From an uncultured bacterium (lineage in GTDB: Bacteria > Babelota > Babeliae > Babelales > Babelaceae): a DNA stretch of 64,000 nt. The notes below the pieces were generated by a model. The model searched no databases, was not told where the DNA came from, and worked only from the letters and a program-made list of their open reading frames with translations. Every line of letters starts with the position of its first letter. Within the stretch, counting starts at the first letter, position 1. Shown here piece by piece: positions 1-64,000 of this stretch. The DNA is taken from contig OY970209.1 in the NCBI GenBank assembly GCA_963713855.1, forward strand, positions 704,001-768,000, in the 5' to 3' direction. The translations under genes and the position numbers were made by a program.

Positions 1-2
1 CG

Positions 3-632
3 GAGATCTTGAATAAAAATGTCGATGAAGTAAAAAGCATTTTAGCTAACCGGTATTATGGCAATATCGAGCTAAATGAAGAAGAAATTGGTGAGGCCTT
101 GCCGTTGGCTGTGGCTCTTAATGAGCAAGGTATAGTTGATACATTGTTAGCCCATTTCGGTACGTATATAACCAATGAGAGCATCGAAAGATCTTTAATA
201 AGCGCGATTTCAGCAAAAAATCTAGAGAGTTTTAAGAGATTTTATCTTCTTGCAAGAAAAAAGTTATCTTATGGTGAGTTTAAAAGAGCCGTAGACGCCG
301 CTTTACTATGGGCAGTAACTTCTCGAGATGGGCCGGTTGTAGGTTTTATCCTAGAGCGTGCTTTTGCTTATAACGAAATAGTCGATCTAAATGTGGCAGA
401 GGCAGGGCGACGTCTGGCGGAACTGTTAAGAACACCTCTTACGCAAGAAGAGAGAGAAGCATTACAGAGCATTGGAAAAAGTCTTGTGGCAGCACCTAGA
501 TTACGGGAAATTGCCCGAGCAACTAGTCAAGGAACACCTCTTGAAAGGCTGTTAGGGCTAATACCACAGCTTCCCCCTGAGCTTATAGCTCTTATCTTGG
601 GGATAACGGTGCAACCTAACCTACCCAAGTAA
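3..632 (+). CDS. 5'-truncated paralog of the downstream ankyrin protein (C-terminal helical region plus F-box-like tail)
   Basis: Frame is open to the window edge. Aligns by eye with the C-terminal half of 796..2178 (EALPLAVALN, IERxLISAISAxNL, ALLWAVT, VGFILERA, LPxELIALILG). Confidence 0.85.
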   Translation, partial: EILNKNVDEVKSILANRYYGNIELNEEEIGEALPLAVALNEQGIVDTLLAHFGTYITNESIERSLISAISAKNLESFKRFYLLARKKLSYGEFKRAVDAALLWAVTSRDGPVVGFILERAFAYNEIVDLNVAEAGRRLAELLRTPLTQEEREALQSIGKSLVAAPRLREIARATSQGTPLERLLGLIPQLPPELIALILGITVQPNLPK

Positions 633-795
633 GCAGGCAATCTTCAATTATACGCGTTAATCATCTTTTTATGTCGGTATACATAGTAAGCCAGCCTTTA
701 AGTTTTGAACGATAAGCACATCTACTTGAGAACCTATTATTGACAAATGGAAATAATATGTCTTAATATAAATAAAAATAAGTTTTATAAGGTGA

Positions 796-2178
796 ATGAT
801 GCTAAAAAGGGTAATTGGCTTAATGCTTCTAATAAGCAGCTTTATTATTTGGTCGAACGATGATGAGCAAGCAAAACTGCTTGAAAAACAGCGTGATGAC
901 AAATTATTTGAAGCTGCAGAAAAAGGAGACGAGTCAAAAGTTGTGGCAGCGGTTAGTCAAGGTGCCCACGTTAATGCCCGGAATGATGATGGGATTACTG
1001 CGCTTATGATCGCAGCTCGAGTGGGGAATTTACCGATTGCCGAATATTTGGTAGACCACGACGCTGACGTTAATATGCGAAATAACAATGGAGTGACTGC
1101 TCTTATATATGCTCTACTGTTTGGTCACGATGCTCTAGCTGACTTTTTCATAGGGCGGGGTGCTTTATTAACCGGATACAGATTTGAGCTACCTGAAGGA
1201 TCCCAGCCCGCTTTTCAGTATCACCTTAACAATTATCTGCATCGATCTATTTACAGGAAAAACTTAAATCAGGTTCGGGCAGCTCTTGATTTGGGAGCCA
1301 ATATTAATAGTAGAAATACTGAAAACACTTTGCGCTATACTCCACTTATAGGCGCTGCTTTTCGTCAATCTCTGCCCATTATTGAATATCTCGTGGAGCA
1401 CGGCGCGGACGTTAATATTCAAAATCCGGATGAGCAAACAGCACTCGATTGGGCTGCTTTTAAGAAAGATTTGCCCACGGTAGAATATTTAGTGGAGCAT
1501 GGTGCTCGGTTAGGAGACACGAGTTTTTCATTTAAATCTAGACCACTCATCACAGCTCTATTGAATAGAAACGGCGATGGCGTAAATAGCCTTTTAGTTG
1601 ACCCGACCAAATTAAATGAAGAAGAGCTTCGAGAAGCGTTACCGTTGGCCGTGGCTCTTAATGACCAAAACACGGTGGATATATTGCTGAGGCACTTTGG
1701 CGACAACATACCGAAAAAGATTATTGAAAGAGCTCTTATAAGCGCAATTTCAGCCCATAATTTACAAAATTTTGAGAGGTTTTATCGTCTTGCAAGAAGA
1801 AACTTATCTGCAAGGAGATTTACTAGGGCGATAGAAAGAGCATTATTGTGGGCGGTCACCCGTAGAAATGAGCCCGCGGTAGGTTTTATACTTGAGCGTG
1901 CACTTGTTTATGGTGAGATACCGGATCTTAATGTGGCAGACGTGGGTCGACACGTGGCAGAGCTATTAAGAACGCGCAGCGACCTTACGCAGGATGAGAG
2001 AGAAGCGTTAAATCGCATTGGAAAAAGTCTTATTGCAGTTCCTCGGTTACGAGAACTTAACTTAGCAGCAGCTCAGAACACAGCGCTAGCAACTCTGTCA
2101 CAGTTAATGCCGAAACTTCCTACCGAGCTTATAGCTCTCATCTTAGGATTAACGGTACGACCTCATTTGCCCAAGTAG
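796..2178 (+). CDS. Secreted ankyrin-repeat protein with C-terminal F-box-like motif
   Basis: Hydrophobic N-terminal signal. Ankyrin motifs GITALMIAA..LVDHDADVN, GVTALIYA, TPLIGAA..LVEHGADVN and TALDWAA. Ends LPTELIALIL. Confidence 0.9.
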   Translation: MMLKRVIGLMLLISSFIIWSNDDEQAKLLEKQRDDKLFEAAEKGDESKVVAAVSQGAHVNARNDDGITALMIAARVGNLPIAEYLVDHDADVNMRNNNGVTALIYALLFGHDALADFFIGRGALLTGYRFELPEGSQPAFQYHLNNYLHRSIYRKNLNQVRAALDLGANINSRNTENTLRYTPLIGAAFRQSLPIIEYLVEHGADVNIQNPDEQTALDWAAFKKDLPTVEYLVEHGARLGDTSFSFKSRPLITALLNRNGDGVNSLLVDPTKLNEEELREALPLAVALNDQNTVDILLRHFGDNIPKKIIERALISAISAHNLQNFERFYRLARRNLSARRFTRAIERALLWAVTRRNEPAVGFILERALVYGEIPDLNVADVGRHVAELLRTRSDLTQDEREALNRIGKSLIAVPRLRELNLAAAQNTALATLSQLMPKLPTELIALILGLTVRPHLPK

Positions 2179-2243
2179 ATGATTTTGTAAAAGGGAATGC
2201 GAATGGGCATTCAAGAAAGCGTTCATTAGGTGCACCAAGTAAC

Positions 2244-3410
2244 CTATCCGAGCAAACTCTTAAGAAAATCATCCGAAGAAATCGAATCAATCCCGTATGC
2301 ATTAATGTTTTCGTCGAGAGGAAAGTTGACATTACCGGGATAAACTAGGCCAAGGTGATGAAGCTCAAGATCTTCGAGAGCAATACGCATAGATTTTGTT
2401 ACTTTTGGACTATCAGTATACTTAAATTCAAAACCCAGACGTTTTCCTCCTCTCATAAGCAATAAATCTAACTCAGCATCTGCATGTGTTGCCCAGAAAA
2501 AGCACTCTTCTGCTGAAGCTTCGAAGATCCGAATGATTTCTTCTAATGCAAAGCCTTCCCAGAAGGAACCAAGTTTAGGATACGTAAGTAACTGTTCTTG
2601 ATTGCGAATTGTTAGGAGTGCATTTAAAATACCACTGTCACGAAAATAAATCTTAGGTGAGCGCACTTGTCGTTTTTGAATATTCTCGTACCATGGCAAA
2701 AGAATACGTATCATGAATGTTCCAGCTAGAACATCAAGATATTTACCCACATTGTATCTAGATATATTTAAAGATTTACTTATTTCATTTCCGTTAAATA
2801 TTTGTCCATGATAATGAGAGATCATGAGCCAAAACCGGCGCATTTGCTGTGGCGGGATATTAAATCCAAGATTCGGTATATCTCTTTCCAGAAAGCTACT
2901 TATATAACTCTGTCGCCAGCTATAGCTTTTTTCGTCGTTTTCGGCCAGATATGATAAAGGAAACCCACCTCTTAACCATAACTTATTGCTGTTATCCACT
3001 TCAGCAAGTGAAAACGGAGGCAACTCGATATAACCTATACGGCCTGCCAACGATTCGGATGATTGACGCAAAAGATCGCGTGAAGCACTTCCTAAAATAA
3101 GGAATCGCCTGTTCTTCTTTTGCTGATCAATGAGCACGCGCAATATGGGAAAAAGATCGGGCCTTCGTTGTATCTCATCTATAATAATAAGGTCCTTAGT
3201 AATATTTGTAAGTGTACGCATTGGGTTTTCAAGAAGGGCGAGATCCAAGGGATTCTCTAAATCGAGAAAATAAGTATCTTGTGGGAAATATTTTGCCGCA
3301 TAAGCTTTTGCCAAGGTCGTTTTTCCAACTTGCCGTGCCCCAAGAATGCCACAGGCGGAATGGATGCCAAATTGAGCTTCAACCTCCTCGAGATAATGTG
3401 TGCGTTCCAT
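2244..3410 (-). CDS. AAA_14 ATPase with DUF4143 C-terminal domain
   Basis: Walker A GARQVGKTT, Walker B IIIDEIQ, LGSAS, ESLAGR, RGGFP, PKIYFRDSG and ELDLL..GFEFK. Confidence 0.9.
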   Translation of the reverse strand: MERTHYLEEVEAQFGIHSACGILGARQVGKTTLAKAYAAKYFPQDTYFLDLENPLDLALLENPMRTLTNITKDLIIIDEIQRRPDLFPILRVLIDQQKKNRRFLILGSASRDLLRQSSESLAGRIGYIELPPFSLAEVDNSNKLWLRGGFPLSYLAENDEKSYSWRQSYISSFLERDIPNLGFNIPPQQMRRFWLMISHYHGQIFNGNEISKSLNISRYNVGKYLDVLAGTFMIRILLPWYENIQKRQVRSPKIYFRDSGILNALLTIRNQEQLLTYPKLGSFWEGFALEEIIRIFEASAEECFFWATHADAELDLLLMRGGKRLGFEFKYTDSPKVTKSMRIALEDLELHHLGLVYPGNVNFPLDENINAYGIDSISSDDFLKSLLG

Positions 3411-3549
3411 AAAAAATACCTTGAAATTTGCAAATCCGTTTACATTTTACAAGGTATTTTATTTAAAATCAAGAGAGCTGATCGAGTAAGCGAACCAAAT
3501 GATAAGTCCACTTTACATTTAGTCGGACTATTTGTTAAATCGACTTTAC

Positions 3550-3754
3550 AAATAGTTCTGGCTCTGAGAGTTTATAGAGTGCTTCAGTAGGATTTAATCG
3601 CAGATGGCCTGGAAGCGACCGAGAAAATGACCATCTACTCGAATACCCAAAGGGTGCTAACCATATGTTTCATTAGAGCACCTAATCAAAGCCCTTCGAG
3701 AAACTTAAGTAGTTTACGCACGGTGGCGGCTATAGTATCCTATAAAGACTATTT
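3550..3754 (+). ncRNA. Structured intergenic RNA candidate, possibly 6S RNA
   Basis: Complementary segments: TAGGAT 3588-3593/ATCCTA 3737-3742, AGATGG 3602-3607/CCATCT 3631-3636, CTCGAA 3638-3643/TTCGAG 3695-3700, GGTGCT 3653-3658/AGCACC 3677-3682. Strand and ends are uncertain. Confidence 0.4.
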
Positions 3755-3796
3755 GCATGCAAGGTCTTTCATGTCTCTTTTGAAATCTCTTCTGGT

Positions 3797-5728
3797 ATGA
3801 AAATTAATCACCAGGCTTTTTTTTACAGTTTTATCATTCTCATTGCGCTTATGGCTTATGCTTTGGGAATGCTTTTTTTTGTTACTACGATACCGTGGGT
3901 TGACCTTTCTGCTCTTGAATTTAATCAGTTTGCGATGCCTTCTATACTGCTTGATGATGAGGGTAATGAGTGGGGAAGGTTTCAGCTTGACCGCAGGAAG
4001 GCTGTTCAGCTTAATGCAATGCCGGAGGCGCTTATTGCCGCCTTTTTAACATCTGAGGATCGCTCATTTTTTAAGCACAAAGGCATCTCTGTAAGAGGTA
4101 TTGTGCGCTCAGTGCTTGTTAACGTTCTACGTGGAAGGCGGGTTCAGGGTGCGAGCACCATTACTCAGCAGCTTGTTCGTCTTCTTTTTTTTGATTCTAA
4201 AAAAACGTTTATGAGAAAAATAAAAGAGCAGTTTCTTTCGCTTTCGATAGAAAAGCAGTTTAGCAAAGAAGTCATTTTGGAAGCGTACCTTAATAACATT
4301 TATTTTGGGTGCGGCATTTACGGTGTTCAAGCTGCAAGTCAACGTTTCTGGTCAAAAGATGTGCATGACCTTACATTAGATGAGGCAGCTACTCTAGCAG
4401 CGATTGTTCCGGCACCTATACGGTACTGTCCACTTATAAATCCTCAAAAAACCCGTAAACGTCGAGATCTTATTCTCAAGCTTATGCTCCAGCTTGGCAG
4501 TATTACACAAAAAGAGTATGAAAGTGCGGCTGCTAAGGAAATTACAGTTCAAGCTAGCGATATACGGGGGCATTGTTGCTCACCCCATGCAAGAGAATAC
4601 GTACGTACAATTCTTGAAAATCAGTTTGGCCGATCTGCGCTTTACACTCAAGGCCTTATTATACAAACAACACTTAACAGAAAAATGCAGGAATCTGCTA
4701 CTGCACACTTTAAAAAGCATATCGAGCGATTGAGAAAGACAATAAGCGGTGCTGTAGATGGTGGATTAGTGACGTTGGCTGTCCATGATAGCAGCATTAA
4801 GTCAATGGTAGGAGGCTACAATTTTTCAGCGTCGCAGTTTAACAGAGCCTTAAACGCTAAACGCCAAATTGGCTCACTTTTTAAACCAATCATTTACAGT
4901 GTTGGTCTTGAGAGGGGCGTTATTGACTTTAATGATACTGAGATTGACGAACCGATAACGCTTATGAATGGCAATCGAGTGTGGAGTCCAAAAAACTTTA
5001 ACAAGAAGTTTGAGGGACGTATGACGCTTGCTCATGCGTTAGCTCTTTCCAAAAATACGATCTCAGTTAAAACATTGCTGAAAGTTGGCATGGATAATGT
5101 TATAGCATGTGCTAAAAAGTGCCATCTTGCTCAATACTTAGAGCCTTATCCTTCGTTGGCTTTGGGATGCATAGATGCAACGGTACTTCAAGCAGCTTCT
5201 CTTTTTACGCTGTTTTCACATCAGGGTGTTATGGTTGAGCCGCATTTGATCGACTGGGTTAAGGACTGTTGGGGTAAAAAGCTATGGAGGCACAAAGAGG
5301 TGCGCACCCCAGTTTTAAGTTGGAAAACGAGTAGTAAAATTATGCAGGCGCTTTCGACAGCTTTTGATCGGCTTAAAGACAGGTATCCGCAGCTTTGGGG
5401 GGATGTTAAAGCATTCGGTAAAACTGGAACCACCAACGATTCCCGAACATGCTGGTTTGCGGGCGGTACGCCCTCATACACCACAGCCGTCTATATAGGC
5501 CGTGATGATAATCAGCCTTTAGGAAAAGACGTTTTTCCGAGCACGACCGCATTTGCGTTATGGCTTGAAGTTAATAAGAGCTTTTTGCATGGATCAGATT
5601 TTTTGATCGAGCCTTCGCTAGAGCGCGTTTTGATAGATCCTTTAAATGGCAAACGATTTATACCTAAGAAAAACGAAAAAGCGAAGAATAAGCAGATGCA
5701 ACCCATAAGTATTCTTTTGGCTAGATAA
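3797..5728 (+). CDS. mrcA: Class A penicillin-binding protein (PBP1A family)
   Basis: N-terminal TM helix. Transglycosylase motifs EDRSFFKHKG, GASTITQQL and RKIKE. Transpeptidase motifs SLFK, SKN and KTGT. Confidence 0.9.
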   Translation: MKINHQAFFYSFIILIALMAYALGMLFFVTTIPWVDLSALEFNQFAMPSILLDDEGNEWGRFQLDRRKAVQLNAMPEALIAAFLTSEDRSFFKHKGISVRGIVRSVLVNVLRGRRVQGASTITQQLVRLLFFDSKKTFMRKIKEQFLSLSIEKQFSKEVILEAYLNNIYFGCGIYGVQAASQRFWSKDVHDLTLDEAATLAAIVPAPIRYCPLINPQKTRKRRDLILKLMLQLGSITQKEYESAAAKEITVQASDIRGHCCSPHAREYVRTILENQFGRSALYTQGLIIQTTLNRKMQESATAHFKKHIERLRKTISGAVDGGLVTLAVHDSSIKSMVGGYNFSASQFNRALNAKRQIGSLFKPIIYSVGLERGVIDFNDTEIDEPITLMNGNRVWSPKNFNKKFEGRMTLAHALALSKNTISVKTLLKVGMDNVIACAKKCHLAQYLEPYPSLALGCIDATVLQAASLFTLFSHQGVMVEPHLIDWVKDCWGKKLWRHKEVRTPVLSWKTSSKIMQALSTAFDRLKDRYPQLWGDVKAFGKTGTTNDSRTCWFAGGTPSYTTAVYIGRDDNQPLGKDVFPSTTAFALWLEVNKSFLHGSDFLIEPSLERVLIDPLNGKRFIPKKNEKAKNKQMQPISILLAR

Positions 5729-5820
5729 GAATCTATCGCACAATCCTTGACTTCCCACTATAAAATATGGTCTTTTGTCTGAAAGAGTAGTTTGATGTTT
5801 ATCTGCTCAGGAAAATAGCC

Positions 5821-7719
5821 ATGTTTAATGTGCGTAAAGTTATTGTTTTTAGCTCGCTTTTTGCCTGTTTTTTTCTAATAAACTGTCAAGATTCCGGTGA
5901 CGTGGGCGGTCAAATGGATGGCACGTTGGATAGCATTAAATCCTTTCCCGAGACGTTTGCGATGGGCTTTGGTTATTGCCCATCAGATTATACGTATAGC
6001 ATGTCTGTGTGGAATGATTTTAGCCAGTCAATCTATGCACGTATCCAATCAGTTGTTTCTGTTCAAGGAGCGAAGTTTAACTCATCAAACGCCGCTTCTA
6101 CGATGATTCAGCCATATTCTTCGGCAAGCGCAAGTACATTTAACGCGGTCCACGTCTGTCATGGCATTGTGCGCATAGATGCTTTAAATCATCAGATTTT
6201 TGCCCGGGGTGTTGATATAGATAAGACCGATAAGAATGTCTATTACTATCACAGCTTTTCTATTGAAGGAAACCCTGAAGCTGAATTCATGGGCCCCGGA
6301 TTTTATGGTGGTCCATATACTCAAACCTCTGAATTTGATGGTGTCTTTTTTAATAATACAACCTACGACGTTTCTTTATCATTCAATTATTCGGCCAACA
6401 ATAAACCGGCAAATTATACACTTATATTAGAAGCAGGCTCGTTTAATCTTTTAAGCTCAGATAGCACGCAACCCCATTCGATCCGAGACGTTACCAAAAC
6501 CGGCTCATTCAGCTTTAACTTGCCTAATAAATCAAAGACGAGTCTTCCTATTAATTCACAAGGGCTTGGCCAAATCTATTGGGACGCCTCAAGCTCAACG
6601 AGTCTTGCGATTCCCCTAACGACCACGTATGAAATGTTTGGTACTTCAAAAAGCGGAGTACAAGTAGGAATACAGGGCTTTAATATGGGAAACCATAACC
6701 AAACGGGAGTACCAATCGTAAAATCGCAAACACCCCCCAAAGGCTTGTCTCCAATACGCGACATAAACCCTATTTTGTGCGAGGTTTGGTGCCAGTCTCC
6801 TGAGCAGTTTTCGTCAAATCAAAAAGCTGATGCACAAACGTTTGCGTACAAAAGTCAGGAACATATTTGGGCAGCATACGCAACGAAGGATTATACCATC
6901 TTTCAAGAATTAACCCCCGCAAAAGTTACCTCTTTTTCACTTATAAGACCTACTGCAAGTGAGTCAAGTTCACGCCTTTATGTTTTTGCTCTTGATAGCG
7001 ATAATCCAGATAAATCTCGCTCTTATTTGCGTCGCATGCTTTCAAACCCCGGCAGTCTTTCAAAGGCTCTTGCTGTTGATATACCTAATCCCGACACTGC
7101 AACAACAACTCAAATAGAAGAAGCTGTGGCTCAGGCTCTCGGCTCAGTAGCTAATGCAACCTTTAACGATAGCGTTACCGGAGTGAAGGGTACGCTTCTT
7201 CTTGCCGATACCTTTTTGGCTTACGGTGGCCGTCAAGACCGCAATCGCTTTTATGAAGTGCTGCCTCCACTTGTAAGTCTTAATAGCCTTTTTGCAAGCA
7301 CAGTCACTTCACAGCTTGATTTGAGCCTCTTCCAGACAGCCGGTGCTACAAGAGATGCAGCTTTTACAGCTGCTACAAACGAGTTCATGCAAAACATCCG
7401 CGCATGGCTTACTACCTTTGCTACCAATTATAAGCCTAAGCAATTTGTAAATAGTACTATCAGTAACGCGCAAAGCTACCAGTCGCAGCTTGAAGCCCTC
7501 GTACCCGAGCTTACAAGCTACCTCAAGACTAAGGGGATGCCGACGCTTTTTACCAATCCCAAAGCAGCCCCTGGTGACAGGCAATTCAATTCCCAAGGCA
7601 TCCAGTCCCTCTATCTTGTACTATTGGGGCCCGTTAGCCTTAAAAATCCTCCCCTATTGCGCCAAGCTGGAACAAACACCTATCTATCTGGGGCTAAGCC
7701 AAAAAATTGGCCTTCTTAA
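5821..7719 (+). CDS. Hypothetical exported protein, 632 aa
   Basis: Long ORF with an N-terminal signal-like segment, S/T/N-rich, no recognisable motif. Confidence 0.8.
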   Translation: MFNVRKVIVFSSLFACFFLINCQDSGDVGGQMDGTLDSIKSFPETFAMGFGYCPSDYTYSMSVWNDFSQSIYARIQSVVSVQGAKFNSSNAASTMIQPYSSASASTFNAVHVCHGIVRIDALNHQIFARGVDIDKTDKNVYYYHSFSIEGNPEAEFMGPGFYGGPYTQTSEFDGVFFNNTTYDVSLSFNYSANNKPANYTLILEAGSFNLLSSDSTQPHSIRDVTKTGSFSFNLPNKSKTSLPINSQGLGQIYWDASSSTSLAIPLTTTYEMFGTSKSGVQVGIQGFNMGNHNQTGVPIVKSQTPPKGLSPIRDINPILCEVWCQSPEQFSSNQKADAQTFAYKSQEHIWAAYATKDYTIFQELTPAKVTSFSLIRPTASESSSRLYVFALDSDNPDKSRSYLRRMLSNPGSLSKALAVDIPNPDTATTTQIEEAVAQALGSVANATFNDSVTGVKGTLLLADTFLAYGGRQDRNRFYEVLPPLVSLNSLFASTVTSQLDLSLFQTAGATRDAAFTAATNEFMQNIRAWLTTFATNYKPKQFVNSTISNAQSYQSQLEALVPELTSYLKTKGMPTLFTNPKAAPGDRQFNSQGIQSLYLVLLGPVSLKNPPLLRQAGTNTYLSGAKPKNWPS

Positions 7720-7874
7720 AGCCCATTCTTTTTTTGCTCTAGATGGTAAAGTGCCAAATAAAGTATACGAATGGAAAATTTATTGATAATTATGCTGTAT
7801 TAATGCTATTTTATTATCATAATGATAGATTTCAATATTGAAATCTATATTTTATTTTTATAAGGAGATACGTA

Positions 7875-8252
7875 ATGAAGTTAACGCTAATAAAAGCTTT
7901 TGTGTTGTTTTTTGCAGCAGCAAGCTCCGTTGCTTTTGCATTAGTACCAGAACTGCAGCCAATTAATATTAACAGGAATAAGGTAGGATTACCTGACAAT
8001 GCTCACTGTTCTGTGTATCATACTAAGCAAGGCCCAGTGATTACCTGTCAGACTATTTTTAAGAATGCGGCCATGAAGCCTACCTGCGCTACATGTACGC
8101 CTGGCTGGTTAAGCTTTGAAAACTATATAGGTACTTTAATGGGTCCTAGTATGGAAGGTCCAGGAAAAACACGCGCAGTGATCTTCTGTGATGGTGAATG
8201 CGTACCAGTTTCTTCTAAAACTGAATCGCCTATATTGCCAGAAATAATTTAA
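7875..8252 (+). CDS. Small secreted Cys-containing hypothetical protein
   Basis: RBS TAAGGAG at 7861, signal peptide ending AFA, six Cys. Confidence 0.8.
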   Translation: MKLTLIKAFVLFFAAASSVAFALVPELQPININRNKVGLPDNAHCSVYHTKQGPVITCQTIFKNAAMKPTCATCTPGWLSFENYIGTLMGPSMEGPGKTRAVIFCDGECVPVSSKTESPILPEII

Positions 8253-8284
8253 GAAGGGACTTGATTAAAGTACCCTTTCTTTCT
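8251..8284. terminator. Hairpin between convergent genes
   Basis: GAAGGG-ACTT...AAGT-A-CCCTTTC followed by a T-rich run. Confidence 0.5.
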
Positions 8285-8334
8285 TGAAACGTGCAACAGT
8301 TAATTGTAGCGTTGTCTTCTGTGCCTGATGTTGC

Positions 8335-8979
8335 TCATCTTGCACTTATTTCTTCGCCGAAAGCTGTTAATAGGTCGCCAAGTTTTTCGATGGCGCAGGC
8401 GGAGGGTTTACGAGTACCGGTTAGAATTTCTTTCCAAACAGTTAAGGCATCATTCAATGAACCCATCGTGTAAGGAGGAGATGTCATATTCAAGTATTCG
8501 TCTTTTAAAGCAACTTTAATGTAATTTGGATCTTTAAATGATACATCTGGAGCTTTGTACCACATTTTCAGGGTCTGGAGTACAAGGTCAAAAATCTCAT
8601 TAAGCTCATTAACAGTTATTTGCGGAGCAGATTGGCGGCGAGAACCAACGTTTTTAATAACATGTGGATTATCAAGTTGATCAGATACCTGACCGAAAGC
8701 TGTGAGAATTGCACCAAGTTTTCTAATGGTTTCTCCGCTTATTTCATATACAGCTTCTTTCTTATTACTCAATATTTCTTGCCAGACTTCTAAATCATGA
8801 TCTAAAGATCCAAGTCCGAAGACCGGGGTTTTTGAGGAGTTATAATTGATATGCTCATTCGAATGTGTTACCAGATAAAAATCATCGTTCCAAAAAGCAA
8901 TTGACTTAACATTTTGCTGAAGAAGGTATCTTATCGTAATTTCAAACACTTCAGAAAGTTCGTTAAAGCTTAGCTTCAC
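8335..8979 (-). CDS. Putative immunity protein, two tandem copies of one domain
   Basis: Overlaps the toxin stop by 4 nt. Halves match each other: NELSEVF/NELNEIF, GSLDHDLEVWQEIL/GSLNDALTVWKEIL, KLGAILTAFG/KLGDLLTAFG. Confidence 0.75.
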   Translation of the reverse strand: MKLSFNELSEVFEITIRYLLQQNVKSIAFWNDDFYLVTHSNEHINYNSSKTPVFGLGSLDHDLEVWQEILSNKKEAVYEISGETIRKLGAILTAFGQVSDQLDNPHVIKNVGSRRQSAPQITVNELNEIFDLVLQTLKMWYKAPDVSFKDPNYIKVALKDEYLNMTSPPYTMGSLNDALTVWKEILTGTRKPSACAIEKLGDLLTAFGEEISAR

Positions 8980-10067
8980 TCAGCGCCTCTTTCGTGTAAT
9001 ATATCTTTCAATTTCTGTGCTTCTCTTTTATATTTTTCTATTTGCTCGTTTAGTTCATTGATTCTTGTATTAATTCTTTCTTGTCTTTCTTGAGGGTTTC
9101 GTGCATTCTTTAAAAATTCCTTATTATCATGAGCATCGGGCTCTTTTTTGTAATCTTCAAGTTTTTGCTCGTGCTTTCTAACTTGTTTTTCCTGGCCACG
9201 GATTCGTTTTTTAATATTTTCATCGCTTGCGTCTTCCAAATTGTTTTTCGGCGGTTTACCTGTAGCGCTTTGCCCCATCTTATTTTTAGGATCTTTGGGA
9301 TCCTCAGGAATTCCCCCGCTTCCGCAACCGCTTTCATAGGTTGTTCTAAAATCACCGCCGTCAAAGTGCAGATTTTCAGCTTCTTCTATGTAGCTTGGTC
9401 GTGCTGATTCCCCCAAATTGCTCACCCACAAGAGTCCTCCTATACCGCCAATAGCAGCTCCGACGCCGATGGTCAGGGGGCTAAAAAACGAACTCGCAGC
9501 TGCGCCCGCTTCGGCTCCTGCCACAGCACCTTCACCAAACGCCCAGCTAAAAGTTATCGATAATTCAGGCATATGATTATGTACCAAGACGGAGTTTTGC
9601 CCAACAAAGTAACAGCGTGTAGGACTTTCGATTTTTATTTTAAGAAGCACATCGCCAAAACACGTTTCTTCCCATCCTTTGCATTCAATTAACTTTGGCT
9701 TATTGTCTTTGTTGCTTATTAGTAAGTTGCCTTTTTCCAGGTCTACGGCCTTAACCCACTCATTTTTATTGGCGACAAAAAAGCGTGTTGCGCCACCACA
9801 GGTCAGAACTTCCTCACCAATGTATACACGATACAAAGTACGTAGACCGTCAGATGTTTCAGGCTCGATTGCATAAGCTGTAGAAACTTTATTGTCCGCA
9901 AATGTCATAAGCATGTCATATTTAAGAATCTGATTAAATCTCTTATTACCTTGCTCTGTTTGAACAACCGTCCAAAAAGGAAAGCCCTCATCATCATTTT
10001 CTTCTACGTCGGCTGTAAGTTGTATTGCAAAAAACAGTAAAAGGGTGAGAAAATTTCTGCGTAACAT
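8976..10067 (-). CDS. Secreted polymorphic toxin: signal peptide, Hint domain, Gly/Ala hydrophobic segment, helical toxin tip
   Basis: Hint-like blocks GFPFWTVVQTEQG, WVKAVDLEKGN and CYFVGQNSVLVHN. Tip HEQKLEDYKKEPDAHDNKEFLKNA. Confidence 0.8.
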   Translation of the reverse strand: MLRRNFLTLLLFFAIQLTADVEENDDEGFPFWTVVQTEQGNKRFNQILKYDMLMTFADNKVSTAYAIEPETSDGLRTLYRVYIGEEVLTCGGATRFFVANKNEWVKAVDLEKGNLLISNKDNKPKLIECKGWEETCFGDVLLKIKIESPTRCYFVGQNSVLVHNHMPELSITFSWAFGEGAVAGAEAGAAASSFFSPLTIGVGAAIGGIGGLLWVSNLGESARPSYIEEAENLHFDGGDFRTTYESGCGSGGIPEDPKDPKNKMGQSATGKPPKNNLEDASDENIKKRIRGQEKQVRKHEQKLEDYKKEPDAHDNKEFLKNARNPQERQERINTRINELNEQIEKYKREAQKLKDILHERGAE

Positions 10068-10088
10068 GTAAGTGTCCTTATGTGAAGA

Positions 10089-10958
10089 TTACTGTATATC
10101 TACTGTTTTCATATTTTGCTTTTCGGAAAGTTTTTTTCTCGCTTTAAAGCATTCGTAAAGAAATCGAGCAAGAGCGTCCGTGTAAACTCCTAGAACGAGG
10201 CCTGGGCGAGCTTCATTGCCAATTCCCTCGATGGAAAACGTTTCTGGCAATAGCCTTCTAAGTACTGCTTCTTGATAATGCACATGTGGGTAACTCGATA
10301 TAACAAGCACTGCCCCTGGCTCAGGGTTTGTCTTCAACCACTCAGCTACAGTATCTTCTGTAGTTGCACGGTGTGCACCTGGGGCTGCTTTACAAGTAAT
10401 AAATTGGAAGGGTACTTTTATGCTGCCAGGCGATGCCATTTTTACTGCTATTTTAAGCATATCTCTTTCATCATCAATGCCCGGATAACCGTGCCTTGCA
10501 AGTTCTTCTTTTTCGATAGTTGTAAGTTTTCGTTGGCCACCTAACATGAGCAGTTGACTAAATTCTAGGCCTTCTTCGGCTTTTCTTTCTAGAAATTTTA
10601 AGCGCTTTAGCATCGACTCAAACGTTGATCCTAAAATCACTACGTACTTATATTTTTTCTTGGTAGGATTTTTCTCGGCGATCATACCTAGGTCTTTAAA
10701 AAGAGGCAATAACACGTTCAGGAGCTTATCGTTGTCATTTTCCTCTATTTCCCACCGTTCGGTACCGGCTTTTCTCAAAAATTCTCTTTGAGTAGCTCTA
10801 ACGATGCTTTCTAGCGTTTTATCGTGCTTAATGTTGAGCTTTGATAGGATTTCAAGAAGCAACGGATTTTCTTCAATTTCTTGTTGTTTCATTTCCATCG
10901 GTCCATAAGTATTTACAGAGTACGCGCTCATGCATACGAGCGCTAATAAGCAAAACAT
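10089..10958 (-). CDS. Exported hypothetical protein, possibly YdcF/DUF218-like fold
   Basis: VVILGST, LMLGG, ATTEDTV and LVISSYPHV resemble DUF218 motifs. Signal-like N-terminus. Confidence 0.6.
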   Translation of the reverse strand: MFCLLALVCMSAYSVNTYGPMEMKQQEIEENPLLLEILSKLNIKHDKTLESIVRATQREFLRKAGTERWEIEENDNDKLLNVLLPLFKDLGMIAEKNPTKKKYKYVVILGSTFESMLKRLKFLERKAEEGLEFSQLLMLGGQRKLTTIEKEELARHGYPGIDDERDMLKIAVKMASPGSIKVPFQFITCKAAPGAHRATTEDTVAEWLKTNPEPGAVLVISSYPHVHYQEAVLRRLLPETFSIEGIGNEARPGLVLGVYTDALARFLYECFKARKKLSEKQNMKTVDIQ

Positions 10959-10974
10959 GTTCGTGACCTCGCAA

Positions 10975-12018
10975 TTAAGCGGTGTTGATTATAGCATCAA
11001 TATATCGGTACATTTCTTCCGGTGCACGCTCGACTTCTGCTTGGCGGAGCACGTTAAGATAGTCCGGGTATTTTTGTGCCATAGCATAAGCATTATCAAG
11101 CTGGTGACTTGTTGTTTTACTTTCAAGCGGTATTATCAAGGAACGTGCCTTGAAAAAGGCGAGCTCAAACAATGTACCAGCACCGGCTCGTGTAATAACT
11201 AAGTCAGCTGAGGTATAGTAATGTTGAATAGCGGATTTATAGCTAAAGACGGTGGCTGTTACGCCGAGTCGCCTATAGAAATTTTCAACACCTTCCTGTT
11301 GGCTTGGCCCTGTCTGATGGAAAATAATAACGCTTTCCTGTGCGCCATAGTTTACCATACGGTGGCGAATGTATCCTTCGGCAAAGCTATTGAGAAACTC
11401 GGATCCCTGCGAACCACCCATCACGAAAAGAACGCGAGCATTAATCGGAATCTGAAGGTGCATTCTTGCTTCATTTTTAGTGCATTTATCCGATTCACTA
11501 AAGCGTAAGGGGTAAGAAGCCTCCTGTACCTTTTGAGGGCATGTTGTAAATGAAGTTCGCGCTGCAGGAAAGCAGACGTAAATCCGTTGAGCAAAACGTG
11601 CAAGAAACCGTACAGCTCTTCCCGGTACGGCATTAAGCTCATAGAGAGTGAATGGTATATGGAGTACATAAGCTGCTAAACATACGGGAACAGACAAAGC
11701 GCCACCCATGCTTACTACTTCACGAATTTTATGCTTTTTTAAGCTGAAAAGGCATTTTGCAAATGCAAGATGTGCTTTGAATGTAACGTTAAAAACGCTG
11801 TAAAAGTTTGAAAACCGTAAAACGGGGATAGTGCAGTGTGTATCAATCCAGGGAGCCTCTTGTATGATTGTTTTATCAAGGGGGAGGTTATGGGAAAAAA
11901 AGAGGATAGAAAAGCCCTCTTTTTGGCTTTTTCGTGCTAGGGTTAAAGCAGGCAGTATATGACCACCGGACTTGCCACCGACAAACGCTATGCGCTTGCT
12001 AGCGCTTTTTTGCAACAT
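10975..12018 (-). CDS. murG: Lipid I N-acetylglucosaminyltransferase MurG
   Basis: GGKSGGHILPA, ELNAVPG, MGGSQGS, HQTG, ITRAGAGT and HQLDNA. Confidence 0.92.
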   Translation of the reverse strand: MLQKSASKRIAFVGGKSGGHILPALTLARKSQKEGFSILFFSHNLPLDKTIIQEAPWIDTHCTIPVLRFSNFYSVFNVTFKAHLAFAKCLFSLKKHKIREVVSMGGALSVPVCLAAYVLHIPFTLYELNAVPGRAVRFLARFAQRIYVCFPAARTSFTTCPQKVQEASYPLRFSESDKCTKNEARMHLQIPINARVLFVMGGSQGSEFLNSFAEGYIRHRMVNYGAQESVIIFHQTGPSQQEGVENFYRRLGVTATVFSYKSAIQHYYTSADLVITRAGAGTLFELAFFKARSLIIPLESKTTSHQLDNAYAMAQKYPDYLNVLRQAEVERAPEEMYRYIDAIINTA

Positions 12019-12454
12019 GATTTTTTCCTAAAGCTCTGTTGTAGAATAGGTAAAGAGATTTACGTAGATCTTCATCCTTTACTGCTGCAAGCGCCTGGGA
12101 TTCCGCGGCAGTAAGTGTGTGTTCCTGATAGGCGATATCTTTTGTAACTGGATCGCTTTGCTTTATCGTGATCTTATGTGGTTCAATCAATTTAAACTTA
12201 ATCTGGCGTATGTATGTGCCGCCAAGCGCGGTATTAAGCTGATTGCAGATGGTGCGCGAGAGCAAGTACAGTTCTTGCATCCAATGCACATCATATACAC
12301 CAAGGATAAGCACATCATCCTCTACTTTTTCAAAGCGAACGCGCTTATGAAGTGGTCCAGCTAACTGTTCCCACTTTTGTAGTAGCGTCAAGCGCCAGTC
12401 ACTTTGTGAGCAGGTAAGTAAAGAGTCGAGTAATTTTTTGATTGCTACTGTCAT
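11999..12454 (-). CDS. dciA: DciA/DUF721 family protein
   Basis: Pattern W..LAG, LILGV..WMQEL..L, IRQIKF. Overlaps the murG start. Confidence 0.7.
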   Translation of the reverse strand: MTVAIKKLLDSLLTCSQSDWRLTLLQKWEQLAGPLHKRVRFEKVEDDVLILGVYDVHWMQELYLLSRTICNQLNTALGGTYIRQIKFKLIEPHKITIKQSDPVTKDIAYQEHTLTAAESQALAAVKDEDLRKSLYLFYNRALGKNHVAKKR

Positions 12455-12597
12455 ACTTTTTTCCTCTTTGGCCTAGAGGGCAAGCAAGAAACTTATGGAT
12501 GCTCTTATTCATTAAGTAGCTTGAACGTTAAGAGCCCTACTAAGTCATAACAAAGAAGCCAAGAAAAAACAATGCCTATAGAGCAATTTATATCAAA

Positions 12598-12627
12598 CCA
12601 ATCCTCGACGAAGTTGTTGAGGATTGG
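12598..12627 (-). terminator. Intrinsic terminator after the GNAT cluster
   Basis: Hairpin CCAATCCTCGAC..GTTGAGGATTGG, 15 nt past the stop at 12643. Confidence 0.6.
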
Positions 12628-12642
12628 CAGATTTTAAGTCTT

Positions 12643-13734
12643 TTAATGGATAGCTTTCTGCTCGTCAACAAACAGAGCCTCAGTTTGTCTGAACGTGTCC
12701 ATGGCCAGTGCTTTATCGGTCTCTTTCATTATCTTTTCAATTTGCTCAGGTCTATTAATCCATGCACCCAAGGCTTCTATGTTGTCATCGATGTACTTGA
12801 ATAAGCTCTCGATAGCTTTTTTAACATTAAGATCAAGCTTTTTTTTGCCGAGTATGTCCAAAGCGATTTTGCGTGTAACCTCTTTATCCATATAACGAAT
12901 AAGGTAGTGCCGAACAATTCGAGCTCTAGCCTCAATAGTTAATAGCCCTTTACGATCTGCTGTAAGGTTAGCTATACGATCCGCTATCATTACCTGACCG
13001 AAACCGTTTAAGATCTTCTGTCTTTTTTCATCCGTGAAAGCAGGTGCTTTAGTGTGTAGGTACTTTTTCCACTTGCTCCAGTCAACGTTCTGCCTTTTTT
13101 CAACCTCAAGTTTGAAGGCGACTTGTCCACTGGATTTACCCTCAATGCGATAAGCTTCTTCAACTTCGTTGCTAGCAGACATTTCAGTTAGTGGCACGAA
13201 GCCCTGCTTTTTATGCCAGTTAAAAGCTTGCATATTTGAACTGCTGATTCGAGCCAGGATGGTCTTTACGTTGCTTTGTAGCAGGTCTTCCTTACATGCG
13301 TTAAAAAGCGTGGTTCCAAAACCCTTACCTTGGTGCTTCTCATCAATACCAATGTACGATAACTCTCCGTAGGAATTATCGGACACTGAGTCTGTATCAG
13401 AAAGTAATGCTGATACAACGTCGATCGTCGCATACATCGCTATTCCAATTATGTCGTTATTATCAATAAGGACTTTTGCTCTAGCAGGTTTTGCACCATC
13501 AATCAATGTATGGCCATATGGCGTAAAGGTAAAAAGAAGTGAGTCAAAAAAACCAGAGCAGAGTGCATTAGTTTCTTCAAAAGCTTTCCAGTGTTGTACG
13601 CAAATATCATGTGCAGCATTGTAGTCAGTTTTGTAATTGTATTCTCTTATGGTAGCTGCATGCAGTGTGAAGCAAGCAAGGGCCACCACGATAAAACTAA
13701 GCGTATTGGAGATTTTCTTTAGAGAATTACTCAT
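12643..13734 (-). CDS. Secreted GNAT-family acetyltransferase, paralog 1
   Basis: Signal peptide. IREY at the first strand, ELSYIGIDEKHQGKGFGTTLF motif A, and N..AFNWHKKQGF. Confidence 0.85.
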   Translation of the reverse strand: MSNSLKKISNTLSFIVVALACFTLHAATIREYNYKTDYNAAHDICVQHWKAFEETNALCSGFFDSLLFTFTPYGHTLIDGAKPARAKVLIDNNDIIGIAMYATIDVVSALLSDTDSVSDNSYGELSYIGIDEKHQGKGFGTTLFNACKEDLLQSNVKTILARISSSNMQAFNWHKKQGFVPLTEMSASNEVEEAYRIEGKSSGQVAFKLEVEKRQNVDWSKWKKYLHTKAPAFTDEKRQKILNGFGQVMIADRIANLTADRKGLLTIEARARIVRHYLIRYMDKEVTRKIALDILGKKKLDLNVKKAIESLFKYIDDNIEALGAWINRPEQIEKIMKETDKALAMDTFRQTEALFVDEQKAIH

Positions 13735-13767
13735 GTGTATCACGATAATTGTCTTCCTATTTTTGTG

Positions 13768-14796
13768 TTAGTGAATTTTGCTGACCTCATCTAGAAGTTT
13801 TTGCAGATACGAAGGACTGTTGATAAGGGCTATTAGAGCTGGCACGTTGTCATCTACGAAGTCGAATAGCCTTTCCAAAGCCCCTTTTACTTCAGGGGTA
13901 ACCTTTGTAAGTCCGAGTGTGTAAGCGATGGTCTTGAGCGTTTTCTCTCTTTCGCTAAAATCTCGAAGATATCGTCGAGCTATGTATACACGTTGCTCAT
14001 AGGTAAATTCAGTTAGGTAAGCTGTGCTCTCAGCTAGCATATGTGCTATTTTACTCTGAGCTAAATCGGATAAAGTATTTTGCTCGGCTGATTGTTCAAG
14101 CTCTTCAGCATCTTCAAGCAAGTGTCCCCTCCACTGATCCCATTTGATGGCGCTTCTCGGCTTCAGTTCTAATTTAAAGGGATCCAGTTTTGAGGCTTCT
14201 GCCTCAAGTCGATAAGACTCTTCAAAAGGGCTAATTGCTGTGACGTGGTCTAGGGGGATAAAGCCTTGCTTTTCTAGCCAGGCTATGTGCGGTCTATCTG
14301 TGCGAACCGCACGTGCTAAAACTGTTTTAACGCCTGGAGATTTTAATAATTCGGCTTTACATGAATTAAAAAGAGCGGTCTTATAATCGCCCTTAACACT
14401 TTTATCAACTGCTATATAGCAAAGCTCTGCGTACGAGTCATCATGAGGAATATTTTTTTTCGTAAGCAGTTTGGCCGCCGGAAGGGGATACGCGTAAAGA
14501 ACAATGCCAACTATTTTTGGCTCATTGAGAATGACCTTGCTCTTTAAGCCGAGTTGACTAGCGTGCTTAGTTTCAAGGTCTGTGAAAGTCAGGAGAAGTG
14601 TATCGAAAATTCCAGAGCATATTGAATCAGTTTCTGCAAAAGATTTCCAATGCTGAACACAAATATTATGCGCTGCCTGATAATCGGTTTTGTAATTGTA
14701 CTTTCTTATTTTAGCAGCTTGAATAGGGATGGTTGCAAAACCGGAAAGTAGAAAAAGTGTCGCATTGAAGGTGCTTTTTAGCTCGAAATACGCCAT
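13768..14796 (-). CDS. Secreted GNAT-like protein, paralog 2
   Basis: Start moved to ATG 14796 (AAGGAG upstream). Shares IRKYNYKTDY, LFNSCK, KTVLAR and KQGF. Confidence 0.8.
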   Translation of the reverse strand: MAYFELKSTFNATLFLLSGFATIPIQAAKIRKYNYKTDYQAAHNICVQHWKSFAETDSICSGIFDTLLLTFTDLETKHASQLGLKSKVILNEPKIVGIVLYAYPLPAAKLLTKKNIPHDDSYAELCYIAVDKSVKGDYKTALFNSCKAELLKSPGVKTVLARAVRTDRPHIAWLEKQGFIPLDHVTAISPFEESYRLEAEASKLDPFKLELKPRSAIKWDQWRGHLLEDAEELEQSAEQNTLSDLAQSKIAHMLAESTAYLTEFTYEQRVYIARRYLRDFSEREKTLKTIAYTLGLTKVTPEVKGALERLFDFVDDNVPALIALINSPSYLQKLLDEVSKIH

Positions 14797-14815
14797 AAAC
14801 AACGCTCCTTGGGGT

Positions 14816-15868
14816 TTAATGAAGAATGTTTCCAATCTCATCTAGAAGTTTTTGCAGATACTGGGGACTATTAAATAGATCTTCTAGAGCGGGCAAGTTA
14901 GCATCAACGTAATCAAATAGCCTTTCCATAGACTGCTCCATTTCACGGGTAATTGATGTAAGTCCGAACGTGTAAGCAACAATCTTGGATGTTTTCTGCC
15001 TATCGCCAACTCTAAGATATAGTCGAGCGATCGACTGACGTTGATCGTAAGTGAATTCGGTTATATGTGCTGTACCTTCGGCCAATATATGTGCCGATTT
15101 ACTCTGGGCTAAATCGGATAAGATATTTCGTTGCACGGATATTTGGAATTCTTCTGCATCTTCAAGAAAGTGTCTCTTCCAATCGCCCCACTCAACATTG
15201 CTTCTGGGCTCCAGTTCTAATTTAAAAGAATCCTGCTTTGCAGCCTCAGAATCAAGCCGATAAGCTTCTTCAAAAGGGGTGCTTGCAGTTACGGGGTTAA
15301 GGGGGACAAATCCTTGCAGTTCTAACCATGCTTTGTACGCTCTATTTGAGCGAACTACACGTGCTAAAACCGTTTTGATTTCTTGAGATTTTAAAAACTC
15401 CGATTTGCACGAATTAAACAGCGGATTCTTATAGCTACTGTGAGCATTTTTGTCGATGAGTATAACAGTAAGTTCCGCATAAGAATTATCGTTCACAAAG
15501 CTCCTTTTCATAAGCCAGTCATGCGCTGGGATAGGATAAGCATAAAACGCGATGCCCATTATTTTTTTATCTTTGAGAATTACCTTACTCTTTAAGCCGC
15601 TCCCACTTGCGCGCACTGTCGTTGAGGGAGTGTCAGAGAAAGCTAATAAAAAAGTGTCAAACTGCCCGGTGCACGTAGAATCCGCTTCTGCCAAAAATTC
15701 CCATTGTTGACGGCAAAGATAACGAGCTGCTTGATAATCAGTTCTATAGTTATATTTTCTTATTTTGGCGATTTTTTTCGTTTCTTGGGCTTTTATAGAG
15801 ACGGTCGTAAGACCTAAAAGCAGAAAGGCTGAAATATTAATAAACCTTTTTAGCTTGAAATACGCCAT
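14816..15868 (-). CDS. Secreted GNAT-like protein, paralog 3
   Basis: Start at ATG 15868 (AAGGAG upstream). Closely similar to paralog 2 throughout. Confidence 0.8.
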   Translation of the reverse strand: MAYFKLKRFINISAFLLLGLTTVSIKAQETKKIAKIRKYNYRTDYQAARYLCRQQWEFLAEADSTCTGQFDTFLLAFSDTPSTTVRASGSGLKSKVILKDKKIMGIAFYAYPIPAHDWLMKRSFVNDNSYAELTVILIDKNAHSSYKNPLFNSCKSEFLKSQEIKTVLARVVRSNRAYKAWLELQGFVPLNPVTASTPFEEAYRLDSEAAKQDSFKLELEPRSNVEWGDWKRHFLEDAEEFQISVQRNILSDLAQSKSAHILAEGTAHITEFTYDQRQSIARLYLRVGDRQKTSKIVAYTFGLTSITREMEQSMERLFDYVDANLPALEDLFNSPQYLQKLLDEIGNILH

Positions 15869-15901
15869 AAACAAGTCTCCTTATACTACATGATCCGATG
15901 G

Positions 15902-15928
15902 TACACGAAGGCCATAGGCCTTCGTGTA
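15902..15928. terminator. Perfect 12-bp hairpin
   Basis: TACACGAAGGCC-ATA-GGCCTTCGTGTA, downstream of the 15960 stop. No clear U-tract. Confidence 0.5.
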
Positions 15929-15959
15929 GAGCAATTATAAGCTCACGCTTGCCTGTTAC

Positions 15960-16607
15960 TTAGTAATATCTTTTAATGGTTGTTCGGCTTATTGTCTCGC
16001 ATTCGCCGTCGCGGCAGCTGAATCGACCCACATTGTCGTTTTCATAGACACCTATTTTAGTTCCTCTTGCAACAAGTACATTGATCACATCGCCAGGAAA
16101 CAAATACCAAGCTCTATCAAGTGTATGATCCCAGCACCAGTTAAGGCAGACGCAATAGGCAACCGTATTATCTCTGCGATAGCAGTTTTCGGCGCACTCT
16201 GTGCAGTCCTGTTCTTTATGATGAGGATTTTTTGTTTGGAAAGTGTACGCTTCATCGAATGAGTTTTGAAGTTTATGGTTAACAAGTGAGCCATGGATAG
16301 ACTTTATTGTGTTGTTGTGTTCAACAAAAGCAATGGTATCATCACTTTTTTGAATCACGGTATAACCACTTGCAAAACCCGGGCGATGCCATCCTAATAA
16401 GCGAGCATCTGTAAAGATGGTTTGCTTTTCACCAGCGGAAATCCAATATAACGTCAGCTTTGATGCATCAGATCGTGTAAAGGGTTTATTAAGTGCAATA
16501 AAACCTAAACGCCCACCCGTCTCATTAATAACGGTAAGAATCTGCGCTTTTGTAGCACAAAAAGACATGCTTGCAAAAGCCAGTAATAGTAAGAACATTT
16601 TTTTCAT
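15960..16607 (-). CDS. Secreted hypothetical protein with Cys-rich C-terminal half
   Basis: Likely start MKKMFLLLLAF at 16607. Cys clusters CTECAENC, YCVCLNWC and CRDGEC. Confidence 0.75.
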   Translation of the reverse strand: MKKMFLLLLAFASMSFCATKAQILTVINETGGRLGFIALNKPFTRSDASKLTLYWISAGEKQTIFTDARLLGWHRPGFASGYTVIQKSDDTIAFVEHNNTIKSIHGSLVNHKLQNSFDEAYTFQTKNPHHKEQDCTECAENCYRRDNTVAYCVCLNWCWDHTLDRAWYLFPGDVINVLVARGTKIGVYENDNVGRFSCRDGECETISRTTIKRYY

Positions 16608-16735
16608 AAGAAATCCTAAATTCCAGATGCTAACAATACTCATATGCTGTTGAAAAACTATCACAATTTGCTTTTATTGTCAAATAAGCATAATGCGAGA
16701 GCTCATACGTAAAAAGCCTTTATTTAAGATAATTT

Positions 16736-17458
16736 TCAAAAGGTCATGCGTGAAAAAAGTGTTCTCCAAAACATTTTTCCACTTCCCGGAAGTGGTGGGT
16801 ACTGAATCATCTCTTGTATAGATTTTGTTTTAGAAAGGGCGTATGAGGCTTTATGTGTGTCCTCTTTTGCAATTGCGGTTTTGTATTCTTGAAGCCAGTA
16901 ATGAGCAATAGTTTCAAGAATGGGCTTTGTCTCTTGTTCTGACGGCATCTCTTTTTCAACTACGGATGCAAAAGTAACCCAAGCCTGTGGATCAGGTTTT
17001 GTAAAAAAGCCACAAAACGTTTCCCATTTTTGAGTATTTTTGTGCTCAAAATGAAGAATGATGCAGCGAGATGTAAGCGTTGGAAGAACTGATTCAAGAG
17101 ACTCTGTCAAAAAAATAAAGTGATATCCAGCTGGGGGTTCTTCAACCACTTTAAGTAACGTATGCGCCGAGCTTGATGAAAGTTTTTCCGTCTCCTGAAA
17201 GACTATGTAGGAGTGCTCCCCCTCAACTACCGAAAAAGAAAGAGAATGAGCAAGCTCGTGCATTTGCTCAACCGTGTAATAATGCTTTTCCGGAACAAGC
17301 CAAAAAAGAAGGTGATGGTGATGAGCTTTAATATGCGTGCAGGTAGGGCAGCTATTGCACCCTTGTTTAGAGCACCAGACCCGCTTTAAATGCTCCTCGG
17401 TATGCTTAATTGTTTCTGAGCGAGGACCTACGAATATATAAGCAGCATGTTGGCGCAT
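16736..17458 (-). CDS. holB: DNA polymerase III delta' subunit
   Basis: Zn module C..GCNSCPTC, LLKVVEEPP and LPTLTSRC. Follows tmk. Confidence 0.85.
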   Translation of the reverse strand: MRQHAAYIFVGPRSETIKHTEEHLKRVWCSKQGCNSCPTCTHIKAHHHHLLFWLVPEKHYYTVEQMHELAHSLSFSVVEGEHSYIVFQETEKLSSSSAHTLLKVVEEPPAGYHFIFLTESLESVLPTLTSRCIILHFEHKNTQKWETFCGFFTKPDPQAWVTFASVVEKEMPSEQETKPILETIAHYWLQEYKTAIAKEDTHKASYALSKTKSIQEMIQYPPLPGSGKMFWRTLFSRMTF

Positions 17459-18102
17459 TATCGTACCTTTTTAAGATCGAGCCACTGGATGGTATACTCA
17501 TACGTTTTTTCTAAAAGACTTTCGGGTGACTGCTCTGCATTGAGAAAGACAACTTCGGGCCTATCAGCAAAAATGGTGTTGAATCCTGTAATGACGGCTC
17601 GATAGAAATCTTTATCTTGAGCTTCAAAGCGCGTGAGTTTTTCTTTACGTGCAATAATTCTTTCCCATGCTTTTTCCGGATCAAGCACGAGATAAAAAAC
17701 GACGTCCGGTTTTATTCCCTGAACGGCCTTATCTATGACCGATTCAAGAAAATTTCTATCCACGCGTCTTCCAAACCCCTGATACGCTCTACTCGAATCA
17801 GCCATTCGATCAGATAGGACGAGCCTTTTTTCGTGTAAAGCGGGCTTTACGACCTCAGCGACATGTTGCGCTCTATCAGCTGCAAACAAAAAAAGCTCCG
17901 CTAGTGGATTAAGTTTAGAAGCTTGGTGCTGCACAAGGTTTCGAATATCTGAGCCTACGCTTGTACCACCCGGTTCTTTAGTCAAAAGAGGTTCAAATCC
18001 TGCTTCTTGCAGTTTTTGGGTTAGTAGTTTTGAAAGCGTTGACTTTCCCGAGCCATCAATGCCCTCGAAAGTTATTAATACTCCACGATCTAGTGTTATC
18101 AT
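17458..18102 (-). CDS. tmk: Thymidylate kinase
   Basis: ITFEGIDGSGKST, EPGGT, LFAADRAQH and DR..SSRAYQG. Start moved to ATG 18102. Confidence 0.95.
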   Translation of the reverse strand: MITLDRGVLITFEGIDGSGKSTLSKLLTQKLQEAGFEPLLTKEPGGTSVGSDIRNLVQHQASKLNPLAELFLFAADRAQHVAEVVKPALHEKRLVLSDRMADSSRAYQGFGRRVDRNFLESVIDKAVQGIKPDVVFYLVLDPEKAWERIIARKEKLTRFEAQDKDFYRAVITGFNTIFADRPEVVFLNAEQSPESLLEKTYEYTIQWLDLKKVR

Positions 18103-18270
18103 TGTAGTGCTGTTATAGGTTATAAAAGATGATACTACAAAGTATACGCGACTAACTCTTTTTAGAAAAGGTTTGACGGTGAAAATTAGGTCGATGTCTT
18201 TACAGCTCAATCGTTTCCTGTTTGACCGCAAACTTTTCCTGTCAGTGATGGAATAAATCGTAAGGTCGCG

Positions 18271-19806
18271 TTACTTTGATCGTTCGTGGTTTTGGTCAGA
18301 AAACAACTTAAAGTAGTGTTGCGCTTCATTTGGTTTTCCCAAGTCATTATAAAGATTACCCAGTGCCTGCAGGGCGATACCAAATCCTTGGCCAGCAGCC
18401 ATCTTGTAGAAGCGTATTGCTTCTTCTACATTTCCTATTTTTTCGTAGAGCTGACCAAGGTTGTACTGAGCTTTGACATCCTTTAGATCCGCCGCCTTTT
18501 TATAGGATTCTTCTGCTTTTACTAGATTGCCCTGGTTGTAATAGAAAACGCCTAGGTCGGTATGGGCCTGGACTAAGTTTTGATCTGCAGCCATCTTGTA
18601 GTATTTTTCAGCTAGATCGTATTTTCCCGATTGAACGTAGTGAAACGCAAGGTTATATTGTGCTTCAGCTTTTCCGGCATCCGCAGCCATTTTATTAAAT
18701 TTTTCTGCTTTTACTACATCGCCTTTTTTAGTATAGAGTATGCCTAAATTAAAATGAGCATTGACATCCCCTTGATCGGAAGCCATTGCGAAGTACTTTT
18801 CAGCTAGATCATATTCCTCTCGTTCTGCATACAAAACACCCAGGTCAAATTGAGACGGACCATCTCCTTGATCGGCAGCCAGTTTTAAGTAACGTTCCGC
18901 TTCTTGCAAGTTGCCCATTTTCTCATAAACATAGCCCAAACCAGCTTGAGCCACGACATTTTCTTGATCAGCTAACGGTTTGTAGTAGCTTTCTGCCTCT
19001 GATAGATCTCCTTTGTTAGCATAGAGTGCGCCCAGATCAGTGAGTGCCCTGACATGTTTTTGATCTGCGGCCATTTTGTAATACTGTTCTGCTTGTTCGT
19101 GTTTGCCTATTTGGTAAGAAAAATAAGCGAACAAAAATTGATCATTAGCATTTCCGGTTTTGGCGGCCACTCGGTAAAAGTGCTCGAGTTCTGATACATT
19201 AGCCATTGTTTCATAGAGAGAAGGATCATATCCTTGAGCAGCAGCCATCTTGTAGCAGCGTTCTGCCTTTCCTGGATCTCCCATTCTAGAATGGAATACA
19301 CCCAAATTAAACTGAGCGCCGGCATTTCCTCCATCAGCAGCCATTTGCAAGTATTTTTCTGCTTGATCGTATTTTTTTAATCCGATACTGAGAAAGCCTA
19401 GATTATATTGAGCTGGACCGTGTCCGCGATCAGCAGCTATTATCAAATAGTGGTCTGCTTGATCGTATTTTTTTGTTTCGGTAAAAAAGAGGGCCAGTTG
19501 AAATATAGCTGCATTATCTTCTTGATCAGCTGCCATCTTAAGGTATTTTTCCGCTTCTGATAGCTTTCCCATTTTCTTATAAGTGTTGCCAAGCTCAACT
19601 TGAGCATTGACATCACCTTGATCTGCGCGCGTCTTTAATGTTTCTGATTTTTCTTCGTCTTCTGTGCGTAGAATATATTCATCTACGATGTGCTTTTCTT
19701 CCGGATCACTTATATAAGTGGAATTACTGTCACTTGTTTGTGAAATCAGCTGGTGACACGAAAAAAGCATCGCTGAAATTATATTTAACAAAAGTATCTT
19801 TTTCAT
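18271..19806 (-). CDS. Secreted Sel1-like repeat protein
   Basis: Signal peptide, then many repeats of AQxNLGxxY..AExYYKMAADQG. Confidence 0.92.
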   Translation of the reverse strand: MKKILLLNIISAMLFSCHQLISQTSDSNSTYISDPEEKHIVDEYILRTEDEEKSETLKTRADQGDVNAQVELGNTYKKMGKLSEAEKYLKMAADQEDNAAIFQLALFFTETKKYDQADHYLIIAADRGHGPAQYNLGFLSIGLKKYDQAEKYLQMAADGGNAGAQFNLGVFHSRMGDPGKAERCYKMAAAQGYDPSLYETMANVSELEHFYRVAAKTGNANDQFLFAYFSYQIGKHEQAEQYYKMAADQKHVRALTDLGALYANKGDLSEAESYYKPLADQENVVAQAGLGYVYEKMGNLQEAERYLKLAADQGDGPSQFDLGVLYAEREEYDLAEKYFAMASDQGDVNAHFNLGILYTKKGDVVKAEKFNKMAADAGKAEAQYNLAFHYVQSGKYDLAEKYYKMAADQNLVQAHTDLGVFYYNQGNLVKAEESYKKAADLKDVKAQYNLGQLYEKIGNVEEAIRFYKMAAGQGFGIALQALGNLYNDLGKPNEAQHYFKLFSDQNHERSK

Positions 19807-19917
19807 TGTTTACCTAACAAATGGCTTTTTCAAAATTTCAATAATGCTAGAGACCAAGCTTATTATATCATTGAATAAGCTTTTCTAAAATAGTGCCTAA
19901 AATAGTTATGAAATCGC

Positions 19918-20124
19918 TCAATTTTGTTGAGAGCGACAAATGCGCATAAGGATTTCTCGGTGGGTTTAGATAAGACGTTCTTCAGGCTGGTGAATTTTTT
20001 TATGTACCTCTTTTTTGTAAGCTTTGCTTTTTCTCATAACTCCGGACTTGAAAGAAGGAGAAATGACTCAAATCCCAAAGCTCCAAGTAGGATGATGAGG
20101 GTATAAAAACGAGGATTTCCTCAT
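19918..20124 (-). pseudogene. Possible remnant of a signal-peptide gene
   Basis: ATG 20124 gives MRKSSF, then a shifted frame reads TLIILLGALGFESFLLLSSPEL*EKAKL. Confidence 0.25.
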
Positions 20125-20207
20125 GAAGACAACATCTTATAAAAACTTTCACGATTTAGCCTGATTTTTGAGCGAGATGGGTAAAGCTCCCTACGCGTTG
20201 ACAATTA

Positions 20208-21608
20208 CTATTCTTTGTGAGCCATTTGGTGGAAGGCTTTAGCCTCGGCTTCGCCAAGCCACGAAAGGTTAATTCCCGCAATTGATTTTACTGACTGAGA
20301 CCCTAATCGCTCACGTAGAAGATTATAGCTATAGAGTGCTTCGAGCTTGTAAAAGGTACTGTCGGGAAAATCTTTGAGATTTTTCAAGCTATGTTTAGTA
20401 TCCCATACGAGATGCCAATTGAATTCGTGTTCGAACGCTCTTGTTTCAAACTCTTTTAGGCGAGCCGTCTTCCATTCTTGATAATCCTTTGCTTGTTGCC
20501 GGTCTTGCCACGCGCTATACACCTTTAAAAAATCGAGAGCACCTCTTGTTTTGGCTGGAATAAAGAAGTTAGCTGTTCTCTCAATAGCGCCTGTTGGAAG
20601 GCATTGTCCTCTTGTGTCCCAATCCCTTAAAGCTTTATTTATATCAATTCCATTTGCTATTAAAAAACCCGCTGTGTAAAGTGCAATTTTAAGCCCAGAT
20701 GGATGAACTGCATCTTCGTTGGCAATGCCGGGAACGCTAAATTGATTGATCATCCATAGAATTGTGTTTAAGTGATTTTTTTCCCATAATTTTTTGAGCG
20801 CGAATAGGTCGGCTTGTTGTTCGATGATTATGGATAGAAGCTTCTTTTGAAATTTTTGAGGATCATCGGGAGGGTTCCAGAAAGGTTCACCTTTTGCAAG
20901 TATTTGATTTATTCTTCTTCCTATTTCACTACTACTATCTATAGCGCGTGTTGCTAAACCGATATAGTGATTTACTGTTTCTGGAATTTGCTTAAAAACG
21001 GGATTCTCAAGATAGAACGTGTAATAATTATTATTCTCTGCATAATGTAGAATTTCAACGTGATTCTTTGCGATGTGGCCTAATTCATGATAAACAGTGT
21101 AGAGGCGATCATCGAGATCGGGGCTAGAACATAGTGCAACAACGCCGATCCCAGCCCAGCCCCCTTTGCCTTTGGTTGAAAGAGGGATTACAGAATGTTC
21201 TATGCCTGAAATACGACGAGCTTCTTCAATAAGTGCTATCTGGCTTGGAGAGGGGTATGAAGCACCGTAGCCTGTCGACGTGTGATACCCTAACTCGATG
21301 CTGTGTTTCTGTTTCTCTTTTAGACGCTCACTTTCGTATACAGGGAATGCTTCATCAGTTACTTCTTGGATCCACGTCTTATCGATATCACTCAAGGAAA
21401 GAGCAGTTGGTCTTTTTAAAAGCTCTCTTAAACTATTGTATGCCTTTAGCGCATAATATTTTTTATAAAAATTATAGTAACTTGTTGATTCCACATCTTT
21501 CAGATTCGAGAGTAGCTCTACTACAAGCTCGGGAAAATTCTCGGGCACGGATGAGCAGGATAGGGTAAAAGTAAGTAAAATAACGATAGCGTATTTTTTA
21601 AAATCCAT
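20208..21608 (-). CDS. Exported M48-like zinc metallopeptidase
   Basis: HELGH, EQQADLFA and HPS appear in M48 order. Signal or lipobox-like TLSC. Start at ATG 21608. Confidence 0.7.
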   Translation of the reverse strand: MDFKKYAIVILLTFTLSCSSVPENFPELVVELLSNLKDVESTSYYNFYKKYYALKAYNSLRELLKRPTALSLSDIDKTWIQEVTDEAFPVYESERLKEKQKHSIELGYHTSTGYGASYPSPSQIALIEEARRISGIEHSVIPLSTKGKGGWAGIGVVALCSSPDLDDRLYTVYHELGHIAKNHVEILHYAENNNYYTFYLENPVFKQIPETVNHYIGLATRAIDSSSEIGRRINQILAKGEPFWNPPDDPQKFQKKLLSIIIEQQADLFALKKLWEKNHLNTILWMINQFSVPGIANEDAVHPSGLKIALYTAGFLIANGIDINKALRDWDTRGQCLPTGAIERTANFFIPAKTRGALDFLKVYSAWQDRQQAKDYQEWKTARLKEFETRAFEHEFNWHLVWDTKHSLKNLKDFPDSTFYKLEALYSYNLLRERLGSQSVKSIAGINLSWLGEAEAKAFHQMAHKE

Positions 21609-21992
21609 TCGACGTCCCAAGATTTCTAATCTTTAAAAAAACAGTATTTATTATATATTAATTCATTTAATGAACAATAGTCAATAAAACAACTTAGCTG
21701 AGAATTGCGCGAGGTCGAAAGATATTTTATTTTGTCCGGGGCAAGATCAGTTGAAACACTGATTCTATATAATTCTGATAAGGCTTTTGAATTTGTTCAA
21801 GATGCCGTCATTAGTATTTTAAGCCACTTTTAACAACTAGAGCGGATTACAATATTTTAAAGTCATTTAACTATTTTCGTCATCTTATTGATGGTGAGTC
21901 AAGAATAGTTTATCGAGATTGCGGGGAAAATCTCTATGCACTTGGATTCGAATTAAAGATGAATCGACTGTTCATTATGGGCAGGTTGCTCA

Positions 21993-23191
21993 TTAATTAA
22001 CTAATCTAGCCTGTTCTTCCATAGTAGCCTTAGAAAAACGCTTTTTGAGTAAAAAGATCCCAATTCCGCCAGCGATAGCCAAGATCAAAGCTACTGTTCC
22101 AGCTCCGATGCTGATTCCCACAATACAAGCGGTGCTACAACCGTCACCAGAACTATCTGATGCTAAGTTGCTATGGTTATGCTACCCGTACCCACAAATA
22201 GCCCGTTTACAGTAGCAAGATAAGCACCATTAGGTGAAAAAGCCACTGCTTCAGATACCGTATCGTGTGTATCAAAGACATAAGAAATTGGGCTGCTTAA
22301 ACCTTCAGGCGTTACGGTAAATAGGGTCACATCATTTGAATAAGCATTAGCAGTTGCTAGGCAGCCAGTTGGCGAAAATGCTACTACCAGAGGCTTATCG
22401 GAGCCTGAAGGTAAAATGTACGAATTTTTTTGAGTTAGTAGTCCGTTCACAAATCTAAATAGAGTTACATCACTTGAGCCAGTATTAGCAGTGGCAAAAA
22501 ATAAACCATTTGGAGAGAACGCTACTGATTGAGGCGTGCTTGAAGACAAAGGCAAAGGGGAGGAAGTGCCATTGCTTAAAGTCGCTCCTTCTTCGATTTT
22601 AAATAGGGTCACATCGTTTGAAACTTGATTAGCCGTAACAATATATGAGCTATCGGGTGAAAATGCCAACGAATAGGGGCGAGTAGATTCAGAAGGTAAT
22701 GGGTACGAAGTACCGTTGTTCAAAGTGCCTCCCATTTCCACTTTAAATACTGTCACATCATTGGAAAGCCAATTGGCGGTTGCAAGGAACTTGCCGTTTG
22801 GTGAAAATGTTACACAATAAGGCTCTGAAGATTCTGCAGGCAAGTTGTAGTTTCTTGTATTTGGATCTAATGTGCCGTCCGGATTTACCGTAGATATGGC
22901 TACACCAACAGCACAAGTAGCAAGATATAAGCCGTTCGGTGAAAACTGTATCGACTGATGACTATCGTGGGGGTAGGTCGTGCCGGCATTCAAATTTCCA
23001 TTAGTTAGCGTAAACATTGTCACACTATCAGCATTAGCTGTAGCTAGATAGATTCCATTTGGCGAAAATGCCATGCCTGCTGGGTTCACAACGTTGTCAT
23101 GTAGATCATGGGTGCTTGAAGATGCAACTGAGCAACTTTTAGGCTGTATATTGCTTGCAAAAGAAAGTATTAGAATTAAGAAAATGAGCAT
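21993..23191 (-). CDS. Secreted single beta-propeller protein whose C-terminal TM anchor is out of frame
   Basis: About 7 repeats of AFSPNGxxLATANxxSNDVTxF. Stop at 22163-22165. The -1 frame encodes a paralog-like TM tail ending at 21993. Confidence 0.8.
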
Positions 23192-23837
23192 TCATTCATC
23201 TCCCTCAAATGAGCAGTTCATGTACCTTCTGTTTTGTGTAAAAACAGCTTTACCATAAGGCATCAGATAAGCAAATAGTACATCAACGCAAATTGTAATG
23301 TGCATCTGGTTGGCTTAAGCTAACTATACGTCATGGGTTTGTCAAGTCGCCAATATGCTGCAGCCTTAAGCGAAATTGCTATTGATAGTTCATAATGATC
23401 AGGAACAAACCTTATCTACTTACTGAAAGAAGTAATGGATAAGGATGTTATGAATGGATGCTGATGAAAGAGGATGAAAGTAAGGCAGCTAAGATTCAGT
23501 GAATAACTCAGTAATTGGACTGCAAATTAATCAAGACGTTGATAAAATTGCGGTGCAAAAGGTCAAGATAAGAGATCTTCTGATTTTAGCTTCAAGCTTT
23601 GGCCGGCTTTGTAAGACCTAGGTCACATTCTGGCAAGTCAAAGCCACCTGTTTAACTCTTGGGGCGTGATTAATAAAAAATAGTGATGAGCTTTTTAAGG
23701 CAATAGTTGCTTAAATCCTGCCGACTTTTTTGCATTTTTATTAAAGTTTAGGGAATGTAAAACGTCATTCGAATGTTCGCGGTAATCAATAATTTTTGTT
23801 ATAGTTACACCGTTATTTTTTGTTGAAAGGACCTCAA

Positions 23838-24278
23838 ATGTGTAATGCAATATTTGTGATTATCATGTGTAGCCTTGCATCGGTAAGCAGCTCTAACTGC
23901 GCAACATTATTTGAGAATGATGAATCGTTTACTTCTGATATCGCCAGGTTTAGTCTGGATAGCTGGGATATTGAAGATAGCTTCGATAAGGTGCTCATTC
24001 TGGGAACCGCTAATGCATTAGTACGTGAAGAAGAGCCTGTAACCGTTAATCACCTTGAGCTTAAAGGCAAACCGGAAATTCTCGAAAAAGTTGTTATAGG
24101 AATTCAAGATGGCGTGCTTGTAATCACTGCACCGGATGGATCAGAGCCTATTGAAATCTTTCTCCGTCTACCCAAAGGGACATTGACTTCTATTCACCAT
24201 AGCGGTAATGGTAGGTATCTATTTCAAGGTGAAAATTTTTCAGCAAATGGCGGCGGCGGATACTTTAACGAGGCATAG
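23838..24278 (+). CDS. Exported protein with GIN/DUF2807-like domain (short)
   Basis: FDKVLILG..LELKG..LEKVVIGIQDGVLVI..L..I..SGNG. ATG at 23838. Confidence 0.55.
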   Translation: MCNAIFVIIMCSLASVSSSNCATLFENDESFTSDIARFSLDSWDIEDSFDKVLILGTANALVREEEPVTVNHLELKGKPEILEKVVIGIQDGVLVITAPDGSEPIEIFLRLPKGTLTSIHHSGNGRYLFQGENFSANGGGGYFNEA

Positions 24279-24531
24279 GAAACTTGCAATAGCTCTCAAA
24301 GAAGCGTTCTATTAGTTGCTGTGGTACCCCATCCTTTTGTGGTAATTGATTTTCCTTGTGTTATAAGGTCCAGGTTTGGGCATTTGATAAGCCAGATTTA
24401 CTCTTCCGCATTTTCCCACCTAATTCCATTTTATTCCTCATTTGATTTTTCAGGAGACATAGACTTAGTATATCGCTTTTGGTATGAGATTTTGCTAATA
24501 TAGTCGCAAAAAGAAGCTTTTAGGAGAGAGT

Positions 24532-26076
24532 ATGTTGATGAGTGAGCAGGAAAAATACTCTCTAACTTTCAAAGAGATACTTGACGATAAGCCGATTTAT
24601 GCTGGTCGGCTTTTGGAGCGAGCAGCTAGGCGCTGGCCGAAACGTACTGCCGTTATATGCCAAGGTGTGCAGCTGACGTTTTTAGAACTTTTTAATGAGG
24701 CGCTCAAAATTAGCGTCCAGCTTTCAAAAGCTGGCATAGGACGACAAAAGCGCGTTATGCTTTTATACGAAAATGCGCTTAATTTTTATAGAGCTTATCA
24801 TGCCGTCTGGCAGATCGGCGCTGTGATAGTGCCTGTCAACACGATGCTCCATCCAAACGAGCTAGCTATTATCATAGCTAATGCGCAACCTGACGGGCTT
24901 ATTATTTCTTCTACACTTTATGAAAAATATAAAAGCGTCATAGAGACAATTCCTTACGTTATGACTACAGCTGATTTAGAACGGTTCGTTCAACAAGGAA
25001 CTGCAGAAGTAAAACTGGAAAGCCTTGAGCCGCAAGAATTGAGTGTAATTCTTTATACCTCGGGTACGACAGGAATACCAAAAGGTGTCATGTTAACCTC
25101 AGAAAATATTCTTGTAAACAGTATACAAGCTAGCGCGCGTTTTACCATCTATCCCACTGACAGTTTTTTGGCCGTGTTGCCTCTTTTTCACAGCTACACA
25201 CAAAATAGCTGTATATGGTTTTCAACTCTTTTTGGTTTAAAAACTATTATTGTTCCAAAGATTGAGCGCAGCATGCTTATTGAGGCATTAGCTTATAATC
25301 CCACAGTCATTTTCGGCATCCCTCAGCTTTATGGGCTTTTTTGTCTTCTTAAAAACTTACCATTTCCAAAAGTGCGCTACTTTATGTCGGGTGGCGATCT
25401 TCTTCCTAATAAAACGCGCATGTCTTTCGAATTGATCTACCGAAGAAAAATCTGTACTGGTTATGGCCTAACCGAGGCTTCGCCGTTTATCTCTATCGAC
25501 ACCGATGACACCTTAAAGGTGCCAGACACGGTTGGTAAGCCGTTTGTAGGCATCGAATGCTCACTTAAAGATGAAGAAGGTGTTGAGCTCCAGTCGAATG
25601 AAACCGGGATTTTATGGGTCAAGGGAAAAAACGTTATGCTTGGTTATCATAACGCTCCAGGGCTTACAAAAGATGTTCTTGTTGACGGTTGGCTTAACAC
25701 GGGTGATATTGCGTACTTTACTCCATCAGGAAAAATAGTGCTTTACGGTCGCCAAAAAGACCTTATTAAAAGTAAAGGTGTCAAGGTGTACCCTCAGGAG
25801 ATTGAAAATGTAATCCTGGAACATCCACTTGTAATAGCAGCAGCGGTAGTAGGTGTGCAGACTGGGGAAGAAGAGATACCAGTTGCGTACGTGAGCGTAA
25901 GAAAACAAGCCTTACAGGATGCGCAAGTTATTGAGGAAGAACTGAGAGTTTTATGCGCGTCGCATCTTGCGACATACGAAATACCGCGCCGTTTTTATAT
26001 TCGCGATACTCTGCCTATGACGACAACCGGTAAGGTCGACAAAAAAGCACTCAAAAGAGAAACTGATGCGCGCTAA
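24532..26076 (+). CDS. Long-chain fatty acid-CoA ligase / AMP-binding enzyme
   Basis: YTSGTTGIPKG, GYGLTE, WLNTGD, VYPQEIE and TGKVDK. Confidence 0.92.
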   Translation: MLMSEQEKYSLTFKEILDDKPIYAGRLLERAARRWPKRTAVICQGVQLTFLELFNEALKISVQLSKAGIGRQKRVMLLYENALNFYRAYHAVWQIGAVIVPVNTMLHPNELAIIIANAQPDGLIISSTLYEKYKSVIETIPYVMTTADLERFVQQGTAEVKLESLEPQELSVILYTSGTTGIPKGVMLTSENILVNSIQASARFTIYPTDSFLAVLPLFHSYTQNSCIWFSTLFGLKTIIVPKIERSMLIEALAYNPTVIFGIPQLYGLFCLLKNLPFPKVRYFMSGGDLLPNKTRMSFELIYRRKICTGYGLTEASPFISIDTDDTLKVPDTVGKPFVGIECSLKDEEGVELQSNETGILWVKGKNVMLGYHNAPGLTKDVLVDGWLNTGDIAYFTPSGKIVLYGRQKDLIKSKGVKVYPQEIENVILEHPLVIAAAVVGVQTGEEEIPVAYVSVRKQALQDAQVIEEELRVLCASHLATYEIPRRFYIRDTLPMTTTGKVDKKALKRETDAR

Positions 26077-27160
26077 AAAAAAAGTCCTTCACGTTATATC
26101 AAGCTTACATAGAGGCGGTGCTGAAACTTTACTTGTTATGCTTGTAAATCGCTTAACTGAGTATGAGCATCACGTGTGTTATTTTCATGAAGGTCCCTTG
26201 CGATCAGAGCTTGAAAACGCAGGCATTTCACTCACCCGCATAAAGGGTTTTCTGGCCCCCTATGACCCAATAGGCTTTTACAAGCTTTTAAAATGCGTCC
26301 GTCGCTTTAAGCCAGACGTTATTCATACGTCCTTATGGGCCGCAAATCTTATTGGCCCCTACATAGGTGCGCTGTGCAGCGTTCCTGTCGTAAGCGCTTT
26401 CCATACGCTGTGTGAGCATGAAGGAAAACTACGTACACTCATGGCGCGCTTTGGTGCACTTTCTCCCTCGCGTTTTATAGCGGTGTCTGATGGTGTTGCC
26501 CAATCACTTCAAAGATCGGGACGAGCGTATTTGAAAGAGATTACCCTTATACCAAATGGAATCGATACCTATGCTTTAACCCAAAAAGCTCAACGACCGA
26601 TAGCATACAAGCGGGATCACCTTTTTACCTTTGGGAGTGTTGGTCGCCTTGTTCCCGTCAAAAATTATACGCTTCTTCTTGAAAGCTTTTACGAGCTTAA
26701 AAAGCAGCATAACGCTATTCGGCTAATCCTAGTCGGTAACGGCCCACAAGAGAGCGTCTTGCGAATGCAGGCAAAAAGGTTAGGTATAGAGGATGCTGTA
26801 CTATTTATTGTCAATCAGGAGGCGGCACCTTATTACCACCTTTTCGATTGCTTTGTGCAGCCGTCGCTCTATGAAGGGCTTTCATTAGCACTCCTTGAGA
26901 GCATGGCTCTAGGAGTGCCAGTTATTACGACGAGCGCTCATGGGCAGCATGACGTTATTAAACATCTTCATGATGGGTTCTTGATAAAACCAAATGACGG
27001 TAAAGCGCTGACCGATGCTTTGAGTATGGTTCTCACTGATGATGGGTTGAGGCAGAGTTTTAGGAAGGCTGCTAAAATAACAGTTGCTCAAAACTTCACA
27101 CTCGATACAACAGCGGCTAACTACGACAAGATTTTGAGACAGGTGATGAAGGCCTTTTAA
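26066..27160 (+). CDS. Glycosyltransferase family 4
   Basis: GGAE, IPNGID, VGRLVPVKN and EGLSLALLESMALG. Overlaps the upstream ligase. Confidence 0.92.
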   Translation: MRAKKKVLHVISSLHRGGAETLLVMLVNRLTEYEHHVCYFHEGPLRSELENAGISLTRIKGFLAPYDPIGFYKLLKCVRRFKPDVIHTSLWAANLIGPYIGALCSVPVVSAFHTLCEHEGKLRTLMARFGALSPSRFIAVSDGVAQSLQRSGRAYLKEITLIPNGIDTYALTQKAQRPIAYKRDHLFTFGSVGRLVPVKNYTLLLESFYELKKQHNAIRLILVGNGPQESVLRMQAKRLGIEDAVLFIVNQEAAPYYHLFDCFVQPSLYEGLSLALLESMALGVPVITTSAHGQHDVIKHLHDGFLIKPNDGKALTDALSMVLTDDGLRQSFRKAAKITVAQNFTLDTTAANYDKILRQVMKAF

Positions 27161-27189
27161 AAAATCAGAGGGCGATTGCTCGCCCTCTG
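27160..27189 (-). terminator. Intrinsic terminator whose U-tract is on the minus strand
   Basis: 10-bp stem CAGAGGGCGA-TTGC-TCGCCCTCTG (27166-27189) with an A-run at about 27159-27164. Confidence 0.75.
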
Positions 27190-27314
27190 GCCTCATCAAG
27201 GTTCGACCAACTTTACGCGGCTTTTGCTCGCCTTTGAGGCTAGGCCAAAAAGCGGTCGAGCTTTTAAGCACATTTTCTAAAGGCTTAAAAAATGTAGCTC
27301 GAGAGTAGTTAAAA

Positions 27315-27416
27315 CTACAAAGGCCAATGTGACAATGGCCAGGATGGCTTACGACCCAAAGGCCATGAAGCTGCTTGACGACCTAAAGGCCAATCTAGAG
27401 AGATATAAGAGCACAT
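27315..27416 (-). CDS. 33-aa WPL-repeat peptide MCSYISLDWPLGRQAASWPLGRKPSWPLSHWPL
   Basis: RBS AAAGAGGAG just upstream of the ATG. Four in-frame WPL repeats with synonymous variation (TGG CCT TTA, TGG CCT TTG, TGG CCA TTG, TGG CCT TTG). Downstream terminator on the same strand. Confidence 0.7.
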   Translation of the reverse strand: MCSYISLDWPLGRQAASWPLGRKPSWPLSHWPL

Positions 27417-27555
27417 ACCGTCTCCTCTTTAAATAAGGATGAAACCGACTATACTTAGGAATTGAACTATTGAAGTATCAAAAATCCTGTTACTAGGGAT
27501 TAAAGTGTAGGCTAAAATAAAAAAAAAGCAAAAACTTTAAAAAACATTGGTAAGT

Positions 27556-30282
27556 ATGTTGAATTTGTTTGTTTCCTTTTTTAGGGCTGTGACGCACCCT
27601 TTCATATTTACAAGCCTTAAACTGTTAATGTTTTCTTTTAAGGTTTATTTCATTGCAGAGCTCTTTAAGGCTAAAATCCATACCAAGGTACCACCGCGGT
27701 TAGGATATTCTTTAATCATTTCGCTTATCATTAACAGTTTAGGCGACGTGCTTGGCATTGTGTATATTGGCCTTAAATACCTGAGCGATTCTTTTTTTAT
27801 TAACGAAGTCGCATCAATATGCAGAAAGCTTACACGTCCTATAAGTATAGCCGAAGGCGTATTATTCGCGTTGTTTATCAATGGCCTTATTCAGTTAGAT
27901 AGGGGAAAGAAACTTTCAAGGACTGCCATAGTATTTTCTACACTTGGGGCTTTTTTGTTATTTTGCCAACTTCTATCTATAACGCTTCCTATAAAGCGTC
28001 TTCAGGTTATGGACACGCTCCTTGACATTGACTTAACCGTATATCGAATTACCATTTTCTACTCTTTGACCGTTCTTGCAACAACTTTGCATCACGCTTT
28101 AAGGTCTATTCGCAGCAACGTCTTACCGCGTATTCTTACCGCACAGCTTAGAGCACTTTTAATGTACGCGTTAACACCCTACGTATCTATTGGATGTATC
28201 ATTTTTCTTATAACGCTTTTTTCAGATATTGGAAAACAAGAGTTTTATCCTATTTTTGGTTTATCTGCTATAGCCGTCAACTATATCTTCTACATCTGCT
28301 CTCGCCGAATCATGAAACTACGCTTTCTTAATTTATATGAGGACGTCCAGGTTAAATACGACAGCGAATTTATTAAGTATTTTAACGATGCTCTTGCAGG
28401 ACTTGCAAAAGCAACTGCCCTCTATCAGGTTGAAACGGTTACCAAAAACTTTGTTAGAGAAGCTTTTGAAATTCCTTTTGAAAAGACCCTTGTGTTTGTA
28501 CGGCCGTTAAGGTCAAATCAAGCTTTGCCAGAACTAGATCTTTATCAGGAAGGTTTACAATTAACGATTGAAAATCATCTTGCCAACGCTCCACAAAATC
28601 AAGCACTGCGTGCCTTATTAGAGCAATCAAAAATTTTGGTATTGGATGACCTTGAATTTACTTACTTTTATCAGCCCGATGAACTTGTAAAAAGAGCTAT
28701 TACGTTTCTCAAAAGTGCTGAAGCAGAAGTGTTTTTGCCTATTTATGACAAGCACTTTTTAATAGGCTACGTTATTGTTTGTCAAGGTGCGCGTGCACAT
28801 AAACTCTACAGCGCTGTTGACAAAGAAGAGATGATCGCCATGGCTATTTATCTTGAACGTGTGATTAACCTGTTGCAGCATGCAAATCCGGAACTCGTGC
28901 TTAAAAAACAAAAAGCACTTAATGACGAGTTAAAGGAAAAAGATCACGAATTGAATCTTTATAAAGATGCGCTTTTAAGCTTCAATCAATATAGACGCGA
29001 TCGTAAAATCGGTATTATACAGTATAAAAATAGGCACTTTAAGTACGTTAATACGGAAGCTCGCCATGTCATACCTATCGATCTTGATAATGAAGCCGGC
29101 CACTATGTCACACAGACACTTAAAGGATTAGGTGATCAAATCAAAGAAGATGGTACAGCTCACGTAACGCTCAGTTATGACCACGAAGGTCACCCACTTT
29201 TTATTCGGGGCATGCCAAATAGCCATGACAGTAGTATCATCTTTATTGTCATGCATGCTGAAATTGGTGACATTCTCAATTACACGCTTCCCACACTATC
29301 AGCGTCGGCCGACTGGGATTACGCCCTATTTTTACAAACGACTAAGGCGGGAAAGAGAATCAATGAGCTTATACCTGGGGCTACGCCGACGATCACTCAG
29401 TTTAAAATGAGTCTTTTGAGGGCTGCAATAAGTGAAAAGCCTTTGTTTTTGCATATTCCTGAGGAAGATGTAGCATTTGTTTCTGACATAATTCATTACA
29501 CAAGCTCACGAACGTACTTTGAGGTTTTAGAGGTTCTGCAACCTGAAAAAAACAATGAGGTGGGCCTTAAGCTTTTGGGAAGTAACCCGCTTTTAGAGCG
29601 GGCACCTAAAGAGCGTCCTTTTTTAGAAAAGCTTAATGCCCTTGGTACATTACTTATTAAGAATATCGATTTACTGCACATAGAAACGCAAATAGCGCTC
29701 GTAGAATACCTGCGGTATGGTTTTTTTCATCCCCTTAGGAGCGACCGGCGAATAGAGACAGATGTGCGACTTATCTTATCAAGCACGAAAGATATTAAAA
29801 GCCTTGTTCATGAGGGCGAGTTTTCATTAGAGCTCGCTGAAGAATTATCCCAGTGGACAATCACTCTTCCGTTAATTAGCCAGCTTCCTATTGCTGAGCA
29901 AGAATCGTTAATAGAAAGCTATAGAAAGCAGATATTGCATAAGGAGGCTGCTCAAACGCTTCTTGAAATTTCACCTAAAGAAAAAGCAAGTATTATCGAA
30001 AGAAAGCCGTCAAGCCTTGACGAATTAAGAAGGTGTGTCCATCTTCTTATAGCATCAAAGGCTGCAAAGAAGAAAATTCCCGAATTTGCACTTGATAATG
30101 CTCCTGTGGCCGCTGATCCGGAGTTGCAAAAAGCTGCTGTTCTTGGTAAAAATGCTCTTAAGGATGCGCGTATTGTTACGATGCTCTGGCACAAATTCAA
30201 AAGCCAAGCAAAAATCGCTCAGTTTTTGGGAGTCAACCGTTCTTCGGTGCATAAGCGCTGCAAGGAATATAACTTATCTTAG
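27556..30282 (+). CDS. Membrane-bound regulator: about 7 TM, GAF-like, degenerate sigma54-activator AAA, Fis-type HTH
   Basis: Seven hydrophobic N-terminal segments. VFLPIY..LIGYVIV. GTLLIKNIDLL..Q..DVRLILSSTKDI. HTH SQAKIAQFLGVNRSSVHKR. Confidence 0.8.
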   Translation: MLNLFVSFFRAVTHPFIFTSLKLLMFSFKVYFIAELFKAKIHTKVPPRLGYSLIISLIINSLGDVLGIVYIGLKYLSDSFFINEVASICRKLTRPISIAEGVLFALFINGLIQLDRGKKLSRTAIVFSTLGAFLLFCQLLSITLPIKRLQVMDTLLDIDLTVYRITIFYSLTVLATTLHHALRSIRSNVLPRILTAQLRALLMYALTPYVSIGCIIFLITLFSDIGKQEFYPIFGLSAIAVNYIFYICSRRIMKLRFLNLYEDVQVKYDSEFIKYFNDALAGLAKATALYQVETVTKNFVREAFEIPFEKTLVFVRPLRSNQALPELDLYQEGLQLTIENHLANAPQNQALRALLEQSKILVLDDLEFTYFYQPDELVKRAITFLKSAEAEVFLPIYDKHFLIGYVIVCQGARAHKLYSAVDKEEMIAMAIYLERVINLLQHANPELVLKKQKALNDELKEKDHELNLYKDALLSFNQYRRDRKIGIIQYKNRHFKYVNTEARHVIPIDLDNEAGHYVTQTLKGLGDQIKEDGTAHVTLSYDHEGHPLFIRGMPNSHDSSIIFIVMHAEIGDILNYTLPTLSASADWDYALFLQTTKAGKRINELIPGATPTITQFKMSLLRAAISEKPLFLHIPEEDVAFVSDIIHYTSSRTYFEVLEVLQPEKNNEVGLKLLGSNPLLERAPKERPFLEKLNALGTLLIKNIDLLHIETQIALVEYLRYGFFHPLRSDRRIETDVRLILSSTKDIKSLVHEGEFSLELAEELSQWTITLPLISQLPIAEQESLIESYRKQILHKEAAQTLLEISPKEKASIIERKPSSLDELRRCVHLLIASKAAKKKIPEFALDNAPVAADPELQKAAVLGKNALKDARIVTMLWHKFKSQAKIAQFLGVNRSSVHKRCKEYNLS

Positions 30283-31073
30283 ACACGTACCATTTCCCAA
30301 AGTTCTATAAAATCCGTAAATGAGAGTTCTTGCGCACGAGCTCGTGACCACTTTTGAGGTAGAAGCGTAATAGGATAGTGGCTTTGCATCAAGTTATTGC
30401 GCAATGTTCTGCGCCTTTGCTTAAAGCACATTTTCATAAACTGCCAAAACCTTTCTTCATCAGTTATTGGTATAGGATCTTTATTCGGTTTAAAATAAAT
30501 TAGACGAGAGTTTACAGAAGGTGCTGGATAAAATGCTGTTGGAGGTATCGTGCAGAGAGACTTCCATTGAAAATAGTAACCGTAATACAGTGACTGGAAA
30601 GTGCTGTCCCCCGGTTGCGCCAGTATTTTTTGAGCAACTTCTTCTTGAACCATGATGACACCCTCAGCTAAAAGCGATCGGTGGCACTTTAACAGCCTAA
30701 GAAGCGGAAAAGTGATTTGGTACGGTAGGTTTGAAAGGAGTACCCATGGCTTATAAAGATCAAAGCGTTCTTTGAAATCTACCGACAAAATATCCTCGCA
30801 AAAAATGGTAAGCCGGCTATCATGTATCGTCTTTCCAACATACGAAGCCCATTCAGGATCTATCTCAAAAACCCAGAATCTTTCTAGTGGCTTATCGAGA
30901 ATTAACTGCGTCAAAAAACCGTCTCCGCTGCCGATTTCAAAAACTGAGCTTTTATCATTAAGCGTTACCGCTGATAGCATAGTATTAACAACAGTATAGT
31001 CACGCAGAAAATGCTGACCGTACTGCTTTTTAAGAGAAATGCCTTCTATAGCAGGTCCTCTTCTACCTTTCAT
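30279..31073 (-). CDS. rsmA: 16S rRNA dimethyladenosine transferase RsmA/KsgA
   Basis: GQHFL, EIGSGDGFLT, EID, NLPYQIT, MVQEEVA and RRTLRNNL. Confidence 0.95.
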   Translation of the reverse strand: MKGRRGPAIEGISLKKQYGQHFLRDYTVVNTMLSAVTLNDKSSVFEIGSGDGFLTQLILDKPLERFWVFEIDPEWASYVGKTIHDSRLTIFCEDILSVDFKERFDLYKPWVLLSNLPYQITFPLLRLLKCHRSLLAEGVIMVQEEVAQKILAQPGDSTFQSLYYGYYFQWKSLCTIPPTAFYPAPSVNSRLIYFKPNKDPIPITDEERFWQFMKMCFKQRRRTLRNNLMQSHYPITLLPQKWSRARAQELSFTDFIELWEMVRV

Positions 31074-31130
31074 GCAAGTTCTTTCGCGCAGTAGTGTTTT
31101 TTTGTAAAAAAACAGTTTAACGTTCAGGGA

Positions 31131-33484
<2,354 letters not shown>

Positions 33485-33507
33485 GGTATATCCTGAGGCT
33501 AGCAATG

Positions 33508-33599
33508 TGGAGGAGAGAGTGGGATTCGAACCCACGATCCCAATTTCTTGGGATAACTGCTTTCGAGGCAGCCGCTTTAGACCACTCAGCCATCTCTCC
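33508..33599 (-). tRNA. tRNA-Ser (CGA)
   Basis: GGAGAGA acceptor stem, GCTGC-CT-CGA-AA-GCAGT anticodon arm, long variable arm, GGTTCGAATCC T-arm, encoded CCA. Confidence 0.97.
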
Positions 33600-33759
33600 T
33601 TAAATGTGCGATATTTTGTGTCACTAAGCACTTTTTTTACTTTCCCAAGAATATACTATTTATCACTTTTTGAAAAGGCGGGATCGCTTGTTCCGTTTTG
33701 TATCCGGTGCAGAGGAAGGGCTGCAATAAGCCGACATGCGTCGGCGCCTACGATGCGGG

Positions 33760-34257
33760 TTATTTTTTTGCTTTTTTGTTCCAAAAAAAGTTTATTTCGC
33801 GCTTTGCTGATTCGGCTGAATCTGAGCCGTGAACAGCGTTGAATGTTTTGTTGGTACCAAACATTTTTCGGATTGTGCCTACGAGAGCTTGCTGTGGATT
33901 AGTAGCCCCCATGAGCGCGCGCCAATCAGCAATAGCATTCTCCTTTTTAAGGACTAAAGCAATAACTGGACCAGAGGTGATATAGTCTACAAGTTCCTTA
34001 AAAAAGGGCTTTCCTTGATGTTCGCTATAAAATTTCTCAGCTTCTTTAGTTTTTAATAAGCGCTTTTCCATGCGAGTAATGGTAAAACCGTTAAGTTCAA
34101 TAAGGGCTACTATATAGCCCGAGTTACGTGCGGCCACTGCATCAGGTTTTATAAGGGCAAACGTTTCTGTGAGCGCAGTGCACGTTTCTTGACCACGCAC
34201 GGTCTGGAAAATGATGGTGGAAAATAATAGAAAGGTAATAAGGGTATGGTATATCAT
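33760..34257 (-). CDS. ndk: Nucleoside diphosphate kinase with N-terminal signal-like extension
   Basis: TFALIKPDAV, FYSEHQGKPFF, SGPV, GTIR and NAVHGSDS. Confidence 0.95.
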   Translation of the reverse strand: MIYHTLITFLLFSTIIFQTVRGQETCTALTETFALIKPDAVAARNSGYIVALIELNGFTITRMEKRLLKTKEAEKFYSEHQGKPFFKELVDYITSGPVIALVLKKENAIADWRALMGATNPQQALVGTIRKMFGTNKTFNAVHGSDSAESAKREINFFWNKKAKK

Positions 34258-34504
34258 GTAAAAGATCCTTAAGAAATAACTCTAGGTAGTGTAGCACGCA
34301 TTGTACCTTTTTCGCGTTGGCGGCTAAAGACTTTTTTTAAAGCAGCCGCTTTTTTAAGCGACTAGCAATTTTTTTATCACGGTGCATGTTATTTATACTC
34401 TCGCTAAGAGGTTTTTTTGGTATATGCTTAGAACCTAGTGAACTGGCTTGGACTTTCTTTGAACGAGTGGTATTTTAAGGAAAGTAATTTTTAACGATTT
34501 TAAT

Positions 34505-35980
34505 GTGCAGGAGAAAGCAATGGCCCTTCGGTCTAATGTGCAGGCAGTTATACTGGCCGCTGGCCAATCTAAACTTTTTAAAACTGAAAACACTAAATTG
34601 AGCTTTCCTATTTGTGGTCAGGAGATGATCTTGTACCCGGTAAAGATGCTTGAAAACCTTAACATACCCACGACGGTTGTTTTGGGGCATCAAAGGGAGC
34701 TTCTACGTAAAATTATCGACGCAAAAGCCTCAAGCATAACCTATGTTGAGCAGCTTGAGCAGCGGGGTACTGGGCATGCTCTTCTATGTGCGCGTGCTCA
34801 ATTACAAGCAGAGCATGTTCTTGTTATTAATGGTGATGCTCCTCTTGTAACACCGGCAATGATTCAAGACATGATTGCCCAGCATTTTTTGAATGATGCA
34901 ACGGTAACATTTGCAACCTCTCATAACGAGGACCCTGGGCTTGAAGGCTATGGCCGTGTAATGCGTAAAGATAGCGCGGTCGAGATCATTGAATATAATG
35001 ACAAACGAGATACGTCATCCCTCTGTTGCGTTAACGGTGGTATCTATATCTTTAAGCGTTCATTTTTAGAAGCTGCGTTACATCGTATACCCCCTTATAC
35101 ACATTCTGGAGAATTTGGAGTACCGGAGCTTATTGGTATGGCAAGTGCTCAGGGGCTAATTGTTGAAACGGTTCAGCTGCCTTTTGACAACGTACGTAAT
35201 GTTACCACGCTCAAAGATTTATGGGTTGTTGAGCACATAAAGCGCTCAGAGCTTATAAGTTATTGGATGACGCAAGGTGTTCGTTTTTCTTTTGCTCAAA
35301 ATGTGCATCTTGATATCGATGTAACCATTGGTCCCGACACGCTTATAGGTGTTGGAGTTCATCTTCTAAACGGTACGAATATTGGTGCTCACTGTGTTGT
35401 TGACGGATTTACATATATAAGTAATAGCATACTTCACGATCATGTGCATCTGCTGCCGCACTGTTATATTTATGATTCTGCAATACATGCTTATGCTCAA
35501 ATAGGCCCTTTTGCCCATATAAGAAAAGGTAGTGTTATCGATACGCACGTTACCGTTGGCAATTTTGTAGAGGTAAGTTCTACGACGCTTGGCTCGCATA
35601 CCAAAGCCAAACATTTTAGCTATTTAAGTAATGCTGCTATTGGCTCACATGTCAACATAGGTGCGGGCACTATAACGGGTAATCACGACGGTCATGGTAC
35701 TAAGCACCCAATCGTTATTAAAGAGGGGGCTTTTATAGGAAGCAATAGCACTCTTGTAGCGCCAATTACGATTGGAAAAGGGGCAATGACAGCTGCAGGT
35801 TCAACCTTAACAAAGCATGTACCCGATCAATCGCTAGGCATAGCTCGTCCACCTCAAATAAATAAAGAAGGGTATGCATCACGTTTACGGTCCCGTTTTA
35901 AGGAAGCTGAGTATGAGGAAAAGCATACCTGTACCTGTGCTCATGAAGCTAATGCTGCGATGAGTATTGAGGTTGCATGA
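34505..35980 (+). CDS. glmU: Bifunctional GlmU
   Basis: VILAAG, EQRGTGHA, NGDAP, GYGR, hexapeptide repeats, GPFAHIR, GNFVE and NIGAGTIT. Start could be ATG 34520. Confidence 0.92.
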   Translation: MQEKAMALRSNVQAVILAAGQSKLFKTENTKLSFPICGQEMILYPVKMLENLNIPTTVVLGHQRELLRKIIDAKASSITYVEQLEQRGTGHALLCARAQLQAEHVLVINGDAPLVTPAMIQDMIAQHFLNDATVTFATSHNEDPGLEGYGRVMRKDSAVEIIEYNDKRDTSSLCCVNGGIYIFKRSFLEAALHRIPPYTHSGEFGVPELIGMASAQGLIVETVQLPFDNVRNVTTLKDLWVVEHIKRSELISYWMTQGVRFSFAQNVHLDIDVTIGPDTLIGVGVHLLNGTNIGAHCVVDGFTYISNSILHDHVHLLPHCYIYDSAIHAYAQIGPFAHIRKGSVIDTHVTVGNFVEVSSTTLGSHTKAKHFSYLSNAAIGSHVNIGAGTITGNHDGHGTKHPIVIKEGAFIGSNSTLVAPITIGKGAMTAAGSTLTKHVPDQSLGIARPPQINKEGYASRLRSRFKEAEYEEKHTCTCAHEANAAMSIEVA

Positions 35981-37209
35981 TTCGCTTTATTCATACGGCC
36001 GACGTACACTTTGGTGTTGAAAATTACGGGCGTGTCGATGCAAAGACAGGAATACATACGCGCCTATTAGATTTCTATACTGCTCTTCAGTTTTGTGTAG
36101 ATCGTGCTATTGAAGAGAATGTTGATTTCTTTCTTTTTTCTGGTGACGCTTATAAAACTGCGCACCCAAGTCCCACGCAACAACGGCTTTTGTGCGATTG
36201 TTTTTTGCGCCTTTTTAAGGCGAACATACCGCTTGTTATTATTGTTGGAAACCATGATAATCCTTTAAGTTTTGGCAAAGCTCATGCACTTGAGCTTTTT
36301 GGCCAGCTACCGCTTGACGGCTTTCACGTATTTTCAAAGCCTGGTGTGTTAACGCTTAAAACAAAAAGCGGGCCAGTTCAAATTGTCGGAATACCTTGGC
36401 CGTCTCGCTCTAACATTGCGCTCAGTTCCGCACATGCAAATAGCTCGGCCGTGGATGTGAGCGGATACATTAGCCGCGCTGTGTCAGGCATCATTGGTGC
36501 ATTTGCCAGTAAGCTCGACCCGAACGTGCCTGCTATACTAGCTGGTCATTTGACCGTAAGTACTGGCGTGTATTCGGGCTCAGAAAAAAAAGCTATTTAC
36601 GGTAACGACCCAATCTTTTTGCCGTCGCAGCTTGCTATTCCTCCCTTCGATTATGTGGGCCTGGGCCATCTTCATAGATATCAAAGCCTTAATGTGCAGA
36701 GCCATCCACCAATCGTGTATCCCGGATCGATAGACCGTATTGATTTTGGAGAAAGGAAAGAAGAAAAAGGTTTTTGCTTAGTCACTATCCAAGATAAGCA
36801 ACGGACAAACCACGTCTTTATAAAAACGCCCATTCGCCAATTTATTCAATTAGACGTATATCTTGAAGGAAGTGAAAGTCAAACCGATCACATACTGCAA
36901 GAACTTAATAAGCACGAACTGGAAAACGCTATACTTAAAATCGTCTACCACGTTCCTGCCGGCAAAAAAGACCGTGTAGATTTTTTGGCTGTCCAACAAG
37001 CAAGTGCACGCGCTCATTATTTGTCGGGCATTATTCCGGTTCGCGCTCTTGAAACGCGTGACCGCCGTCCACAGCTTAAAGTTACTATGGGTTTTAACCA
37101 ACTGCTTGATAATTATTTTAGCCAAAAGCCAGAGTGGAAGGATAAACGCTCAACACTCCTTCAAAAAGCAGCCGAGCTTGAAGCGGAGCTTGATTCAGAA
37201 ACATCATAA
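35977..37209 (+). CDS. sbcD: Exonuclease SbcCD subunit D
   Basis: HTADVHFG, SGD, GNHD, YVGLGHLH and YPGS..DFGE. Confidence 0.92.
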   Translation: MIRFIHTADVHFGVENYGRVDAKTGIHTRLLDFYTALQFCVDRAIEENVDFFLFSGDAYKTAHPSPTQQRLLCDCFLRLFKANIPLVIIVGNHDNPLSFGKAHALELFGQLPLDGFHVFSKPGVLTLKTKSGPVQIVGIPWPSRSNIALSSAHANSSAVDVSGYISRAVSGIIGAFASKLDPNVPAILAGHLTVSTGVYSGSEKKAIYGNDPIFLPSQLAIPPFDYVGLGHLHRYQSLNVQSHPPIVYPGSIDRIDFGERKEEKGFCLVTIQDKQRTNHVFIKTPIRQFIQLDVYLEGSESQTDHILQELNKHELENAILKIVYHVPAGKKDRVDFLAVQQASARAHYLSGIIPVRALETRDRRPQLKVTMGFNQLLDNYFSQKPEWKDKRSTLLQKAAELEAELDSETS

Positions 37210-37217
37210 AATTTAGA

Positions 37218-40200
37218 TCATCGGTATGCAAAGAGTGTAGTTAAAGGATGCGACGTTACGAGAGTAGTAACCTCCCTTTCGCTTAACCGACCGTTCTTTA
37301 AAGTTGAGTTTGATAAAAGATCAATCGGCATGGTAGATAGCTCTTTTAAAGCACCTTTAATAAGATCCCCAAGTGCTTTGCATTCTTGTTTAAACTTTGA
37401 AGCGCTATTCTGCAACGCTGATTGTAGTGAACGAACAAAGTGTTCTACGTTTTCTGCTAGAGGCTCAGTGTAGCTTTGAGGAATAGTTTGCTTTAGTAGA
37501 TGAGCTATACCCAAAGCCGGAATTTTTAAGTAGCGTACATTTACAAAAGCACGTTTGCCATTATAGTGCTCATAGAGCTTTTTTGTGTATCCTAAGCATG
37601 AAAGAGCAGTTTTTGTAAGCTCCTCCGCTTGATCGGTATAGCCGCTTTTAGTATACTGTGCTGCCTGATGAGCGAGAGCCATTACAAAAACACAAAGGGC
37701 GTTCAGAGTAGACTTTTCGTCAGATTTCAACTTTCCACTAGCTCTACATAAGGTAACGGCTGATTCTATGACTGTAAGGAGTTTATCGAAAATATCTTTT
37801 TGAAAGGGAGTTGCGTAAAGTGTAGTTAGGCTATCTACTGATAAATCGTGTTTTGCAAAGGCTTTTTGCGTAATGCCATCAATTGTGAAAGTGTATGTTG
37901 AAAACTGCTCATTTTTATGGTCAAAGCCTTTTTGCTTTTGGAGAATATTTAAGAGTAAAAATTGTGTTTGAAGAATACCTCTGTATGCGGCTAAACATTT
38001 TTCGTACAAATGAGCAGAAGCTGCTTTATGGTAAAGTTCAAGAAACGCATTGCGTATAGAGCTATCTACGATACTAATTTCATGAGCGTCTATTTTGTGT
38101 TGATTATACCTATATATGGTATCCATCATAACTTGTACGTTATCTTTAATTAAGGTCAACTTCTCTTCGTAACCAGTTTTTTCTTTCTGCAACTTGTTCT
38201 CAAACTCTTCAATTTTTTGAGCAAGCTGGCTGATGCTCATCGTTTTGGCTAAGTCCTCTTGCTGTTTTGCAAACGAGTCTTCGCCATTCAATATTACGCG
38301 TGTGGGTTCTATTGGAAGAACGTCTAAGCGAACCGGCACACCCATTGCTATAAGAGCGCGCTGGTCAGCGTTGTCAAAGAGCTTAAGTTGCTTTGTTCTA
38401 TCGTAGAGCCAGAAAGGAAGAATGTACCCATCTATGTCAAAGTACGGTTTTATTAAAACTTGGTCTGGAAAAGATGCGCATTCTTCAAGAGCCTTTATGT
38501 AGTAGGTATACTCTCTTTCCCAGTCCTCATGAGTTTTAAGGTCGTAATTACGAATTTGGGTGTCTATAAAATCTTCATCAGGATAGTCTTTTAAATCAAT
38601 CGTATCGCACGAAGTAAAATGATTGTATAGAAGATAGGCCGCGGTTCCTGCAGCGATAATTCCCACCGCAATAATCGCAGCCGAAGGCACGTATTTGACT
38701 GCTTTTTCTATCAACTTCTCACTCATCTCAGGTAATGGCCCTTCGACCCGAGCTTTTCCGTAAGCACCTTTTGCTGTGGCAACACCTTGCTCGTTACTGT
38801 AGTATGCCTGACCTCCAATTGTTGCACTGTAGTCATGGCCAAGGTCAAAGCGGTTATATGGTGATGCTATAGGCGTGGCGCAAGGACTTCCTCTATACCC
38901 ATACACATCAGGATCCATATAGCCACTACTAGAGTGATGATCAGAAGCTACATCATGAACTTCAGTAATCAGTGAGGCAGCAGAATCTTTGTAATGCTCA
39001 TGTAAGCTACTCTCGTCAACTTTCTTAATATTCTCATTCACGTTAGATTCAAAATGCATTGAGTCTTGTGGGGTAAAACCTTGGTAGGTATACTTCTGTA
39101 AGCCTTCTCTGAGCGCTTCAGAAAAAGACTGTTGAACAAATTCTTTGATGGCTATAGATTGTGAATCTTCATGTGTAGGAAAAACAGATGCTGCTTGATT
39201 GCTATCTTGCCTGAGTACGCTAAAAATACCAGGCATCATAAAAAGCCCGCTTGCTTGATGAATGTCACTTGGAGGGATGTTGTCAGAAGGAATGTAAGGA
39301 GATTCTGACATAGTAGACTGAGAAGGAGTAACTTTTGTTGGTATATACATCTCCCCATTTTCTCTCCAATGTATTCCCCGCTCATCAAACCACTGCTTCC
39401 ATGAAGGATCAATCGGTCCTTTTGAAAGTACAACAAATTCAGCATCATTGCTTTTTGCTACCTCATACTGTGCTTTAAATGTTTGTTGCATGTCTTGAGC
39501 TTTGTCACAGTTGATTCTAAGATTTTTTCTATCTTTGCTTTCAAAAAATATTTTTTTAGTTCCTAGCTGATCTGTATAGTCCGCTATAATGTCAAACTCT
39601 CTAGATTTTGACGAAACGCTGAAATCTGTAAATCTGCGTCCCACTTCTTTTAATTCGTATTGGGGTAACTTACTGACTTTATCAAGCATTTCCAATTCAT
39701 ACCAAGCCCCCCTTGCTAGACCTTCGTCTTTTTTAAGGAAAACTCCTTTGAAAAATCTTGCTAAAGCATTTTCTGGATCTCCTTCTAATCCCGGTAAGTT
39801 TTTAAGTCTCTGAAATATACGCGGCAATTGCTCCAATTTTTCAACAGGGAAGCCTAACCCTTGAGGATTAGTTCGTATGAGAAGCTGAAATACAGCTTCC
39901 CGGCAACCAACGCCAGGTATAATTTCACTGGGCTTAATTATATCTCTTGCATCGGCTGCTACCTTTTGAATTAGCGGATCATTGTTTATGGGAGCTTTTA
40001 GAAAATTGGTCAATTGATCTTTTTTGAGCCAATGGTGCATTTTAAGGTCGTGGTTATAATGAGGGTCTTTTATTCCCTGATAAGGTAAAGGATAATGATC
40101 AGGAAAATTACGAGGATCATGGGGTTTTAACGCGCGACCACCGCCATTTGGCGAGTTAGTGTCTGCAAAATATTCGATGGTAGGCCGAAAATCTAACTCT

Positions 40201-40910
40201 TCAATGTTCAAATTTGCATATGAAGGCATGGTCGGAAATTCAAGAACGGGCTCGGGCACTTTATGCCACTTAAAACCTTGATCATATTTGAATGAAGCAA
40301 ACGATTTCCAATTTTGTTCCTGAGCTTCAAATAATCCAACTTTATGATAACCATTAGGATTTAGTTCTATTGCTAGCTGCGCACTCTTTGAAAAAGGAAT
40401 CTTTAAATTTAAAACTGACTTGGGAGTTAGTTGAGCAATTTTAGCTGTTCCCAGACTGACAAGGTAATGCGCAAGTCCTTGTCCAATTATCTCGCCAGCA
40501 GCTGCTAAAGTCGCTTTAGTAGGATCTATTCCATATTCCTGTTGAAATTCTGGGCTATGAATAACATCATAAGCACTTTTAAGCATTCCACCAGCGGTAA
40601 TGAAAAGCAAAGCATGAGTAACACCGGGAACAATAAGAATGCCAGGAAACGCGATAATGATTCCAGTTGCACAAATGGTAAAGGCGAGCTCCCGAGGATT
40701 ATCAAGCATCTTTTTCGTGGCTCTGCTAAATCCTCGTCCCACGGCTAAGCTGTACTCAACGATATCTTGACTAGTTAATTCATGAGCCTGCGCTTCCGCT
40801 AGTAACTCTGGCGGAATATAAAACTGTGCTTTAATAGATGATTCTGGAATTAAGAAAAAACATAATAATAAACAACTTAAAGATTGAAATAAATTTTTAA
40901 TGAGATGCAT
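37218..40910 (-). CDS. Large secreted protein with internal PD-(D/E)XK nuclease-like domain
   Basis: Start moved to ATG 40910, followed by a signal peptide and hydrophobic helices. GAWYELE..REFDII..FFESK..AQ pattern at about 39360-39720. Confidence 0.7.
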   Translation of the reverse strand: MHLIKNLFQSLSCLLLCFFLIPESSIKAQFYIPPELLAEAQAHELTSQDIVEYSLAVGRGFSRATKKMLDNPRELAFTICATGIIIAFPGILIVPGVTHALLFITAGGMLKSAYDVIHSPEFQQEYGIDPTKATLAAAGEIIGQGLAHYLVSLGTAKIAQLTPKSVLNLKIPFSKSAQLAIELNPNGYHKVGLFEAQEQNWKSFASFKYDQGFKWHKVPEPVLEFPTMPSYANLNIEELDFRPTIEYFADTNSPNGGGRALKPHDPRNFPDHYPLPYQGIKDPHYNHDLKMHHWLKKDQLTNFLKAPINNDPLIQKVAADARDIIKPSEIIPGVGCREAVFQLLIRTNPQGLGFPVEKLEQLPRIFQRLKNLPGLEGDPENALARFFKGVFLKKDEGLARGAWYELEMLDKVSKLPQYELKEVGRRFTDFSVSSKSREFDIIADYTDQLGTKKIFFESKDRKNLRINCDKAQDMQQTFKAQYEVAKSNDAEFVVLSKGPIDPSWKQWFDERGIHWRENGEMYIPTKVTPSQSTMSESPYIPSDNIPPSDIHQASGLFMMPGIFSVLRQDSNQAASVFPTHEDSQSIAIKEFVQQSFSEALREGLQKYTYQGFTPQDSMHFESNVNENIKKVDESSLHEHYKDSAASLITEVHDVASDHHSSSGYMDPDVYGYRGSPCATPIASPYNRFDLGHDYSATIGGQAYYSNEQGVATAKGAYGKARVEGPLPEMSEKLIEKAVKYVPSAAIIAVGIIAAGTAAYLLYNHFTSCDTIDLKDYPDEDFIDTQIRNYDLKTHEDWEREYTYYIKALEECASFPDQVLIKPYFDIDGYILPFWLYDRTKQLKLFDNADQRALIAMGVPVRLDVLPIEPTRVILNGEDSFAKQQEDLAKTMSISQLAQKIEEFENKLQKEKTGYEEKLTLIKDNVQVMMDTIYRYNQHKIDAHEISIVDSSIRNAFLELYHKAASAHLYEKCLAAYRGILQTQFLLLNILQKQKGFDHKNEQFSTYTFTIDGITQKAFAKHDLSVDSLTTLYATPFQKDIFDKLLTVIESAVTLCRASGKLKSDEKSTLNALCVFVMALAHQAAQYTKSGYTDQAEELTKTALSCLGYTKKLYEHYNGKRAFVNVRYLKIPALGIAHLLKQTIPQSYTEPLAENVEHFVRSLQSALQNSASKFKQECKALGDLIKGALKELSTMPIDLLSNSTLKNGRLSEREVTTLVTSHPLTTLFAYR

Positions 40911-40935
40911 GTGCGTACCTTTTAAAAAGTCTTTC

Positions 40936-41844
40936 TTAAACTTTATAAATTCTTTCTTTATAGTCGATTCCGTTAAAAGCCTCAAAGGAATAAATATCTC
41001 GTCCTTCTGTTAGGTCGAGTATGACTTGAATATAAGGTCTTAAATCTACAGGCTTTTCCTTTTGTTGAAATGGTATGATAGAAAGGTCTTCGTATAGCAC
41101 CAACTTAGCCATTCCCCATTTTGCTTTTATTGGCAGCACAAAGGGCAAATCTGTTTTTAATAATTTTAATATATCTAAATCTATTAACTCATAGCCTTTA
41201 GAGAGACACTTTTGTTGTAATTCGAATAAGTCGTCTGCTATGTCCTTTAAGTGAGATTCTGTCCGGTTTTTTGCAATAGCTGCTCTAGGTGCCCAATAGA
41301 ATCCCGAAGTACTAATCATTACCCTCCACTCCCCTACTTTAACGTCATCATACCTCTCGTCCATAAGATAATCGTTGTATGCTATGAGCTCCCCTATTGC
41401 GTAGGGAGCTGTTATTTTTAGTAACTTGTCGATATACCAGTCATAATGTATAGAAGTAGCACCGTTTTCTTTATAAGGTATAAGATCTCCTGGTGAAAAA
41501 GTCACACGAGTGCCGTTAGAAACTACGTAAAAATTAATATAAGCAGACTCTACGTGTTGTATACCCAAATAATCATGATGAGGCCGCAATCTGCATTCTT
41601 CATCAAAACAGGCAAATGCGCATAAAAATTCAGAATAATTTCTCTTTAGCAGCTCCTGCCAAGCAATATCAATTCCTTTATCAAAGCTTATTTCTCGACT
41701 TTCGATAAACTTTTGTGAATCGTCATAGACTTCATGATACATTTTTTCAGGATTTAGCTGATGAAGATTAGTCATTATATTACTAACTATTTCTTTTGTC
41801 GGCGACTGTGGAATAGCTGCATGTATATAGTAAGTGGTGCTCAT
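40936..41844 (-). CDS. Hypothetical protein, candidate immunity protein
   Basis: No signal peptide, directly upstream of the nuclease-domain gene. Internal repeat YIDKLLKIT..IGELIAY / YIQVILDLT..IYSFEAF. Confidence 0.6.
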   Translation of the reverse strand: MSTTYYIHAAIPQSPTKEIVSNIMTNLHQLNPEKMYHEVYDDSQKFIESREISFDKGIDIAWQELLKRNYSEFLCAFACFDEECRLRPHHDYLGIQHVESAYINFYVVSNGTRVTFSPGDLIPYKENGATSIHYDWYIDKLLKITAPYAIGELIAYNDYLMDERYDDVKVGEWRVMISTSGFYWAPRAAIAKNRTESHLKDIADDLFELQQKCLSKGYELIDLDILKLLKTDLPFVLPIKAKWGMAKLVLYEDLSIIPFQQKEKPVDLRPYIQVILDLTEGRDIYSFEAFNGIDYKERIYKV

Positions 41845-42182
41845 AGCTTACTCGCTATTAAAACTGATTTGAAAATCAAATAAAATTCGTTGTTAAACAA
41901 ATGAGTGTTGCGAAGGGTAAAAGGAAGATTTAAAGAAGCTGGAGTTTTGTGACAGTATGAATATTTCATGGTAAAGTCTTAAGCTGCTGCATAACATTAA
42001 ACTCTTTATACATTAGTAGTTTTAGCTCAAATGTCAACTTTTTTATGAAATTTGGTGAAAAAATCAAAAATAAAACTTTCTAATTTGATTTGATCAACTA
42101 TTAATGGCAACCCAACCAATACCGCAAATTGATGGTTAAAAAGATAAAGAAAAGGGTCGCGTAAAAGTGCCCCTTATTCGTT

Positions 42183-44126
42183 TTAACGCAATTTACAGTT
42201 CTTAATTCTAACCGTATTTGAAGTGGCTTTGTTGCCAGATGCATCGCGAACATGTGCATTGAATGATTTTTTTCTGCATGGGCAAACTTTTTTATGAATG
42301 TGTCGACTATTAGTGGTTTTAGTGCGTCCTGTCGACCACTCCACCTCAAAAGGTTTTGTGCCACCTTTGATGGTGCCTCTTAACGTTGTGCACGAATTTT
42401 CGCACAAGCATTTTGCATTAAGCTCAACGCTTAAGCTTGGTGTAGTAGTTTGCACGCCGATGGTGACAGGGTTTGATTTAATGCGACTATTTGTGTTCTG
42501 GGCTGCAACAGTATACGTTATTGTGTGAGCAGGCTTTACCGCGCGATTGAATGGTAAAGTTACGTTAGGGTCTATGTGCTTGTCGGACCAGCTGAGGGTT
42601 ACTTTTGCGCTGTCAGGTGTAGCCTTTATTCCGGAACTTCCTGCAATGGAAGAAACGGTTAAGATAGCTGATTGACCCAAAGTTATGACTTTTTTGTTGG
42701 TTCTTAATTTTATCGCATTTTGGGGCGCTGTAACTTGAACAGTAACGGTTGGTGTCTCACTCGTGCAGCCAGTGGCATCAGTTATTTTTGCAGAGAAGTT
42801 TTCGGTTTTTGTTGGTCTTACGTCTCTTATTACCGGAGGAATAACATTATTTTGCTTAACATTGTCTGACCAAAGAACATTTACTGGTCCGGTTGAACCT
42901 TCAACATCAATGATAAGAGTTGATGATTGACCTGCAGCAATCTGTGCAGGATTTGCTGTCAAAGTAGCACTCAAATTGACAACATTGACCGTCGCATCAT
43001 TAGAATGAGCTGCTGTACAACCAGCTGAATCAACGAGATTGATAAAAGTGTATGTTGTTGTTACATCAGGAGTGACTGTAAAAATAAGCGGCGAATTTCC
43101 GGTTGCTGTTGAGCCGTCGGAGAGTGTGGCTGCAAACGGGGGAGTTCCACCCGTTACTGAAGCTTTTAGATGTGCTTGATTGCCTAGACAAATGTTTTGG
43201 CTAGCTGGTGTAAGCGCAACACCAATTGTATTTCCCACCGTAACAGTTGTAGATGCGGGTGGATTAGTAAGCATGCAGTTAGTTGTAGTGTCCGTAATAC
43301 TTAAAACAGTGTACGTTGTCGTTGTCGTTGGTGAGACCTCAAATACTATGGGCGATGTTACGCCTGTTTTAGATTGCCCGTCAGATAATTGGACGTTATA
43401 AGGACCCGTGCCTCCTGTTACAGTTACTGACACGTGAGAGGTATTACCAGCACAAATGGTTGAGGGATTCGAACTTAAAGCGATAGAAAATCCTTGAGCA
43501 ACGTTAACAATAACAGAATTGGATGGGTCAACCACCAGACATGAACCAGAAATAATGGTAGCAACTGCGTAGCTAGTTGTAATGCTCGGATTGACAGTAA
43601 ACGTGAGGGGAGATCCGCCTGATGCGGTTGTTATTCCATCAGAGAGCGTTGCATCATATGCAGGGCCTTTACCTGTTACTGTTCCAATTATTTCGGCCTG
43701 CTGATTGACGCAAATGGTTTGGCTACTTGGTGTAAGAACCACATTAATCGCATTATTTACATCAACAGTATTTGAGACAGAAGAACAACCTAGATTAGGG
43801 TCTTCAACAGTTACAGAATAAAAGTTTGGCACGCCCACACTGTGCTGAACGGGTGATGGAATGAGGCTCTGACTAAAACCGTCTGGTGACCATATTGTAT
43901 CAAATAAAAAAGGGGGAATACCGCCAGTAACGATTCCAGAAAGTGTTACTGAGTCACCTTCGCAAATGGAAGAAGTTACTGGAATAAGTGAAATAACAAG
44001 CGGACAAGCTTCAGCGGTTTGTTTTTTAGTTTGCTCAGTTACGCTATCGCTTTCGATCGACTTAGCATTAAGAGAAAGTAATAAAATATGCGCAAACAGA
44101 ATAAGGTAAAATAGCATCTTTTTCAT
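42183..44126 (-). CDS. Secreted Ig/PKD-like repeat surface protein
   Basis: Signal peptide, then about 85-aa T/S/V-rich repeats ICxG..L...TGGxxP...SDG..V.P..TT.Y....GC. Confidence 0.8.
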   Translation of the reverse strand: MKKMLFYLILFAHILLLSLNAKSIESDSVTEQTKKQTAEACPLVISLIPVTSSICEGDSVTLSGIVTGGIPPFLFDTIWSPDGFSQSLIPSPVQHSVGVPNFYSVTVEDPNLGCSSVSNTVDVNNAINVVLTPSSQTICVNQQAEIIGTVTGKGPAYDATLSDGITTASGGSPLTFTVNPSITTSYAVATIISGSCLVVDPSNSVIVNVAQGFSIALSSNPSTICAGNTSHVSVTVTGGTGPYNVQLSDGQSKTGVTSPIVFEVSPTTTTTYTVLSITDTTTNCMLTNPPASTTVTVGNTIGVALTPASQNICLGNQAHLKASVTGGTPPFAATLSDGSTATGNSPLIFTVTPDVTTTYTFINLVDSAGCTAAHSNDATVNVVNLSATLTANPAQIAAGQSSTLIIDVEGSTGPVNVLWSDNVKQNNVIPPVIRDVRPTKTENFSAKITDATGCTSETPTVTVQVTAPQNAIKLRTNKKVITLGQSAILTVSSIAGSSGIKATPDSAKVTLSWSDKHIDPNVTLPFNRAVKPAHTITYTVAAQNTNSRIKSNPVTIGVQTTTPSLSVELNAKCLCENSCTTLRGTIKGGTKPFEVEWSTGRTKTTNSRHIHKKVCPCRKKSFNAHVRDASGNKATSNTVRIKNCKLR

Positions 44127-44341
44127 TTTATTCCTAATCTCTTTTTGTTTTATCGATCAAGCCCCATCATAAAATATTCAACAAATTTAGGCTAGATCTT
44201 AGGTCGAAGGATTCTGAGTCGTCAAGAAAGATGCATGAAGGAGTTGCGAAATTAAATTTGATCAAATATTTCTGTAGCTGCGACTAAAAAGTTTTTCTGT
44301 CAAAAATTACCTTTCAGAACCGGATTTCGGTGAGCTCTAAA

Positions 44342-44383
44342 AGAAGAGATGAGCAAGTACTTAATATTCGCTCGTCTCTTTTT
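44342..44383. terminator. Hairpin downstream of the propeller gene
   Basis: AAGAGATGAGC...GCTCGTCTCTT followed by T-runs. Confidence 0.55.
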
Positions 44384-44398
44384 ATTTTGGGTGAAAAT

Positions 44399-46693
44399 CT
44401 AAACGGTGGTCACGCTACGTTCCTGGCCATCAAAATTAATAGCTCTTTGCGGCGCTCTCCATTGGCGCCATAATCTGTAGATAACAAAGCCTCCAGTTAT
44501 CGCTGCCGCTACGGTAAGAAATAGAGCCGGTATTCCTATGGAGACCCCAACAATAAGCCCGGTATAATCAGTGCTGCCGCTTGAACTTTTAGAAGAGCCG
44601 AGTAGAGGGACTACCGAAACATCATTTGATATGGCGTTGGCTGTTGCGACGACCATTTGCCCATTGCTTGAGATTATAGGCGAGAAAGCCAATCCTGCAC
44701 AACCAGTTGAATTAAACGGTAATGAATATGAAAGACCTTGGCCGAGGGTGCCACCATTGACAGGAAATACCGTGATGGTATCGCTCAATTCATCAGCTGT
44801 TCCAACGTATGCATTGTTGGATGAGATGGCTAGCGCTTGTGGATTGCCAGCGCCAAGAGGTAGCGAATAATCAGCCGGGCTAACCAGACTGCCCGAATTG
44901 ACCGCGAAGGTCATCAGATTATCTGTATAGCTGTTAGCTACGACAACAAGCAAACCACCATTTACACCTAAAAATGCTACTGATTCTGGTCCAGCAGCAT
45001 TATTGGGCATCGGCTGCGTAACTCTGCTCGTAAGTTTGCCATTGAGTACTGTAAAGAAGGCGATGCTATTGTTTAAATTTGCCGTTGCCAAAAATAACCC
45101 GTCTGGCGAAATGGCAATCGATACAGGATTTGAAGATTCTGCTGGCAGTTGATAAGAAGCAGATGTTGCTAATGCGTTGTCTGCTATATCAAAAATAACG
45201 ACGCAACCAGAATCAGCAGCTACAGCAAGATATGAATTATCGGGCGCGAATGCTAATGCTGTGGGTTTAGAGCAGCCCCCAGGCAATGGTGTCGATTTGG
45301 CGCCTGTTAGTTGGTTCTGAGCAAGCTGAAAAAGAGTGACGGTATTCGAACCGCTGTTAGACGTTGCTAATAAACCATTCGTGGAAATGGCTATGCCTGA
45401 AGGGTATAGCGATCCAGCAGGCAATTGATAAGAGATAGGTTGGAAGAGCTTATTAAATATAAATGCAGTCACATCGCTTGAGTTGTAATTGGCAGTAAAA
45501 AAGGCGGTGCCATCAGGTGAAAAAACGATAGCATCAGGTTGACGAGAACCTGGAGGCAAAGGATATGAGGTGCTTGCTGAACTAACAAAGCTAGAGCAAG
45601 TGAATAAGGATACATCTCCACTGGTTACATTGGGTGTAGCAATCAAACCGCTAGGTGAAATAGCAACGATACCGACTCCTACTGCACCTGGTGGCTGCTG
45701 ATAAGTAGTTCCATAACTCAGATTACATCCTGGTCCCACAGGAAAAACTGTTATATTGCTTATATTTCCTGAACCGCTGTTTCCAACTACAAGAAACGCC
45801 CCATTTTCCGAAAATGCTAAGTAACCCGGTTGAACAGAGCCAGATCCGGGTGGTAACGAGTATGGGGTACCGGGGGTATTAAGAGTGCCCCCCGAACCGA
45901 TGGTATACACGATAATCTCATTGATTCCGGGTCCAGTAGCGACAACATATTGCCCATCCGGTGAAAATACAGCTGAAGTGACTGGTGCGCCTTCGGTATA
46001 TAATGTGCCGCCATTCAAAGCTCCACCAGATCCAACTTGAAATATCGTTAGACTAGCCGAAAGATTGCCGGTAACGACTAGTTGGCCATCGGGCGAAGTA
46101 TCTATTGATGAAGGTGACGCACCGGATGGAAGAGGGTACCGTGTACCACTACTCAAAACACCTCCGGATGAAACTTGATATACTGCAACGTCGTTGCTTA
46201 TTCCATTTGCAACAAAGAGGTATTTTCCGTCTTTTGAAAAAACAAGTGATCCTGAACCCAAAGAACCAGCAGGTAATGGATAAGAAACTGGTGTACCAAG
46301 AGTGCCGTCTAAGTTAACGGGGATCATGAACACTGCGTTTTGATTATTAATTGCGGCGAGGTATAACCCATCTGGTGAAAACTTTGGTGTCGTTGCAAAC
46401 GAGGCAGGAAGGGTGTAAGCAGCCCCGGTGCCTGGAGTTCCGTCATGGTTTATTGGTGTCACTACTAGGGTGTTATTACCCTCATACCCAATAGCAAGCA
46501 ATTCAATTGGTGAGCTTGCTGGAGAAAAGGCCGCCGAGCCAGGTTCAACTCCAGACCCAGGAGGCGTATATCTGGTGCTCGAAAGTCCACACATGCCATA
46601 AATCTGGCTATTTCCAAGAAAAAAAAGAAAGAGTAGAAAGGGAAAAAGATGAACGAGAAAAGTGCACAATGCAGTACTTCTTGTGAAAACCAT
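44399..46693 (-). CDS. Double beta-propeller protein with C-terminal TM anchor
   Basis: About 14 repeats of YxLPxGS..P...FSPDG..AN..SxDV. Ser linker, TM LIVGVSIGIPALFLTVAAAITGGFVIY, basic tail. Confidence 0.85.
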   Translation of the reverse strand: MVFTRSTALCTFLVHLFPFLLFLFFLGNSQIYGMCGLSSTRYTPPGSGVEPGSAAFSPASSPIELLAIGYEGNNTLVVTPINHDGTPGTGAAYTLPASFATTPKFSPDGLYLAAINNQNAVFMIPVNLDGTLGTPVSYPLPAGSLGSGSLVFSKDGKYLFVANGISNDVAVYQVSSGGVLSSGTRYPLPSGASPSSIDTSPDGQLVVTGNLSASLTIFQVGSGGALNGGTLYTEGAPVTSAVFSPDGQYVVATGPGINEIIVYTIGSGGTLNTPGTPYSLPPGSGSVQPGYLAFSENGAFLVVGNSGSGNISNITVFPVGPGCNLSYGTTYQQPPGAVGVGIVAISPSGLIATPNVTSGDVSLFTCSSFVSSASTSYPLPPGSRQPDAIVFSPDGTAFFTANYNSSDVTAFIFNKLFQPISYQLPAGSLYPSGIAISTNGLLATSNSGSNTVTLFQLAQNQLTGAKSTPLPGGCSKPTALAFAPDNSYLAVAADSGCVVIFDIADNALATSASYQLPAESSNPVSIAISPDGLFLATANLNNSIAFFTVLNGKLTSRVTQPMPNNAAGPESVAFLGVNGGLLVVVANSYTDNLMTFAVNSGSLVSPADYSLPLGAGNPQALAISSNNAYVGTADELSDTITVFPVNGGTLGQGLSYSLPFNSTGCAGLAFSPIISSNGQMVVATANAISNDVSVVPLLGSSKSSSGSTDYTGLIVGVSIGIPALFLTVAAAITGGFVIYRLWRQWRAPQRAINFDGQERSVTTV

Positions 46694-47049
46694 AATAATC
46701 CTTGTGTTTTTAATTCCTAGAACGTACTAACATTTTAAAAACATTTTTTTGTCAATGAGAACTATGTGCTAATCAGGATTCCAAGCCATTATCCAATAGG
46801 TCTTAATCATGGCCAGAGTACTAATTGATGAGCGTTACGATACTTGCCTCAAATCCTTTTTCCTGCATAGGTATTCTCAATTTTACAGATGTCCTTAAGA
46901 ACATGCGGATGCTTTCATTTAACAGATGCTACATTCATTTAATAAACAGTCAACAAACACATAAAATTGCCTAATTTTGTTGAAAAATGTTGCTTTTAGT
47001 AGTTAATATTGATTGTCTGAAACTTTTAAAGGGATTTTCCATTGATGCA

Positions 47050-47734
47050 ATGAAGAAAACGAATCTGGCTTAGACTTCTTCTAACAGTTTTTTCTCCGGC
47101 CTTCCAGCTATGGAAGAGGATGATGATTCTGGTGGTAGTGGACCGAAACTGAATATCAAGCTGCCCTCATTGCAAAGCGGGCTGAAATTGAATCAAGTTG
47201 GGGAATTACTCGGTGGTTAATCGGGCGACGGGATAATAGAGCTTATCAGTTTATGCTTCCCGTTAATATTGATCTTGTTACTGCAAACGCTAACTATATC
47301 AGCGTCTTAAATCAAATTCAGACGAAAGCATAACACCAACCCAACAAAGTGAAAGTATCAGTCTTGAATACGGTTGGAACAGGCTCCAGGGCGCTGCCGG
47401 AGGTTTATATCGGTGGATGACCGGCACTTCTGCTGAACCAGAAAAGGGGCTCACGCTTTCTGTGCATCAATTTGCTGATTTTAAAAATCAGGTAGACCAT
47501 TTTTATGGCAGACAAATTTCTGATCTTATGGCCATGAGAGATTTTATCGTGAAAGACAAAGATGATATCAAAAAAGCTTCTCCTTTTAGCAATGATACTT
47601 ATGTTATAGCTTTTCAATCTCTTATCGATGGACGCGTTGAAGCCTTGCGAGACGAATACGAAACTAATGTCAAAGCTATCCTACAGGAATACGGTATAAA
47701 AACTGCTGCACAAATTGGCAAAATCGCCGTATAG
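47050..47734 (+). pseudogene. Degraded secreted-protein gene; 47417..47734 is its 3' fragment
   Basis: ATG 47050 reads MKKTNLA*TSSNSFFSGLPAMEEDD, a signal-like start with AME and an in-frame stop, followed by further breaks. Confidence 0.45.
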
Positions 47735-47873
47735 GCGAAGAAAAGGTGTAACAAGCCTGAATGAGAGTCTTCCAAAATGCGTTAATGAGTTTATAAAGAA
47801 GTGGCTATAAGCTTTTAAATCTTCCTTGAATAAAGAGCAATGGATAAGCTCAGAAATTAATTGCTTAGTTCTA

Positions 47874-50195
47874 TTAAATCGTTTCGCTAGCCGACATTCC
47901 ATCACTTGGGCCAAAGTTCACACTTCCACCAGCGGCTTTGCATTTACGCCATAGCCTGTAAAACAAGAGTCCTCCTGTGGCCGCTACAGCAATAATACCA
48001 AGAGTTACTGGAGTACCTACCGACGTTCCAATAATAAGTCCTAGATAAGAAGTGCCAGAGCTATCTTCCGGTGCTGGTCCAAGAAGAGGAACAAGAGAGA
48101 CGTCGTTGGATTGGCTATTAGCTGTTGTAACCAATATTTGTCCATTTGACATAACCGGAGAAACAGCGATTGCTACACAGTCACTCGAAGTGAGGGGTAA
48201 CGAAACAGGAACGCCTAGGTTGCTGATGGTGCTGCCAGAAATTTGAATCAGTGCTATGTTATCAGAAAAACTATTAGCACTAGCAATAAAGCGGTTATTT
48301 GCAGATGCAGCCAATGATCTAGGATTGAATGTGCCTAGAGGTAATGGATACGAAGTTCCATTGCTCGGGACGCCTGCACTAATAGTAAAGGTGGTTATGT
48401 CGTTAGTATCGCCATTAGCCGTAATGGCAAACAGGTTATTGTTGCCATCAGGTAAGAGGAGTACCGCTTGCGGCATTATTGATCCACTTGGTAAAGGTTG
48501 AGAGATAGCACGACTGAGCGCGCAGTCGCCTGCGACGAGAAATACTGTTATATCGTTGGATATTGTATTAGCGGTTACCAGGTAGGTATTGTTAGTGACA
48601 GTATCAGATCCAAAAGACACGGCAACGGGGTAATGGGAGTTAGCAGGCAATATATACGAAATAGGGTTGGTGAGCTTGCCGGCTTGGACGTTGAATACGG
48701 TTACGTCACTTGAATTACTATTTGCTGTAGCAAGGCATGATATGTCGTGAGAAAAAGCTAAAGCAGACGGGTTGCTCGAATTTATAGGAAGTCCATACGA
48801 TGTTCCTGTTCCTAATTGACCCTGTGTCAGGGCAAAAACAACGACGTTATTTGAAAGGCTATTTGCTATTGCAACCGATGAGTCATTCGATAAGAATGCA
48901 ACGGCGGAAGGCTGCTGCGATCCAACTGGTAACGGATACGATTTAGCGCCCATAAGCACGTTGGGAACGGTTGTTTCATTAACATAAAAAAGGGTGACAT
49001 CGTTTGATTTTGCATTTGCGGTAAGAAGATAGCTACCGTGTTGCGAAAAAGCAATCGCATCAGGACTTATAGAACCAGATGGTAGTGGGTATGAAGTTGC
49101 TGTCGTAGGGCAATTCAACGTAAGAACTGATATGTTGTTCGAATTATTATTGGCAAGCGCAATATACGCACCATTTGGGGAAATAGCAGCACTGCCCGGA
49201 TTGCTTGAACCGGCAGGCAGAGGGTAGGAAATTGCTCCAGTCAATACTCCAACTCCTACATTAAAGATTGTTATGTCATTAGATCCCCAGTTAGCAGAAA
49301 TTATGTTCGCGCCGTCAGGTGAAAATGCAACCGACCGAGGATTTGAAGATCCAGAAGGCAAAACATAGGATACTGCCCCTATAAGCTGTGCTCCTTGTTG
49401 GATATTAAACAAAGTGACATCATTTGAATTTTGATTTGCGGTAGCAAGTTGGGTGCCATCTGGTGAGATTGCCAACGAATCTGGATGTGTCGAGCCAGTA
49501 GGTAGCGGGTACGCTACAGCATTGCTCAAAACCCCTCCTGCGCTTACCTGAAATACTGACACGCCGTTCGAGCCTGCGTTCGAAGCAAAAAGATAAGCAC
49601 CATCAGCGGAGAATATAATGCTTTCAGGCGTGGTAGATCCGGTGGGAATCGCATAAGAAATACCTGGCGACAGCACTCCTCCTGCGCCTACAGAAAACAT
49701 GCATATCTGATTGGAGCCTGCAGCAGCAACTGCAAGAAATAATCCATTAGGTGAGAATATCGCTGAAACAGGATTTGTAGATCCAGCAGGTAATGAATAC
49801 GCGGTAGCCCCACTGGCAATGCCGGAATTTATTTGAAATATTGATACTGTGTTTGAGTTAAAATCAGCTGTGGCAAGATACTTGCCATTGAGCGAAAAAG
49901 ATACAGTGGAAGTCTCGGTTGAACCAGTTGGCAGCAAGTATGAGTTTCCTGCAGCCAAACTACCTCCCGATTCCACATGAAAAACCGATACGTCATTGGA
50001 ATTGAAGTTAGCCGTGGCAAGATATAAACCATCTGGTGAGAAAGCCACGTAATACGGAGCGGTAGATGTACCAGGCAGTACGTAATTGGCTCCAGCCAAT
50101 GGACAGATAGCAGTATGGGTTGGGCGTACGAGTAGAATACATAATAAGAGAAGAGATAGGTAAGTGGCTTTATCTCGGATTGACATGATCAGCAA
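47874..50195 (-). CDS. Double beta-propeller protein with C-terminal TM anchor (paralog)
   Basis: Same repeat and tail as 44399..46693 (SNDVSLVPLLG, GLIIGTSVG, YRLWR). Confidence 0.85.
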   Translation of the reverse strand: MLIMSIRDKATYLSLLLLCILLVRPTHTAICPLAGANYVLPGTSTAPYYVAFSPDGLYLATANFNSNDVSVFHVESGGSLAAGNSYLLPTGSTETSTVSFSLNGKYLATADFNSNTVSIFQINSGIASGATAYSLPAGSTNPVSAIFSPNGLFLAVAAAGSNQICMFSVGAGGVLSPGISYAIPTGSTTPESIIFSADGAYLFASNAGSNGVSVFQVSAGGVLSNAVAYPLPTGSTHPDSLAISPDGTQLATANQNSNDVTLFNIQQGAQLIGAVSYVLPSGSSNPRSVAFSPDGANIISANWGSNDITIFNVGVGVLTGAISYPLPAGSSNPGSAAISPNGAYIALANNNSNNISVLTLNCPTTATSYPLPSGSISPDAIAFSQHGSYLLTANAKSNDVTLFYVNETTVPNVLMGAKSYPLPVGSQQPSAVAFLSNDSSVAIANSLSNNVVVFALTQGQLGTGTSYGLPINSSNPSALAFSHDISCLATANSNSSDVTVFNVQAGKLTNPISYILPANSHYPVAVSFGSDTVTNNTYLVTANTISNDITVFLVAGDCALSRAISQPLPSGSIMPQAVLLLPDGNNNLFAITANGDTNDITTFTISAGVPSNGTSYPLPLGTFNPRSLAASANNRFIASANSFSDNIALIQISGSTISNLGVPVSLPLTSSDCVAIAVSPVMSNGQILVTTANSQSNDVSLVPLLGPAPEDSSGTSYLGLIIGTSVGTPVTLGIIAVAATGGLLFYRLWRKCKAAGGSVNFGPSDGMSASETI

Positions 50196-50290
50196 CCTCC
50201 AAGCTTTTTTTATGCTTAAATACGGTTGTTAATTTTTGGACTTAAAACTTAAATCAGATTAGCACTGAGAGAAGCGGATATCAACGATGG

Positions 50291-50494
50291 CTAAAAAGTT
50301 CTCAAAAAATATTTTCAGAACCGGACGATGAGACACTAACAGAGACGGGCGAGTATTTAATATTCGTCTCTTTTTAGATGTTTTATTATTTTATGTGATG
50401 AAAATCTAACGGTGCTTACACAACATTCCTGGCCATCAAAATTAATAGCTCTTTGCGGAGTTCTCCATTGGGCCCATAATCTGTAGATAACAAA
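50291..50494 (-). repeat. Degenerate copy of 44284..44488 (propeller 3' end, terminator and downstream DNA)
   Basis: 33-nt identical core TTCCTGGCCATCAAAATTAATAGCTCTTTGCGG at 44420-44452 and 50426-50458, with collinear flanking matches. Confidence 0.9.
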
Positions 50495-50544
50495 CCCTGT
50501 AAGGATTATCTGATCTAGCAGACAATTTTGCTCAATGATTTAGT

Positions 50545-50997
50545 TTAAGCGTAATCCAGTGGTCGGCCAACTTCGAAAACTTTGCCATTAATACTAACTA
50601 TTTGAGCCTCAATGAACAAAGCTGCTGCTCCTAACTCAATATCAAAATTAGCGGAAGAGCTCCAGTAATTTAGCCAGGTCACGTTATTGGTTGAAGCAGA
50701 CGCGATAACCTTGATTGTGCCAATACCCTCTTTGTACCAGCTTATTGATGTTAACTCATAACGATCTTCAGGATCGGGATCATAAATCTCAAAACGTCTT
50801 TTGCCAGTGTCATTTACAAAATAGAACGTTGATACTTTGGAGAAAATTACATTAACAAACTCAAAATCATCATCTGATTTATAAACTTTAACGACAAAAG
50901 CTATAGTATGCTGAAGGATGTCAAATTCGAGCTTTTGAATTCTGCCTTCTTCCAGTTGTGCAAGAGTTTCATTTAACGTTAAATTCTTGGTTTCCAT
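50545..50997 (-). CDS. Putative immunity protein (YxiG-like)
   Basis: Small acidic ORF 11 nt after the toxin stop. Motifs F..V..FYF, YELTSI and NF.IE..LFIEA..V.ING. Confidence 0.7.
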   Translation of the reverse strand: METKNLTLNETLAQLEEGRIQKLEFDILQHTIAFVVKVYKSDDDFEFVNVIFSKVSTFYFVNDTGKRRFEIYDPDPEDRYELTSISWYKEGIGTIKVIASASTNNVTWLNYWSSSANFDIELGAAALFIEAQIVSINGKVFEVGRPLDYA

Positions 50998-51008
50998 TCA
51001 ATGCATCC

Positions 51009-54000
51009 TTAGCATTTTTTAACTATATTTTGTATTTGTTCGAAGTAATTCTCAGTTAACTCGATATGAGTTAATTTAGGTTTGTTAGATAGCTTGCCTT
51101 CAATTGTGAGGGCCGACTTAGGAACGGTAACCCTAAAATAAGGCTTTGGTCGCATTCCCGATCCAGCATCCATCAATCTGATTTCTATTTTTCTATTGTC
51201 CTTCAAAATCGCAACAACCCACCCTTTGCCGTTTTTAGCCTCCTTTATAGTTCCCTTAAAGAAATTAGCCACTTTTTCGGCAGCCGCTCTTGTATTAAAA
51301 TCGACTACTTGACTCCCTTTTTTAATATAGCCTGTTTTTGCGACATTGGTAGCGAAGGATGAAAGACGCTTGAATATAGAATCTGTTTTTACCTTTTTAA
51401 CCGACTTAAGAGATTTTAAGATCTTATATGCGCACCATTTAACCGTCTTTCCAATGCTGCGAGCGTGGGGTATTGCAAGCAGACCAAGAACGGCAAGCTT
51501 TGTTTTTAAACTTGCTTCTTTGTCGGTTAAGGTTTGATAGGCTGCTTTGATATCGCCTACGACGGGAACAAGGTCGAGCAAAAAACTACATACGATCCCC
51601 CGTTGTCTAAAATGCTCAGTTAGAATCTCTCGCTCAGTTACCATCAATTTTAGAATATCTGCTTCACTTTTATCTTTCGTAAGACCAGATTGCTTGAGAA
51701 TGTCATCGAACTCTTTAAGAAGTTGATCAAAATAGTTTATTGTTCCACTGACCTTAAGAATTGCGCTCTTGCCTTTGTAGGTGATTGTTATGGTTCCATC
51801 AGGGTTGTGCTCCACATGCGCGACTAGCTGATCGTCTTTTTGTTGCAAAGTACCTAGCGATAGCTCTTCTACAGTTAGTTTTTCGCCGTTAATACATGTT
51901 TCAGAGCCAGAATAAGAGGCTTCTTTTTGCTCATTAGTCGGGTTTGAATCGTTATTGCTGCTAGTTTGCTCATTAGATATTTTTTCCGGCTCTTGTGGTT
52001 CTTTATTTGTATCATCACTTTCGAGCTTGTTTATAATTTGGGCTATTGCTTCCTTTTCTGCCTCTGTTGGCTTTTGAATGCCAAGTTCTTCAATTAGTTT
52101 GTCAAATATATCCGCAGTAATGGGCTCATTATGGGATAAGACCGTTTTGACTTTATCTAAGCCCTTTTTAAATTTTTCCCGGTCAACGATAGGTATAACT
52201 GCTCTATATACCGTACTTTCAATAGGATCAACGGCGTGTATCTGTGCTCTATCGCGATTGATCTTAGATAGATCATCTTCCGTTATAATGAGCATCGTCT
52301 TATCGATAGTAGCGCGAGTTTTCTCATCCTGAGATTCATTAAAAAGACGAGCATCTACTATAGCTCGTATACCTAAGATATCGCTGCCTTGAGTGGAGGC
52401 TGTATTTGAAAGGTTGATACTGCTAGACTCGCTATAGCCATCTATATCTTCATGGTAGATGTTTTTAGCTTGTACACGAGCATCTGGGTCATCGCTTGTT
52501 ATATAGGCACCGTTTAGATTTAAGGTGTCTGTGAGCACATTAAGATGCTTGCTAGCATGTATGCCTGACGGTTCCCTTATTGTTTTTTGAGCACGTTTAT
52601 GGTAGTTAAAAGCAGCGGCAATTGTTGAGGCACCGTCCAAGACGCTTGCGCCGGCAGTAAAGCCATTTCTAGTGTCGGATACTGATGCAAGATCTAACTC
52701 TTTTTTAACGTTAATATCGGCATTTGTAACATTTACTCTGCATCCATGACAATGCACATTTTCTGCGCGTAATGTAAAGTTGCCTGCATTAATTTTCACA
52801 TTGTTATACGATGTAGAATCTTCTTGGGTATAGCTGGCATCCACGCCCAATGAACCATCATTACCAAAGGTCATTCCCAGTGTAGTTGTTCCTTTGGCGT
52901 ATTCGTCGCGAGCTGCTTTTCCATGGACTTCTTTTGCATCAATTGTGACGTCGTGCGCGTGTATTTCCGTGCCATCTAAAAGTAGCAGCTGATTTCCGCT
53001 TTTGAGTTCTACTTGCGAGCCATTGATCACTGTTTTCAAGTTGCTTGTAGAATGTTCGTGGGATTGCACAGTTCCGAGCCGCCAGAGCATTCGTGGATTG
53101 AATTTTCCGGAATCGTCGGTAAGACCAAGCCGTTGTCCGAGTACTCGAATTGCAGGATGCTGACTTGTTTTAGCTTGCTCTTCATAGGCTAAAAAGAGCC
53201 GAAGTGCTTCAATTGTACTATAGGTGCTGTTCGCGACCTTGTCTGCCGCGTTTGATGATTCTTTAAGCGCAAGAAGAGCTGCAAGTAGCGGGTCCTCATT
53301 TACTAAATACCATGCTGCTCCTTGTATGTCATCGTTTTCAAGAGCTTGTATGCTTTTAGATCCAAAAAACGAAACACCAAAACTCCATCCATCGCTTTGG
53401 ATGTTCGTAAGCTTCTTTGCTCCTTTAAAGACGTTGTCGCGTGCAGCTACAATGTGTATTGGCTCATTGTCGTTAGTAAAGATAACAGCTTGAAAAACGT
53501 TATCAAGGGCAGAATCAAACTCGAGCTTGCCGGTGTTTTCAAACGTTGTTTGTGCATAGCCTCTTGTGTGAACTGTGTCGACTACATGTCCGAAGCTAAA
53601 TGTGTCAAACCCAGTTTTTGCTTTAGCAAGACTTATATCCAAAGCAAGCGGCTTAAATTCGTTGCCGAGAGCTGATTTAAAGGTAAATCCTGCACCTCTA
53701 AAGCTACTGGCAGTATCTTTTATCTGCCCTGCAGTAGACTCAATAAAGACGTTACCTTGGCTGTGTATTTCTGAGCGATGTACTTTTATACCATCTAGCG
53801 ATATTTGTTCAAAGCTCATCCCGTTAACATGCGAGGTCTGCTCTGCAGTATGGCTCACAAGGCTTTTGAGAACAACATTGGCATAGCTTTTAAGGTGAAC
53901 ATCGCCTCGTGCTATGATTCTAGAAGCTTCGTTAAGAAAACGACCCGCTTGAGCAACGATGGTCATATCTCCGCCCGAAATCAAGCGTCCCGGGTAATAA

Positions 54001-56147
54001 TCGATGACCTGATGATTCCGATCAAATAACGCGTGTATTGCCTCTTGATCCAGGTGCACGGTATGTTTGCCTAAAGGTATTGCAGTGTTTTTTACGTTTC
54101 CGCTATCAGCAATGAGTGAAAGGTTTTGTGTGCCGAATATCGTTCCACCATGGTTGTAGATGCCAGCTCCAGCTTCACTCTTGGGCACCGAAAGCTCGAC
54201 ATCAAATCCTATTATCTGCCCACCGGGTAGAGGAGTTTTTATCCTAAAATGACGCGTAAGCGTTTTTGTATTAACTATTGTTTTAGCTTCTATTTCAAGC
54301 TTATCGATGCTGCGAATAACTCCGGTATTTATAACATCTGACGCATTATCGATTATCACATCTTTGCCAGTCATCGTTGCTAGATGATAGTTTTCTTTAA
54401 CATCGTTTGTGGTCAAGTAGAGGATTGGCACCAAACATTGCTGGCCTTCAAAGCTATCAAGCGTGTAATAGATTAAGCTTGAAGGAGCTGCTTCTAGCTC
54501 ACTTTGTGAGAGCTTTAAGAAATGTGTTCCTGCTTTAATCTGTAACATGCGGGCTTTTACATCGTTTGGCTGTAACTTTTTCGGGTTACCGAAAGTTGCA
54601 AGAAGTTCCTCATATGCCTTTTGCTCTTCCTCAGAGCAGTCTTGCCATTCCTGTTGCATGTCTTTTCTATTTTCCAAGCTATGCAAACTTCCACGCACAA
54701 GGGCATACAAAAACCCGTTATCGTGAAGGTGATTTAAGAGCTCTATGCAGTCATTTTTCCGATAACCGGGCAAATTGGGCATATGTGTTGCTTCAAAAAG
54801 CACTCTACTTAAAGCGTCGGCTTGCAAATGCAAAGAGAGTAAGGCTTTTTCGTTCCCAGTTATTGATTGATTGTTTTCAATAAGGAATGCAAACTCATTA
54901 AATGGACGCACCGCCTCCTCAGTAGGGTTTAGCGGAGGAACAAACATAAAGCGTTCAGTGTTTGCTTGTTTTTTTGCTATCGTTGCTTTTTCTATGCAAT
55001 TTTTAAGAGAAATTTTTTGAGCTTGAAATGAAGGTAAGGCTATTGGTCCCTCAGGAAGCGTGTTACTTACGTAATATGATCCTTCATGCGATCCTGTTGA
55101 TTGCACGTATGCGTGAGCGGCGATAAGTCCCTCATTAAGCAAGTTTCCAAGCGTGCATGGAACATGTTTGTTGTTAAAAATGCATGTTTTTCCGTTATGA
55201 GTGAGGATTATGTCGTTTCCCGCGCTGATAACAGCAACATCGCATAAAAGGCTAAAATTTCGATTCGTCACGTACTCATCGCTAAACCACCCTTTTTTAA
55301 AATGAGCTTTATGAAAAACATGTTCGTTGCAGTGCGGCGTAACTGTTAAAGACTGCTTATAGGTAACACGTATATCTTTTTGTGCAATGAGCGCTCCGCC
55401 ATCTAAATTCGCTCTATCAGCTGCAACGGCAACTGTACCAGTTTTAGATTCAATAAGTGCGCGAGGGTGCTTTTTTGTAAACGCAAAGTCTTCGAATTTT
55501 TCTGGCTTGCCATCGTTAAAATATTGTAGGCTGCGCCCGGTTTTTTGTCTGGTTGTCTCTCCGTAAGCTAGTTCAAAAGCTTGTGCTTCGATCTCTACGT
55601 CGTTGCGAGCTCTTAAAGCGGTGTGCAGTTTAAAAACTGCTTGCGGCAAAATAAAAGAGGCTTTTCCTCCAATTTCCCACTGCGCAGATACATCGCTTTT
55701 AAAACAGCAGGTGCTCGGTGCTATAAGCTCAAAATCACTATGAGCTATGAGCGTGTTAGATGCTAAAACGGACGTTTGGTTACCGTCTACTTTGAGTGAA
55801 AACGGATTTTGTACATTGAGCTCACTGAGCGTAATGGTGCCATCTAATGCAATGCAAAGTCTGCATTTATTTTCTGGTTCGTCGAGAATAAAATCAACGT
55901 TACCCGTTTTGTGAAAATACTGTGCATAGGGCTCTAAAGCAGAAAGATTACCTAGATCGTAAAACCCTGTTTTTGCATATGGAAGAGTTATGTCAAATAC
56001 AGATTGTTCACCTTTCTTAAAGGACATTCTTAGCGAGCTTGCGCTTTTTACTATCGATACGTGATATGGATCTTGCGATGAAGAGTATGAAAGGGACGAA
56101 AAAAAACAAATCAATACTAAAAGCTGCTGGCGTACATAAAAAGTCAT
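51009..56147 (-). CDS. Hemagglutinin-repeat (FhaB/CdiA-like) polymorphic toxin
   Basis: Signal peptide. FHA-like beta segments, GQQCLVPILYL and NTGVI. Pre-toxin LLDLVPVVGDIK. Basic tip IRLMD..PYFRV..G..THI. Confidence 0.8.
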   Translation of the reverse strand: MTFYVRQQLLVLICFFSSLSYSSSQDPYHVSIVKSASSLRMSFKKGEQSVFDITLPYAKTGFYDLGNLSALEPYAQYFHKTGNVDFILDEPENKCRLCIALDGTITLSELNVQNPFSLKVDGNQTSVLASNTLIAHSDFELIAPSTCCFKSDVSAQWEIGGKASFILPQAVFKLHTALRARNDVEIEAQAFELAYGETTRQKTGRSLQYFNDGKPEKFEDFAFTKKHPRALIESKTGTVAVAADRANLDGGALIAQKDIRVTYKQSLTVTPHCNEHVFHKAHFKKGWFSDEYVTNRNFSLLCDVAVISAGNDIILTHNGKTCIFNNKHVPCTLGNLLNEGLIAAHAYVQSTGSHEGSYYVSNTLPEGPIALPSFQAQKISLKNCIEKATIAKKQANTERFMFVPPLNPTEEAVRPFNEFAFLIENNQSITGNEKALLSLHLQADALSRVLFEATHMPNLPGYRKNDCIELLNHLHDNGFLYALVRGSLHSLENRKDMQQEWQDCSEEEQKAYEELLATFGNPKKLQPNDVKARMLQIKAGTHFLKLSQSELEAAPSSLIYYTLDSFEGQQCLVPILYLTTNDVKENYHLATMTGKDVIIDNASDVINTGVIRSIDKLEIEAKTIVNTKTLTRHFRIKTPLPGGQIIGFDVELSVPKSEAGAGIYNHGGTIFGTQNLSLIADSGNVKNTAIPLGKHTVHLDQEAIHALFDRNHQVIDYYPGRLISGGDMTIVAQAGRFLNEASRIIARGDVHLKSYANVVLKSLVSHTAEQTSHVNGMSFEQISLDGIKVHRSEIHSQGNVFIESTAGQIKDTASSFRGAGFTFKSALGNEFKPLALDISLAKAKTGFDTFSFGHVVDTVHTRGYAQTTFENTGKLEFDSALDNVFQAVIFTNDNEPIHIVAARDNVFKGAKKLTNIQSDGWSFGVSFFGSKSIQALENDDIQGAAWYLVNEDPLLAALLALKESSNAADKVANSTYSTIEALRLFLAYEEQAKTSQHPAIRVLGQRLGLTDDSGKFNPRMLWRLGTVQSHEHSTSNLKTVINGSQVELKSGNQLLLLDGTEIHAHDVTIDAKEVHGKAARDEYAKGTTTLGMTFGNDGSLGVDASYTQEDSTSYNNVKINAGNFTLRAENVHCHGCRVNVTNADINVKKELDLASVSDTRNGFTAGASVLDGASTIAAAFNYHKRAQKTIREPSGIHASKHLNVLTDTLNLNGAYITSDDPDARVQAKNIYHEDIDGYSESSSINLSNTASTQGSDILGIRAIVDARLFNESQDEKTRATIDKTMLIITEDDLSKINRDRAQIHAVDPIESTVYRAVIPIVDREKFKKGLDKVKTVLSHNEPITADIFDKLIEELGIQKPTEAEKEAIAQIINKLESDDTNKEPQEPEKISNEQTSSNNDSNPTNEQKEASYSGSETCINGEKLTVEELSLGTLQQKDDQLVAHVEHNPDGTITITYKGKSAILKVSGTINYFDQLLKEFDDILKQSGLTKDKSEADILKLMVTEREILTEHFRQRGIVCSFLLDLVPVVGDIKAAYQTLTDKEASLKTKLAVLGLLAIPHARSIGKTVKWCAYKILKSLKSVKKVKTDSIFKRLSSFATNVAKTGYIKKGSQVVDFNTRAAAEKVANFFKGTIKEAKNGKGWVVAILKDNRKIEIRLMDAGSGMRPKPYFRVTVPKSALTIEGKLSNKPKLTHIELTENYFEQIQNIVKKC

Positions 56148-56504
56148 GAAAGACCTTTCGTAATAAGTTGTTTAAAAGAACAACTCCATTACTACGGTCC
56201 ACATTTTTGATGGTAGCAGATATATTAATACACATTTTATATTTAATCAAATTTTTTTAATTTCTTTACTGAAAATCAAAATTTTTATGTAATGCGCATT
56301 TAAAAAAATGGCACGCGTGCTTGAGATGTCGTTTACCTAAGTAGAAACTGTATTCGTAAAATCGGTGCCATAAGACTTAGCTTAGACATCACTATTTTCA
56401 TGAAAAGATGGCGTTAGCTCGTACATGAGCATCGTTGAAGTATTGCACTATCAGCATGAAATAGTTTATAATTGAAATAAATCTGAATAAAAAAGGGACT
56501 ATTT

Positions 56505-56909
56505 ATGAAATCTTTTATCAGATGTGCACTGGTAGTCGCCACAGTACTTAGCATGACATCTTTGGCAAACGCATATGAGTATAAAATTGGTAACTGCCTT
56601 AATGAAACTATCAGGGTGCAGCTCGTCGGCACCGGTTGGCAAGAAGGTGCTACGGGATTAGAGCGAGCAGGCGGTTGTACCGCTCCTACCATTGACGTGC
56701 CAGCGGGAGAAATAAGTCCAGTGATAGGAGTTCAAGGTGTTTCGGCGCCAGAGACTTGCTGCGCAGACCATCTTGTCGTTAATGGATCGATCACCATTCC
56801 ATTGGACCCACAAACTTTTTGTAGTCCAGTTGGGCTTCCGACTATTTATATTAGTAAGGTTGCAGCTACTGGTCACTTCGTTGCTTCTAAAACGACTTGC
56901 TATCCATAG
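56505..56909 (+). CDS. Small secreted Cys-containing protein
   Basis: Signal ending ANA-Y, six Cys in the mature part. Overlaps the convergent gene by 23 nt. Confidence 0.75.
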   Translation: MKSFIRCALVVATVLSMTSLANAYEYKIGNCLNETIRVQLVGTGWQEGATGLERAGGCTAPTIDVPAGEISPVIGVQGVSAPETCCADHLVVNGSITIPLDPQTFCSPVGLPTIYISKVAATGHFVASKTTCYP

Positions 56910-58536
56910 GAGAATGTGGAGCTAAGTCTCTTGGTAAACCGGTAAACTGATGAATGAGATCGCGTATTTCCTGAGGAAGTTCTGAAAATTGCCTAGGATG
57001 AGGAAATGCGCCGACTAGGGTTGTTTCTGTTTCTTGAGGTTCTTGAATTTGCTGGTTTTCTAGAATTATCTCGTTTAAGTGTTGCATTCTTAAGCGCTCT
57101 ACAAGATAATCCCTTAACAATACCCGGATTCTTCGATGGTCCCCATTAGGTCGCTGCCTTTCACTATTATAAAGCTTTCTACCTAAGTCTTTAACACTGA
57201 GCTCAATATCCACCGTGCACCACAGTGCCACCTGCAGAATCAATCCGACCAAGTCAACATTTGCTTGTTGTACGGCTAAATGAAGCCCTTCTTCTAATGT
57301 ATTAAGCCACAATTCTCTGTTGTGCCTCATGTCCGCATTTGCTAATAACCATTGAGCATTTTCTGGGCGATTAGATCCTGTTGCGCATAGGAATGCAGAG
57401 GAAAACATTTCTTGATTTACTGGGGTGGCGCTATTTGCAACAATTTTTTGTAGGGTTGAAGGCGACCCTCTGGAGGCTGCCAGTTCAAGCATTAGTTTGG
57501 AATGCATAGTATCCAGAAACCAAGGAGTCTCAGGGCGGCTCACAAACGTAGCACTAAGGTCAAAGAGCGCAAGGTCGGTGATCCATCCAAGTAAGATTTC
57601 GACAACTAGGGGTTCATTACTATTTTCTGGGTTTTGTACAGTAATCCAAAACTTAGATATGTTCTTCCTTGAAGGTAAGATACTAAGAAGATTATGCGAG
57701 AGAAAGCAAAATAGAAGTGCTAATTTTTCATGAGTAGGTACGCCAAAGTACGTAAATTGAATTTTGTAAAATAGAGAAAGGACGTCAAGAATACCAATGC
57801 GCAAATTGTTACTAAAAAGCTGCAAGCTCTTAAGAAAAGAGGATAAAAAGTTGTGCATATGCATAAGCCGTTGAGGATCGCTCTTAGAAAAGAGGTCTGA
57901 GGCAGTACCAACAATTCTAGTAATACAAATTCCAAAACTCATTTCATCGAAAGAGGATCCATTTTTATGAAGTACCTTAAGCATTTTCTTCATCAGAGCA
58001 GCTTCTTCAGCATATTTCAAAGTCTTAAGGACTCTTGAGCATGCAAAACTTATAACTGTGTATGGATCTATCATTCGACCGTTGTCATCTTTCGTGGGTA
58101 TTCCAGCCTCTGCGTTTACGTCAGCTCCATGAGCTAAAAGGAAAGCCAATGCATCACAATAACACCCTCGCGCTGCAAGAAAAATGGGCCGGTCTTGGTT
58201 TTGGTTATTAGCTACAGCATCAACAGATGCCCCTCTTTCAACAAGTACAGCAATGATATCGGCGAAGCCGTTTTGCGCAGCAAGGTGAATACTTTGAAAA
58301 CCATCCTGATTGGTTATCGTTATATCAGGGCCAAGCGCAAGAATAGATAACGCTTCTTCTTTATTCTTTCGCTCAAGCGCATCTAAAAGCTTTTTTCCTA
58401 AATTGATTGCTGTTTTATCTTCAGATTCCTCCTGGCGAGGTTCGTCTTGATTTTGTCCCTCCATAGCTATGAGTTTTTCAAATAAGCCAAGAAATAAGCT
58501 GCACATAAGCGTTGCAAGTATGTGAGTGTACTTCAT
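56887..58536 (-). CDS. Secreted ankyrin protein with C-terminal F-box-like motif (array member)
   Basis: Signal plus AMEGQ, ankyrins SIHLAA and PIFLAA..LLAHGADVN, tail FSELPQEIRDLI. Start at ATG 58536. Confidence 0.88.
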   Translation of the reverse strand: MKYTHILATLMCSLFLGLFEKLIAMEGQNQDEPRQEESEDKTAINLGKKLLDALERKNKEEALSILALGPDITITNQDGFQSIHLAAQNGFADIIAVLVERGASVDAVANNQNQDRPIFLAARGCYCDALAFLLAHGADVNAEAGIPTKDDNGRMIDPYTVISFACSRVLKTLKYAEEAALMKKMLKVLHKNGSSFDEMSFGICITRIVGTASDLFSKSDPQRLMHMHNFLSSFLKSLQLFSNNLRIGILDVLSLFYKIQFTYFGVPTHEKLALLFCFLSHNLLSILPSRKNISKFWITVQNPENSNEPLVVEILLGWITDLALFDLSATFVSRPETPWFLDTMHSKLMLELAASRGSPSTLQKIVANSATPVNQEMFSSAFLCATGSNRPENAQWLLANADMRHNRELWLNTLEEGLHLAVQQANVDLVGLILQVALWCTVDIELSVKDLGRKLYNSERQRPNGDHRRIRVLLRDYLVERLRMQHLNEIILENQQIQEPQETETTLVGAFPHPRQFSELPQEIRDLIHQFTGLPRDLAPHSPMDSKSF

Positions 58537-58586
58537 TACAGACAATCTCTTTTTGGTTAAAGTAATTCTGTATTAGCTACCTTTTA

Positions 58587-60239
58587 TTATAATGAATGCA
58601 AGCCTCTTCCTAAACGAGCAAGTTCATGAATTTGAACGCGTATTTCCGCAGGAAGTTGCGCAATGTATGCAGGATGAGGAACCGCTCCTACGGATGTCGT
58701 TTCTACTGCGAGTGCTTCAGTTTCATTTGGTGCACCACGTAAAATGAGATGGCTAATGTTTAAGCGTCGTCGAAAATAATCAGATAATGATCGTCTCATG
58801 AGACGGTAGTTTTCGTTTCGTTGTTCTCCCGCTCTTTCTTCTTGAATTTCCCTACCATGGAGCATTCGACCCAATTCTCTGACATCAAGCTCGATATCAT
58901 GCTCGAGTGCAAAATCAAGAATTAATTTAACTTCGGGAACTTGTTCACGCAGCACAGCAAGGTAGAGTCCTTCGGCTAATGCGGCAAGCCATAGTTGTCT
59001 ATTATCTGAGACAGATGCATTACCTAATAACCATCGGACATTTTCTGCGCGACCGGACCCTGCTGCGCATATTAATGCGGCAGCAAACATTTCTTGAGTT
59101 ACTGGTGCAGTGCTGTTCTTAACGATTTCTTCCATGATATCTGTTGTGCCTCTAGAGGCAGCTAGTTCAAGCAGTAGTTTGCAATTCATCTTATCTAGAA
59201 GCCAAGGACTGTTAGGCGGTATCGCCTTTCGAACTTTTATTTTGCTTAATTCAAAGCTATCCGTCCACCAAAGAGCAATATCGCTAGGTTCCGGGATACT
59301 TCTATGGTCTACATAATCCAGTACTTCGATATTAAAATCAGATCCAACACTGTCCGAAGTGATAGCAAGAAGGCCATGTGAGAGAAAGCATGATAGCAGT
59401 ATGAACTTATGATGGTTATTTGGAAAAAGATTGGCTGTTGTGACAGTCCCGTGAAAGCCTGAAAGGACCCGATTAAAATCGGCGCGGAAATTGCTAAAAG
59501 GTTGTATATTCTCAAGACAAGATGATAAGAAGTTGTACATATTGATAGTCTTTAGGGGATTGTAAATAGAAACAATCTTTTTAGCAACTTGTAGAATTGA
59601 TAATAGTGAGAAGTTGAAGTTTGGTTCATCGAATGAAGCACCATATTTAAAAAGGAGCTTAAGCATTTTCTTCATACCAGGAAGGATCTCATCCGCGCCT
59701 TGATACGGTCTGGTCGAAAGGGTCCTAATACACGCAAAATGGACAACATGACCCATGACATTTAGTAATTGAGCTTTACTTTGACCAAATACATATGCCT
59801 GTGCTGTTACGTCAGCGCCATTAGCTAGAAGGAAAGCTAGAGTGTCAAGATGACCCTCGCGTACGGCAAGAAAGATGGGCCGGAAAGCGCCCTCATTATC
59901 TGTTGGAGCATTAACCGAAGCTCCTCTTTGAAAAAGCATAGCGACTATATCAGTCCAACCATTTGATGCAGCAAGGTGAATACTCTGAAAGCCTTGCTGA
60001 TTAGTCATCGTAATATCAGGGTTGAGCTTCAGTATACGTAATGCTTCTTCCTTGTTTTTTTTCTCAAGTGCATTTAAAAGCTTTTTTCCTAAATCTGCTG
60101 GTGAAAGATCTTCTAAGCTTTCAATGTTCTCTTCTTGCCGAGGTTCATCTTGGCTCTGTCCTTCCATAGCGATAAGTTCACTTGGTAATAAAAGGCCTAA
60201 AGTGCAGATGATAATTGCTAGAAAGTGTGCGTATTTCAT
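58587..60239 (-). CDS. Secreted ankyrin protein with C-terminal F-box-like motif (array member)
   Basis: Same architecture. Tail IAQLPAEIRVQI. Confidence 0.88.
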   Translation of the reverse strand: MKYAHFLAIIICTLGLLLPSELIAMEGQSQDEPRQEENIESLEDLSPADLGKKLLNALEKKNKEEALRILKLNPDITMTNQQGFQSIHLAASNGWTDIVAMLFQRGASVNAPTDNEGAFRPIFLAVREGHLDTLAFLLANGADVTAQAYVFGQSKAQLLNVMGHVVHFACIRTLSTRPYQGADEILPGMKKMLKLLFKYGASFDEPNFNFSLLSILQVAKKIVSIYNPLKTINMYNFLSSCLENIQPFSNFRADFNRVLSGFHGTVTTANLFPNNHHKFILLSCFLSHGLLAITSDSVGSDFNIEVLDYVDHRSIPEPSDIALWWTDSFELSKIKVRKAIPPNSPWLLDKMNCKLLLELAASRGTTDIMEEIVKNSTAPVTQEMFAAALICAAGSGRAENVRWLLGNASVSDNRQLWLAALAEGLYLAVLREQVPEVKLILDFALEHDIELDVRELGRMLHGREIQEERAGEQRNENYRLMRRSLSDYFRRRLNISHLILRGAPNETEALAVETTSVGAVPHPAYIAQLPAEIRVQIHELARLGRGLHSL

Positions 60240-60306
60240 TAAAGGACATACCTCATTATGTACATCAATTTTACGTTAACCGCTTATTGCTATTAGCTGT
60301 CACTTA

Positions 60307-61932
60307 TTATAACTGATATAAGCTGTTTCCTAAACCAGCGTACCCATGAATAATTAAGCGCATTTCTGCAGGAAGTTGTGTAAAGCTTGTAGGGCGAAGA
60401 ACCGCACCAGTCAAAGTTGTTTCGGTTTCTTGAGCTTCGTCAGGCTGGCCATTTAAAAGCGAACGGCTTATTCTGTGGCGTCGTAAAGTATATTCATATA
60501 ATGACCCACGAATTGCTCTATGATTTAAGTTAGGTTGCAGCCCATTCTCAAGCCGACGGCGTTCCATAGCATAAAGCATTCGGCCTAATTCTCTGACGTC
60601 AATCGGGATGTCATGCGTGATAACGAACTCAAGAATTAATTTGACTACGTTATGATGTTCCCGTAGGGCAGCTGAGTAAAGTCCATCATTTAGTGCATTG
60701 AACCATAAATTAGTGTAATCGGTGATGTTTGCGTTTTCTAATAACCGTTGAACGTTTTCAGAGCGACCAGACCCTGCAGCGCATAAAAACGCGGAAGCAA
60801 ACATTTCCTGAGTTACTTTTATACTGCTATTCTTGATGATTTCTGTCATGAGGTCCACTGTTCCCTGAGAGGCTGTCCAATCAAGCAGCATTTTACAATG
60901 CCTTTCATCTAGAAGCCATGCGGGATTGGAATCAAACTTAATTTCGGTGAGAGTGTCGTTTTCCCAAGAAAGCGAGATGCGAAGACTGTTAGTCACGTCT
61001 CCAGTGTTAACTGCAGAGTTAATTCGGCTCATATTTGGTATTGAATGAGGTTTAGCCAGCAGATTATGCGTTGAAAAGCATGAGAGGAGCATGAATATAT
61101 CGGGGTATGGATAGAACTTATTAGTATTTACTCTTTCCTTGTCCATGAAGATAGACATAATGTCATTTACACTAAGTTGGAAATTGACATAAGGCCGCAT
61201 GCTCTCAAGAAAAGAAGATAAGAATGTGTACATTTTTATAAACTTCACAGCAGTATTTTCAGTTGTAATCGACCTCGAAGCCATCAAAACACAACGAATT
61301 GATTGCCAAAACGAAGGTTCATCGAATGAAGCGCCATGTTTAAAAAGGAGCTTAAGGATTGACTTCAAACATTTGGCTTCAAGGTAGTAGCTCATAGATT
61401 TAAATGCCTTAAGGGCCGCGCATATTGCGGCATGACCCATAATGTTGATGGGTACGCTTTTCACGGTATTAGGCTCATCCCCTCTGACACGCAGTAGGCA
61501 AGCTGTATTTACGTCAGCTCCACGAAGTAAAAGGAAACTTAAGGTCTCGAGGTCTCCCGCCCCCGCGGCAAGAAAAATGGGGCGGTCGTCTGTCAAATTA
61601 CGAGCTACTGCATCGAGCGAAGCTCCCTTTTTAAGAAGCAGGTCAATTACGTCAGTCCAGCCATTGAGTGTGGCAAGGTGAATACTTTGTAACCCTTGAT
61701 CATTAGGTAGCGTAACATCAGGATTAAGCTGAAGAATACGTAAGGCTTCTTCTTTATTTTTTTCCTCAAGAGCATCTAGCAGCTTTTTTCCTAAATTGGT
61801 TGGAGAATTTTCATCAGCAAATTCCTCTTTGCGAGGTTCGTCTGGTTCTTGTCCCTCCATGGCGATGAGTTTGCTAGGTAAGGCAAAGCCTAAGCTTGAG
61901 ATAAGAATAAAGAGAAAATGTGTACGTTTCAT
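60307..61932 (-). CDS. Secreted ankyrin protein with C-terminal F-box-like motif (array member)
   Basis: Same architecture. Tail FTQLPAEMRLII. Confidence 0.88.
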   Translation of the reverse strand: MKRTHFLFILISSLGFALPSKLIAMEGQEPDEPRKEEFADENSPTNLGKKLLDALEEKNKEEALRILQLNPDVTLPNDQGLQSIHLATLNGWTDVIDLLLKKGASLDAVARNLTDDRPIFLAAGAGDLETLSFLLLRGADVNTACLLRVRGDEPNTVKSVPINIMGHAAICAALKAFKSMSYYLEAKCLKSILKLLFKHGASFDEPSFWQSIRCVLMASRSITTENTAVKFIKMYTFLSSFLESMRPYVNFQLSVNDIMSIFMDKERVNTNKFYPYPDIFMLLSCFSTHNLLAKPHSIPNMSRINSAVNTGDVTNSLRISLSWENDTLTEIKFDSNPAWLLDERHCKMLLDWTASQGTVDLMTEIIKNSSIKVTQEMFASAFLCAAGSGRSENVQRLLENANITDYTNLWFNALNDGLYSAALREHHNVVKLILEFVITHDIPIDVRELGRMLYAMERRRLENGLQPNLNHRAIRGSLYEYTLRRHRISRSLLNGQPDEAQETETTLTGAVLRPTSFTQLPAEMRLIIHGYAGLGNSLYQL

Positions 61933-62169
61933 TACGAGTATACCTTCTACGTTTAATAAAATCTTGAGGCCAGACTTGAGAAAACACTGGTCTCATCGAG
62001 CATTTTTTTGTTCAAGTAGAGCTGTTATATATAGACTAACTTAATTTAAAAATATTTCAATAGAGCATTAATCACGCGATTTGTTCGGCGCGTCTTGGTC
62101 TTGCTGAATAAAATAGTCTCTCGATGGTAAATTTTTTGGCCTATCTGTGAACTAAAAACCTTTTTTGGC

Positions 62170-62197
62170 TTGACAATTTTCGGATATGCTATACGAT
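62170..62197 (+). promoter_or_regulatory. Sigma70-like promoter
   Basis: TTGACA-16 nt-TACGAT, 43 nt before ATG 62241. Confidence 0.45.
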
Positions 62198-62240
62198 TAT
62201 TTATAAAATTAATGACAACGAGCAAATATAAGGCTGAAAC

Positions 62241-63131
62241 ATGTTTAGATTTAAGACAGATTTTTTTCGATATTTAATCACTTTCTCTCTGCTGGGCCTC
62301 GCGCAAGCGATGCAAGGTATGGAAGGTTTAGGGGCCCCAGGTTCCGTAGAAGTTACTGGAGCTACCGTAGCAAATGTTAGAGCTCAGTTAGGAATCGACG
62401 TGGCTGATGCGTTGCTTGCGCAACAACTGATGAATGAAGATCTTGATAGACTTTATCCGGAAGATCAAGGGCTGCCTGAGGAGAACCGTCGTTCAGGCGT
62501 TGAGGCGTTAACTCGTAAGAGAAAAAGAGCAACATGCACGGTGAGTTCTTTAGATTCTCCACCAAGAGCAAAAAGAGTTTCTGTAAAACATACTGATGCT
62601 CCACATCCTTTACTTCAGGCTCTCGAAAATGCGAGTTTTGAGCCTTCAGCTGAGTTAGTAGAGGACATTTTAAAAATGTTGGATGATCGAGGCATACCTT
62701 CTCAAGTGCTTCTCAAAGCATTTACTATGGCTATCTCTAGAGATTTAACTGATATTGCTCTCAAGATTTTTAATCCAGGAAATCTGCAAAGTTCGCGATT
62801 GAGTTTGCAGCAACTGTGCATAGAACTTCTTCGCATAGCGAATAATATGGATGGTGAATTGTTACAAAAGCTTGCACACTTTCGTGACCCGATAACTGAA
62901 GAAGGTATACATCCAAACATTCTCCTGACTTTATTTGAAAGAGCATTAAAAAACGGTCAATCGGCAGTGGTAGAATTGCTTGTAAGTTGTTGTACGTTAT
63001 CACAATTGGGTCATGTGTATGACAAAATAGATATTGAAGTGCACAAAGAGCTTGCTAAACTTATCGCTGATCGTATGGAAAAAATACTATTAGACTCTTC
63101 AATACCTGTCGATTCCTCTTTTCTTAATTAG
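62241..63131 (+). CDS. Secreted protein with NLS-like basic motifs and helical C-terminus
   Basis: Signal peptide, TRKRKRAT and PPRAKRVS. ALKNGQSAVVELLV resembles a degenerate ankyrin. Confidence 0.8.
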   Translation: MFRFKTDFFRYLITFSLLGLAQAMQGMEGLGAPGSVEVTGATVANVRAQLGIDVADALLAQQLMNEDLDRLYPEDQGLPEENRRSGVEALTRKRKRATCTVSSLDSPPRAKRVSVKHTDAPHPLLQALENASFEPSAELVEDILKMLDDRGIPSQVLLKAFTMAISRDLTDIALKIFNPGNLQSSRLSLQQLCIELLRIANNMDGELLQKLAHFRDPITEEGIHPNILLTLFERALKNGQSAVVELLVSCCTLSQLGHVYDKIDIEVHKELAKLIADRMEKILLDSSIPVDSSFLN

Positions 63132-63132
63132 T

Positions 63133-63166
63133 AAAAAATAGGGGGACATTTTGTCCCCCTTATCTT
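63133..63166. terminator. Bidirectional intrinsic terminator
   Basis: AGGGGGACA-TTT-TGTCCCCCT with A/T-rich flanks between convergent genes. Confidence 0.8.
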
Positions 63167-63196
63167 TGTAAGGTCACTATAAACCTTACCCGTACA

Positions 63197-64000
63197 CTAT
63201 AACTTACCGAGATCGGAAAGCTCATGAATAGCAGCACGTATTTCCATGGGTAGTTGTGTAAAATGCGTCGGGTTTGGAATTGCGCCTAGTGCTGTCGTTA
63301 TTACTTGAGATTCTTCATTGCCTTCTTGAGCTTCTGGTTGCCCATCAAGGATTATCCTGCTTATCCAGCGCCTGTTTGAAAAAAATCTGAGCGCACGTCT
63401 TATCGTTCGATACCTCTCGTTAGGTCGATGCTTCTCTATTGCAGAGAGTATTTGTATGAGTTCGGTTACATCGAGTTCGATACCGTGTTCCAGAGCGAAT
63501 TGAAGAATGAAGTTAACCATCGGACTATCTCCTCGCATTACTGCAAGATCTAATGCTCTGTTGACTGCATCAGTCCATAGTGAATTATGTTCTTCTACCA
63601 AGGCCCTTTCAGCTAACCACCGAATGTTTTGTAGGCGCAATTTGCGTGCTGCAGCACTTACAAAAGCAGAAGCAAACATTTCTTGGGTAACTGGACAAAT
63701 GCTTTTTTTAAAAATCTCTTCCATCATCTCCACCGTTCCACAAGCTGCAGACAAATCAAACAGTAATGTGCAATGCATTTCATCTAAAAACCATGGGAAA
63801 AACCAGGTAAAATGGGGCATTTTCATTCCGAGAGTTAGAATTGTGGCAAGGTCGCTAGACCAAGAAAATGTGATGTCGATGTCCTCAAGCCGCCGCTCGT
63901 CTGAAGGATTCTCTATTGAGATGCCAAACTTTGGAATCTCAGCTATTGATTTTGGTCCATCTAGAAAACCGTATGAAAGAAGACAGGCTAGCAGTATAAA
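63197..64000 (-). CDS. Fourth ankyrin/F-box-like array member, 5' end outside the window
   Basis: Frame is open to 64000 (FILLACLLSYGFL). Contains PWFLD, VTQEMFASAF and tail FTQLPMEIRAAI. Confidence 0.85.
   Translation of the reverse strand, partial: FILLACLLSYGFLDGPKSIAEIPKFGISIENPSDERRLEDIDITFSWSSDLATILTLGMKMPHFTWFFPWFLDEMHCTLLFDLSAACGTVEMMEEIFKKSICPVTQEMFASAFVSAAARKLRLQNIRWLAERALVEEHNSLWTDAVNRALDLAVMRGDSPMVNFILQFALEHGIELDVTELIQILSAIEKHRPNERYRTIRRALRFFSNRRWISRIILDGQPEAQEGNEESQVITTALGAIPNPTHFTQLPMEIRAAIHELSDLGKL

Follow-up and report, generated by a model that had tools for sequence, protein, structure and literature searches.

The 64,000-nucleotide stretch of DNA analysed here (the window) contains a tiny gene of four repeated W-P-L units transcribed away from a large membrane-spanning regulator, and the question raised by this locus is whether the two genes encode a signal and its receptor. 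The first-pass annotation had read the pair as a one-component peptide-receptor/transcription-factor circuit. The divergent peptide gene, the multi-TM regulator and the co-variation of the two support the main part of that reading, but the proposed likeness to AgrC/ComD does not stand, the sensor having a predicted GPCR-like 7TM fold and no kinase, and the AAA domain lacks its catalytic motifs. The arrangement extends well beyond this locus: a cassette of a tiny peptide gene placed back-to-back with the regulator gene spans most of Babelota, a phylum living inside protists and regarded as lacking cell-to-cell signalling. On balance the small gene of this cassette probably encodes a short exported peptide signal of the x-x-P-P type and the large gene a one-protein membrane receptor/transcription factor. 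The observations underlying this reading are the gene pairing, the coding signature, the predicted fold and topology, the dead ATPase motifs, the failure to find sigma54 and the joint divergence of sensor and core.

Table 1. Features of the peptide gene and regulator gene, numbered as positions of the window
Feature	Position	Strand	Basis
33-aa leaderless precursor, four x-W-P-L cores	27315..27416	-	ORF reading 27416-27315
Shine-Dalgarno site of peptide gene, SD-like AAAGAGGAG	27422..27430	-	sequence
Intrinsic terminator closing the peptide transcript	27156..27189, stem 27189-27166	-	10 pairs, 7 G-C, T tail
Structured 3' untranslated region of peptide gene	27190..27314	-	fold energy
Predicted sigma70 promoter of peptide gene, TTGCTT-16-TACACT	27504..27531	-	score 10, below family threshold 12
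Predicted sigma70 promoter of regulator, TTTAAA-16-TATACT, facing peptide promoter	27428..27455	+	consensus match only
Predicted sensor domain: N-terminal helix and 7 membrane helices, N-out/C-in, GPCR-like fold	27556..28320	+	model, fold search, positive-inside
Putative GAF-like domain, coiled coil, PAS-like domain	28363..29256	+	secondary structure; no Pfam hit
bEBP-type AAA+ domain without Walker A, GAFTGA, acidic Walker B pair, arginine-finger segment	29344..30069	+	profile alignment
Fis-type helix-turn-helix, most conserved part of the family	30118..30282	+	profile, identity

The 33-aa ORF reads exactly as first annotated, and its four WPL codon triplets vary at synonymous third positions only (CCT/CCA, TTA/TTG), though this variation amounts to just two changes. 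Among 253 short intergenic ORFs in this genome, it is one of three in which a tripeptide recurs at least three times; the other two contain an EEE run and three RRG units. The ribosome-binding site described as strong in the annotation has a pairing energy of -9.1 kcal/mol, rank 40 among the same 253 ORFs. The stem of the claimed minus-strand terminator is present, and no minus-strand ORF crosses it apart from a 120-aa GTG frame that lies antisense to a glycosyltransferase and lacks an RBS. The segment 27156-27316, terminator included, folds at -57.3 kcal/mol (z -4.1), and the 3' untranslated region has no match in Rfam. A same-genus genome carries TTGCTT-16-TATACT at the place equivalent to the peptide promoter; the consensus match of the facing regulator promoter, taken alone, is no better than chance. 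The intergenic region measures the annotated 139 bp when the regulator starts at the ATG at 27556 (908 aa) and 130 bp when the TTG start of the annotated 911-aa product is used. By the criteria used for the small ORFs, no peptide ORF lies beside the two other regulator paralogues of this genome.

The annotated regulator architecture of about seven TM helices, GAF, AAA and HTH is recovered by model, fold search and profile for the seven membrane helices, the bEBP-type AAA domain and the HTH; the GAF domain and an additional PAS-like domain are putative assignments from secondary structure only. The sensor is predicted to form a 7TM bundle superposable on GPCRs in an N-out/C-in orientation, and Foldseek comparison with GPCR-like folds gives TM values of about 0.6, but with E above 0.001. 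The predicted likeness to a GPCR concerns the fold and not signalling through heterotrimeric G proteins or arrestin, the output here being a fused transcription factor. None of 127 sensor domains matches the HisKA_7TM HMM (PF16927) at E 0.05, and the genome of the window has no match. An Atlas feature score of 0.91 relates the sensor to a cluster with 18% PF16927, which serves as a lead only.

In its output half the regulator family has the AAA+ fold of the NtrC family and a C-terminal Fis-type HTH, as in enhancer-binding proteins. Alignment of the family profile to NtrC4 and NtrC1 shows Walker A, Walker B, the arginine finger and GAFTGA all replaced, and judged by these motifs the domain is predicted to be catalytically dead. 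Sigma54 (PF04552) was not found in the genome of the window and exceeds the cut-off in 0 of 121 genomes of the phylum, with two weak hits. The replaced ATPase and GAFTGA motifs together with the sigma54 search speak against a sigma54-dependent enhancer-binding protein. TyrR, NtrX and DhaR, which use sigma70 and not sigma54, similarly combine an NtrC-family AAA+ domain and a Fis-type HTH without a GAFTGA loop, whereas the Babelota regulator lacks all the ATPase motifs, carries a 7TM sensor on the same chain and has a peptide gene as its partner. All NCBIfam scores of the regulator lie far under their cut-offs. Mean pairwise identity within the family is 0.68 in the HTH against 0.29 in the sensor; faster divergence of membrane domains than of enzymes is common in any case.

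Small divergent ORFs adjoin most regulator homologues, which passes the check that the annotation proposed, and they show a codon-level signature together with co-variation with the sensor. The repeated W motifs expected in these ORFs are not the family feature; what the precursors share is x-x-P-P-x-x, preceded by a hydrophobic leader. That leader is present in 108 of 122 precursors and absent in 14, including those of the window's genus. The leaderless WPL peptide of the window (hydropathy peak 0.6) is a local variant of this family peptide. Several precursors carry two or three repeated cores. Variation is concentrated in a block made up of the peptide gene and the 5' sensor-coding portion of the receptor gene, next to an output portion that is conserved. 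Cores and outer sensor halves differ between close relatives, the compared kin not being independent. No operator motif emerged.

If the cassette encodes an exported signal and its receptor, the precursor would be made from its own sigma70 promoter, cross the membrane via Sec or another route and be trimmed to a core of 5-8 residues, which would build up in the periplasm or the parasite vacuole while the bacteria multiply. Arriving from outside the inner membrane, the peptide would dock in the outer half of the predicted GPCR-fold bundle, and the GAF, coiled-coil and PAS-like parts would pass the effect on to the HTH and its pseudo-ATPase scaffold. The HTH would then shift transcription that depends on sigma70, with the peptide gene and a shared regulon as probable targets. 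The fast co-divergence of core and sensor would create kin-specific pherotypes, and the cassette may serve quorum or infection-density sensing. The annotation had noted no adjacent maturase or exporter, and this extends genome-wide, with no AgrB, C39 exporter or OppA found in the window's genome (91% complete). The window peptide has no leader and no C39 exporter or AgrB was found for it, which counts against its export. Release of the core by signal peptidase I is doubtful for many precursors: the residue ahead of the motif is small in 0 of 12 precursors of the R/K-x-PP class, and no more than 18 of 31 in the D/E-x-PP class have A, S or G there.

The same cleavage-site counts in the R/K-x-PP class fit a different role, in which the small protein stays uncleaved as a single-pass microprotein in the membrane of the same cell and its PP tail docks in the 7TM pocket as a feedback modulator or tethered ligand with no intercellular signal. 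MgrB-like logic provides a model for such a modulator. In 65 of 122 precursors no more than 6 residues separate the core from the hydrophobic stretch, and the pairing and co-variation results fit this role equally well. However, the core is at least 7 residues away in 43 of 122, the 14 precursors of the leaderless group have no hydrophobic stretch, and a private tether poorly explains repeated cores and the rapid switching of core and sensor among kin. Such a modulator is considered unlikely, while retaining more weight than the readings that follow.

An exported core could alternatively act as a self-probe of confinement, envelope integrity or secretion state in the host vacuole, with neighbouring cells uninvolved. 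The near-universal spread of the cassette in an obligately intracellular phylum is consistent with this, as are its stable housekeeping site, beside an endonuclease III-like gene in 57 of 108 cases, and the window genome, in which no HATPase hit is of histidine-kinase size (the two HATPase_c hits lie in frames of 808 and 615 aa). A self-probe could work without diversifying, but the cores and the outer halves of the sensors vary as described, and receptors multiply to as many as 9 matches per genome, making this a distinctly less probable role.

The signalling reading may hold for the family and fail in the window, where a decaying or export-cut WPL peptide would miss its receptor or act inside the cell. 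The absent leader, the change of PP to PL and a receptor on a long branch without the conserved W67, R91, W94, Y101 and E159 point in this direction. These five losses may reflect co-evolution or drift. The intact relative P0002 (87% identity) keeps the identical sensor substitutions, the window copy still has its promoter and terminator, a strong RBS and all four cores intact, and the peptide of the same-genus genome is leaderless too; leaderless peptide signals are described elsewhere (PMC10518010). Decay is improbable, and under the exported-signal reading the window copy would be a derived, leaderless form in which the peptide has four WPL cores and the receptor pocket is remodelled.

SecM/MifM logic is the precedent for a ribosome-stalling leader or secretion monitor, in which a PP arrest motif near the C terminus behind a membrane segment controls a downstream gene. 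In the family peptides PP does lie close to the C terminus after a hydrophobic segment, and the ORF is co-directional with the downstream gene in 61 of 108 cases (57 endonuclease III-like), but a convergent gene is faced in 39, the ORF travels with the regulator and not with the downstream gene, and in the window it ends at a terminator with no gene there to control. The median precursor length, 32 aa, roughly equals the length of the ribosome tunnel, which is too short for a translocation monitor; this role is very improbable. Equally so is a neuropeptide-like mimic aimed at the eukaryotic protist host, for although 2 of the 4 window cores end in G-R or G-R-K, so that W-P-L-G-R/RK resembles a Gly-basic amidation site, this ending is not a feature of the family and the cores co-vary with the adjoining bacterial sensor.

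Among known systems, the RRNPP pairs (Rap-Phr, PlcR-PapR, Rgg-SHP, ComR-ComS) likewise place a propeptide of 10-100 aa with a short C-terminal core directly beside the gene of a receptor that is itself the transcription factor (PMC10075063), and the repeated cores of some precursors recall multi-core propeptides (PMC11343458). RRNPP propeptides carry a secretion leader (PMC10075063); in Babelota a hydrophobic leader occurs in 108 of 122 precursors but not in the window peptide. RRNPP receptors as described there are cytosolic TPR proteins of 250-500 aa from Firmicutes that need peptide re-import (PMC10075063), whereas the Babelota receptor is a 908-aa membrane protein with seven membrane helices and no TPR Pfam hit, and OppA was not found in the window's genome, which sets it apart from that class. 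The leaderless communication peptide of RopB-SIP is encoded by a tiny RBS-bearing ORF divergent from its receptor gene, as in the window's genus, but is described with cytosolic RRNPP-class receptors and single hydrophobic cores of 8-9 aa in place of a 7TM receptor and a four-core precursor (PMC10518010). The agr system (AgrBDCA) shares multi-TM peptide sensing and a variable block of peptide gene and 5' sensor beside a conserved output (PMC3673130). In the Babelota cassette, by contrast, a single chain joins the sensor, with its predicted GPCR-like fold, to the DNA-binding output, and there is neither a histidine kinase nor a response regulator, AgrB or cyclisation residue. Two-component peptide sensing of the agr/Com type, to which the related membrane-sensed systems ComD and ComP belong, is not supported, as the protein has no kinase domain and neither AgrB nor C39 was found in the 91%-complete genome. 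The 7TM GPCR fold also serves as sensor input in prokaryotic histidine kinases and diguanylate cyclases (PMC13581589); here the predicted fold is coupled to a transcription factor, with a putative cognate peptide gene adjacent.

The logic of an adjacent propeptide and receptor is already known, but the receptor class lacks the tested defining features of RRNPP, two-component peptide sensing and sigma54 activators. The chances appear evenly balanced that the cassette is a third architecture of bacterial peptide quorum sensing, in which a GPCR-fold receptor fused to a dead AAA+/HTH output responds to pherotype-specific Pro-Pro peptides and intracellular parasites count kin in the host. If true, the peptide and its GPCR-fold receptor would be a bacterial parallel to the neuropeptides of animals and the pheromones of fungi as signals, and a whole phylum of reduced intracellular parasites would retain a peptide communication channel missed by gene callers. 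Few ligands are known for the bacterial GPCR-like fold, and more than 120 natural pairs of peptide and receptor would become available for it, opening the way to direct tests of how prokaryotic 7TM sensors recognise ligands and of when Babelota replicate or lyse the host. Three of four peptide sequences looked up are absent from a collection of 15 billion proteins. According to a genome paper on a cultured member of the phylum, that organism has no quorum-sensing mechanisms (PMC6561590). The cassette is present in the cultured isolate Noda2021, at locus L084.

Sequence comparison points to a real, overlooked peptide-receptor cassette spread phylum-wide in the Babelota, in which a small peptide gene lies divergent from a large regulator gene encoding a predicted GPCR-like 7TM sensor, an AAA domain and a C-terminal HTH, a receptor architecture that appears undescribed. 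The anatomy of the cassette is well supported, and its signalling function is what we infer. A 30-sequence regulator profile run against 201 phylum genomes gives matches in 175, with 152 remaining once 23 genomes holding weak, AAA-only-sized matches (E > 1e-11, families f6, f11, and f14) are set aside. The regulator is present in 1-9 copies per genome, often in tandem, and a search of viral contigs found no relatives.

The 33-aa repeat ORF proposed in the first-pass annotation is real and reads MCSYISLDWPLGRQAASWPLGRKPSWPLSHWPL from the window DNA, preceded by the RBS AAAGAGGAG (-9.1 kcal/mol). The proposed synonymous variation among the four WPL triplets is also present, confined to third positions and totaling two changes only. 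Among 253 intergenic ATG ORFs of 12-70 aa with a good RBS from the same genome, three contain a tripeptide repeated at least three times, and a fourfold repeat that is not a homopolymer run occurs in the window ORF alone. The predicted minus-strand terminator was located, and the 139-bp peptide-regulator gap holds with the most likely regulator start. Downstream of the peptide stop codon, the 125 nt leading up to the terminator contain further stable hairpins (z -4.1 including the terminator) and may serve as a regulatory RNA element of the peptide transcript. Two of the WPL cores are directly followed by G-R or G-R-K, which is not seen as a family feature and which we take to resemble a eukaryotic amidation signal.

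Positions of features in the window and at related loci of its genome
Feature	Position	Strand
Peptide ORF	window 27416-27315	-
Candidate regulatory RNA stretch	window 27190-27314	-
Terminator closing the peptide transcript	window 27189-27166	-
G-R or G-R-K after two WPL cores	window 27340-27395	
Regulator ATG, most likely start (908 aa)	window 27556	
tRNA gene (Rfam RF00005)	window 33511-33599	-
Paralogue L003	C1:78388-80757	
Paralogue L002	C1:928245-930470	
Possible orphan precursor	C1:454145-454339	+

The expectation of a repeated W-motif beside regulator homologues stands in part, as a small divergent ORF is found, but the WPL repeat is a local variant and the family marker is instead PP with a leader. 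Among 145 distinct regulators with an intact N terminus and at least 600 nt upstream, drawn from fetched loci (L001-L161) that favour high-scoring members, 108 have a PP-containing ORF (ATG, 12-120 aa, RBS, divergent strand, start 40-450 nt upstream), at least one of which (L050) is a false pick. Controls give 1/145 on the sense strand, 6/725 in dinucleotide shuffles and, in the window's genome, 27/1032 for other genes and 10/427 for genes with free upstream DNA; with a hydrophobic leader added, the count is 98/145 and the controls are 0, 0, 9/1032, and 4/427. The PP criterion was picked post hoc, about 50 loci having already been inspected, and was therefore reapplied unchanged to later-fetched metagenome loci, where 17/20 are positive. 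For the 37 misses, a looser RBS and start codon yields PP ORFs in about ten, with x-P variants in several others. Precursors have a median length of 32 aa, start 88 nt (median) from the regulator and end 1-3 residues past PP in 86/108, and a sigma70-like promoter lies upstream of 71/96 peptide ORFs compared with 10% of shuffles. Differences in seven equal-length close pairs number 80, 58, and 28 at codon positions 3, 1, and 2, by this measure a coding pattern, which bears out conservation at the codon rather than the nucleotide level. Multi-core precursors occur elsewhere (DDFPPMG x3 at L008, FPPI x2 at L030, and [WF]PPIL x2 at L013). The window peptide is a family outlier, being leaderless with PL in place of PP; its nearest form is a leaderless 15-aa peptide, MVPAPVIAHWPPWIG, at equal distance in the same-genus genome, and WPP peptides with a weak leader are also present in the family. 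The candidate sigma70 promoter of the window is below the family threshold, yet is common to the same-genus genome.

Mean pairwise identity over 111 full-length pairs (two false picks left out) is 0.29 for the sensor, 0.52 for the AAA domain and 0.68 for the HTH. Of 30 pairs, not independent of one another, whose cytoplasmic parts are 78% or more identical, 28 have the sensor as the less conserved part, and the two exceptions are the sole pairs with identical cores. In 16 of 21 disjoint pairs the outer half of the 7TM bundle is more divergent than the inner half, and core identity correlates with outer-minus-cytoplasmic identity (rho 0.50, p 0.02, 21 disjoint pairs). On FastTree trees, the acidic/basic core class needs 4 changes for the sensor and 8 for the cytoplasmic part, where shuffles require at least 11. 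GPCR ligands bind in the outer half of the bundle, and the family-conserved W67, R91, W94, and E159 sit in this half of the sensor. These residues and Tyr-101 are all altered in the window receptor, and as an intact relative of 87% identity retains the alterations, pocket and peptide appear to have left the family norm together. Beyond about codon 280 the tandem regulators L007 and L033 (G016:C54) share one and the same DNA sequence, with about 70% identity across peptide and sensor and differing cores, a mosaic that may reflect either gene conversion or a collapsed assembly and that is patterned like the hypervariable block of agr (PMC3673130). Because kin share traits, the co-variation shows co-inheritance of sensor and peptide with correlated change, not binding.

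A peptide signal acting via the 7TM pocket on the HTH is a reasonably probable mechanism. The precursor would be exported and trimmed, the core would accumulate outside the inner membrane and bind the pocket, and a conformational relay would run from the pocket to the HTH. The window's genome (91% complete) has signal peptidase I, and searches of it for AgrB, a C39 exporter and OppA came up empty, fitting sensing at the membrane with no need for re-import. Counting against this mechanism, a signal-peptidase-type site is missing in many precursors, an export signal is lacking in the window peptide, and a search for an operator motif found none. The divergent ORF is also absent at paralogues L002 and L003, which counts against it too; these may be orphan or eavesdropping receptors. 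L003 occupies the ancestral site, with endonuclease III on one side and a gene common to the locus of G001 on the other, so that the window copy and its peptide gene seem to have moved together. The gene pairing is explained equally well by a small protein that stays in the same cell's membrane as a partner of the regulator, but repeats, spacers and leaderless forms are then left unexplained and this arrangement is unlikely. That the exported core reports the cell's own confinement or secretion state, neighbours being uninvolved, is more doubtful still and gives no expectation of diversification. A ribosome-arrest leader is very unlikely given gene orientation (39/108 facing a convergent gene) and the window terminator.

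The cassette resembles RRNPP and agr in having a propeptide gene adjoining the receptor gene, RRNPP propeptides in its multi-core precursors (PMC11343458) and leaderless peptide signals in its leaderless forms (PMC10518010). It differs from RRNPP, by the criteria in PMC10075063, in a membrane-bound receptor of 908 aa without TPR, and from agr in a receptor without a kinase; by these features it belongs to neither class. The regulator is not a sigma54 activator either, and neither the sensor domains nor the window's genome match the HisKA_7TM profile. No description of the cassette was found in a literature search covering freely available papers. Quorum sensing is given as absent in PMC6561590, on a cultured member, and is unmentioned by term look-up in PMC4776705 and PMC12172432.

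Tandem peptide genes, at least two copies with slightly different cores, precede one regulator at L011, L017, L036, L039, L086, L100, and L132. About nine diverged paralogues are present in G011 (L032, L048, L050, L052), where the precursors end in Gly/Cys-rich cores (such as EFSQN or EFLS) and not PP, possibly a second peptide chemistry. The possible orphan precursor in the window's genome is an intergenic 54-64-aa ORF, distant from regulators, with a strong RBS, a hydrophobic leader and a Pro-rich tail.
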